A stretch of DNA of 64,000 bases from Amoeboaphelidium protococcarum X5 (lineage: Eukaryota; Fungi; Aphelidiomycota): the NCBI GenBank assembly GCA_023515725.1, contig JALDTO010000098.1:1018164-1082163 (forward strand), written 5' to 3'. A program made the position numbers and the translations under genes. Below the pieces are notes generated by a model. That model did not search any database. It was given only the letters and a program-made list of their open reading frames with translations, and had not been told where the DNA came from. The first letter of the stretch is position 1. Every line of letters starts with the position of its first letter. Positions 1 to 64,000 of the stretch are shown in pieces.

Positions 1-1729
1 GCGACAAAATACCGATAGGATTGGCCTTGTCAATCAGATCGATGGTAGGTTGCAAATCTAGACCAAAGTCGATAAACTTCCACTCAATACCTTCGCGCTT
101 ATACTCTTCCTGCTCCATGATGAACATGTGATGATTGAAAAACTACTGCAATCTCTCGTTAGTGTAATTGATACACAACTATTCAAAACTGTTAACCTCA
201 AAAATTTCAAAACCAGCAATATCCAGCACACCAATAAAGTAGGCACGAGAGGTAGGCTTATCGATGGCCTAATTGATACGATCAACCAGCTTGCCAAACA
301 TACGTTCGTACAAACCACGAGCCAGAGCTTCAACGGAGTAGCTGACCTGAGATGGATTTCTAGCTTAAACCACAAAATCACGACCAGCCTTGATACGAGG
401 CTTCAGCAAACCTTTAGTGAATTCTGCAACTGGAATACCAAACAAATGACACACCTTATCAACAACCTTCTAGGCAACATCAGTCAGCTGTGCCTAATCT
501 TCACGATCAGCTACCAGAGTAATGTTGCCCAAATGCATGATGGCTGCAATACAACGGAAAAACTCAAACTACTCTTCAGAAGTAATACCCATGATATTGA
601 AAGCCTCGAGGACACCGTTGAAATCAGCAACATCATCAACACCATCAATGTTCTTGTTACTGTTCTTCGTGAACTGATAGTCGTTCAAAGTCTCAGTCAA
701 CAGCAGCTACTACTTCATCTACTCATTAGCTCCCTTGGTAAGCTGATAGAAGATGTGATAGTTTCTCTCCTTAGAAGTCTAGTGAGTGACACGAGACTTC
801 TCCAACAGATAACGCTCGATGTTACCACTGGCAATATGACCGCTGCCACTAAACTCGATACGCACAAACTTACCGAAACGGGAAGAGTTGTTATTACGAA
901 CAGTCTGAGCATTACCAAAAGACTCCAGAATAGGATTAGCCTGCAAAATCTACTGCTCCAACACACCAACCTTGCTATTCACCTTGGCATCAGTACCTGA
1001 AGCAATAGAGGTCAGATACTGAATGACCTTCTTGGTGTTCTCCGTCTTACCGGCACCAGACTCTCCAGTAATCAGAATACTCTAATTCTCACGATTCTAC
1101 ACCATGTCATGATAGGAAGCATCAGAGATGGCATAGATGTGAGGAGGCATCTCGACACGACGTTTGTTCTTGTACATCTGAACAACCTTGTCAGTGTAGA
1201 TAGGCAACTTGCGGTAAGGATTAATGGCCACCAGAAAGAGACCCGAGTAAGTGTAGATCAGATTGGAGAAGTAACGCTACTTCAGATTGTGCAAGACAGA
1301 GGCCTCATTCAGATAAGACAGCTCAGCCATGTCCTCAATCTTGTCATATTTTGGCGGATTCATCTTCTCGGTCTGGTTGATGTTCACAACGGCGGTTTTG
1401 CCTTCGCTAAACTCAACAGTCACCTCTTCGCCATTCTCGGCAACAATCGTGGCAGCAACATAGCCATCCTGCTGATTCTCCACCCAGACCCACTTTTTCT
1501 CAGCCCATGCAGCTTGGTCCACAGCATCGACCAGAAACTTTTTACCGCTGGTTCTCAAGTACTACTCAGCCTCAGCATCTACGATCTAATTCTTTGCATT
1601 GTTGGTCGGTCTACATTACATGTGATATCACACATGATAGAGTGAGATGATAATGATGACGAATTATAGTGATACTCAACTGGAAACTTACTATTACTCA
1701 ACCGCCTGTTTAGTTGCAGACGGAGCCAT
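1..1729 (-). CDS. Myosin II heavy chain, N-terminal part (runs off window start)
   Basis: Table-6 translation gives WVWV SH3-like N-terminus, [26 protein letters not shown] and P-loop [24 protein letters not shown] at 1729; GTAAGT...TAG intron 1611-1691 splits a TA|A (Gln) codon. Confidence 0.93.
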
Positions 1730-2539
1730 CGTTAACAACTTTACTGTATCAATCAATCAAGATATAAGGATATATAATCAATAAGAAATGAGAGTAATAT
1801 CAAAAGTGACAATGATAAATCTCTTGTTATATAACTCTTTCAAGCTGTTACTGGATGGAAAAGAAGATGAAAGTCTGAAACAACAACACAAATACAATCG
1901 TTCTATTGAAAATCCGTCCAAGAGAATTGAGATTTGTTTGTCGTTTATCGATTTCACTCTCAAACAACACACGCACGCACTTGCGATCAAACAAACGTCG
2001 CGCCTCCTTTTCATCCCTGGCTGGCTGTCAAGCAACACGGAGCGTCTTCTCACCTTGATGATATTACCGTTACTTACAGTCACTTTGAGTATTTAAATTT
2101 ATGTTTATGCATCAATTGTAATATCAAATGTAAAGTGTGTATTTTAATAGAGATAGAGCGAAATTTTTCATATTACGGTATCAGCGATCTTGGATCTGAA
2201 ATATGGACTGATTAGTCGATCAAACTTACTATTCACATTTCACTCAGTGATTTGTGCTAGAAGATTTAGCACGTTCTGCGGCTTTAGTATCATATTAAGT
2301 AAATCTCGTTCTTTTTAAAAAGAATGCGCAAATGCTGAGAGAGTTGAATGAAGTTTCATCTGCGGTCGCTTGGCCGTGAAACGATGACCTGATTGGATGT
2401 TCTATTTAAGCATATCCAGGCTAAATTTAGACCATAATGATTTCAATTAACTCTTTAATTCATGGTGATGCTCATTGCCTGTCTTCTTCTTCTTATTCCT
2501 CTGCTTATAATTGATCTAAACACATCGTTAATACACTAG

Positions 2540-2860
2540 ATTTACGGCTAGAAAAGTGTAATGGACCCAGCTGAAATCGAGAGAAGAGTTTTGGCAGGTG
2601 AGAGACCTCAGCTGACTGATGATATAATGATGCGGCGCTAAATTGACCCCGTGATTGCTGGCCTGTGTGATTTGATGGAGATGTGTTGGGCTCAGGATCC
2701 TCTGGCTCGTCCACCTATTGATCAGGTGGTGCGCGAGTTGGAAAGGCTGGAGGAGATACTGAGGATGTAGCCTGACGCGGATGTGCCCTTCCCTGATCCT
2801 CCACAGAAACAGAATCATAGCACGGGCCCAACTTAAGGTATGTCTAATCCTTAGCTATGA
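2540..2860 (+). pseudogene. Orphan C-terminal fragment of a TKL/tyrosine-kinase-like protein kinase (subdomains X-XI)
   Basis: Reads IERRVLAGERPQL...LCDLMEMCWAQDPLARPPIDQVVRELERL to TGA 2858-2860; preceded by a possible acceptor (CACTAG). No upstream kinase motifs (HRD, DFG, APE) seen before the myosin promoter. Confidence 0.65.
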
Positions 2861-2942
2861 CTTGAAAATCAACGCATGTAATGAATAAAATATGGCTTCT
2901 TCTTTACTTACTTATATATGTATTTTAAATCAACTAAAGAAT

Positions 2943-4403
2943 TCAATTCTGCTCTTTATGCTTATCGTGCTTGCTCTTCTTCTGCTTCTTCTTTCCCTCT
3001 GAAGCGTCACCGCCATCTTCGTGCTTCCTCTTGCCGGCCACGTTGACAGCATCAGAGTTGACATTATAAGTGGAGCCTTTGACATCGGTGTTAACCTTGT
3101 TTGTCTTGAAGTTTGCCTTCTTTGTCATCTTGGATACTTCATTGCCTTCCAGTTTGGCAATCTTGTTCTCCAAATCACTCCTCATCTCCAGACCAAAGTC
3201 ACCACCATTCACCTCAACCTCCTATATCTTACCGTCATCAGCAGCTTTATCAGAAATATTGGCATCTTCACGAAGAGCATCAATTCTGGTACACAGGGCA
3301 GCCTTTGCAGCAACCATACGCGCAACCTTACCCTTATTCTTACCACCAGCGCTACCAACCATTCCCATACCGAATAGGAGACCATACTTTGGAGTGTCCT
3401 TCTTTCCTTTCAAAGCTCTGAACAAGGCCTTCTCAGCACCCAAAATCTGAATAGTACTAGCTGGAGCCTTAGATAAGTTGACCAGTGAACCAGCCTTAGC
3501 AATAAGACGCGCAGTCAATGGAGCATCACCGATCAAGTTGGTCAAATTAGGCGCAATCTGCTATGTTCTGCTCTGAATGTAACCCATGAGTTGAGCGCGA
3601 TATTCAGACAATGCGACAATCTAATCAGCCAAACTCATAACAGATGAACGATCTTCATCACTCATTTCAGTACCCATACTGATCTCAGATACCTACTTCA
3701 GTCGCGCCTCATCTTCTTCAGATATGATCTGACTCAAGTCAACCTACGCGTCCAAATCGTTGATATTCTCACGCATAGCTTTTACAGCCAAAACAGTCTT
3801 GGCATACTGCACATTATCGGTAACAACGCGTGTCATCTCAGGGAAATGCCATCCAAACCACTCCTTGAGGCGCATGGAATACGTGTTCAGCTCCTTATCC
3901 AAATCATCCAACAAGCTGATAGCTTGGATGATCATAGTATCCACCTTATCAGCGGTGAATTTCAGCTTATAACGCGACAAAGAGTGTGCCAAACCCAGAC
4001 TCATAGCATCAATCTACTGCTTAGTGATACCTTGCATCAGCTCAGGCAGATGTGATCTAATCAGTCTCATTGTCTCTTGGCTCGCTGCATCGCATTACAC
4101 CGTGATACCAAATTTCTTGGCGATTGACGCGCCCAACTTACTGTCACCAACCAAAAGAGAATCCTTATTATCACCCAGCTTTTCACTCACCTCCTTCTTG
4201 ATAAACTTCTTCAGCGTCGAGTCCAGCGTACCTTCAACGATAGCAGAAGCGGCTGCCAGTGCATCGGCAGTGGACTGAAATTTCTTGAAAGCCTTCAATT
4301 TGATCTAATCAGCAATTTCCAAGGTGTCCATCTCATCATGCTTGATAGTTTTTGGCCCTTTAAAGAGCGCGTAACCAGCAGGAGTCTCGTACAAGATTAA
4401 CAT
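2943..4403 (-). CDS. NOP58: Nucleolar protein 58 (box C/D snoRNP)
   Basis: [15 protein letters not shown] start; [54 protein letters not shown]. One 487-codon frame with TAR=Gln, ending in TGA. Confidence 0.95.
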
Positions 4404-5115
4404 TGCTGTGATCTCCAATATTTTTCTATTTTATTAGCAGAGAGAATGATCAATACAGCCGTGATCTAAATTTGACAAATTTTCAAAAGGTTGAAAGCGC
4501 CTTATCGAACGGCCATCAAAAGGGGTTTCCAGCAAACAAACCATCTCTCGCCTTTCTACCCAATAGAACGTATTGAGTGTTGTGAGTTTCACTGCAAGAT
4601 GCCGTATATAATCCAGTCGCGTTATTATACTTATAATTAGAACACATAATTTAATAAATATTCTAAAGCCTGCATATATAGGTGGTGAAATATAAAGAAT
4701 AAGTCCAGATTCATGAACTACTCTAAATGCGGTAAAATTTGGGGACATCACAAGGTTAATCGTGCTAATTGTACATGCCGTAATTATCATTAAGGGACTA
4801 CTCTGTCTTGAGCATATTTTAATCACGTACTATTATAGTCTTTTTTAAATTTTACAACTTGTATCTTTTAACTAAAATATATGTGATACCAAATTTAGAT
4901 GCCAAGTTTCTATTCTTGGCGCCATGTGCCTATTTTTGGCTTACGAGTTAGACTCACCTCAAATGATCACATAGCTTCACACAGCCTTCTTCCTGCTCAC
5001 ACATTGAAGAGAATATTCCACAGTTAACTCTCCTCTTCTCATTTTGATTATTATTATTATTGAATATCAGTAATTAATTGAAAACCAAGTATTATACCGA
5101 TAAAAAGAACAGTGT

Positions 5116-6930
5116 ATGGACAGCATTAATAATATTCCTTCGTCTAGTGATAAGGGTCGCGTGTCAATAAAATTCATTGGTCGCCCGCCAGCCTCGTTTA
5201 AGAACAATGACACTCAGCCTGGACATGCTTCTAGTAAAGAGGCACACATTCTGAATATGATATCCTTCCCGCTGAATGATAATGTCATATCTGGAAGTGA
5301 TCTGACGAAGCACTTTGTTGATGACGTCGATGCTGGTAATGAGGACCCATTCTCGCTGGAGTCGTTTGAAGGTCTGATCAATGCTCACCACAAGGCTGGT
5401 AAGGATTTTCTGATTGCGCGTGTTATTACAATGACGCCGTAGACTTATGATACTCTGACCAACGCGGAGAATTATACCATTTCTGCCGATGGATCCAAGA
5501 CTTTTATCAAGAATTAGCAAGAGCTGTCCGGTCAAGTGTACAAGTCTTACTACGCTGCTCACCAGATCAATCGCTCCCTGTTTCGCACTCAGCCTGAAGA
5601 AGGCCTACTGCACAGAATGAAGGCTAAGAATCCCATGAATAACTTGAACATTGTCGGTGATGTGCACTATTTCGTCGTCAAGTGTCCATAGAATTAGCAG
5701 GCGTAGAGTGGAAGTATGACCCGCGTAAATACCGCTGGAGATCCTTTGAATGCCGCTGGGAATGGTACCACGAATGCTGAGACAGCTTCAATCACTTCAT
5801 CAACCTCAATGCCAAATTTAAATTCTGAAACGGCGATTGACGGCGATCTGAAACAAAACTCCAGCTCTGCGTCTCTGAACTTGACAATGGACACCGCCAC
5901 CACCGACAAGGTGAGAAGCGATTCGCAGAATACTCTGGTAAATGCAGATGTTAATGTGTAGGATGACGCGCAGACTCAGGAGTACACTGCTCAATTTTAT
6001 GCCACTGATGATGATTTCTTGATGCGTCGTCATATCAGAGAGTATTTCAAGTAGAATGCCATGAGTCCGGAGGACGTGTTCTTGTTCACTCTGTTTGGCT
6101 CGTAACAGTAGAATTTGAGCACCCAGTCTGGCGGTGGTAATGGGCCTCTGGTGAGTGATCCAACTAATCCGAATGCAGTGGCGATGACTATGGAAGAGGC
6201 GATTCTGATGTACCAGAGAGAGCAGGAGAATAGAAACAGAAGCTCTGCTGATGTTTTGAGATCAAACCATGCTACTGATGGCTCTAGAAGTGGTCGCGAA
6301 AGATCTGTGTCAATGTACGCTCGTCTCGAATCTTGGCTTCGTGAGAGGTTTCCAAATGTTGCCTCAATATAGATGGCTCAGACTGCTCCGAATAGTCCAT
6401 CTGTAGCCAGCCGTGATCATCTGGTGGCGATTCAGGAAAATCTGCCGTCTTCTTAATCTGAAACTCCGCGTTCTATTGATTAGGTGCTAGCTTAGTCTGC
6501 TGAAGACATGGACCTGGAAGCATAACGTTTGGCAGACTAGTCTTGGATTACGAGAATAATGGGGCGACCTGCTACTGCGGAGGTTGCTGCGTAGGAAAGC
6601 ACTGAACATCCAAGTAGATTTAGGCGATTTTGGTCTTACATTACTAGTGACAGGTTCATGGTTCTAGCTGCTTTGATTTGTATTTGCGGTCTTATTGGCA
6701 CCATATTCTTTATCCAAGGTGTTAATCCGGTCTCGATCACTATGTTTTGTGTCTTTATTTTGGCGATTATTTTCTGCATAAGTACTGGATGTTACAAGCC
6801 ATATGAGCGTACTCGAAGATCCTCTGTGAGAAATAGATACCCAACAACTCCTGTACAGCCGGGCAGAACCAGTAGCTCGAATGTCGATCTCAATATGTTG
6901 ATGCTCACAAACTAGCCGTCTGTCAGCTGA
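5116..6930 (+). CDS. Conserved hypothetical protein (possibly DUF5092-like) with two C-terminal TM helices
   Basis: 605-codon TGA-free frame. DPFSLESFE...KDFLIARV and YYAAHQINRSLFRTQPEEGLLHRMKAKNPMNN resemble a family I recall from microsporidia and early-diverging fungi. Hydrophobic pair at about 6658-6790. Confidence 0.7.
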
Positions 6931-7439
6931 TACCAGATTTATAACAGTAATTTATTGTATAATTGTGATAAACTATTTAGAATATAGAATTTAATATTGT
7001 AGTATCTCTTTTCATCTCATTTGTAATCATGAACATTTCATTAGCCTATATTCAGTCTTCACATTTGCCAAGTCAAAATATGATCAAAAAGAATTACTTA
7101 ACAATTTCTTTTTGCTGAGGGGATATACTGTGTGAGGACATAGAGTTCAAAGTCGATGACAGCATCATAGATCCAATTCTTTATAGCCAATACTGTAGGC
7201 ATACGACTGAGAGAAGGGTCGCGTTGACACAATGAAGTAAGCTAATCAACAACCTGTCAAGATAGGTACATCCAAGAGAGTGTAAACATAAATCAGTCAT
7301 ATTCACAATGAATCTTATCTATTATTCATTCACAACATCGTTATCATTATCATCAACATCACTCGGTATTGTAGTCTTATTGTAGGGAACAGCAGCAGAG
7401 TGTGAACGGACGCGAATAGCAGCAGCATCATCATCACTA

Positions 7440-9118
7440 TCAAGCAGAGCGATAAAAGCCTTGAAACTTATCAGCTGACTGCGACGCTTGTTACTTGGGC
7501 ACTTGAGTTTTACTTGATACTTCACTGGTAGCGTCTAATGCTTTATGGCCGGTTGAAACTTCCTGTAACTGTTATTAGACCTGCTAATAACTCGCCAGAG
7601 CTTGCAAGTAATGCGCCTATTGCAACTATTGATCTTGCAAAATTCCACTATAGTTATTTTGCATCAACTCTGGGTGCAGACGCTGCTCTTCATCAATCAG
7701 ATTGTCAAGACTAATACCCATGTCCGAGTCAAGCTGATCCATCTCAATTGCCTGAGAGCCTAGCGTTTGCGATGCAAGCATCTCTTCAGTACTACTTCTA
7801 GCCGGCAATGGATGGATCTAAACAAACCCAGTGGATTAAATGCTATACTCTGGAGATGACTGAACGCGTGGTCTAGCTGGAGAATTGGCGGGAGATTCTT
7901 CAATCACTTCCATCATCTAATGGCGCTTTGAGTTCTGACTGCTCTGCGGTTGTACAGACTGCTACTGCTGTAGCTACTAACTGTTCAACTTTTACATCAG
8001 AGAGTCGAAACTCATAGGCTACTGATCCGCCGCCGGCTGAGCATCTTGACCATCCAGAGTCAAAGTTTGATCATACAGCTGCCTGATAATCTCATCTTGA
8101 ATAGTCTGGCGACGCTTGAGATGATGCAATTCTTGATTCAACGCAACCAAAGTCTTTTGGATATGATACATAGTCTGAGTGTGATCGCCCATCATGTTCT
8201 GCATAGATACCAAGTACTTTTAAATCTCCGACGTCTCCTTCTTATAAACATCGCTCTCGATGGTGCGACGCTTAATGTCGTCCAGCAATTCAATGTGACC
8301 TCGCAGAAACTTTGGATGACAGAATTCCCAAAACTGTTAGTCAACTGAGGATCTCTGTCCTCTATTGCTCTTATTCGCCTTGTGGAATCCGTACATGTTA
8401 AGCTAACGCTGGAAAGACTGGAAGTTTTTATGCTTGAAATACTTTGGCAAGACATCGCGAGCGAAATCAGTTGCATTGACCACAACAAATGATGTACCAG
8501 TCGGACTCCATGATATCAGCTAAGTATTCTGGTTATCGCTCACCATAGTGTAAAGCTTTTGCACAAATGAAGGCTATCCAGAGTGTTTCGAAGATCCAGT
8601 GACTATGCTGTTTGATGACTGAGAAGTCAAATCCTGAGCACTCACACCTGCTGAAGAGTAGTTGCTACATATTATTATCATGATTGATGGTTACAATGTT
8701 AAGCGATATGTTTATATCAATGAGCATACCTCAAAGGATGCATACTACCATCGGATAGTGAATCCGTAGATAGCGATGCAAACTACTAACGATAATCAGG
8801 CAAGTCATTCACAGATGGAGATGATATGGACTGATTGTTGTTGCTTGAACTACTCTGCGTTGCAGAAGTGTGCCCAATTGTTGGAATCCTTGGGCTATAC
8901 TGATGCATGGAGTTGCGCCTGGCCAATATGCTGTCAGCGGATCTTCTCATTGCCATTACAGAATGTACTTTAGATTCTAAATCTCTTTTATGACGATGAT
9001 GATAATGATCTTCTATATAGAAGAAAGGTAACGAGGCTCTGCTATTTTTAGCCTGCAGCAAGGAGAGCGATGATCATTGTTAATCGTGAGGATTTACGTA
9101 GTCAGTGATCTGCGGCAT
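7440..9118 (-). CDS. HSF-type DNA-binding transcription factor
   Basis: [11 protein letters not shown]...[13 protein letters not shown]...[25 protein letters not shown]...[11 protein letters not shown], then a coiled coil and Q-rich tail. Intron 8665-8729 (GTATGC..TAG); probable short 5' intron, so the start codon is less certain. TGA at 7440-7442. Confidence 0.88.
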
Positions 9119-9746
9119 ACTTAGCAACTGTGATTGTAAACATCTGCATATCAAAATAATGTCCGTAGCTTAAAAAGTGGTATACTATCAATGAAAGTAT
9201 ATTTAAAATTCATATTATATTCATTTCGTGTAACCTGAATATCAGCAATGCAAAGCGAAGCATCTCAGTATCATCATCAGTGAGCGATCAATGAAACAAG
9301 CCAAGCTATTAAAACAGTGGGCCATAGAACCAAACTGATAAACCCAGACCACAGTCTCAACCATTTCTGTCTTCTTTCTTGACTTGCTTCTGTAGTAGGC
9401 ATCAGATACTAATCGGTATTTACAGATTCACTTCAAGTAATATACAATACAAAAGTGAAATTTTTGTAAATGAGTATTCAAATGGAGCACTGATATATTC
9501 ACCATTAAGATTATATTGATATCTCTGACGCGTCGCTTCATTGAAAGCATTCGATTTGTAAAACTGGGGATCATTCCACGCGGAATAAAAGAAGGAAATT
9601 CCAAAGGGGGCGAATTGAAATTCGTAACAGCGTGCGACAAAATGCCGTAAGTCTTCTCTTTCACTTAAAATACACGTTACGATCAGAGAAATCGTATAAT
9701 TTCCAATTAAAAAAACAATAATATTTATAAAAAACACTTTGCGCAA

Positions 9747-11570
9747 ATGTAGTCTGCATAAAATTTGAATGATTAGCAGTTGGAAGAGTTGAATTATGAG
9801 ATTCGCCATGCACCTCAGCTCAATACTCTTGGACCAATTTTGATTTTCAGACAGTTAGATCATGCCTCTGCTCAATACAAAATATCCGCTCTTATTGTCA
9901 GCGATAATCCTGTGGCTCCTCAATTGACCTTTAGCTAATAATCTAGTGGAAAAGTATTTAAATTTGATGGCTAGGCACTGCATAAGTATAATGGATTTTC
10001 TACTTTTTGGCGCACCGATGTCTGCTTGCCTGTGGCTGCTGATCGTGATGAGAAATTCACTTACATCGTGTCCACCATGCCTGGATAGAATTGGGGGGTG
10101 TGTGTACCTGCATTGAACCGCCAGGCATTCAATATGTCTTTCTACAGCTGCAATGGCTTCTCGCTGTCTACCCCATAGCAGAAGTGTGAGGCCGCTGGTG
10201 GACTGGAGCCGTTGTGGCAAGACTTGTTGATCAAACACGCGGCAGATCCTTTCCATGTTCTGATTGGCGGAGGCGATTAACTTTATAATGACGCGGTATG
10301 GAAACTGCCTGCTCTAAAGGACTGGCTCAATATTCGTGGCTCTGAGCATCGTCATAATGCTGAATGGAAGCCTGATATGGAGTTCCAAGTGCAGCAGTAT
10401 TATTTCAATCACTATATGCAGCATTTCACTTTGCCGGCTATTGCTTAAGCGATGGCTCAGATTCCATCGATTAACATCTCGGGAGATCACGATATTTTTG
10501 ATGGTGTGGGAAGTTATCCAGAGATTCTGGAGACATCAAATGTTTTTACGAACATGAAGCGTATTGCTGGATCTTTTTACCTGCTGTTTTAACACTGTAT
10601 GACCAGTGATCAAGGTGTGGAGGATGGTTACCTGGTAAATGAGGCCAAGACTTCCTTCTCTTCCGTGAAGATGCTTGGTACCACCACCGCTTTGGCCGTA
10701 TTGGATACGCGTGGTGAACGTACATAGGGACGTATTGTCTCTGAGGAGTCTTACGCAAAGTTTTATGCTGAGGTGCGTAAAATCCCGGCTGGAGTGAAGC
10801 ATTTGCTATTCTTGAGTGAGATTCCTATCGTGTATCCACACTTGAACTCTGTGCACAGTTTACTAGGTGTATTTGGAAAGTGCAAGAAAGGTGTGAACAA
10901 GTCATTCAACTTTTTGCAGCGCAAGATGTTGGGTAGTCTCATTGGTGCAGTGTTTGGCCCGAAAGCTGAACAAGGCTTGGAAAATGCATCTATCAGGATG
11001 AAGGATTTCTTGGGTAAGAAGGGACTGCTAAAGTCTGTGGTAAATGAGTTTGGTATCGTCGAGTTGAATGACGATCTTGTGGATCATTGGGGCTCTGCTA
11101 ACCACAACCATGAAAGGATTGATTTGATTGAGAATCTGCAGGTAATTGCGAAAGAGTAAAAGTTACGCATCACCTTTCTGGGTGGTGATGTTCATTTGGG
11201 ATGTATTGGACGTATTTTTGATAAGCACAATCCAGAGAATGATACGGCCACCATGTATCAAGTTACTTCATCAGCCATCGGAAATCTGCCACCACCAGAC
11301 TTTGTGGTCAAAATTGCTCACAAGAATTCTGGATGCCACAAGGTGAGCGGAGATATCTACGAAGAGATGGTCAAGACTTTTAACGTTGATGTGGATGGAC
11401 GTGACACGCAGTTCAAGATTCTGGTACCTCGTCGTAATTACTGTATCATCCGTAAAGAGTCGGATACTGAAGCGCTAAAGTTCTCTTTGCAAGTTGAGGC
11501 CAAAGATTACAAGGATCCGTCTGTTCCCTATGTAATCACCATCCCTGCCGTTGCACCGACTCTATTATGA
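9747..11570 (+). CDS. PhoD-like (alkaline phosphatase D family) metallophosphatase
   Basis: 608-codon frame; FYSCNGFS, LWQDLL, PFHVLIGGGDQLYND, GDHDIFDGVGSY, LDTRGER, LNDDLVDHW, FLGGDVHLG, QVTSSAIGN. Confidence 0.85.
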
Positions 11571-11940
11571 TTCTATTTGATTGATTGATTTCAATATATT
11601 ATTCTCTAATTAATGACTTGATGTTTCATTTACCACGCGTACTTTTGAATTCGGTAAAACTAGTTGCACATAAACACGAGATGGCGTTGCCGGTTGAACT
11701 TTTAGGATCTGAACCAGTTTTCGGTGGCTGTGCTAGAAAGTATTCGCTTGCTTTTAATAAATTCAACAGATGTCAATTCTCATAACAGTTGGCGCGGCAA
11801 ATTATGGTAAGCCTATTTTAATAAAGTCTTTAATCAAATGAACCTAGGTACTTAGAAAGTTAATGGCGCGTCAAATTAGAATTGAACAATCCGGATTATT
11901 AGTTACTGAGTGATATGTCTTCTTCTGCTTCAATGAATGA

Positions 11941-12140
11941 ATGAAAGGTGTGTACTGTAGGCATCGTTACGATTAAAACTTGGTATCTATCAACTAGTAG
12001 AATGCATAGTTAAATGAGTTCTGGTTAGAGCATGGAATCACCTCTTAATTTACTACTCCGTATGTCCATCAACGAAATGGTGTTGTTGAGGCTAAGAATC
12101 GCTCATTGATGGATGGAATCCGTTAAATGGTTTAATGCGA
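11941..12140 (+). mobile_element. Degenerate Ty1/copia integrase core fragment
   Basis: LNEFWLEHGITSQFTTPYVHQRNGVVEAKNRSLMDGIRQM matches the copia rve consensus GI..Q.T.PY.PQ.NG..ER.NR.L....R.M. No LTRs or RT recognised; flanked by broken frames to about 13100. Confidence 0.7.
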
Positions 12141-13274
12141 GCGGACTTTTAACACTGCTATTGCCTACAATACCTATGCTTCGACCTCGGTCCATACACT
12201 GTACATTCCTGATGGTCATTAGATATTGCGTTAGTTGATTATATTGATGAATTTTCTCTGCGATTCAGTTGTGCTAGACAAGTACACCGTAGTGCTATCC
12301 GTCAGCAATTTGGTGGGATTTATATCCCGTAGAACTATCACGAGCAAGTGCACGCGACGTTGTCATGTCTGCCTATTGAGCTACTTGCCAGGAGAATAAG
12401 ATATATGGCTACTGCTACTTGGTACCTGAGAGTTGTGCTGAGTAATCTGCCTTCCATGCAAGAGCCTCGAATGATCGAGGCGAATTATGCGTCTGTAACC
12501 AACATTGGCAAAGAGTTGGAGCTGCTGTTGCGTAATTTCACGCGCATATTTGGCAGTCTGGACGAGGAGAACTTCGCTGGCTTCTTGGTGATTTATGATG
12601 ACTCTTTTATCATTGATGTACAAGAGAAGCTTGCATAATCCCTGGATACTGTGGCTTGAAATGGTGATGATCTACGCAATTGTTTCAGCTGTCTTGCTAA
12701 TCCTTATAGATAGTGTATCGTTTGTGGTTACAATATTTTAGTAAAACGTGCGCGATTGATCCATACATTCTGCTTAAAAAGTATATGGAGAGGATCTGCA
12801 GTCATAATAGTCATAGACAAGTCACTGCATTCAACGAGATTCACTTGCACTTGCTGGAAATGCAAAGGCAGAAGATTTCAAACGCGTAAGAAGTGGATAT
12901 AAAGCACAACGCTATAGAAATCAACTATAGACCGGTTGAAACAATACAAACTGCTGAAAATTGTGCTGTATCTGAAGCTTTGGTAGATAATGAGGAGATA
13001 TACACAGAATCAGTAGAGTTTAAGAACGAAGGGATGGTGCTGATGATGACCTGTAGAAAGAAATTGAAGGGCGATGGTGACAATTTACGCTCCTAGTAAC
13101 TGTTCGTTATGGTAGAGTTGAGGAAGACTGAGTGTAAGCAAAAGTAAAAACCAGCTAATAAAAAAATTAACTTTTTTAAGCATTTTGCACCTCCACTTAC
13201 ATCTATTAAATTAACCACTATTCGCAATCTATATAAACTCTTTAACACACGCAAACGCGAAACATCCATACGCT

Positions 13275-14489
<1,215 letters not shown>

Positions 14490-15109
14490 TGTCTAATTTA
14501 TTTCACGCATTTACCAAAGCTATACTCAGATATAGATACTATCAGCAGAAAGTGTAGATTTATGGTGGCAACAAGAGCCATGTCTACGGGCCTATTTTTA
14601 TACTCATAACTGTTTGTTTCATATCCGACTATTGAATCTTTTTCTATGACAACCATCAGCGTCACTTTACGCTTAACAACGACACCTTTATAAAGTAATG
14701 GTAACTTGATGAACTTGAGAGAGAGAGAATTTGGGAATACTGTATGATTTAAATACTCATCGAATTTATAAATTTCATAGTCTAACTATATCCACTCTTC
14801 ACGTTTAAAGCCATCAATGATGAAAGAGAAAGAGGTGCGCACTAGCTTCTGCAATGATTTTTCATCGAATCCAGCATTTGCAACGCCTTCGAATTAAAGT
14901 AAGGCTCATGACCGCTTGAAGATCGCTGTATAAGTCCATGACTTAATTCTTTCCTCTTTATCAAATTTAACAGGGTGCGCATGTACTGTACTTTGTATTA
15001 ACACTCTGGTTTTAATTAGATTTCGGTCGCGTCTTTTTCTCTATCGCCGTTGCATTAGAGCTTCATTCGACAAGTAACGGTAATATCAAGTGAATATCAC
15101 TCCAGAAAA

Positions 15110-15358
15110 ATGGATCAACGCGTAGTACTCACACCTAATTAAGCGCTTGTTGATGAGCAGTATGTAACTGAGTAAGAGCGAGAGATGGAAGAGTATCAAC
15201 TGTTTGCCTCTGCTAGACTTCTACCAAAGCATGTGGGATGGTCTTAGTTCTCGTACGCGGTGATTCTAATGCCATTCATCAGTGGTGTCTGTTAAGGATT
15301 TGGTACAGCCACATTTCTATTCTTATTCAAAAAAATAAAACTATTTTGGCGATAATGA
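15110..15358 (+). CDS. Small single-TM protein resembling Mim1/Tom13 (mitochondrial outer-membrane insertase)
   Basis: 82 aa under table 6 (absent from the ORF track): acidic N-terminus, then YAVILMPFISGVCQGFGTATFLFLFKKIK, similar to the Mim1 core LLPFINGMMLGFGE. Confidence 0.5.
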
Positions 15359-15549
15359 ATAAAAAAAGATTGTTAGATTATATAATGATTTAGATTGTAT
15401 TGGTATTTTGGCTTTATTACTCTTCGCTGGTGCTTCTGGAATCGACTTCTCTATGGATGAACAAGAGACGGATTAAACTCGAATAAACCAACAACCAAAT
15501 AAAACGATAGAAATGCATTAAAATCATAGTAATTAAAATTCAAAAGATT

Positions 15550-16464
15550 TCAAACAGTAACCTTGACGCGTTCCTGGTGACTCTGAGCGGCAACATTGTC
15601 AGTAGGCAGCACAGATGTGAAAGACTCACCGCTGTTCAGAGCATCAGCCTTCTTGGACCATCCCTCACGGCTCTTGTAGTAAAAATTCTCCAAGATCACA
15701 TTGACCAGGATAATAGCACTAAAGATTAGGGCAATCACACCAGCAGTCAGACTGGCACCATAGATTGCAGGCTCAACATCCCTGTTCCACTTCTGGCTGA
15801 TAGCAACAAAAGCCCATCCCACAATACCGACAGGGATTGGATCCAACGCAATGGAAGACAGGATGGAACTCAGCGCCACAACCATAATGTAACCAGCAAT
15901 GGCACCGTTTATGTATGCACTCTCAGCCTTGGTGGCGACGACCCAAAGATTGACAAAAGTAGCAACCAGAGTCCAGCCAAAGTAGAAGCGCCATCCACAC
16001 AGCACGAAATACTCCAAGTACGAGTCAGCAGGAGAGAAGCGACGAACCAGACGGATGTAGATGATACTGTTGGTGAGCAAGATCAGAATCAAAAAGACCA
16101 AAGCTGCAGCAGTCTGCTCATACTACCAAACAAAGATCCAACAGATGTTGAAGATGAAGTTGAGCAGTGGAATCACACCCAGACCAAAGTTGAGTGGCGC
16201 AGAATCGTAAGTGGATGGACGCAGCTGGTGGATTCCGTAGACAGCAAGCAGAGCATAGATCAGCCCCCAAATAGTGAAAGCATAGCCAGCAGGAGTGAAA
16301 TAAGTCAGATTACGATCAGAAATTTCACCAGTATTAGTGTTGTTAAGCCTCAGCGATTGAGTCAGACCATTCACCAGAAAGACGGCGATCAAAAATACAA
16401 AGATTACCACTCTAAAGGGAGCAACGTAGCTTCTTGGAACAGTTGTCACAGTTGGAATTGCCAT
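15550..16464 (-). CDS. TspO/MBR-related (tryptophan-rich sensory-like) multi-pass membrane protein
   Basis: Two track ORFs joined by one TAG (16123-16125); motifs TYFTPAGYAFTIWGLIY, NICWIFVW, FYFGWTLVATFVN; about 7-8 TM helices. Confidence 0.75.
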
Positions 16465-17351
16465 ATTATTCTTTTATTGGCTGATGATTGCTTTAAATAA
16501 TTATTATTACAGCGGTTACAATTATCGAGAAATAAGAGGTTGATCGATAAAGAGAAAAGAGATAATTTATTACAACGCGGAGTTCTCACTAGGTGCGTCA
16601 GATTGGGAGTATTACGTCATAGATCACTTACCAAATCACACGCGATTCGCTGGAGGCTTTCGATGGAACAACGCGTTGGTTCAAACAGTTACGATGATGT
16701 CATGAGAAGTGAGAAGTGTATAGCACTAGAAGTTTGAATAAAAACGCGTTTAATATGTTTTTAAAAGTGTATAATCAATAGTAATGAACAAAGTGCTTCA
16801 ACTTGCGGATACGGTGTGTGAGTCATTCTTTACAATCACATTGATGGATCAAATGGCTCTAGCATAGTTACATCAATTTCACGTACGAAGTGTAGTGAAT
16901 TTAATATGATATTGTTGAATGTCATAAAGCTCAGTCAAATAATCGCACTTCATTTACGGCCTTGATAAAGTCAAAGTAAGTCGAACTCAATTTTACACCA
17001 TTCGATCGACGAATGTTAGGCGACTTCACTAAATACGCGAAAAACGATCGAGTTCACATTCATGTACTTTACCTATCTACGGCCAAAGAGTTAAAAGTAA
17101 TAGATTCTACGTTATACACGTGATATCAATAGCAAATAAACTTAGCATTTCATTCGCAGTGCTAGATCATGAATGAACGATCTATCTCAGCACCCGCGCA
17201 GTAACACAGTTTGATCGAGATCACAGTTAGAGCGAGCGCTGCGAATGAATGACGAAATCTTTTCTTTCTTTCTTTCTACCATTATAGTACCTACATAAGG
17301 TAAATCAAAGCATTCTAGTTCTCTAAAAGTTGATAATTATTAATATTAGTA

Positions 17352-18821
17352 ATGCTAAGTAAGATAGTAAGTAGAGCATTAGCTACTACATCTAATGCTG
17401 CACCTCCGAAAAAGACCAAATTCGGCCCGTTGAAGGATCAAGATCGTATCTTCACCAACCTATACGGTTAGTAGGACTGGAGGTTGAAAGGAGCGATGAA
17501 GCGTGGCGATTGGTACAAGACTAAAGAGATTCTGTTGAAGGGAGACAAGTGGATTATCGATGAGATGAAGAAGAGTGGTCTTAGAGGACGTGGTGGAGCC
17601 GGCTTCCCAAGTGGACTGAAATGGTCGTTCATGAATAAGCCCGGGTGGGAGAAGGATCCTCGCCCGAGATACCTGGTGGTCAATGCTGATGAAGGTGAGC
17701 CGGGAACTTGCAAAGACCGAGAGATTATGCGCCATGATCCTCATAAGCTTGTGGAAGGTTGTCTGGTTGCAGGCCGCGCTATGAATGCCACAGCGGCTTA
17801 TATCTACATCCGAGGTGAATTCTACAATGAGGCCAGTAATCTGTAGCAGGCCATTGATGAAGCGTATAAGAACAAGCTGATTGGTAAGAATAGCTGCGGT
17901 ACTGGATACAATTTTGATATCTATCTGCATCGCGGTGCTGGTGCCTATATCTGCGGTGAGGAGACTGCTTTGATTGAGAGTTTGGAAGGTAAGCAGGGTA
18001 AGCCGAGATTGAAGCCTCCATTTCCAGCAGATGTCGGTCTGTTCGGATGTCCAACAACTGTGGCTAATGTTGAGACTGTCGCCGTCGCTCCTACTATATG
18101 CCGCCGTGGTGGTGACTGGTTTGCATCTTTTGGTCGGGAGAGAAATTCTGGTACGAAGCTATTCTGTATCTCCGGACACGTCAATAATCCATGTACGGTT
18201 GAGGAAGAGATGTCTATCCCTCTCCGTGAACTGATCGAGCGTCATTGTGGTGGTGTTCGCGGTGGTTGGGATAATCTTCTGGCTGTGATTCCTGGTGGAT
18301 CTTCTGTACCGCTAATGACGAAACCAATGTGTGATGATGTGTTGATGGATTTCGATTCTCTGAAGGATGTTGGCTCTGGCCTCGGAACTGCTGCAGTCAT
18401 CGTCATGGATAAGTCGACAGATATTGTGGCTGCTATTGCACGTCTATCTGCGTTTTATGCTCACGAGTCTTGTGGATAGTGTACACCGTGCAGAGAGGGA
18501 ACTACTTGGTTGAATAATATTATGAAAAGAATGGTGAAGGGAAATGCAGCTGTGCAGGAAATCGATATGCTTTATGAGCTCACCAAGGAGATTGAAGGTC
18601 ATTCCATTTGCGCGTTGGGAGATGCAGCAGCTTGGCCTGTGCAAGGATTGATTCGCCATCATCGTAAAGAGTTGGAGGACAGGATCAGGTCATTCGGCAA
18701 GAATGTTGTCGGTGGAGTTGATATTGGCGGTGAGGCGCGTTCATCCAGTCTTGCTGTCAAGAACGAGACTGTCAGTAAATTTTACGAATCACACCCTAAA
18801 CCATCATTGCCTTCTAATTGA
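17352..18821 (+). CDS. NDUFV1: NADH dehydrogenase flavoprotein 1 (complex I 51 kDa subunit)
   Basis: [64 protein letters not shown] (Q=TAG); 490 codons with a presequence. Confidence 0.98.
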
Positions 18822-19581
18822 GTTAATGTGTGACTTGATAATAAATGTATCTGACGCTTTTAAATATTTCATATAACTTCATGTTTTATCGACCCTCATT
18901 TTTAGGTGAAAACTGGACCAACTTAATAAAGCGTTACCTCGGACCTTAATTTTATCCATAACCATTGTGTGCATATACACGCGTTAAAGTGCGATTCAGA
19001 CACATCGAATTCCGTGCCTGTTTGAAAGTAAAAAAATAATGCATAAAACCAATTGAAGAAACACACGCTCCCTTGGTAAAAGAATTTTACATCGTTTATA
19101 TTTGACTGAAGCGCATTCCAGTACCGATTAATCGGAATAGGTGCCGCTTCTCATTCCAAATATTGAAATGAGCCAGTGACAAATTATAGACACAAATGTG
19201 TAACAGATAATATATACGTATAACACGGTGGGCAGGACCACGCACGGACGAATGAACGTTCCATCCCATAAATCGTGATGTCACGGATAATGTCAGCAGG
19301 ACTATAAACCGAAACGTTAAAGGTATTCTAAGGGGGGAAAGTGAGAACTATTCGAAAGAGTTGTTAGAAAGACGTTATAGACTTTAATAAAATTTGAGTT
19401 AACCACTCGAATAAAGTCTATTCGCTCATGATTTTCAATATTATACACGCGTAGCACCTCCTCTGCTTCAGTCTAGGAGGCGCTTTGCCATCTTCATGCC
19501 AATCCTTATTGCGACTTTATGACAAGAGTATCTTCTCTCGTCTCCTTCTTTTGCTTACAGCTTCTTTCAATAAACGAAATT

Positions 19582-19959
19582 ATGGATTTGACATTGATTG
19601 TTGGACTTTTAGCCATTGTAAGCTGTGTATTTGCTTTGCCTCCTGTTCAGGATGTGGATTAGTTTGTCTTGAGTTAGTAGAAATTGTATCCTGCGATGGC
19701 GAAGATAACAGTCTACTAATACGATGGTTGTTTTGGAAATGAGCTTCAAGAGATTGTAATATTTCCCGAATAATGTACTCTTTTCTAGCAGTAGAATTAT
19801 GGTGCGTTTTGTGATGAATTCGGAGATTTTATCCTCACTCGTGGCCCTGGGGAGAAGTGCGATGCAAAATTGAATTACTTCCGTTAAGGCGACGATTCGT
19901 GCTTAAAAGTTGGTCGTAATGGCTTTAAGGTTGAGAACTTTGAGTGCTATAAAGATTGA
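19582..19959 (+). CDS. Small secreted cysteine-rich protein (125 aa)
   Basis: MDLTLIVGLLAIVSCVFA-LPP signal-peptide-like start; six Cys in the mature part; TGA stop; visible only under table 6. Confidence 0.7.
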
Positions 19960-20936
19960 GTTGAATAGTGATCTTCGACTGATTGTTATAATAATTTTCT
20001 CAATATTACTTTTTGCGTTTTACTTGTTCCGTGTGGACATCTTTACTGTGTTCACTGAACACTAACAGGACAACGTCTATAACTTGACAGACGCCCTGAT
20101 CAGCGCTTGTGATTGTTTGAATCATGAAACTACTTTAGTCTACTCTAATTTGTTAAAAAGCCTACTGTACAGTGTGACTTCCGAGAAATGTTGTGCATTC
20201 TCCGATTTACACATCTCATGAGCCAAAAAATTGATCCTCTGATAACTGCTGCTGTATTATTATCTCAGTGAAGAACACGTTGTACTTCCTAGCGAATTCA
20301 TCGAGATCAACTGCACTTCTGAACATCACCCTATTGGACACTTATGCTATTGAATCAATAATTCTTTTATTCTAACACTATCTATTAATAAAAAACATCA
20401 GTTAGTAAAATTACTATCATTTGCGTATTAAAACTGCGTCTTCCCAGATTGAACCTGTTGTGCACGCAAGCGCTTTAACCCGACGTGTCAAACTTGTCAA
20501 ATTCCGATTCAGTATTTTAGCAATGCAACCTCGTGAGCAATAGATAAAAGGCTGTTTAAAATTAGTAAGATGAAACAATCTAAGAACCAGATCTTTCAAG
20601 AGCATAGCAATTCGGATTGCACGCTGTTCGATTACAATACTGCTCATGTGAGATCATCACTGATCATTCAGTACTGTTTACAAATCATGCGTTCATCTAG
20701 GATGGAGTGAACGTGTTGCAGATCCAGATGAGTAATTTGGATATGCAGTATTCTCAATTGTTCAATTTATGCGCATGATCGAAACATTGAATTTTGAGTG
20801 AATTGTGACACTTGTTAGAATCGTGATGATTGAAAGTTTGACGCGTAATCATTCGATCATCAAATTCATATAGCACGTATCATGAGCGTCACATCTCTTT
20901 TAGATTGCAAAAGTATCGTCGTTGTAATAAGACAAT

Positions 20937-21853
20937 ATGACTTCGCAAGAAATTCCTTGGTAGGCCCAGGATCAACCTGGCACTCAGCACAAGATGACCC
21001 CGAAACCAATCACGGACAAGATCTTTGATGAGTACACACAGCAGTGGACTGATTACAAGGCATCTGGCAAGTTGGCTGACAAGTGCGCCATCGTCACTGG
21101 TGGAGATTCTGGTATTGGTAAGAGTGTCGCTGCTCTGTTTGCCAAAGAGGGTGCTCATATAGCGGTAGTGTACAATGATAGTGACAAGGATGCTCAAGAT
21201 ACGAAACGTCTGGTAGAAGCAGAGTCTTATAATGGTCAGTAGCGCAAATGTTTCCTGTTCAAGACTGATATTGGTTATGAGAACAACTGCCAAGATGTGG
21301 TGCTGCAGATTAGCGATGCGTTCAAGATCGTTAATCAAAGCGGCAACATTGATATTCTGATCACAATGCCGGCGAGTAGCATGTTGAAGAGGAGATTGAG
21401 AAGATGGAAGGTGATTAGGTGGAGAGAACTTTCCGCACCAACATTTTTGGTATGATCTACCTGTCTAAGCATGTCGTTTAGAAGATGCCAAAAGGTGGCA
21501 AGATTGTGAACTGTTCCTCCATCACCGCCTTTCGTGGCACCAAGATGTTGGTGGATTATTCGTCTACAAAGGGCGCGATCAACTCGTTTACTAGATCTCT
21601 GGCTTAGCAGTTATCTAGCAGAGGAATCCGCGTTAATGCCGTCGCACCTGGTCCAGTGTATACTCCTCTGATTGTCTCAACTATTGGCGGTGATAAATTG
21701 TAATCCTGGTTGGAGAAGAACGAGTAGAACGCCGTGGGACGTGTTGGATATCCAAGTGAGATTGCCACCTGCTTCGTGTTTTTGGCTTCTAATGACTCTT
21801 CCTTTGTTACTGGACAAGTTCTGCTAGCCACCGGAAGTGTAGCTCAAGCATGA
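20937..21853 (+). pseudogene. Classical SDR oxidoreductase (YdaD/YhdF-like) with a 1-nt frameshift
   Basis: AIVTGGDSGIGKSVA, DYSSTKGAI, GIRVNAVAPGPVYTPL. At about 21361 the expected IDILINNAG reads ATC-ACAATGCC (one A missing); span 917 nt = 3n+2. Confidence 0.85.
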
Positions 21854-22233
21854 ATCTTTTACAAACCAGTAGGTGAATTGGAGGTCGAAGCTGTATGAAA
21901 TATGAAATGAAGATACTAAAATTGAATAAAATGATCCTGTAATACCATCTTTTTACGTTTGTATTGATATTCAGAACGTTAATTATATACTGCCCAGGGA
22001 TTGTCAATATCATTGAAAACAGCTTTATAATGGACAGTAAATGCACAAAAATCATCATAGAGCAATGCTCATAAATTCAAGTGGTAAAAACACTGCACTG
22101 GCGATCCTGCATTAAAATTCTGTTAGTTCGCTCACTTAGCAACGGTTGATGGGCTTAAAGTTAACGAGTTACAGTTGCCAAAGTTGGCTATTTTCATGAT
22201 GTTTCGGAAGGAAAAATTCAATTATTTACTGTT

Positions 22234-23781
22234 ATGTCGAAGAACGGGATTTATGGAGAGGCTATAAGGGGGTCTGCAATTACTTGCTTTGGTGCTGCTG
22301 CGTTGATCATTGGCCTCGGAGGAGCCCTTGGCCATGCAATTGCTTATGATTCTCAAGTAAATTATATGCAAAACACTTATATATCGTCATGGTATGCGGC
22401 TATATTCGGTCTGCTTGGATTAAATATTCTGCATCTGGTCCCAAGATAGTCTAATTAGTTATTCTTTTCAAGAGCGACTCAAGTCTTTAACGTGCTATTC
22501 ATTGCTTGGTGTGTGTGCAGCTTGGTAATCGGCGTTGTGTGCTACGGTCTGGTCAAAGAGTGGAATCCATTCTTGTGGTCATTGTCGGCTCTATTCGTGT
22601 GCGGTGTATCTGTGCTCTAACTAATCAGAAGTATTGAAGGTAGTGATGTGGACTCTTTAGATTTAACCAAGTACCCGCTAAAGTTTAAGCTTCTGTCAGC
22701 TTGCATCATAACGGTTCAGGTAATCACTCTCTTTATAAGTGGGTGTTTAAGTGCGGGTGCTATCTCCGCAGCTTATGCCAATTCATTCACTCCACCTGGT
22801 CGCTCTATCTCGGTGTATTTTGAAGGTATAAATCGCTAGGTTACTATATAGCTACACTGTATTGGCACACCATCTCCCTCTCTGCCTACTGTATTCCTAT
22901 TCTCATCGCCTGCTCATGGTATAGTTGACTTTTATGGCTTGCAGTACTACTTGAGTTCTTATAATGGCACTGATCGTCGCGTGTGCTCTTTTGATCCGCC
23001 TGGCTTTGGATGGAGCACTGAGGTTAATCGTGGACAGGATAGTAGCTTTGAACACAGCTACTTAATTATGAAGACCTCTGGCGAATCTGCACCGTGGCAT
23101 GTTGTGGGATGGGGAGGCGGTGGCTCTACTGTAGCGTATCTGGCCTCTAAACACCCATCTGAAATCAAGTCTGCCGCATTTCTGGAGTCTTATCCTCAGG
23201 GAATTGAGTTTGATTATTATGGAGTTTAGAATTCGCTGGACTAGAATCAAGTCAGCGCGTATGCATCTAATTAAATTGTGCAGCGTCTATCACTATCTAA
23301 ACTCATTATCTCTTTGGCAATACCATGGGGACTTATGAGTGTATTCGTGCCCATTCAGCCGCAAGATCCAAACTACTACCCTGCAGAAAAGTGGACCGAG
23401 CTCAAGGTGTAGTCATGGAAGAGTAAAATGTGGATGTCACAATTGGAAGGACTGTTGCAGTAGTAAAAGACGGCTTTCCAAGATGATCCAATGGTAAAGT
23501 TTGCTCCTTTACCATCGACTGTGCCAGTATTCGGAGTGTATTGCAACGTGACTCAGTCGTGTCTGAGAGGATCTCGCAATCTGACTGGATAGGCTTGCGA
23601 TGATCAGATCAAGCAGAATCTATACTACAACGATAGAAAATTTACAATGGTTCGTTCCCTAAGCGCCGATGCAACCATTGTAAGTAATAATGATCTCAAT
23701 TGTACTCTGAGTCTGCCAGTGGTTAAACCGAAATTCACTGCGGAATCCCTGGCTGCACTGTACTCCAGCCGAAATGCATGA
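22234..23781 (+). CDS. Multi-TM membrane protein with C-terminal alpha/beta-hydrolase fold
   Basis: 516-codon frame; about 5 N-terminal TM helices, then QLHCIG, RVCSFDPPGFGWS, PWHVVGWGGGG. Confidence 0.8.
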
Positions 23782-23861
23782 AGATTGTTGATTGATGTTA
23801 AAGTAAAGTAATGGTGATTGCTAATAGATGAATGCTCACTTCATATCACAAATATTATCAC

Positions 23862-24984
23862 TCAAGCAGAATGAGAGTAACCCTTTGGATGCTTCTAATA
23901 AAAATTCCAAGCAGACTCAACAATCTTCTCCACAGACTTGTACTTTCTCTCCCAGCCAAGTACCTGCTCAGCCTTACTCGAACTAGCCACCAATACTGCC
24001 GCATCTCCAGCTCTCCTACAATATCATTCATTATTCGGTTAAAAATTGATCAATGGAAATAGAATAAAATGTAGGATAATACCTCTTTTCAATAACAGCT
24101 GGAATTGGGTGACCAGTAACTTTACGCGCAGCCTCTACAATCTCCTTCACAGTGAATCCTTGACCGCTTCCGAGATTGAATTTATCACTCTTATTCTCTC
24201 TCACCATGTACTCCAATGCCTTGATATGAGCAGTGGCAAGATCAGATACGTGAATATAATCACGAACACATGTACCATCTTTCGTTGGATAATCATCACC
24301 ATAAATTTTAATCTCCTTCCTCTTACCCAGCGGAATTTGAAGAATTACGGGAATAAGATGGGTCTCTGGTTCATGAAACTCACCAATCTCACCAGACTCG
24401 TGAGCTCCACAGGCATTAAAATAACGCAGACAGACACTCTTTATACCATCAGCCTGATCGACCCAGTTCAAAATCTACTCCACCATGTACTTGCTCTCAC
24501 CATACGGATTCAGAGGAAAGACACGATCTCCAGCCTCAATGGGCATACGTTCAGGATCTCCAAACAGGGCAGCAGTCGAAGAGAAGATGAAATATTTGAC
24601 GCCATACTTTTTCATAGCCTGCAACAGAGTGATGGTGGCAGATACGTTGTTCTCATAATACTCCAATGGCTTCTCACACGATTCTGAAACTGAAATTGAC
24701 GCACAGAAATGCATGACAGCATCCGGCTTGTGAGTGGTGAACACCTTGTCCAAGAACTTGGCATCATTAATATTTCCGTGTTCAAAAGAGATCCCCTAAG
24801 GCAGAGCTTCTCTATGACCAGCAGATAAGTTATCCAGAATCACTACTGAATACTTGGGATCCTCCATCATCTCCCTCACCAGATGACTTCCAATATACCC
24901 CGCACCTCCACACACCAGAACCTACACTCAATGCAGTATTAATTTCAGCTCTTCCACTCCAAAAAATAATAACATTACCTTCAT
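23862..24984 (-). CDS. Second UDP-glucose 4-epimerase, bacterial (ETHLIP) type, two introns
   Basis: MK|[73 protein letters not shown]; introns 24922-24978 and 24016-24082. Confidence 0.92.
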
Positions 24985-25418
24985 TGTTGATTAATTAACG
25001 CTTTGAATATTCTAAAAAGGTGACAGATTTAGCAATGATTGTAGTAAAGACTCTTCCTAAGAAACTGTGAAGAAGAACGAGAGCAGCGCATAGACAATTG
25101 CAGAAACGACCAGGCGGAAAGTGTTTCGCTCCATCCACTCAAATCTCCTTCTCTCTAACTGACTCTCTTAGTCTCGCTCGCTGCGTGTTTCTGTCTCCTT
25201 CAATAAAGAAGAATGAATGATAACGCTCGCTCCTTCTGCTGTCTTTAATGAGTGGAAAGTGAAACGTTTCTGATTACAAAAACATTGAACACCCGGAGAT
25301 AGACTCACATTCATTCAAGGAAATCAAATTAATGTGTTCAAGGGGAAAGTAACAACTAAGTAAAAAGAATTTCAATATATTATTCACGAGAATTGACTGC
25401 ATAGACATATATGATCAA

Positions 25419-26258
25419 TCAGTCTCTAGCCATGTCGTACTTAATCTTGGCAATCGCTTTACCAGGCGCTAATCCCTTAGGACAAGTGACAACACAACTC
25501 ATGATGGTGTGACATCTGTAGACTGAAAATTCATCTTGCAACTTTGCGCGACGCTCCTTGGCGAAATCATCACGCGAGTCGCTCATCCAACGGTAGGCTT
25601 GCAGTAGAGCAGCCGGTCCCAGATATTCTTGCTGATTCCACCAGTACGATGGGCAGGATGTTGAGCAGCAGGCACACAGAATACACTCATACAAGCCATC
25701 GAGCTTCTTACGGTCTTCAATAGATTGCAGATTCTCCTTACTCAAATCCTTTGGAGGATCTCTCTGCTTCAAGTATGGCTCGATCGAGCGATACTACTTG
25801 AAAAAGTGAGTCAAATCAGGCACCAGATCCTTGACAACATACATGTGAGGCAGTGGATAAATCTTCTGAGGCTTGTCACTGTCCGCTTTGATGCGAGAGA
25901 GACAGGCCAGAGTATTACGACCATCAATGTTCATGGCACAACTACCACAAATTCCCTCTCTGCATGAGCGTCTGAATGTCAGCGATGGATCATCCTCATT
26001 CTTAATCTTAATCAGAGCATCCAGCACCATGGGGCCACAGTTGGCAGTATCCACCTCATAAGTTTGCATGTGCGGCTTCTTTTCCGGCTCATGTGGATTC
26101 CAGCGGTAGATTTCAAACTTTTTTATTTTTGGAGCCTTGGTGGCAGTGTCTGGACGAGTGTCCTTGCTAGTAGCTAGTGCTCTATTCAAGACTAGATTAC
26201 TAGTTTTTATTAGTTGATTCTTGGCAATGGTGTTGCTAATAGCTTATTTTATCATCAT
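25419..26258 (-). CDS. SDHB: Succinate dehydrogenase iron-sulfur subunit
   Basis: [45 protein letters not shown]; 280 codons. Confidence 0.98.
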
Positions 26259-26694
26259 GACGTAAGTGACTGAGTAAAGAATTTGAGAGGAAAGAATTAA
26301 GCGATCACATGAAATTGAAATCAGATTCTAAACGCTGTTGCGCTTTTCGCGCAGCTTAGAGGAAAATACATTTCAATGTTGAAACTTGACGATGTAATAT
26401 GGTATCTCTTATGAAGCATTCATTGAAACTGAATACTGATTTACCCTATGTTATAGTTCTTGCCTTTAAAAAATGAATGATATTTTAAATTGGTGTGTAT
26501 TATCAATTATCTTAGGAAAGAACATATCGGTAAATCATTTGGTAAACTTAACACTCGAATCTATCGGTAAATTCCCACCAAATTCATAGTATCAGATTAT
26601 ATTATATAACAGTTCCTCATGCGTAATAGTATCTAAGCCCAAATTTAATTCGACGTTAAGCTGTCAATTGCCTGAAATCCTTTAAAATTACGAA

Positions 26695-28359
26695 TCATTC
26701 ATTAATTTAGTTAGAGCCAGTATATATCTGAGCCGAGCTATTCGAATTCACCAGAGATAGGGTGCTTATTTCCTAATTATTATCACCAACAGATTTATTA
26801 GACTACTTGTGCTGCATATCAAAACGCCTAGCTTCGTCCTCAGGAATTATGGGCACACCTAAATATCCTCCCATTAGCTATGATAATCTTGAAAAATCAG
26901 TCGCCGATCGGATGGAAAAATAACACGCGTAAATCCCAAACAGAGCTAAATATGAAACGTATTACAAACTACGAGTAAAATCCCCATATCCAGCCTAAGA
27001 AACCTATTAGAATAGAGTAACAGTACATAATATCAGGAAAACAGAGTGAAGCAATATCCATCTTACTTTTCGTATCACCACAGCTACTGCTAAAAGGCTT
27101 TGCCCAAAACTACTATAACACAATCCAACCACCATTCTGACATCATTTTTCGTTAGTTTCAGCGCGTGTATCATATATAAGGACTCTGCGAGACTTAGAA
27201 GTACGATAAGAGTAAGCGAAATGCAAATCATAGCAACTGACACCGGTGCCTTAATTTTCTAGGACTGGACGATAATAAGCAGACAAATTTAAAGCAAAAA
27301 AAGCTTCAGCACTGAGCCAACATTGCGAAACACTTAAGCAGAACAAAGTACCAAACCTCCGATAACAATACTAAAAACTACGTATAGAGATATGTATTCT
27401 TTAACAGCACGTCCAACTCCATTGCAATAAATGTTCTTAAACCGTAATCGTTCCATTATCTACTTCTTCAATTTAAATACCGCGCATAAAAAAAAGAAAT
27501 TTACGGTCATAACATCCGAAAGCATCGCTAGAAAATTATACCATTCCAAAACGGAGATCAATTATGCAAGAATGTATGCAATCTAACTTACAATTGACAC
27601 AAATGCAACATGCCAGATAAAACCTATATCTAAGGATGTACATACAATGGCAATAAACAGTTCAATTTACAAGAATGGCTATAGATAATAAAGACAACTG
27701 ATTAAAGACATTTATCCAGACTATACAAAAGGAATCCAAGACAGACCCATCAAGACTACAGATAAATAGACCCCTAAACAAAATGCGACAACATACTTAT
27801 GTCCGCCATAACTGCGCATAATCAAACCTAACACTGCAGAAGCTAAAATGAGGATCTGAACAGTTAAAGTAATGGGAATCCCAATAGTGTAAATGGAATG
27901 GAATCTGGCATTGACAAACCCAGCGATTAAAGCAACGCAAGATGTCGCTATATCTTAAAGCAGATTCCCGCTTCTGTTCGCCGAAGAGTAAATCTATTCC
28001 AAATTTCTATCTTTAAATCTCCCTCTAGAGTAATCAATTAGCTCATCAACATCTTTCTAATTTTCAGGAGAAACACTAACCAGACTACGCACAATTCTCC
28101 CAATAAATCTCATGACGAAATTATCACCCTCAACTCCTGTATACTCATACTAAGACTGTTTAGCCTTCTCCAACTCCACTGTATCCACTTTAGAACTCAA
28201 AGTTATAGTCTTCTAGTTCAGCAGACTGATAAGACTCTCATTTACCACTACCTCATCCGCTTCAACATCAATCTAATCCTACTCATCACTTTCATAACCA
28301 GATTGCAACACAGCTTCATCCATCGTAACAGTCTTGACAATACTCTAATCAGTCATCAT
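26695..28359 (-). CDS. Hypothetical polytopic membrane protein (about 10-12 TM)
   Basis: 555-codon TGA-free frame; acidic N-terminus then two hydrophobic clusters; no family recognised. Confidence 0.7.
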
Positions 28360-28663
28360 TCTTCAAACAGAAACTTTTCTACTCTACTCTATCAATTAGA
28401 TTTAAAGAATAAAATAACTCAGTTGATGTATAAACCAAATTTGATAGAGTAGTCAGAAAGTTCCATCTTTATGCTGCCTGTCGAAACTTATTGCGATCCA
28501 ATCACGGTTGATGTAAATGACGATCTTGCAACAGAAGAAAATAGATTCCGCGGATCGCATTAAGGTGATCGAAGCCACTCATTTATTCAACTAACCGCTA
28601 TGATAAATACAAGAAAACAATTATTAAAACTCAAATCTATTAATTTTAAAAATGTAAATTTAA

Positions 28664-29695
28664 TCACATATTCAAGTCTTGTATATCAATTAATAGCTTG
28701 ATGCCCTTCGGCTATAATGCAGTAGAGTCCTATTAAGCAGACTGAAAGCCAAAACGAGTCTACACTTCCAACTTTTCCAAATATTTGCGCTATTTGCCCT
28801 TCTTGGATGATTTCAAATGATCAATAAATGCGACACAGTTTTCATAAATCTACTCCGCCGCCACCTTGCCATCATCCGATCGATCCAGATCAAACCTGCC
28901 CAATAACACGCTCAGAAAAGAATTATGATCGACCTTGTACATAGCCACATCCATCTATTATTTCAAGCTACGAGCAATCGCTTCAACAACATTTTCACTC
29001 ATTGTCTCTGCACGACGCTGAGATGGCATCAAGTTTAGAGGACCGAGAACACGCGCATATCCACCACGTTAAGTCTACTCTTCTGTAGGCAATGGCTCTC
29101 CATTAGCATCTATTTAAGGTGATAGCAGAAGATTTTTCATAAAATCAGGATGACAAATCACCTTATTGAATCGCGCCAATTTATCAACATTGGAACCAGA
29201 AATGAGCCGATCCAACTCCTACCTTGACGTGATAATCAACGCGTCACCACTGTCCAATTGCTTCTTCACCAAGGATGCATCTGACGTATCACATCCACTG
29301 AATGACTAATCCAGAACCTCTTTAGAAGGTGTAAACGCCAAAATACGCGTCTTCATAAATCTATGAGGCATCACTACGGATCCCTTCAAGTCTTTCACAT
29401 TGGAGTCGGATGATGAGAAATAGAAATTGAGTGCCACGTCCATCAACTTTTCTTCATCCAAGGTCTTTTATTGTGGAGTAGCCTGATACGTAACTGGATC
29501 AAATACTGAAGGCGGTTAGTGCTTGAGCGATAATGCTTATAACATATTAATTGCTTTCTAAAGAGGTATTGCACATTCTTCAATCATATCTACCACACTT
29601 TCATCCTTGACCACAATCTTCTAGTTCATCATGGACATCCATCTACTTCTTCCTACTCTTCCGGATATTTTAGACTTGATCGCTGTCCTTAACAT
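28664..29695 (-). CDS. MRPL1: Mitochondrial ribosomal protein uL1m
   Basis: Arg-rich presequence; LKGSVVMPH, ILAF, ICHPDFM, YARVLGPLNLMPS (uL1 LGP.GLMP motif); 344 codons; absent from the ORF track. Confidence 0.8.
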
Positions 29696-29908
29696 CTTTG
29701 AAATATTGTAAAAACTCTTGATGTGATTCTCTGATAAATTTATTGGTCAATGTAGAATTGCGTTCAACGCGTCAATCAATAGTTAAAAGAGTCAGCGAAG
29801 TCTATGCGATTTTTCGCTAAAAAAGACGCGAGTGAGCGTTTAGTTGCAGAAATCGAATTTTGAACTACAGTAAGAACCGAATATTTATTGTATTGAGGAG
29901 AATATACT

Positions 29909-31072
29909 TCAACAAAACTTCCATCTATTGCCGCAATTGACACAAGTGACAAAGGTAGTCATGGGTTCCTACAGCCATTTGACATACACATATAGATGAT
30001 TAATAATGATCTGGATATATAATAATGTAATACTTACGTCAGCTGAGCGTGTCTACAACTAGTAATACTTGGTCTTGCGCTGTTTACACTTGCCACATTT
30101 AAATTAATCAGTCTCGGCTTCATTCTTGCCAGAGAGAAGATTCTTGGCTTCATTCAGAAGAGCTTCCTTGATGGCTTTGTTCTCAGCACGCACTGAAGGT
30201 TACAGTTCATCTGCTGAAAGGGAGCACAGGGATTCTGGTGCATACTTGCCCTCTTTATTTATTATCTGCATGAAAATACTATCTTCACTGCTTGCATCGT
30301 CCGCTTTACTAGCCTGCTTAATATTCAGAAACAGCATTCTGATTTTCGCAGAGTAAGACTCTTTCATTTGAGGATCTGAGAATGGATACAGGGCATTGAC
30401 AGCGGCTTCAATCTCTTCACATAGACTTTATAGATATTCCACCGACTTTTCACACTAAGATGAGCCTTTAAACGCGTTAAATAATAGATTTAAAGATTTC
30501 AGTCTTATAGGATCTTCCACGCTACTGAATTGCGGTTTTGACTCACTTAATTATGCAGACTCCTTACCATCATCTTTAATCTAAGGTGGAGTTTATTATC
30601 GACTTTACTTTTATTTCTATATAGAAATCTCAACAGCAGAAGACTCTCTTTTAACCTTCTTGTTAGCTACAATGGCGGTAGAGGAACTATTATCTCCAGG
30701 CTCAGATTTCACACTGACGCGCTTCCTCTGGACATCCACCGCCCTAGTAGTACCATTGCCGTTACTCGGTGGCTTCTAGTAATTAATGTCATTCTTCCAC
30801 TTATCTACCAGGCTCTTACATTATGCACTTATATCTTTTCCCTCTGCCACTTGCCATGATGTACTGACTTTTCTGAGTTTCCCAACCGCCAGACCAATAC
30901 CAGTTTTAGCCAAGAATTCTGTCGATACTTGGAACTCTCTAAGCTGATTTAAGATGTACTTGATGCTGCTCAATTAATCATTACTAACCGCTTTACCGCT
31001 ATCACTAGAGATCTGAGATATTACATTTTCCAACTAGCTCTTGAAATCTATAGCGCGTTATACGTCGTCCAT
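29909..31072 (-). CDS. DST1: Transcription elongation factor TFIIS
   Basis: LAKTGIGLAVGKLRK; FKCGKCKQRKTKYYQLQTRSAD|EPMTTFVTCVNCGNRWKFC; intron 29969-30037. Confidence 0.95.
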
Positions 31073-31399
31073 TATTGTATGATTAAATTTAAATTGAATG
31101 AAATTTCCCGCCTGAATTGAAGTCGAGAAGGACTTTGCAAGAAAATGGCGAGAGTTAGAAGGAACGCGATCAGTGTGAGACAATGCCCAAAATACATTTG
31201 CTGCTGTAAAGGGTGGAAAGGCACTCCAACGTATCCCATGCCTTTGACAGACTTTCCAACGTATCCGGTGTCTTAAGTTGTTTTTACTGCCGCTAAAGAT
31301 ACGTTTTACGGTTTAGGGGATCTGATAATATGCGATGAATGAGCATAATGGAATACAAGTATAATCAATCAAATTTTCCTTTATTCCCAATTTGCCACA

Positions 31400-32713
31400 T
31401 CACTTCTTACCATATTCAAGAGCAACTAGTTTAGCAATAGTGTTCAACTAAATGTTGCTAGTACCTTCGTAAATGGCTCCAATCTTACAATCGCGGTAAA
31501 ACTTTTCAATACCCAAATCTTTAGTGAATCCAACACCACCCATCCACTCAATTGCGAGAGAGGCAGCCTTCTGAGCAACCTGAGAAGAGTAGAGCTTGGC
31601 CATGGCAGCCTGCTTGACAAAGTTCTTTTGCATGTCGGGATCCAGGATACCAACTACAGTTCCGCCACTGGTTGACTACTTCTTATCCTGACTCAACGCA
31701 TCCAGCTACTCCTTCAATCTGGCAGCATTATAAGTCAACAGACGCGCAGCCTCAATCTCGGTGGCAACTTGAGCATATTGATGCTGTAATCCCTAAAAAT
31801 GGCCAATCTTCTGACCAAATTGCTCCCTCTCATACAAGTATGGAATAGTCTAATCACATACACCTTGAGCCAGACCGATCATTTGAGCAGAGATACCGAT
31901 TCTACCTTCATTCAAAATCTCAATAGCATACTTGTACCCCTGACCAACTTGGCCGAGAATGTTAGAAGCAGGAACCTTGACATTATCCAAATTGATGGTA
32001 CACGTACTGCTAGCTCTAATACCCAACTTATCCTCCTTCTTGCCAATCGACAGTCCCGGATGAGTTTTGTCCACCACAAAGCAAGTAATTCCCTTATAGC
32101 CCTTATTGAAATCAGTGTTGGCAAAGATCAAGTAGATTGACGCCTCTCCCGAGTTGGTAATCCACATTTTGGAGCCATTCAGAACATAGTAATCGCCCTT
32201 CTTATCAGCCCGAGTCTTGAGGGCAAATGCATCACTACCGGAACTGCTTTCACTTAGACCAAAACATCCGACCGCATTACTTGCCAACTGAGGTAGATAC
32301 TTTTACTTCAAATCAGGGGATCCATACTTTAAAAAGAGAGTGTTCACCAGAGTGTTCTGAACATCACATGCTACAGACACTGCAGGATCAATCTTGGCCA
32401 GCTCTTCAACAGTCAAGATGGTGGACATGAACGACATATCACTACCGCCGTACTCACTAGGAATCTCAACACCCATGAGACCCATTTCAAATAACTGCGG
32501 AAAGATGGATGCATCCAGTTGAGAGTTCTTATCCATCTCATGCACCAACGGCTTCACCTTCTCCTGAGCGTATCTCTGCACCATACTCTTCAACTGCAAC
32601 TCTTCCTCAGTAAAAGTGTACAGAGATGGGACATTACTCATAGCCAGTCTTGACTAAATAAATCTCTAACCACTGCGACCGACAACATTTCTAACAGCAC
32701 CAACTCTGAGCAT
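31400..32713 (-). CDS. ACADSB: Short/branched-chain acyl-CoA dehydrogenase, mitochondrial
   Basis: [63 protein letters not shown]; 438 codons. Confidence 0.93.
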
Positions 32714-33535
32714 GACGTTTTGTATTTCACACGCTTAAATGCTTTTTTTCTCTCTGACACCGGAAAAGAAAGGCAAACTGGCAAAGTGAAAGAGAGAATT
32801 CTTCGCCGTGAGCGTTTCAAACGAGCGCGGTTGATTTAGTTTAAACAGAATGTTCCTGTGCAATTTTTGTGGATTTTATACTGTAGAACAGACTTGAGAG
32901 TGTCGCGTCTACTGTATCTGTGTGCCACGTTTCTTTAGCTTTGCTTTCACTCTCTCTCTCTCTCTCTACGCGCTAAGTTTGTGAATCAGTAACCAAATCT
33001 AGTAGATCTTCCAATTGATGCATATACATTTTGCTAATCTAATCATTATAGTCGCCGGATACCATCACAGACATAACTGTAATTGTACTGTAGATTTGTT
33101 CATCATTTGGAAACGTAATGTCTCACTCTTAAAGATTGAAAGATTGAGCGAGAACACCCATTCGACAGACTTAGCGTAACAAGTAGTTTCTTTCTATCTC
33201 ATATCAGTAACACTAGGAGCGCTTACAAAGGAATACTATCTGAGTGGACAGCGTTTCAGCCATGCACACTGAGTCCTCTCTGTCGTTGTGATCAATGCAA
33301 CTTGAAAAGGCGACGCATCGGTCGCGCTCGCTCGCTCGCTCTTTTCGCGTTTCTCTCATTTTGAAACTCTTCTCGTCGCTCTGGACACTATCTCTCTTAG
33401 ACTCTCTCTCTCTATTGCTCTGCCGCTTAAGACACAACATATTGTCATCCTCATCTGAATATTTAAATCTCTTCCATCTATTATTATATTTGAATTTGAA
33501 TTTGCTAAATTATAATTATCTAGTGTTGGTTAATA

Positions 33536-35863
33536 ATGTTGAATTAAGGATCTGCGTTTTAGGCTTAGATGCAAGAGTTTTAGAGACTTGCCATGAAGGA
33601 GGATTGGTTTCTGAATGATCTTCTCTTAACTTAACAGCATTAACAATAGCAATAGCAGAATTAAAATTTACCGGTAAATCTGTCTATTCATAGAAATCGG
33701 ATATTTCAGTCTTTGAGGAGTACACTGCCGAATGAGATTGAATGGGCCTTGAACAAGTTGCTGTTGCTCTCTTGGTATGGGACTGCAGAAGGATTCAGTC
33801 CATAGACTGGCGGATTGATTCTGCTGGCGGACCTGTGGCGTGCATTGCTTGAACTGGATGTTATTGTTAAATTTGCATCTGGCCTGTCATTATCACATTA
33901 GATGTCTAGAAACAAGGCGGATTCTGCAGCTAGCAGCATTTCAAAGCTATCCAAGTACTTGTTATCACCATAGGAAAAGGAGTAGGTGTTGAATGTAATG
34001 CAAATCCTGAGAAATTTCACTTTTGTTGATGGTAATGTTCGTCAGATGCTGCAGCCTAATGCTTACATGTTATTTGATGATAGAGCGTTTGGTGTGCTCG
34101 ATTTGATTAATCTGGTTCTTCAAGTTACTTCTTCAGGTCCTTAGAGGTGTACCACTTCATCTGCCAAAAGTGACGGTGATAACATTGGGGATGATGGTTT
34201 CTATACGGAATTATCACTTTAGGCGTTGGATGCTATTGAGAACTTTGGTATTTATATAAAGTTGAATCATGGTGGTGGTAGTGTCAATGTAAGTGCGGAG
34301 TAGAGACATCATACGAACTAGCTGGTATTGTCTCTGTTCAACTCTTGCAAGTACATGCTCATTCACACTGTGGATAGATATGTCATATTGGGAAGTATAA
34401 GATATCTAAGTCGGCAGTGTATACATGAACATAATCATCCATTGTTCTGTACTGATCGCATACAGCCTTAGTAATCGCAATGGGACAATGATACGGACGA
34501 GGATAAGCTTGATTTAGTATTTAAAAGCCAATAATAAGATTATGTTGTGCATAATGCCGATGTTTTGAGAAAGTTGGCATCCCTGCTCTATGTGTGGGAT
34601 GAAGAGATTAATATTGCTGTTTTGGAGTTGATGTACTGGTGGAGTGCAATCTATCATTATAATGGCAAGTCAACCGGTGTGGATCTATTTAATTATGAAA
34701 AGGGTCTGCGTTAGAGGTATCATACAGATATGGCCCATTGTATTCTGAATTGGTTGTCGAGTAATGATGGATCAGCTGACACTAATTTAGAGTAATTTCG
34801 TATTGGTTCCAATGATGGTGGATTTACATTTATCAAGACTATTTTCAAGTTTTTAGAATGGAGAAGCCCAGTGAAAGCTCAGCAGTAGCAATAGCAACTT
34901 TAACTGCAGGCTGCTTAGATGCAGTAAATGAAGTTGTAATAGCAGCAGTAATAACAGTTATAGTAGCAATAACAATAGTAGTTGCTTATGCAATAAAAGC
35001 AGTAGTAGCAGTAGTAATAGAAGAAGAGTATTCTTGATAAATCTGATTTTTAGGATTGTCTGAATTGGTGGAAGAATAACTTTGTATTGGAACCTGGTTC
35101 TGCTAATAACGCAGAAGATAAGCCACAGCCTATCTAATAGATGGAAGCTTTCGCGTAGTATGTTACCTATTGTAAGTAGAAGAATCAAATGTCTCTGCCG
35201 CTGTCAGAGTTTATGAAGATGATACCTCTGGCTTTCTCATCTCCTTCTGCATCTACTACTACTACTAATACTCCACAACAAGGTAGAATTGGAGCAGTTG
35301 AAGTTATTTAGTCTAATGGCAAGTAGATTCTGATCATCAAGGGAATAAGAAGGAAGCCATTGAGTGTTGACGATAACAATTCGAGTACTTTGACAGATGA
35401 CAATCAGATGGAAGTTGATCAACCTCCACAGCGTTCTTCAAAGGAAGAGAGTGCATCTACTTTGGATTCTATCAAGACGAACGCTGGCTCTACAGAGTCT
35501 CTACCAGAGCAATCTCTATCATAGCCTAGTGCTGAGTAATCATTATCTTCATCTTAGTAGCCTTAGTAGTAAAGCAGATCCAGTGCTGACGGCGCGTCGC
35601 GAAAGTTTGGAGTTCCTCCACCTGCTCCATATGTTCCACCTATACAGTACAAAGACGATAATAACATTCCTTTAATGTCAGCATTGATTCTGCGTAATCT
35701 TGCTTATTCAAAAGCTAATCATGGCGTTATGAAATAGTTTGAAGATGACATTGTGCGCTATATGGCTCTTCGTGGTCCGATGGCAAATGAGACTGTTATT
35801 CGTGCTCTCTGCGGGATATTGCTTGAGATTGCAGACAAGAAACCATAGTTGGAAGATGATTGA
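33536..35863 (+). CDS. RSC9/ARID2-like chromatin-remodelling subunit
   Basis: 776-codon frame missed by the ORF track; QSLRSTLPNEIEWALNKLLLLS, poly-Q at about 34880-35020, RFX-like CLNWWKNNF..EAFAQYVTYC..EFMKMIP, C-terminal SALILRNLA. Confidence 0.75.
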
Positions 35864-35972
35864 TTAGTTGAAAAATGAACGAGTTGTTTGAGGTTAACAA
35901 TAAAGATATCTACTGTATTGATTTATTACTTCTTCACGCTGATAGTCTAAGTATACTATAATGATGTCCCAC

Positions 35973-37676
35973 TCAGTCATCGAAAGTGACCTTGGTACCC
36001 TTAAACTCGGCAATGTTTCCCTTAGCTTTGTTCACACCGCCAAAACCACCTCTGCTACCACCTCTTCCACCACGGCCGCCTCTGAATCCTCCTCTGGCAC
36101 CACCTCTACCGCCTCTTCCACCTCTGCCACCACCAGCATTATCACCAGCTGGTTTCTGGCCGGCATAATCCAGGCGCAAGCTTCTGCCATCAACCTCCAT
36201 TCCCTGGCAGCTCTCCAAAGCCTTCTTGGCCTCATCAACACTTCCGAACTCGACATACGCGAATCCCTTCACCTGACCAGTCTCGCGATCAGTAGGGACT
36301 CTGATGTGCACTGGCTCAGCGTGTGCGCTGAAAGCATCACGCAGCATATCCTAAGTACCATTGAAAGACATGTTACCGACAAACAGAGTAGAAGAAGGCT
36401 CAGATAGCGGACGATCACTTGCTCTTGGCTTCTGCTACTTCTAACCTCTAGCTGGAGAATCCATCGCGTAATGCAGATTAACACTGCGGCCATCAACCTC
36501 CTGCTGATCACACTTCTCGATTGCCGCGGTAGCATCATCCACAGAGGCAAACTCGATAAATCCAAAGCCACGACTCCTGCCAGATTCGCGATCCATGATG
36601 ATGCGAACACTCTAAGCCTCGACACCAGCAATTTCTTTAACAGCCTCGTACAGAGAATCTTCGGTGGAGTTATAGCTCAATCCGACAATTCTAACGGTAG
36701 ACGAAGGGGCATTCTGCTGATCCTGAATAACCTTGGACTTCTTAGCTGGACTCTCATCGTTGAATGCTGCCTTCACGTTCTCTTTCTCTTCAGCCTTACG
36801 CTTAGCAGGAGAGGATTTCTCCACAACTTTAGTCTCATCATCACTCTCGGAATCGGAAGATGATGATGCGCTATCATCGCTACTAGATGACGCGCTATCA
36901 CCAGAGTCGGATGCGGAGCTGTCACTGTCAACATCCATCTTGTCTTCAACAGCAGCCACTTTGGTACTTTTGCTTACAGCAGCAGCACTCTCCTTCTCAT
37001 CATCAGAAGAGTCGTCTGATGAGGAAGAGCTGTCAGAATCACTCTGTGCCTTCACAGCAACTGGAGCAGCCTTTGACTTCTTGGTCTCAGTAACAACTGG
37101 AGCAGCAACAACCTACTCATCTTCGCTCTCGCTAGAAGAAGAATCCGAAGAAGATGACGCGTTATCCTCACTATCAGACTCGGACTCGGAGCTGCTAGAC
37201 TCAGCAGTCACCTTCACTTTCTCGCTGGAGGCGGTGGTGGTAGCCTTCTTGTCAGCACCCTTGACAGGTCCAACATTAGTAGCCTTTGCTTTTAAAACAG
37301 GAGCCTCAGCCTCAGATTCAGACGCGCTACTTTCGCTATCACTCTCACTGCTGCTACTGCTATCACTACTACTTGAAGAATCGGAGCTTGACGCGTCAGA
37401 CACAGCCTTCACAGGAGCGGCAACAGACTTGGCCTTCTTTGCCACTGGCTCGGCTTCACTTTCACTATCGGATGATGATGATGATGAATCGCTGCTAGAA
37501 TCTTCCTTGACTGGCTAGACAATCTTTTTCACTTTTGCGCTCTTACCAGACATGACCTCGGTATCTTTGACCTTCTTGCCATCCTTCTTACTACCACTGC
37601 TCTTCTTGGATACAGACTTACTAGGAGTCTTTGCTGCCACAACGGCAGTATCAGCTGCAATCTACTTCTTTCCCAT
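35973..37676 (-). CDS. NSR1: Nucleolin-like protein (Nsr1/Gar2)
   Basis: Alternating Ser/acidic and Lys/Ala/Pro blocks, two RRMs (RGFGFIEF, KGFAYVEF), RGG box, terminal FKGTKVTFDD. Confidence 0.92.
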
Positions 37677-37917
37677 TTTGATTTTTATGATATATATCAC
37701 TACTTTAATACAAACACTTGACGTTAAACAATGTTCCGATATTGATGAAAAGGAGCGAAAGGCTCATTTATAAATTGATCAGTTTTCACCAACCGAACAT
37801 GTTCGCCCCTGGACGCGTTAAATTACAATATCAAAGGGTTGATTAAAGACTTCGCTGTTGTTGTTACATAATCGGCTCTACTTTCTATCCTCATTTTTCA
37901 TCTGATTCAAGATCAAG

Positions 37918-38955
37918 ATGTAATCAAACTATTGGAAAAGCGTTTAGTTTGCGCTGCCTGCTGGTAGAGCCATCGCTGGCAAGTAAATCACTTCTGGTAA
38001 TAGAGTTTAAGGTGGTAAGATTAATGTTTTGGCATTGCACGGTTGGTTGGATAACGCTAACTCTTTTGACTTTATTGCACCAGCTCTAATTGAAACTCAC
38101 ACCGAGTAGAACATTGACTTGATTGCTCTAGATTTTGCGGGACATGGATAAAGTTCACATAACCCACCAGGACAAGATTACAGTTTAGTGGCTCATGTCA
38201 GGGATATTCTTCAAGTTCTGAAAAGTCAACAATGGAAATCTGTGTATCTACTGGCTCATTCAATGGGAGGAGCGGTCGCGTCTCTATTGTCTGCTGCATA
38301 TCCAGAATTAATTAAAGGATGTTGCCTGATTGAAAGTCTTGGTCCACTGACTCGGCCTGTCGATCACACAACCAGAGGCCTGAGGCAACACTTGTAACAG
38401 AGGCTTAAGTTGTTGGAATCTACAGATCCTCTTTTAGGAATGCCTGTCTATCGATCAATTGAAGATGCTGCTATTGCTAGACAGAAGGGAACGTCAAATG
38501 GTACAATCAGTATGGAAGGTGCGATATTGCTCACAGAGCGCGGCATCAAGTAATTGCCTGATGGTATGTTCACTTGGAGAACGGATAGAGTTCTGACAAC
38601 GGCAAGCGGAATGTCGTACGATGAACCGTAGATTCTAAATATCATGGCTGGAATCTAATGTCCTGTTTTCGCTGTGTATGGGCGCCAGGGATTTGCGATG
38701 ATCCTTGACAGTGACGCCACTAACAGCAGAGACTAAAATGCAGAAGATTAAACGGACGCTTTCTCTCACATTGATTGGTCGGCGAGATGGCGCGTCTTAG
38801 CTAAAAGCACTGGAAACAGGCTTGAGCGATATTTGCTTGATGGAGGACATCATTTACACATGGATAAAGATGGCGCTGTCCCTGAGCTGGCCAAGTTGAT
38901 CTCTTCATGGATGTCTAACTGTGAGAATTAATTTTCTGCCATATCCAAGTTATGA
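37918..38955 (+). CDS. Serine hydrolase-like (SERHL/kraken family) alpha/beta hydrolase with PTS1
   Basis: LALHGWLDNANSF, LDFAGHGQSSH, LLAHSMGG, GGHHLHMD; ends -SKL then TGA. Confidence 0.88.
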
Positions 38956-39073
38956 CCCCATGAATTAAGTTGTTAAAAGATCTATCGTTCGGCTTTCCTC
39001 TTCTTTTGTTTCATTTCGAAAATGATCAAGATTTTAAGCATATCCACCCATTTTCTATCTCCTGTAAAGCATC

Positions 39074-39928
39074 ATGTAGTCGTCATAAGATTCAGATTTT
39101 GAAGAATTACATTGTGAAGATTTAGAGGACCGCGCAAGTATCAGTAGTATATCTCGCGATGAATAAATAGGGAATAAGAGTCAAGACTAGGAGTAAGATG
39201 ATAATGATGATAAGACTTGTAGAATATGCTTCGGTGGTAGTGATGATATACCGACTCTTGGGCGATTTCTAAGTCCATGCAAGTGTAAAGGATCTATGAA
39301 GTATGTTCATTTAGAGTGCTTACAACAATGGCGTGCAACTAGTCCAAATGCTTATTATTATAAATGCCCATAATGCTAGTATAACTACAGGCTCAGTAGG
39401 ATTAATGCTTTTAAAATGCTCACTCATGAACTAACATTCACGGTCATCACGTTGATTATATTTTTCATTATCGTAATACTCGCTGGATTCGTCAGTAAAT
39501 GGTTCATGTCGATGCTTCTATCAGCATTTATAGATGCTGACGTGTAGACTATTATTCTAAAGGAAGACGGTGATCGCATGTAATAAAAGTAAACTTTGGC
39601 TATTCGACTCGGTGATGATAGTGCAGACTAACTAATGCTAGATACCAACTCTTGGACGTATCACCTCCTATCAGGAACAACTCTGATCGGTCTTTTATCT
39701 TTTGCCGGAATTGGAATAATTGGAAATTTCAACTTTCGACTTGGTGGGAATAATTTTGGAGGAAACGTGGATAGATCTGCTTCATTAATCATATTGATCG
39801 TTGTCGTTCTTATCGGCGTGTTGAGAAGCTTTTTGTTCATTTACAGAAATGTGAAACGACGCGTCAAAGCATATGGAATTTTTGCGATGGAACAAGCAGT
39901 TCTAGACGTACCTGAAGATGTAGACTGA
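39074..39928 (+). CDS. RING-CH (MARCH-type) membrane E3 ubiquitin ligase
   Basis: CRICF...FLSPCKCKGSMKYVHLECLQQW...CPQCQY followed by about 3 TM helices. Confidence 0.88.
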
Positions 39929-40170
39929 TTTAGGTGCTTAAAACTATTGCCATATTATATATTAGCTTATTAATTTTCCGGAATACTCTTTAATTTTCTA
40001 TGCTGTTATATTACTGCTCAGCTTCATTAAAGATAACCGATGGTTATAAGGGGCCATTTTAAGGGGATCAATTCGATTGCTTAATGCGATCTCCTGAAAC
40101 ATTGCTATGCTGTTATCTTCATTATAATTCGTTGTTGCTCAATTACAATAAGTAGTTATTATTTGCCATC

Positions 40171-41640
40171 ATGTCTGGCAAAATGGGACTATTTGACCTC
40201 CCGCTGGAATTACTAAACTCCATTATGGGCCATTTGGATATGAAGGACTTGGCGCGTCTGCAGATGGTCAACACCAGCGCGTATCATTACATTATGATGA
40301 ACCGCCAATTTACGATGTACAACACGTCTAAATTCTTCACTTTGTATTATAAGCATCGTCTATTTGCAATGTTCTTGTTCCCTTTTGTTCATCCTCGATT
40401 CTAGCTGATGGCTGTAGATGATAATTCCTAAGGCGAAGATGATGACCAGACTATGATAGTCCTGGATCAGTCGGACGAGAAGCTGCCTAATGATTGTACA
40501 ACTGGTAACACCGCACTACACATTGCTGCATCCAATGGTCAATTGAATGTCATCGATAAGATGCTTGAGATGGAGCGGGATGGTATGTATGATATCTTTG
40601 ATTTTCCTGACACCGCTTATAATCAAGATGCGCTCAAGTATCTGAAATTAACGGATCATAATCGCGATTGTGCTTTGACTGATTTACTAAATGACGAGCC
40701 AAATACCCCCTTGCATTACATTAGTATTTTACCAAATGATGAAGATAGTGCATAGTCTGTTCTAAATGCTGCAGTGTTCTTGATCAGATCTGGAGCTGAT
40801 CTGTGGAAAAAAGGTCGAGCTGGTAACACTTGTCTGGCAGAAGCTGCCTAGCACGGCCAACTTGAGATGGTCAAGCTGTTCATTGATGCGTTTAAAGCAC
40901 TTTATAACGGCCATGATGACCTGACACTTTACATCAACGAGTACAATGATTATCACGAGAATGCAGTGATTATGGCTGCAAGATCGAGCCCCGAGGTCTT
41001 GGAGTTGCTTCTCCAGAATGGAGGAGATCCCAACAGTATGCGTCGCGGTTATCCTATCCTTTCTATCGCCGCATCAAGATTCTGTCTTGATCGTCGTGAT
41101 CCTCTTAATATTGCCCTCTATCATCGTTAAATAACCATGCGTTGGTCCATTCCCGTTCCTCATCTGAATCTTTATGACTTTGTACCAGAGAATATCCCCG
41201 TCAATCGCTTTATTCTGGTGATGAAATTACTGCTTCAATATGGTGCAGACGCATCCTTGGCTGAAAATTCCACAGGAATGAAGCCAATGCATATTGCCTC
41301 AATGTGGGGAGTCACTGAGGCTATTGAAATTCTCTTGAAGAGTGGCAACATCAACCCAAATGAAGAGCTTAATGAATTGAACGGCTGGCTCCCTGTCCAT
41401 TACGTTTGTCGCTTGGGTCATATCGACTCTCTCCAGTCTCTAATTTTGAACGGCGCACATGCCTGGGATGGAGATAGCATTTAAAATCAAGGCAATGAGA
41501 ATCCACAGGTCTCTTCCCTCGCCCGCGTGAATGTCCCTGCACCATTGGATATTTTGTACATTGATGCAATCAAGGCTAATATCCGCGACTTGATCTCCCA
41601 TCGTCGATCGTCTTCCTCATCTCGCCGTCTATCTCAATGA
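40171..41640 (+). CDS. F-box plus ankyrin-repeat protein
   Basis: LFDLPLELLNSIMGHLDMKDLARLQMVN (F-box); GNTALHIAASNG, GNTCLAEAA, GMKPMHIASMWG, GWLPVHYVCRLGH; 490 codons. Confidence 0.85.
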
Positions 41641-41934
41641 TTTCTCTCATAATCAGTCACATTTAGTCATGAAAGTTTTGATAAAGTATTACATGTGTTT
41701 TATATCTTCAGCTGAGATTCCCTGCATTCTCTCACTTCACTTTGTAATCTTTGCGCGCGGACACAGTAGATGTCACTCGCGTCTCTAAAATGTGAAACCA
41801 AACACTTTGTGAAACACAAGCTGAAACAGGAAATTCAGAGATTACGTTTCAGTATATCAACATAGTACGATGCGATTTCTATGTATCATTTCGATTTATT
41901 ACCTTTTAATTGATATTTTCACAGAAGAGGGAAA

Positions 41935-43035
41935 ATGAGCTCTACCAATAGGAAAAGAAAAGCAGATGCTACTGGAATGGACACTGGTGTTGGTACGGTA
42001 GGAGCATCGTAAAGACTGGCCTATCATTCTGATAGACACTTGGTAACGCCAACTGCTGATAAATGGTTCGCTTCGCTGGAGCCTCCAATGAAATCCTATG
42101 ATACTCGTTAATTTGGCCAGTGTATGTCGTTGCTTCCCACCTCATAGATACCAACTCCTCCGTCAAAGTTACGTAACTCTGGTAAGGTTTAACTCATGCA
42201 CACTCCTGCAAAGTCAGATTTGGGTGATAAGACTGGCGTTATGCCTGAATACGCCTCAGGAACTGCTGAATTTGTTATGAGATAATATGCTTACACTAAT
42301 GATAGGCCACCATTCTCTTACGCTGGAATGGTTGCTCAAGCTATAATACTAAGCCAAGACTGCAAGCTCACGCTCAAAGATATCTACGCATGGATCAACA
42401 CAACGTATCCGCATTATCAATTCAATGAAGGCAACTGGCAGGTAAGTATTGTTCATTGCTTAAAGTAACTCAGTGCCAAGTTTACGGCAAAGTGTGTGTA
42501 GAACTCAGTAAGACATAATCTTTCATTAAATCCTTCATTTATCCGCGTTCCCAAGGAGAGCGGTAAAGGAGCGTTTTGGACTCTGTCTGAAGATAAGATT
42601 GACGTTTGGCTTCATAAGAATGTCGTATCCTCCAGGATGGTCCAAGACTTTCTGCAACGCGTCAAGGAACGGCCAGTGTTAATATTCCATCCTGTAACAA
42701 AGCATTGTCCAGCGGTAACTCTGGCCGACTAAGACACATACGATGTGCTTGAAGATCTATAAAAAATTGAGTCGATCGAACAGCAGTATTATCATCATCA
42801 TGAAAATGCGTCTCCTATTATCAACCAGCCTCAATTTGGATCCATCAACAATGTAGTATTTCAGAATGACCTGGACGACTTCCTTAATGACTTCAATGCT
42901 ACCGACATGCTCAAAGGCTTCTAGTTCGTTTAAAGCTCGCCCAAGTTGGGCGATACCTCATTCAATTCACTCCTCGATTTTGACTCATTTATTAATGATG
43001 AAAGCAATTTTGACATGCAGAATATCTAGCAATGA
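41935..43035 (+). CDS. Forkhead transcription factor A
   Basis: RPPFSYAGMVAQAI...LTLKDIYAWI...WQ|NSVRHNLSLNPSFIRVPK...GKGAFW; intron 42442-42501. Confidence 0.92.
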
Positions 43036-43077
43036 TGATGAATGACCGCGCAATATTGCAATAATTTAAACATGATA

Positions 43078-44577
43078 TCATTCTACAACATTTTCATATT
43101 TAAGAATCAAAGGACTGGTATCTTCAACATCAGAAACATCTTCAGCATGATTATTAACTAGATCAGCTTCAACTTAACCACGGCCCTGCAGACTAATCGG
43201 CATGGTAAATGCAACAATAGAGCCCAATGCAAAGCAAGACGCATAAGTTACAAGAAGCCATGTGATCTATATCTGACGATCTAGAAAATATCCACCGAGA
43301 GGCCCAGCAAGACTACCCGCAATTGTGGATCCGATTGAGCAAAGACTAAATGACAAACTTCGGACTTGAACAGGGAAACTCTATGGCGTCAGAATATACA
43401 ACGAGCACCACGCACCGACAACGAAAAAGTAAATGAAGCAATTGGCCACAATGACACCAACACTTGAAGTCACGAATCCAAATCCGACAATAGATGCTGC
43501 ACAGCAAATTAGGGAGAACATCAGGGACCTCTAAAGTCCAAATTTTGTTATAAACACGACAATCAGCGCGAGACCAGGTAATTCTGCTGCAGAGATTAAC
43601 ATGAGACTATCATACAATCGCTGAGAAGCTATCCCTCGCTATTCAAAATACTTGCTCAGCCAAATAGTTACACCATAGTATCCAAAAGTGATCGCGAACC
43701 AAATCACAATAAATCGAGCTAACATCAAAAAACTTTGAATCGAATATTACTTCCAAAAATATACGGTATACCTGCTGGAGGCCTATTCATCTGATTCACT
43801 TTGAGATTAATGAATGAGCTCGTATGGTTCAAGCGACGTTCTATTAAATCGAGCCATCTTCTGCAATACACTTAGGCATTCACTGTTCCGACCTTTGGCA
43901 GCGAGAAATGCCGGACTTTCCGATTTCCATGCCATCCGAAGCAATGCTATGAGAATGCTTATGCTCGAGACAACAATTATATAAACTCGCCACCCACCCG
44001 ACTCTATTACCAAATAGCCCAGTGCTCCCGTAAGAAAGACACCCAACACACCAAACGCGGTGATTACCGCTTGAGTCTGATGAGATCGTAAACTTTGTGG
44101 GCAAAACTCCATAAACATTACGAATGGGATACTTAGACTTCCACCTTGAGCAATTCCGCAAATAAACCGAAATATAAGCAAGACGCCAAATGAAGGACTT
44201 ATGGCCGAGATGAGACCGATTAACCCAGATATCAATGGCGCATACATGAACACGATTCTCCTCCCATACAAATCACTAATTAATCCCCAAAGGAATGACC
44301 CGAGTAGTGATCCAACGAATAGTACAGTTTAGTAGAGCCCAAGAGTACTTTATAAATTCAAACGCTCCGATTGACAATCCTCGTAATCCTCTGCAATAAA
44401 CCCAATAGGAAATTTACACGATTAAAGCTGTTTGCTCAGTTATGGCAATAACACGGTCGCACTCAGCAACTCCATCGTGCCCACCGTGTATCCAATTCCA
44501 CATAGAAATAGTAGGATTATTTACGAATAGCCAAAGCCAATCTCAGAAATCACCTGCTCCACTCGTAAATTTCTCAT
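43078..44577 (-). CDS. MFS transporter, SVOP/organic-cation-like
   Basis: IGFGYSQ..LCG, GLISDLYGRRI, FRFICGIAQGG, MEFCP, ESPAFL, ESFPVQVRS; 500 codons. Confidence 0.88.
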
Positions 44578-44590
44578 TACAATTATCTCT

Positions 44591-44615
44591 TTAATTAATT
44601 AATTAATTAATTAAT
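44591..44615. repeat. (TTAA)n microsatellite
   Basis: ttaattaattaattaattaattaat directly upstream of the MFS ATG. Confidence 0.8.
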
Positions 44616-44769
44616 CGATGTGACGCAAGATCAGTATGCAAACAAAAGTTGGTAAGGGGTAATCATCCACTGGAGCCAAGTATAAAGATCAATAAAATAA
44701 AATCATATAAAAACAAATAGATTTATTTAGTACAGATAAACATCATTCACAGATTTGGCCTTAGTAATA

Positions 44770-45825
44770 TCACGCTTTATTGTCTGGATTGCATGCGGTA
44801 TTCCCAGAGACCTGATGCAACTGACTCTCCATTAGTTAAGTGTCATTCAACAGGATGGAACTCTAAAATATCGAATTTTGGTTGTGATATTACTACTACT
44901 GCTACTGCTGCGGATGTTATTATTACTATTACGCAAATCCATTACAGAATATAGTCATATACGGAGGAATGGTGCGAGTACTGAAAGTTGGCATTGAAAA
45001 TTGCTAACGTCCACCAGTATGATACGGATTCTGTTATATCTCCTGCCCATATCCATCATCAAAGCTATCGTCCCCAAAATCAGAATCCACAGCAACTTCG
45101 TAATCCTCACCGAAGCAGTGACCAATGACTTGACAATTCTGTGGAGCATCATATTATTACAGGGGCATCGGATTCAACTTCTAAGGCTGCTACTGATACT
45201 AATATTATGACACAGCTTGCTTATGCCTCATCATCGGCAGTCCAACTTCTTAGTATTGATAAGCAGGCATTGAGCTATTGACAATATTCTACTAGTTTTG
45301 AAGCTACAACTAACTAGAAGACAACGACTTGCTACTAGTACTGCCCATTGATGATCGACTATTATGAATCTTGTGATATCTCTTCTTACTATCCTGAGCC
45401 GCTGCCCTGACAGCATCATACTCTTCATTGATGAATAAGTCTAAATACTTGGGAGAGATGGTCCAGAATACACCTTTACCAGATGGATCAGTATCGCGAA
45501 TATCCTTCTAAAAACAGTCTTGCACAGTTAGATTATGTCGTATGGAGTTCTACAAATATATTCAAGAGAATTATTATAAAATGAAGTGAATGTATAGTAG
45601 ATTCAACCGATAGAGTGAGCATACACATACCTGCCAACTTGCATCGCCTTTCTTGAAATATGGAAATCTCTCATATATCCACTGATAAATGGTGGCTAAT
45701 CTAGCTCTACGCTCTGGCTACTCCAGAATAGCTTTGCCAATAAGAGTGGCGTACGACTGCGAAGGCTTTCCCTTGAAAAAATCCATATCGCTGTGCCGTC
45801 TATACTCAGTCTAGATTTTGGTCAT
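44770..45825 (-). CDS. Forkhead transcription factor B
   Basis: KPSQSYATLIGKAI...LATIYQWIYERFPYF...WQ|NSIRHNLT...GKGVFW; intron 45550-45630; Q-rich tail. Confidence 0.9.
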
Positions 45826-46241
45826 TTCGCTAGGTCTAGATATCAAATATAATGCAGCGGCAGTTACCCAATTCACAAAAACAGAATATACAGAGATGCA
45901 AACTTGATTATAGGGAGCACCAGTGAGCACAATATAGACTGAAAGTCCGAAAGGGATGGTGGGAACGAGCGGAACGGATTGTCTGTCTGTGATTGAGGAG
46001 AGAAGAGAAACGGTTTCGCGCGCGCTCGAAGATTCTCTCATTGTTTGTTTTGACGCTTCCTCAAGTCAGGTGGTATGAACGACATGCGATAAATAACTTG
46101 TGCGTTAAAATCAGACATGTACAGTATTGCCTGTTGAGAAGAAAGATACAGTGTGCTATAAAAGCAAATTGGAATTTCAAATTTCAAAAAGTATTGTACT
46201 CAATCTAGCAATATTGGATGAGTGTATGTTATTTCATTTGA

Positions 46242-46793
46242 TCAATCAAGCAAGTCAAAGTCGTCTAATTTATCGTTGTACTTCATAATCTTGCGCTTGT
46301 ATGCAGATGTGTTGACCCAGGTGACAAAGTCTTCCATGTTACGGTCAACGAGGAATGCTGGATCTGTGACACAATGAGGACCGGCGCGTATGTGGCCCTG
46401 TTCAATCATACGCGTGGCATCGCGAATATTTTCAGCCATCTTGAGGCGGAGCATTACTACAGGTAGACGACGTCTGCAGAATGCGGACACTGATACCTTC
46501 TCACATAGACTCAGAGCGTGTTTTTGATTAATAACGCCAATGAAATATAATTTCTCCAGCAGCTATGTCTCCATATCACTTCGGAATGGATCTTTCGGAT
46601 CTAAGAGTGATATCTTATTCGCCATTTGCCTGATCTGACCGCATATGCGATTATACTTGGTGTAATCTTCTCGTGACTGGAGATGATAGCGTCTAATAAC
46701 CTCTGACTCTCTCAGAGTACTATCAGTCTTCCAATTTACAAAGTCGACCTTTTTCAATAACTTTTCCTCATGAAATTTCAATTTACGGACCAT
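46242..46793 (-). CDS. IMP3: U3 snoRNP protein IMP3
   Basis: [18 protein letters not shown]; [12 protein letters not shown]; [10 protein letters not shown]; DFDLL. Confidence 0.96.
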
Positions 46794-47002
46794 GTTGCTT
46801 GTGTTTGAGTGATTTTCCTTTCATGAAAAAAGAGCGACAATCCTTTGCTGTGGTACCGTAGTGCCTTGCTTCTCGTGTCGAATAGTTAGACAAAAAAAAT
46901 AACAATATATCAAATAGAAATAAAATAAAGTGTCATAAAATGCGGATCTATTATTAAGGGAAATCAACTATACCAAATCCTTCTTAAATTATTTTCTAAA
47001 TC

Positions 47003-47645
47003 TCAATTTGCGCAACAGCTAAACGCAGCAGCACAACCGAAGCCACAACCAGCCACACATGCGCCAACCAAACCAGTAGCAAAACCCACTCCCACTGAAG
47101 CCAGGAAAATTATGCTAAACACGATCAACGCCTTAGTAAACGCGGCACTGCCAAATATGATCCAAACAACATCACGTTTGAACAAACGAGAGGGTCTGAC
47201 CATGTCCATTTCACGAGTAGGAGCATCGAGTGGACTGTAATCGCTCTATGGATCACGACAAGTATTAGGATTAGGCAGCGGCTTCAATTACTGGCTAACC
47301 TTATGCTTCTAAAAGTAACCAGCCATATACTCAATCAATCCATCAGCAGAGTCGGCAAACTATTCCAGACCACGAATTTGAGGAGCATATCCCTTTTAAA
47401 GCATTTGCTATATTGTTCGATCATGCTGCCATCAATTGCTTGCTCAAGTTCTGCGACATACGGCTCTAATCTTCTAAATGCCACACTGCTTAAGGACTGG
47501 TAGCGAGCAGCGGCACGCATGAATTTAACCACTTCCATGGCTCCAGACTCCTCGCAGATATTTCTGTTAGCAGGGTTACCACAATACGTGTTAAATCAAA
47601 CGCTTGAAAAAGAGCGATAAATGCAACGATGACAACCAGAATCAT
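47003..47645 (-). pseudogene. Putative secreted preproprotein broken by two 1-nt frameshifts
   Basis: Signal-like MILVVIVAFIALFQA. Restoring one T at about 47595 and one at about 47410 yields a continuous 214-aa frame ending LFKR-DVVWIIF...CVAGCGFGCAAAFSCCAN. Span 643 nt = 3n+1. Confidence 0.5.
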
Positions 47646-48218
47646 TTTGTATGATATTTTAGCAGAGCTTTTAAATTTATAATAATATTCAAGAGGTGAG
47701 ATATTTGGAGACGACAAGGGAGATTGCGTGTTTTTCATTCAGGGGTTGTGCCTTTAGATTTTTGGTTTTTTGTTGACGTGACAAACTCGTTACATTTTGA
47801 TGTTCACGAGATGTGGATGAAAGTTTAAAGTTTTTGATTGTTGTAAACTTACATCCAGTGACTCTTAGATGTAATGTATTACTTATTTGGTACAATAGAT
47901 TGCGTTAACACCCCCCCTCATCGGCGTTCAATCCAACGTTGCGAATACTCTAAGATCTGGGTCGGTATCTCAGATGTTGCAACATAAACTTCAAAGCTTA
48001 TGTCCCTATCGATGAATCAACGTATTAAATGACCACTGATGATGACTCAAAAGAGACTTACATGTTGGAATAGGCCATATCCAAAAGAAGCTTCGTGTTC
48101 TAGGTGGCCATGGAGAAATGAGGAACACGGAATAATACTCCGGTGTATTCCGGCGCCAGTCATTCATCGTTTCTAAATTCATTCTCTTACATTATACCAA
48201 ATTGAACATCTTTATAAA

Positions 48219-48985
48219 ATGTCTTATTTTGATATTGATGAGATTATTGCCCAATAAGAGGTACGATTCAGTTTTGTTAAATTTGACTATATAAGTACTA
48301 CATTATGCATCAGTCGAATTGTAGAAACTGATTTGTAAAATTCAAGTGCCAGATTTGACCATTGCTGGTGTCAATTGCTTACAGCACACACGGACTGAAA
48401 TGCCGTTCTGGATTGCTTGTATCCTTGCTAGGTACGGTCTAGTCACTCTCGAAGAACTGCCCAGATGTTTAAAAGATAATGTTCTGTAAGATTTGGACTC
48501 TGTACCCGAGATTCTGAATCTGCGTGAGTTGTCTACATACTTTTACCGCTTCTCTATCACCATACTTGAAACGTAGGAGTTCCCTGACTGAAATAAGAAA
48601 AACAGTTTATCGTATTAGAAGATGTTTTGCATCATGACTCAATAAGTGTAGAATTGAAACATCTCCTCAGCTGAAACGCGTCCTGGTGTAAAGCTTCCAA
48701 AAGCGTATTGCCCACATACTTCAACGTGCCTATGCATCCAGGTGCAATGAGAAGATGGCCGGTGTCCTACATGAATACGTGGATAGTCTCGAGGAAATGG
48801 AGAAACAGAGTAAGTATATATAAAAGTATATCTAGACCTAAGCCTATAATGTATCAAGTGTCCATATTTATCAAAGTGTAGTGTATCTGTGTGCGATTTA
48901 ATCCTTCAAACAGGCAGACCAGTGGTGGAACAGAGACGGCGACAATGGGAAAGTGAAGAGAAACGATCAACTGATAAAGATGTGA
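48219..48985 (+). CDS. PSF3: GINS complex subunit Psf3
   Basis: MSYFDIDEIIAQQE|KLIC, EMPFWIA, LNLRELSTYFYRF, LVQSFQKR, LEEMEKQ; introns 48261-48324, 48573-48651, 48810-48881. Confidence 0.85.
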
Positions 48986-49048
48986 TAAAATAGTTTCATG
49001 TATAAGTTTGAAACAAAAAATATCGTCCACTCATTATTTATAATATAC

Positions 49049-50290
49049 TCACATTTTTAATACAGAATAGTCAAATGAATCTCCAGCCTTGGAAGCAATA
49101 TTAAGAAAGAGTCTGGTGCGCTTTTACAAATTACGTTCCGATGCCAACTCATACAGTGTGACCAAGTTGAAGAGCACAGACTCATTAACAATACTAGCTG
49201 ATACAGACTCCAATAGTGAAATAGATTCCTGCAACTTGCCATTGTACAGCATACAGATACATAGATTGTTAATAGCCACCATATTCTCTGGAGACGCGCT
49301 CATTAGAGTAGTGAGAATAGTCTGTGCACTGTTCCAATCTCCTTCAGCCATAGCCAGCAACGATCGATTGATCATGAGTATGTCGTGGCTATTCACATCT
49401 CCAAGCTGCTGTGAATGATCCTGAGATTTAATTAAGACTTCAATCTGATTGAACACCTTCCTCGCCTGCAGTATATTACCCATGAACAGGAGAGATTTGG
49501 CAGACATTGAGAGCGCACTGAGATCACTGCTGAAGTCTTTTAGAATCTAATTTACTATCAAGTTGGCATTGTAGTAATCATTGATCGCGATAAAACTGTG
49601 TATGAGATACTAATCAACTTAGAGCAGGTCAGACTTGGTCAGTAATACAGACTGCCGCTGCTACTATTATTGATCATATTGCTCACTCAGAGCATCAGAA
49701 GAACCATTTAAGCTCTTCAACTGCAATAGACGCACGATAGCTTCAGGGTGATTACCCAGCAGTGCCGGTAAATGAGCATTGTACAGGCGCAATGTGAACG
49801 AGATATTAGGATACTCTATCAATTATTACAATTCTTCAAGCGCATCTTAATAACACGTGAGCTTCACAAGCGCATGTATTCTCCACTTCCAACACTCCAT
49901 TACATCATATTGATCAGCGTTACTTTAAGTCAATAACTACTACTTGGCTAAATTAGCCATCTACTAATAAGCTTGCATATCGTCTAGCTTTATAAAGTCG
50001 CGCATGTTTTGCACCTAATTATCAGTAACTTTCTACTTCTCACGCAGTTACTCCTTCATATCGATATTATATTTCTAAGCAATCGATTACATCTGAGCAA
50101 GTGGTTAATTCAAGTCGGCATTAGAAAACTTCCATGCATGCGTATCTTGAGCACCAACTTGCAATTTACTGACCTGGGAAGTTATACTCTGAGGACTTAA
50201 TTCCACCGACACCTCATTCGAATTACTTATCAGTGTAGGAGCAGATACATTCTGCAGAATATTACTATTAATTATCTCTTATTTATCCAT
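49049..50290 (-). CDS. TRAPPC12/TTC15-like TPR protein
   Basis: AINNLCICMLYNGKLQESISLLES and ESVLFNLVTLYELAS match the TRAPPC12 C-terminus; 414-codon frame. Confidence 0.75.
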
Positions 50291-50435
50291 CCTTTACGTT
50301 ATATTAGGCGTTACTTGACGAATAAGAGAAAGCACAGAAGTGCCTTTCAAGCTGGAAATGACCAAAAGAATTGCGCGCAAGATGAGCGTAAATTATAACA
50401 ATTTGTAAGATGTTACCAAGAGCTAAATAAATATA

Positions 50436-50440
<5 letters not shown>

Positions 50441-50465
<25 letters not shown>
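50441..50465. repeat. (TAA)n microsatellite
   Basis: About 8 TAA units between the CSL stop and the TRAPPC12-like start. Confidence 0.8.
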
Positions 50466-50466
<1 letters not shown>

Positions 50467-50524
50467 TATGGTACAATAATATGTTCATAAGTCTTTTGTA
50501 CGCGTTACGCCATACAACATTAAA

Positions 50525-53269
50525 TCAATGGTAACCAGTATAATAAAACTGAGACAATTGTTGATCCTTCACCATTACTTGATGCTGCGCGGTGGAGATC
50601 TTGTACATGAGACGATGATTAGTAGGATAGAGAGTGCAGTCAATTTTCCTAACAAGCAGCAGCGGTAGGCTAAATGACGTGTTGGAGTCCAGTTCATTCA
50701 TTTGAATCGAGGCAAGTTATGATGGGAATCCTCTAGGAGTTTTATCAGACACATTACCACGAAGCATCGACTGAGGATCAATTGATGTCACAGCATTGGC
50801 ATTGTCACCCCTTTGACCAGCTTGCATAATTAGAGATTATAAATGAAGATTAGGTACATTTTAAGCCAGATTCTCTAGCCATTAGCCACGGTGAACACAG
50901 TCAGAGATAGTCGGTACAACTACAATCAAGCGAAGCTTAACTTCTAACGCAGGCTATTGTAACGCAATACTATTATCAGCCAGCAGAGACACTAATGGAA
51001 CGACAGTCAAATTATCAGTAGTGACAGAGTACTCAGCATGTAAAGTATTGCATTGAACATTGCCCAGGTATAACGCAAAATCACACAACCCAAGAGCTTC
51101 CTTGACGCTCATATTACGACGCTTAGATATCTCATACAGTAAAAGGGCGAAGCTATACGCATCAAATTTAATATCAAATACAGCTATTGTCCTTCCACCA
51201 CGAACACCACTAGCAACTTGATTAAGCGACGTGAATTCCATAAACTGCATATCATAACCTTAAATCTATGCCACAGGACTGAAAGGAAGCTACATAGCCG
51301 AGGATGATAACTACTGATACCAGCTATACTGAACCTGTTTAACATTAACTATAGTCCAAGTAGAGATTTCTGTAATTGCATTGCCTTTAGAGTAAACCGC
51401 GGTGGCCTCGCCACTATCGATATTGATAGAAAGGTAATAGCCGGGTCTATCTGCAAACTCAAAAGACAAATGTTGCAATTGAGTCAGAGGAGCAGGTACA
51501 GCTGTGTCTACATCGGTGCTACCATGAGTTTATGCTGCAGCTCTGCCTGATTTACTTACATCAGCTGTTCGCACTATCAACCGAGGTGATCTGAAATCAG
51601 GATTAGTGCTGCAGATACGAACAATCTAACCATCATAGATGACTCGTTCTTTATTATCCTCAAATGAATGAGAACCACTTATCTGAAGCTAGAAGGGATG
51701 CCAAGCAACATTCTTACCAACCAATACTCGTCGCCCTTCTGTGGCATTGAACTCTAACGCTAGACAACGCGTAGAAATGTTCTGGTTCTTAACGCGATTA
51801 AACAGCGCAATCGCAGAACCAGCAACGATAATGTCCGGTCCAAATGCCGCCTGGCTTGTGAGAGGAGACAACGGTTTCTTTGCCAATTTGGTTGAACTGA
51901 ATTTTCTCTTGGACGGCTTAGAGATAAGACTCATTGGCTGCGATTGGAAAGTCCCCATGTGACCTTATTTCTAATCTGATAATCTAAAATTGAGAACAAA
52001 ATCCTTCTTTTGCTATTTTGCCACTAGTTATGGACCCAAAATCTGACCAACATGCTTTCTAACGTCCTACTCTTCCTAATTTATGCCCATATTGAGTTGA
52101 CTGACATCGTTCATGTGCATATTCCGAAAGACTGCCAGTACGCTTGGCTCATCAGGTATCTACAGATCCATCTGATGAAGTAAAAGAGATGGCGATCCTC
52201 CACAACTGTCGGCATGTAACTGGCCGGTGTGATGCGGAGAAGTTGTCACTCTGGGAACCTCTTTAGCACCTTACTCCTCTCCAGCTGCTTTAGATCCGCC
52301 ATTATCAGCATTATCATTCACGCTACGTAAAAGTTATGAGGACATGCTGATCATTGGAGGTGGACAAAAGAAGCGCTTCTCAGTTCCATAAGACTTTTAA
52401 GCTATACAAGGGGTCATCACGATAACTTTGCATGTCTTGCGATGCCCCATATCAAGGCAGTAATCATCAACCACTTTCTACTAATCAGAATGCCAGAGCT
52501 TAACGCCAGATTCTTCCAATCTACAAATCACAGCGCGCGATTTTAAAAGAAACTCGTGCAATTCATGGTTAATTGAATTTTGGGTGGAAGAAGCAATAGC
52601 ATCCCTAATAGAAACTTGAACTTGAGCACCTAAATTAGGATCCAACACGAGAGCAGACTGATCATTGGACGGTGCTCTCTCCAATTCTTAAACACTTTTA
52701 CCACGAAGGTCCGATTTTGCAGCATTGATGGGGTCACAATTCGAGTTCAGTGCCAGACGAGAACCAGCAGCAGATTCAACAGTGCTGGTGGATTCGTAGC
52801 ATTACGGAGATCTAGAGGATAGAGACCGATTCTGACTATCGCTATACAGATTCACAGCAGCATTAGAGGGCGTGACACCCGTGGCAACTCTTTTATTGCT
52901 GTTATACAAAATCGCCAGATCATCGTTGGAACTTTGAATCAAGCGATGAGGTCTCTTGTTGATGAGCGAAGAACTCTCGTTAGCCCCACTTCTATCCTAG
53001 ACGTTCAAAACTGGCGCAGAGATGGATTGTGGAATCGACGGTATAAATTGATCATGTACAGAAGCTTCCTGCCCCTGTCCAATGCTATTACCACCATAAT
53101 AAGGGAACTCCCCCGTAAACCATGTACTTGAGTCGTTGGATGGATATGCGGCGTCAAAACTGTCCGGGCCTAATATCCCTTCACTCTGGTCAAACAGCTT
53201 CTATTGTTCCAGAATATTCTTCAAAATATCATTGATGTCTGTATTATAAGGATCATTATTATTTGTCAT
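50525..53269 (-). CDS. CSL-family (RBP-J/Su(H)/LAG-1, fungal Cbf11/12) transcription factor
   Basis: 915-codon intronless frame. NTD IAQKSYGTEKRFFCPPP (Q=TAA 52397-52399); GTFQSQPMSLISKPSKRK; BTD IVAGSAIALFNRVKNQNISTRCL; CTD LPLLLVRKIDCTLYPT. Confidence 0.92.
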
Positions 53270-53363
53270 TGTCAGCATCTAATATATATATATATGATTG
53301 AATTATAATATACTATTGCAATAATTGTGTATGAGTCTACTGTACAATTGTATTTCAGATCAC

Positions 53364-53383
53364 CGTGGGAATGAGCGTGAGAA
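53364..53383 (+). promoter_or_regulatory. Two tandem CSL consensus binding sites upstream of the CSL gene
   Basis: CGTGGGAA at 53364-53371 and CGTGAGAA at 53376-53383, 95-114 bp upstream of the CSL ATG (53269). Confidence 0.7.
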
Positions 53384-54239
53384 AATTTCTCAAAACTCTT
53401 TGCGACTACGCCACATGTGTTTAGTTCCAACTCAGCTGATTTGGGTTCCCCCGTTCCAGCCATAAACTGCCTGATAATTATTTTTGATCTGCTTATTTCT
53501 GGTATAAAGTATCAATATTTTGTATGACCATTAAATAGCAATAGTTATTATTATTCTTTGAGTGTGCTCGTTAATGCTATCGAAGGTCGTGGTGACCAAT
53601 TTTCACTGATTTTGGAATGGAGGCTTAGTGCATAGTTGATGATTTTTATCAATTGATTTCACTTTAGCGTGTGGTATAAACAATTTATGGATTATGAACA
53701 TAACGTACTGTAAATTAATAATGTACATGGCAGTTTTGCTATGGGTCCGCTCTACTTCGTCTTTAACAGAGCTCGCAAGACATTGAGTCAAACTATGAAA
53801 AGTTCTGCATTCAAGAAAGTCTATCCGCTCTAAGTTTCTTCCGGTTAAAGTTGAACGTAGATAAAAATGTTCAGTTACGCCGATAGTAAAGCCAACTCTT
53901 CCTCACTGCAGTAGGAATAACATCGTACGACACTTTTCGCAAAAATATATCTTTTAAGCACGTTTGTGCACCGAATGATCCCTAAGAAATCGAGATCGAT
54001 TGATGATCAAGTTCCAGCCAAAACCACTTGACCGACTCATATACAAATGAGCCCGATCAAGCGAGTCAAAGTGTAGATATGTTTTTATAAACGGTAGTAG
54101 TAGCATTGAGCACTCAGAATCGCGCGTGGTGATCTTGAACAGACAAATTCTTTCAAAGCGCGTTCTAAGACAACCGTTTTAGCTTTTTACACCTCCGCGT
54201 CAACTGCACGAAAAACCAGCTAAAATAAACAACTGTAAG

Positions 54240-55608
54240 ATGCACAAGGCTGTCATCCTAGTCGGAGGTCCGAGTAGAGGTACAAGATTCCGTCCGCTAT
54301 CTCTTACAGTTCCAAAGCCGTTGTTTCCCATCGCTGGTCTACCTATAGTGTACCACCATGTGCAAGCTCTTGCCAAAGTCCCTGACATGAAAGAGATTCT
54401 GTTGATTGGTTTCTTCGAGCCTAGTGAATTTGCCCAGTTTTTGTAGCAGGTGACTAATGACTTTCCATCAATTAACATTAGGTAGGTTTTACTGTGCTCG
54501 TTTTAGCGGAGTAAACTTGACTTCAAGAAGTTCCATTACTGTGTGTAGGTATTTGAGAGAGTTTTAATCATTGGGAACTGGCGGTGGACTTTATCACTTT
54601 AGAGACTAGATTCTGCGTGGATCCCCAGAGCTCATCTTTGTTCTACACGCTGATGTCTGCTCTGCATTCCCTCTGCAGAGTATGGTACAGTTTCATAAAT
54701 AGAAGGGGGCTACTGCTGCTGGAACTATACTCGGTACTAAAGTCCCGAAAGAGTTGTCACACAAGTACGGATGTATTGTAGCGGAATCAGAGTCTGACAA
54801 GGTGCTTCATTACGTGGAGAAGCCAGAGACTTTTGTATCTGACCTCATCAGTTGCGGTGTCTACGTGTTCAGCCCGGTGATTTTTAAGCTGATGGAGAAG
54901 ACGTTAGATAGCGCCGCCTCTATTAGCACCGGTGTAGATCATTCTGAACATTTGAGTCTTGAACAGGATATCCTACGTCCACTAGCTTAAAGCGGTCAGC
55001 TATTTGTTTATTAAACTAATGAGTTTTGGCGTTAGATCAAGTCTGCTGGATCCGCTCTTCCATCTAACAAGCTGTACTTGTATCAGTACCGTCATTGCAG
55101 TCCATCTAAGTTGGTCCCTTAGAAGAAGGAGTCAAGTGGTGAAGGTGGTCCTACCATCATTGGCGATGTATTCATCCATCCATCTGCTCACGTCGATCCA
55201 TCAGCTAAAATTGGGCCTAATGTGAGCATTGGTCCAAAGTGTACTATCGGAAGAGGCGTGTGTATTAAAGAAAGCATCATACTGGATAATGTTGAGATTG
55301 GTGCAAGCTCTTGCATTCTGTACTCCATTGTCGGCTGGAATTGCAAGATTGGCTAGTGGGTTAGAATTGAAGGCACGCCTCAGTATGCGAGTGAGAACGT
55401 CAGTCCAGCTGCTAATATCTCTGATCTGGGTGCTAATGTTTCCACGTCTCCAATGACTGATCTGATGCTCCCAAATGGAGTCAAGAATTAGAGCGTCACG
55501 ATTCTAGGTGACTCTGTCAGTGTGGCGAACGAATAGATCATACGCAACTGTATTGTATTGCCACACAAAGACTTGAACAGTTCTTACAAGAATGAGATTT
55601 TAATGTGA
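54240..55608 (+). CDS. GMPPA: Mannose-1-phosphate guanyltransferase alpha subunit
   Basis: [68 protein letters not shown]; intron 54482-54548. Confidence 0.93.
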
Positions 55609-55705
55609 ATTCGAATGCGCAAGGTGAAAATATAATGATTAGCATTTCTATAAAACAACATTTTATTTAAAAAAGTTCAAAATCTTGTGATCCCTTATGC
55701 TGACA

Positions 55706-56413
55706 TCAATAGTAATCAGCAATTCTAGCATTGGTGTGTATAGCTTCGCGCTTCTTATCCTGCTTGTGGGTCCTGTAACTATGACAAAAATAGAACACAG
55801 TAGAGAGTAGCATCAGCGCAACTGAACTAGACGAAAGCCATGCACTGGTGTCTAAACTGACAAAATTCGCTTCAGCATTAGCATTCCCCGGATTAGAAGG
55901 ATCAGTGAAAAATTGCTCAAGATCAGCTTTAATCCAGTCATTGTAGTATAGAGCAGTTCCAAACGCGGCCACCTGAGTCAGACACGCCACCATGGCCAAA
56001 GAGCTGACGATGATGTGCCGAAAGCGCAGTAGAGATATACTAAGGGTGAGGAGTAGAACAGCCGCTGCAGCGATGTGAACGTATGGCAGAGCTTTGCTAT
56101 ACACGTCAGCTATTGGAGATGATTTGCCAGATGTGAGCGAGTACACCTGTGCATCTGCCAGAGCAGAGCATTGTGGAAAAACAGACTCTGGAGATACAAA
56201 ACAAAACTCCCACAAACTCATCCAAAATGATATAATGTAGAATTGACCCACTTCTTGCGCGTTAATATCATATGCGATGGCGCCTTTGAGCCATGGTAAT
56301 TTTTTCAGTGTACCAGCGTTAATTCCGCCAATAGTAGCCACTACTGTGAGAACCAAAGCGGATAGATTTAGTACTCTGGCAATTAACAAATTTATAGTGA
56401 AGCTTTCGTACAT
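55706..56413 (-). CDS. SUR7/PalI/claudin-like 4-TM protein
   Basis: Four hydrophobic segments with WMSLWEFC...C in the first loop; the true start may lie in an upstream exon (about 56497). Confidence 0.65.
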   Translation of the reverse strand: MYESFTINLLIARVLNLSALVLTVVATIGGINAGTLKKLPWLKGAIAYDINAQEVGQFYIISFWMSLWEFCFVSPESVFPQCSALADAQVYSLTSGKSSPIADVYSKALPYVHIAAAAVLLLTLSISLLRFRHIIVSSLAMVACLTQVAAFGTALYYNDWIKADLEQFFTDPSNPGNANAEANFVSLDTSAWLSSSSVALMLLSTVFYFCHSYRTHKQDKKREAIHTNARIADYY

Positions 56414-57139
56414 ACTGAGCGGATTATTTACATTAAATTTTCAAAAGAGAAGTAGATTAAAGCACCTGAAAATAGGTGGTAGTCTGGATGTCTTCATAAT
56501 CTTTCACTTTGTTCATAATCATTGTAAAAGCATAGATGACTGACAGGTGTAAGCAACAACAAGCTTAAAAGATATGAAAAGTAACAATTGCTATATAAGC
56601 ACGTGATAAAGAGAAGACCACATTTTCTGGTGATTACCTTGTGGTGACTACTTTGTCCATATTTCACAAATTTTCCATGATCGTCCTCTCAATTCTACGA
56701 ACGAGCCCCTGACATATCTCAGGTGACATATCAAGTGACTTGATATTAATTTCAGCATTTTAAAACGGGAACATGCAAGTATATATTTGAATCAAGAGTA
56801 AACTTCAATACCGTTAAAATGTCTCATACAATACCATACCAACTGAATTATAAAGAGGCATGAGTCAATCAATCACACCAACAACCCATCGTCAGGTGAA
56901 ACAGAAACGACCACATGTGTTTCTAAGGTTAGTCGAACGGAGAAACGAAACGAAACGAACGCACGAGCGAGCGAGCGACGCCTCATTTAACAAACAAGCG
57001 CCTCCTCAAACAACGCCGCCGCCAACTCTGACCATCTCCGCAACTACGCCGTTTCCCTCTTCTCTTCTCTCTTCTTCTTTCAACAACAACAACAAACAAT
57101 CTCTGTTTAGTTAACATAAACTCAAGCTCTTGATAATAA

Positions 57140-58273
<1,134 letters not shown>

Positions 58274-58572
58274 GCATCTATTTTGGTAATAGTTGGAAGA
58301 TTTAGGATTATGATAATTGGAAATGAGGTGAATAAAAATGTGAACTGACTTTTATTGTCTTGACTTTATCTCCTTTTTCATCAAGTGTTTGATTCGTAAT
58401 ACCAGCGACTGTACTATGTGTTACACCTTTGTCGTTATTGTTCTAACGTTGTCTTAAACTTTCTCTGCGTGGATCTCTATCACCAAAACGAAGGAAAGCT
58501 AAAACAATCCAAGAAGGACAGGAATTAAACTCGAGATTATAATAATAAGGAAGCTTTATCAAGTCAGCGATA

Positions 58573-59098
58573 TCATGCATCCTTCTACACAGCTACCGCT
58601 TCAATTTCAAACAGCACATCCTTGGGCAAGCGCGCAACTTCAATCGCTGAACGCGCAGGCTTATTAGGAAAGTACTACACATTTATTACATAAGATATAA
58701 AACCACGTATTTATATAGTAATAGTATAAAGAGACATTACCGTGGCGTAAACTTCATTAACGCGCGCAAAGTCGTTCATGTCCTTCAAGAACACCGTGGT
58801 CTTTAGAACATGGTCCAGATCAGAGTTTGACGCCTCTAACACATTCTTCAAGTTGTCAATAGCCAGTCTCTACACCAAATTTAATACAAAAATAATAATT
58901 AGGAGCATTTACATGTCATCTAAGTATCGCAGAAATTCTTACCGCCTAATCTGTAACGTCGCCACTCAAAATTTCGCCATTCAACTTTAATGGAATCTGG
59001 CCGGAACAGAACACCATACCATTGTAAACTTTAGCCTGAGAGTATGGCCCTATAGCTTTAGGTGCCTTTTCAGTATTAGTAGTTTAAATCTTGGTCAT
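58573..59098 (-). CDS. RidA/YjgF/Mmf1 family enamine deaminase
   Basis: APKAIGPYSQA, FCSGQIPL, KTTVFLKDMNDFARVNEVY, PARSAIEVARLPKDVLFEIEAVA; introns 58870-58942 and 58675-58740. Confidence 0.93.
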
Positions 59099-59267
59099 AT
59101 TGAATCGTGATGCTAATTGACGTGATGTGCTAAAGAGACGCTGATTTACGCTGATCATTAAGTCGTGTGAGGCGCGTTAGAACTGAAAAGCCTTCACAAG
59201 ACATTCATTTGTAGACGAAGAGAGTACTAAAATTGTTGCAATCAGAGTATATTAAAGTTTACTATAA

Positions 59268-60467
59268 TCACAGGGAAGATGTTAGATATTGTACTATCTG
59301 CTAGAGCATCTGATTACCACCCAGTTCATCGATCACCGTGAGAGACTGCTGAGCAATGTTGTATATGTATTGACGCGTATATTCAAACGTCCCAGTCTGC
59401 TCCATCAATGACACCGCATACTCTTTCACTTCCACCTACTGAGGTTTAGACTTGAGTATATCTACAAATCACGTAATATACATTCATATGCAAAATTAAT
59501 ACACGGTATGTTCTTACTTAACAGCTTGGAGTCGGTTGGTGTTTGAGAGATTGAGTGTATGATGGGGAAGGAGAACTTGCCTTCACTCAGATCCTCACGG
59601 AAGGACTTGTTCTTATGATAATCCTTGTTCACCAGATTTATATAATCATCCCTGATCTAATACAGTTCGCCAAGTAAATTGACTAGAGGCACAAAGTCAA
59701 TGTCTTTATTAGAGCAGCACTGCATCAATTTAACAGCTAATCTCAACAATCCGCCAGTTTCTACAAACCTCACTCAATCATCAGGTTATAAATCATTATG
59801 AACCGCTTTAATTAAACGTGGATAAACTCACTATTTCGAATCATTTCCAGGTATTGTTATTCTGAAGGACATTTAGCATTATCTCGCCAGTAAATATCCA
59901 TGCCTTGGCCCTTGTGAAGATTAACCATTTCATCTACATAGAATGACTGACATTACAAAGTTCCCCAACACAACGTAGGTATAATATATTTACCAGAATA
60001 TATTCGAATTACTGCAGTCTAATTCCTGCTCAGTGTAAGCAACTTCTGTAAGGCTAGGAAGTACACGTAATTTGCGCAATTTATAGTCTACGCCGTGCCA
60101 TAAATCTTGTGTGCGACTGGCTTGCCTCTTCTCAGCAGGGAATCATCTTCAACATCATCAACCCTACAATACATTCAATATTTAAGCGCATGGAAGATAG
60201 TATGACACGAATGGTATATATTTTAATAGATAGTTACAGGAGCGATGCGTTATGAAGCATCTCAACGACAGATTTTATAACTTCGAGATCTCCAGCAGGG
60301 ACCTTCAGCCAGTGATCAAACGCCTCTATCAGCTGGCTGCGAATCTCTTTACCCGGATGTGAGCATAAGTACAAGAACGGCTCCAACAGGCACTACATAT
60401 AAATATAGTTTTAATAAAGTCAAGTAAGAGAATTAAGTTATACCTTTTCGCTGCTTTCGCTGTCCAT
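59268..60467 (-). CDS. BTS1: Geranylgeranyl pyrophosphate synthase
   Basis: [63 protein letters not shown]; five introns (60393-60443, 60164-60237, 59934-59993, 59761-59831, 59462-59517). Confidence 0.93.
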
Positions 60468-60847
60468 TTTACATGAAAGATGTATACAATGGCAGAATAA
60501 CACCAAGATTTCAAAGGGGTGTGGATGATGAATTAAAGTCGCGTCTATTAAAATCTGCCGCAGTGAAAAGCGTAAAGGTAAAATGTTCTATAACTATGGC
60601 CACTTCGATAAACTGATGATTTTGCGGTGTTTTATAAGTGTAGGCAGAGAGCCAGATACTTCGAAACTAAAGCTTTCTTCATATGTAATCAAATTCTATA
60701 TGACAGTTTTGAGTGTGGTCCAATCAGAGGCTTACTCATAAAGACGCCTTCTGTGACTGATCCCCTTGATCTTGAAATCTTCCTCTTTATATCTCTCAAT
60801 ATCGACTGACTGTTAACTGATATTAAATTTAAGACAGTATTGTTAAA

Positions 60848-62425
60848 ATGACCAAGTATCATCTAATTAATAACTATCATAATGATAGTATGACGAAATT
60901 CATGTTGCGCGCCGGCAGTTTAATGACTGCAGCTGTTGTGGCTACTTTACTGATTAGTGTCGTCACACTGTACAAGGGCTTGGATGATTTGTCATTTTCA
61001 ATAGGCTCGTGTGCTGATAATAGTGATTACTTGCCTGATAATGTTCATATCGACAACATTATGAAGCATATGCAGGCCCTAGAGACTATTGCGCTGACTC
61101 ATCCTAACAGATCACGCTCCGTCATGAATGGTTATGCCAAGTCGGCAGAGTATGTAATGCATCAGCTGAAGACAAAGACTGAATGTCATGTATCCATCCA
61201 GAAATTTAAGGTGCCTGTATGGACCAAGTATTACTCATCGCTCGCGTTAACTAAGCCTCTTGAGATTCAATTTCAGGATGGAGTTGATTTCAATTTGATG
61301 CGTTATGGAGGTGTATCGTCATCTGTGCAGTCTGCTTCTCTGTTTGTCTTGCCTGAGGGTAAGTCTGGTTGTGTTATGGCAGATTTTGATGGAATCGGTA
61401 AGCAGTAGATTGCTTTACTGCCGTATGATCCTGCAACGTGTCCATTGTTCAACTCTTCATTCAACGCTGAGTAATCAGGAGCATCTGCTGTAATTTACAC
61501 TTTGTAGTAGAAGCGTCAAACGTTGCCTAATAGTCGCGTCCGCTCGGAGAAGTGGTTTGAAGGTGATCCGTTGGTTCACATCCCAACTCTGGTGGTGTCT
61601 TATTCAAATGGTTAGTTACTAAGACGCCAAGCTGATGGTGTGGCGTTGAACTTGACAACAGTGACTGAGCTGACCGTGTTTGAGACTTTTAACGTGATCT
61701 GTCAGACTAAAGAAGGCAATCAAGACGATGTTGCCATGATGGGTGCTCATCTTGACTCTGTGCCAGTGGAAGGTGATACCGGCATGTCTGATAACGCCTC
61801 TGGCTCAAGCGCTCTGCTCGAAGTTGTACTTCAACTATACAAGACGGGGATGAACAAATCTTTGAAGAATGGTATGAGATTTGCTTGGTGGGGAGCAGAA
61901 GAAATTGGTTTGATGGGGTCGCGTTATTATGTGAAGACTTTGCAGGAGAATCCTATTGAGCATCGCAAGGTATTGGTTTATGGTAATCACGACATGTTGG
62001 GTAGTCCAAATTATGTGCCATTTATATATGAGGGAAGTTCTGCTCCTTCTGATGATTTGAGAAAGTCATCCACTCAGTTGTAGCTTCTGTATGAAGATTT
62101 TTATGCTTCACTACCTATGGATAGTAAGTTTCATCGCAATTTCGCATACTCTGCAATGACTGGTGGTTCTGACTTTTACTCCTTCCTGGAGGGTGGTATT
62201 GCATCTGGTGGCCTGGCTACTGGAGCGGGCGGCCTAAAGACTGTGGAGTAGAGGGAGAAGTTTGGTGGTCTGGCTAATGCTCCTCTTGATCCGTGTTACC
62301 ATCAGTATTGTGATACATTGCTGAACATTGACCGTTAAGTTCTCGAGGTTAATGCAAAGGCGGTGGCTTTTGTCACTCAGAGATTGGGATAGATGGACAA
62401 CTTGAGACTGGTATTTGGCGCTTGA
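60848..62425 (+). CDS. M28 aminopeptidase with PA domain (aminopeptidase Y-like)
   Basis: N-terminal TM/signal; GAHLDSV, DNASGS, FAWWGAEEIGLMGS, NHDMLGSPNY, GGSDF, DPCYHQYCD; 526 codons. Confidence 0.9.
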
Positions 62426-62526
62426 TCGCATAGCTGAAATAATATCAGTCGTTTATGATTAAAGTAAACTGATTATCTTTAAATTGAGTTTATTTACCAC
62501 TTTTAATTAGTTCTTTTATGGGAAAT

Positions 62527-64000
62527 TCACTTCTTTTGAGTCTCGATGTGCTTTCTCAACTTCTTCTACTTATCTCTCAAGGACATTTTCTTCTTTGACG
62601 CGATACTTCTCTTGTGCACCATCATCATAAAGTTCTTGGACTTCTTTTTCTACTTGTTCGTCGTACTGCCCTTCTCCAAATTGTGCTACCCCTTCCTGCT
62701 ACCATGCTTCTTCGTATCCTCGTTCTGATCTTGCTTCATATGAGCAACACGTTCTTCTTTAGTCTACTTACGACGCCTCTGATATCCGAGAATATCTGCG
62801 GTTGATACCACGTTGGTGTTGACTCTCTTATATCCATCCTATTCATCTAGATCACCGGCCATGTTATTACTCTTTCTCTTACGCACCGCAGGACCTTCCA
62901 CCAGTCGTTTGGCCTCCTTCTCAGCTTGAATCTATCTAATCTTTTCAAAATCTTCCTGAGTTAGGATTCTTTCAGATTCCACTCTTGAAAACATACTTGT
63001 AGCAGTGACTGGCTTGGTTTAAACTGCTTCTTCATCGACGCTATTATTACCTTCGGAGTCTGAGCCTAAGTCGAACTCTACATCCTCCCCATCATCTTCA
63101 ATCTCAAGATCAGATTCAACGTCATCTTCCTCTTCTTCAACAGATGAATCTTATCCACCAATAATATCACCTTCGACATCAGAACCTTCTCCCTCTCCAG
63201 CAATCTCATTACCAGCATCACCTTCCTCGTCATCACTAGCCTGATGAAGTGCCAGACCAAGATGAAGCTGTTTACGGCGCCTGCCTTTATTCGATTCCAT
63301 ATCCTAATTATCATCTGACTCATTGCCACTTACACCATTTAAGTCACCAAAATCCTCGCCATCACTTCCCGCAAGATCCAAGTCTTGATCCAACAACTCT
63401 GTGCCATCGATACCATCTATAACTTTCTGCTCACCAAATCTGACACCAATTTGAGCTCTAGAATCTCCATGAATAAGTTCCATCTGAGCCAGCTTACCGC
63501 GCTCTTTACGAGGCAACAAATCTGGCTGCACCTCACGGAACAAGTTGATCAATCCTCTGCACGCCATCTGGACACCCTTCTCACGATGGCTCTTGAATGT
63601 ACACAAATAATGCAGAATCTCCTTGTCCATGGCAAGAGAATTACGACTGCATATTTCTCTAATTGAATTAATACCGGCCTAAATAACTTCGCCACTGAAA
63701 CTGTCAGTACAAAAATTGTTAGCCAAAGTCTTGACCAATGGCTGCAGACACTCCTCCGGTGGTACGAGAGAATGGACAGACTGAGCAAGTATCACCAGAA
63801 TGGATGTGATATCCTACTGCTTAGGACGCAGATACTTCATCATGTATGGATAGAAATTGAGTACCAGCAACTAATGCAAACCAATCAATCGCGACATTAA
63901 ATTCATCACCATCAACTTGAGTTCAAACTTTAACTCAGTATGACTCTTCATTGCAGACTACTATTACTGGTTCTTCTAGGACTAAACACCAGTAGATTAT
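62527..64000 (-). CDS. SDA1: Ribosome biogenesis protein SDA1, C-terminal part
   Basis: LNFYPYMMKYLRPKQ, AQSVHSLVPP, LANNF, GINSIREICSR, HREKGVQMACRGLINLFREVQP, RILTQEDF, K-rich tail; TGA at 62527-62529. Confidence 0.92.

What the first reader, a model, noticed from the sequence alone, without database searches (positions are those of the whole stretch)
53364..53383. Candidate CSL autoregulatory circuit: two perfect tandem CSL sites in the CSL gene's own promoter
Seen: CGTGGGAA-tgag-CGTGAGAA, head-to-tail with a 12-bp period, about 100 bp upstream of the CSL ATG. I saw no other such pair in the window, only isolated cores. Known: CGTG(G/A)GAA is the RBP-J/Su(H)/Cbf11 consensus, and Drosophila Su(H) autoregulates. 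Inference: CSL sequence specificity and a feedback loop, or cross-regulation by a paralogue, operate here without Notch, using a tandem geometry unlike the inverted metazoan paired site. I know of no description of this in aphelids.
Basis: partly seen in the sequence, partly recalled or inferred. Interest (0 to 1): 0.85.

Follow-up and report, generated by a model that had tools for sequence, protein, structure and literature searches.

The report
CSL self-binding sites in aphelid promoter
In an alga-parasitising relative of fungi, the gene for CSL (the DNA-binding partner of animal Notch) has CSL's own recognition sequence just upstream, and distant relatives keep it there too; this points to a Notch-free feedback loop of a kind already reported in fission yeast.

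Summary
Confirmed. CGTGGGAA and CGTGAGAA lie 86-105 nt upstream of an intact 917-aa CSL gene (CSL-A) of Amoeboaphelidium protococcarum (TAA/TAG = Gln). This is not chance. The genome has 13 such direct pairs (0.55 expected): the two CSL-A homeologues and 11 LTR copies of two related Ty3/gypsy families. The sites sit in the longest identical block between the homeologous promoters. Three of four distant orthologues from unnamed, aphelid-like organisms carry YGTGGGAA 45-277 nt upstream, in the same orientation (p about 1e-4). The paralogue CSL-B has 8-9 CSL-type sites. The 12-bp tandem geometry is not conserved, so it is not a new paired-site class. Seventeen CSL loci from other fungi show no enrichment. 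Best reading: monomeric CSL sites through which CSL-A and/or CSL-B regulate CSL-A without Notch, probably by activation. No binding is shown. CSL autoregulation is known in fission yeast (Cbf12) and nematodes. This scan already noted the CSL-B cluster on other DNA of this genome. New here: conservation across aphelid-like lineages, and CSL site pairs in retrotransposon LTRs.

The parts
53364..53371 (+). Proximal CSL site CGTGGGAA (TTCCCACG on the CSL-A sense strand), -93 to -86 from the ATG
   Evidence: kept in homeologue; same orientation in orthologues L032, L033, L034
53376..53383 (+). Distal CSL site CGTGAGAA, -105 to -98 from the ATG
   Evidence: kept in homeologue
53359..53416 (.). 58-nt block identical in the homeologue on C249; longest identical run in 930 aligned intergenic columns (86.6% identical overall; 17.6% divergence at fourfold sites of the gene)
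53387..53394 (-). Degenerate inverted site TTTGAGAA, 15 nt from the proximal site (SPS-like spacing). Judged incidental: changed in another strain by a 1-nt deletion at 53389 and A>T at 53392
50525..53278 (-). CSL-A gene, 917 aa, no intron needed, 28 TAA/TAG read as Gln; LAG1-DNAbind aa 285-462, beta-trefoil aa 523-621; F2/metazoan-like BTD motif
52367..52399 (-). Conserved N-terminal-domain motif QKSYGTEKRFF (aa 294-304)
51902..51925 (-). Conserved motif ISKPSKRK (aa 452-459)
51767..51802 (-). BTD motif FNR..Q..STR; Arg495 corresponds to mouse R218 / Cbf11 R318 / Cbf12 R644, whose mutation abolishes DNA binding
53279..53335 (-). Probable 5' leader. A contig of run X9 (depth pattern suggests RNA; kind not on record) ends at 53335, so the sites would lie about 30-50 nt upstream of the transcript end. 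Inference only: contigs cannot prove a start
40174..41640 (+). F-box/ankyrin gene 9 kb from CSL-A; its orthologue is the next gene after CSL-A in L031 and L034. Used as synteny support for orthology; a functional link is not shown

Best explanation
The two octamers are functional monomeric CSL response elements in the proximal promoter of CSL-A. CSL-A itself, possibly together with or in competition with the Cbf11-like paralogue CSL-B, binds them, so CSL level feeds back on CSL-A transcription without Notch. Activation is the likelier sign. The conserved feature is at least one GTGGGAA, reading TTCCCAC on the sense strand, close upstream of the gene; the second site adds occupancy and the 12-nt spacing is lineage-specific. 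Shown: the sites, their rarity, their conservation, an intact DNA-binding domain, and a site-rich paralogue promoter. Inferred: binding, which paralogue binds, the sign, and the transcript start.
For: Rarity. Homeologue footprint. Other strain: a contig spanning 53300-53423 has one substitution and two deletions; the deletions lie outside the sites and the substitution is most likely the A>T at 53392 (inferred). Orthologues: L032 TTCCCACA -47 and CGTGAGAA -37; L033 (also TAA/TAG = Gln) TTCCCACA -45; L034 TTCCCACG -277. P(3 or more of 4) = 1e-4, and GTGGGAA is the only 7-mer shared by four of five upstream regions. Orthology: tree clade 99 SH-aLRT, shared insertion, synteny. DNA-binding motifs and fold intact. 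CSL-B promoter: 3 YGTGRGAA plus 5-6 variant sites, eight of them in both homeologues. Precedent: Cbf12 binds its own promoter and autoactivates (PMC3516552); Cbf11 and Cbf12 activate a GTGGGAA reporter through the same arginine (PMC3598750). The LTR site lies just upstream of a TATA-like box in two divergent LTR families, which fits an activator.
Against: No binding or expression data. One orthologue (L031) has only a near miss, CGTGGGAC at -498. Five annotated fungal CSL genes and 12 Mucoromycota-type metagenome loci show no enrichment. In S. pombe, Cbf12 binding is weak (PMC3598750), and a DNA-binding-dead Cbf12 did not lower cbf12 mRNA (10.1101/2023.08.22.554308). CSL-A is divergent (about 20% identity to LAG-1 over the fold alignment, with insertions), so its specificity could have drifted. 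The orthologue organisms are unnamed and sit on long branches.
Confidence: 0.58

Rival explanations
1. Cross-regulation only. The Cbf11-like paralogue CSL-B is the real binder; it controls itself through its dense cluster and controls CSL-A through these two sites, while CSL-A binds weakly or elsewhere.
For: CSL-B has the Cbf11-type BTD motif (NRIN.Q.VRT; compared with the cbf11 primer in PMC3598750, translated by me) and far more sites. In S. pombe Cbf11 is the strong binder and Cbf12 the weak one. The OLE1-like desaturase promoter has a CGTGTGAA at about -85 in both homeologues, and ole1 is a Cbf11 target.
Against: CSL-A keeps all tested DNA-binding motifs and is of the class closer to animal CSL. 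No CSL-B orthologue could be found in the other aphelid-like data (blank, which is uninformative). The acetyl-CoA carboxylase-like promoter showed no proximal site (start codon uncertain).
Confidence: 0.27
2. Another factor reads TTCCCAC or GCGTGGG (for example an E2F-like, EGR-like or general proximal-promoter factor), and the match to the CSL consensus is coincidental.
For: The same word sits before the TATA-like box of LTRs and upstream of C1-THF synthase. The flank GGCGTG recurs in the LTRs and in the CSL-B promoter.
Against: Both G and A occur at the one position where CSL tolerates both. The word is not a general promoter element: 1 of 28 window genes and 2 of 15 family-selected genes have it. 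It recurs specifically at CSL genes of both classes.
Confidence: 0.1
3. Chance, or passive conservation of a core-promoter block.
For: A scan of many windows will meet rare pairs. The homeologues are close enough that 20 nt stay unchanged 2% of the time.
Against: Independent recurrence in three distant orthologues with no alignable flanks, and in the paralogue.
Confidence: 0.05

Closest known systems
S. pombe cbf12 positive autoregulation (Kwon et al. 2012, PMC3516552)
   Same: Notch-free fungal CSL with a long N-terminus, found at its own promoter; two paralogues in the genome.
   Different: In S. pombe no motif was recovered for Cbf12 and the mechanism is unresolved (10.1101/2023.08.22.554308). 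Here there are perfect sites conserved across lineages, but no binding data.
[quoted passage not shown]
   Same: Identical octamer; monomeric proximal site.
   Different: Cbf11 seems to use one site per promoter and needs Mga2. No Mga2-type TIG match was found here (inconclusive).
C. elegans lag-1 positive autoregulation (Luo et al. 2020, title seen in the reference list of PMC8289040) and Drosophila Su(H) autoregulatory enhancer (from memory, not checked)
   Same: A CSL gene carrying clustered CSL sites.
   Different: The lag-1 loop responds to LIN-12/Notch. Animal sites lie, from recall, in distal or intronic enhancers; here they are 2 sites in the proximal promoter of a unicellular organism.
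Su(H)/sequence-paired site (SPS), HES1 type (PMC7685452)
   Same: Two CSL sites close together in a promoter.
   Different: An SPS is head-to-head with a 15-17 nt spacer and needs Notch ankyrin dimers. This pair is head-to-tail with a 4-nt gap.

Membership tests
CSL transcription factor family | RHR-N (LAG1-DNAbind) plus beta-trefoil domain in the CSL fold | tested here: met
   PF09271 E=1e-19; PF09270 E=3e-5, just under the cut-off; phmmer to LAG-1 E=2.5e-19; Foldseek top 18 hits all CSL
CSL transcription factor family | Conserved DNA-binding motifs including the R218-equivalent arginine | tested here: met
   QKSYG.EKRFF, ISKPSK and FNR (Arg495) present (residue role)
CSL transcription factor family | Sequence-specific binding to GTG(G/A)GAA | not testable with these tools
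   needs EMSA or DAP-seq
Fungal class F2 (Cbf12-like) | Groups with F2 and is closer to metazoan class M than to F1 | tested here: inconclusive
   BTD motif is F2/M-like. The quick tree puts the aphelid-like clade in an open fork with chytrid and holozoan CSL; long branches and no named F1 reference in the set
CSL autoregulatory element | Consensus sites in the CSL gene's own regulatory DNA, above background and conserved | tested here: met
CSL autoregulatory element | The gene's own product occupies the sites and changes its transcription | not testable with these tools
   no ChIP, reporter or perturbation data
Su(H) paired site (SPS) | Head-to-head sites with a 15-17 nt spacer | tested here: not met
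   the perfect pair is head-to-tail; the degenerate inverted partner 15 nt away is altered in another strain
Notch-dependent CSL target | Notch receptor present in the genome | tested here: inconclusive
   PF06816 NOD blank, but no control rang; absence rests on the literature for fungi (PMC1973085)

The most novel reading that the evidence does not exclude
Aphelids run a full Notch-free CSL circuit with paired-site logic. Both CSL classes feed back on themselves, Ty3/gypsy LTRs have captured CSL as their activator, and the genome's only strict head-to-head pair has the exact 16-nt HES1 spacing upstream of C1-THF synthase. The linked F-box/ankyrin protein would serve as an ankyrin cofactor or degrader of CSL in place of the Notch intracellular domain.
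Probability: 0.07. Interest if true: 0.8.

Novelty: new member of a known kind. Interest (0 to 1): 0.42.

Why it matters
CSL predates Notch, and what it did before Notch is an open question studied almost only in S. pombe, where the Cbf12 feedback loop lacks a defined cis element. A perfect, conserved self-site in the sister group of fungi suggests that CSL specificity and feedback are old in that branch. It also gives exact probes for a binding test with both CSL classes. The LTR sites suggest a first non-viral mobile element that uses CSL; my one paper search found only a passing mention for human ERV-K. The concept of CSL autoregulation is not new, and the pattern was not seen in the other fungal CSL loci sampled.

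Tried and rejected
(1) Tandem 12-nt geometry as a new paired-site class: rejected, because spacing and orientation differ in every other case. (2) Hidden SPS at this locus with the degenerate third site: rejected, changed in another strain. (3) A general promoter word: rejected. (4) A regulon of site pairs: the relaxed search gave 35 hits against 9 control; apart from the CSL genes and LTRs most lie in reading frames, with 3-4 apparently intergenic. Back-to-back CGTGRGAA pairs: none. (5) A non-coding RNA in the intergenic region: no Rfam match. (6) GTGGGAA at 39744 as a site for the F-box/ankyrin gene: it lies inside the upstream RING gene's frame. (7) Pan-fungal conservation: not seen. (8) CSL-B orthologues: blank from a 110-aa piece, uninformative. 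(10) One search used wrong coordinates; corrected. (11) The careful tree did not finish; only the quick tree is cited.

Full report
Observation. Reading TAA/TAG as Gln, a minus-strand ORF runs from 53278 to 50525 (917 aa). It equals database protein P0001, whose 94%-identical homeologue is named as Amoeboaphelidium protococcarum. The sites lie 86-105 nt upstream of its ATG and read TTCYCACG on its sense strand. The protein is a CSL: Pfam LAG1-DNAbind and BTD, phmmer hits to LAG-1 and RBPJ, and a model whose 18 best structural matches are all CSL. It keeps QKSYG.EKRFF, ISKPSK and the arginine (Arg495) whose mutation abolishes binding in mouse RBP-J, Cbf11 and Cbf12.

More than chance. The genome holds 918 single CGTGRGAA sites, fewer than the reversed control, so 0.55 direct pairs within 30 nt are expected. 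Thirteen are found: this one, its homeologue on C249, and 11 LTR copies. The chance of two sites within 300 nt upstream of a chosen gene is 7e-5. Between homeologues the intergenic DNA is 86.6% identical and fourfold sites differ by 17.6%, but the sites lie in a 58-nt identical run, the longest in the region. In another strain's contigs the changes nearest the sites are at 53338, 53389 and 53392. I infer that the octamers are intact there, although part of that table was not shown. Of 28 roughly called genes in the window, only CSL-A has YGTGRGAA within 300 nt upstream.

Relatives. A profile search with a stop-free piece found five divergent relatives. Four of them (P0007 was not in the tree) form a clade with CSL-A (SH-aLRT 99, long branches), and all share an insertion in the N-terminal domain. 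Synteny supports orthology: the F-box/ankyrin gene next to CSL-A in L031 and L034 has its single orthologue 9 kb from CSL-A in both homeologues, and SDA1 from L031 is also in the window. L033 uses the same recoded stop codons. The organisms are unnamed; 'aphelid-like' is my inference. Upstream DNA was available for four. L032 has TTCCCACA at -47 and CGTGAGAA at -37 (back-to-back). L033 has TTCCCACA at -45. L034 has TTCCCACG at -277. L031 has only a near miss. P(3 or more of 4) is 1e-4, and in an unbiased count GTGGGAA is the only 7-mer common to four of the five upstream regions. What is conserved is therefore a GTGGGAA in one orientation near the gene, not the tandem spacing.

Paralogue. The genome has two CSL genes, each in two homeologues. 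CSL-B (509 aa, Cbf11-type BTD motif, ending after the beta-trefoil domain) has three YGTGRGAA and five or six variant sites (CGTGTGAA, AGTGGGAA) within 600 nt upstream; eight are present in both copies (P about 2e-9 for eight). The scan had already reported this cluster (s1-570540, s1-570553). Its existence makes cross-regulation a serious rival.

Other fungi. Five annotated fungal CSL genes (chytrid, Basidiobolus, Dacryopinax, Paraglomus, Mucor) had one YGTGRGAA in total within 2.5 kb upstream, at -2210; Basidiobolus has a single AGTGGGAA at -29. Twelve Mucoromycota-type metagenome loci had 2 sites against about 5.6 expected. All of these are F2-type, so F1 genes remain untested here. Some animal-type loci did show clusters (L092, L098, L100). 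One contig (L116, perhaps also L075) has a vertebrate-type RBPJ motif and may be human or mammalian; it was part of the batch scan and was left out of everything afterwards.

LTRs and one SPS-like element. The 11 other pairs are in the 5' (U3-like) part of LTRs of two related retrotransposon families with the RT-RNaseH-integrase order of Ty3/gypsy (observed only). The families are clearly diverged, yet both keep TTCCCACGCCT a few bases upstream of a TATA-like box, and each has a second site of its own. They may descend from one ancestral gain. Separately, the only head-to-head CGTGRGAA..TTCHCACG pair in the genome has a 16-nt spacer, the HES1 optimum (PMC7685452). It lies 80-110 nt upstream of a C1-THF synthase-like gene and is identical in both homeologues. 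About one such pair is expected by chance and 3 of 31 spacers would fit, so this is a lead only.

Mechanism. Shown: rare, conserved consensus sites in the proximal promoter; an intact DNA-binding domain; a paralogue with a site cluster. Inferred: CSL binds as monomers. If run X9 is RNA, as its uneven depth suggests, the CSL-A transcript contig ends at 53335, 30-50 nt from the sites, and the divergent neighbour's begins near 53830, so the sites more likely serve CSL-A (contigs cannot prove starts). Activation is the likelier sign, because Cbf11 and Cbf12 activate a GTGGGAA reporter (PMC3598750), Cbf12 autoactivates (PMC3516552), and the LTR site sits where an activator would. I put autoregulation including CSL-A at 0.58, CSL-B-only control at 0.27, another factor at 0.10 and chance at 0.05. 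Searches for Notch NOD and Mga2-type TIG domains were blank but inconclusive.

Comparison and novelty. It works like the cbf12 and lag-1 feedback loops. It is not an SPS. Cbf12 autoregulation is reported, though its mechanism is unresolved (10.1101/2023.08.22.554308). I found no paper on aphelid CSL in the library. This is a new member of a known kind, made somewhat more valuable by a clean cis footprint across an early lineage and by the LTR observation. Interest 0.42.

Method notes. The tools take no protein through a stop by reference here, so recoded genes were searched as stop-free pieces or through P0001. 

Noticed in passing
G000 C146:455859 and 460786, C206:124234 and 129160, C207:2379 and 7185, C192:698303 and 698873, C13:4312, C233:223440, C146:915223 (L006, L008-L017): LTRs of two related Ty3/gypsy-type families each carry two perfect CGTGRGAA sites (28 and 32 nt period); one site, just upstream of a TATA-like box, is shared between the families.
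   Followed up: partly
L029:1501-1532 (C98:13212) and L030 (C244:373346): The genome's only strict head-to-head CSL pair has the 16-nt HES1 spacer, lies 80-110 nt upstream of a C1-tetrahydrofolate synthase-like gene and is identical in both homeologues.
   Followed up: partly
L019:5057-5750 and L020:4878-5480: The CSL-B promoter carries 8-9 CSL-type sites, including four or five CGTGTGAA copies; CSL-B ends right after the beta-trefoil domain.
   Followed up: yes
window 40174-41640 (+); L031:6123-7697; L034:5009-6699: An F-box/ankyrin gene stays linked to CSL-A in three diverged genomes; SDA1 is also linked in two, so this may be plain microsynteny.
   Followed up: partly
L042 and L043, about 85 nt upstream of the ATG: The OLE1-like desaturase promoter has CGTGTGAA in both homeologues; ole1 is a Cbf11 target in S. 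pombe.
   Followed up: partly
L033 (SRR9661224 contig): A second, distant organism (GC 52%) reads TAA/TAG as Gln in its CSL-A orthologue; the database protein P0002 is only a fragment of a frame of more than 700 aa.
   Followed up: partly
window 53470-53480 versus L021 about 4890-5060: The C249 homeologue has an insertion of about 170 nt roughly 100 nt upstream of the sites; the same allele appears in a 2013 biofilm metagenome.
   Followed up: no
L059, L061, L068, L069: Further relaxed site pairs that appear to be intergenic (for example a 9-nt period in homeologues C136 and C214); candidate CSL targets.
   Followed up: no
window 53556-53739: Run X9 has a low-depth contig here, between two uncovered stretches of the divergent promoter; a weak transcript is possible. 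No Rfam match.
   Followed up: no
L116 (and perhaps L075): Vertebrate-type RBPJ sequence that may be human or mammalian; left out after the batch scan and not pursued.
   Followed up: no
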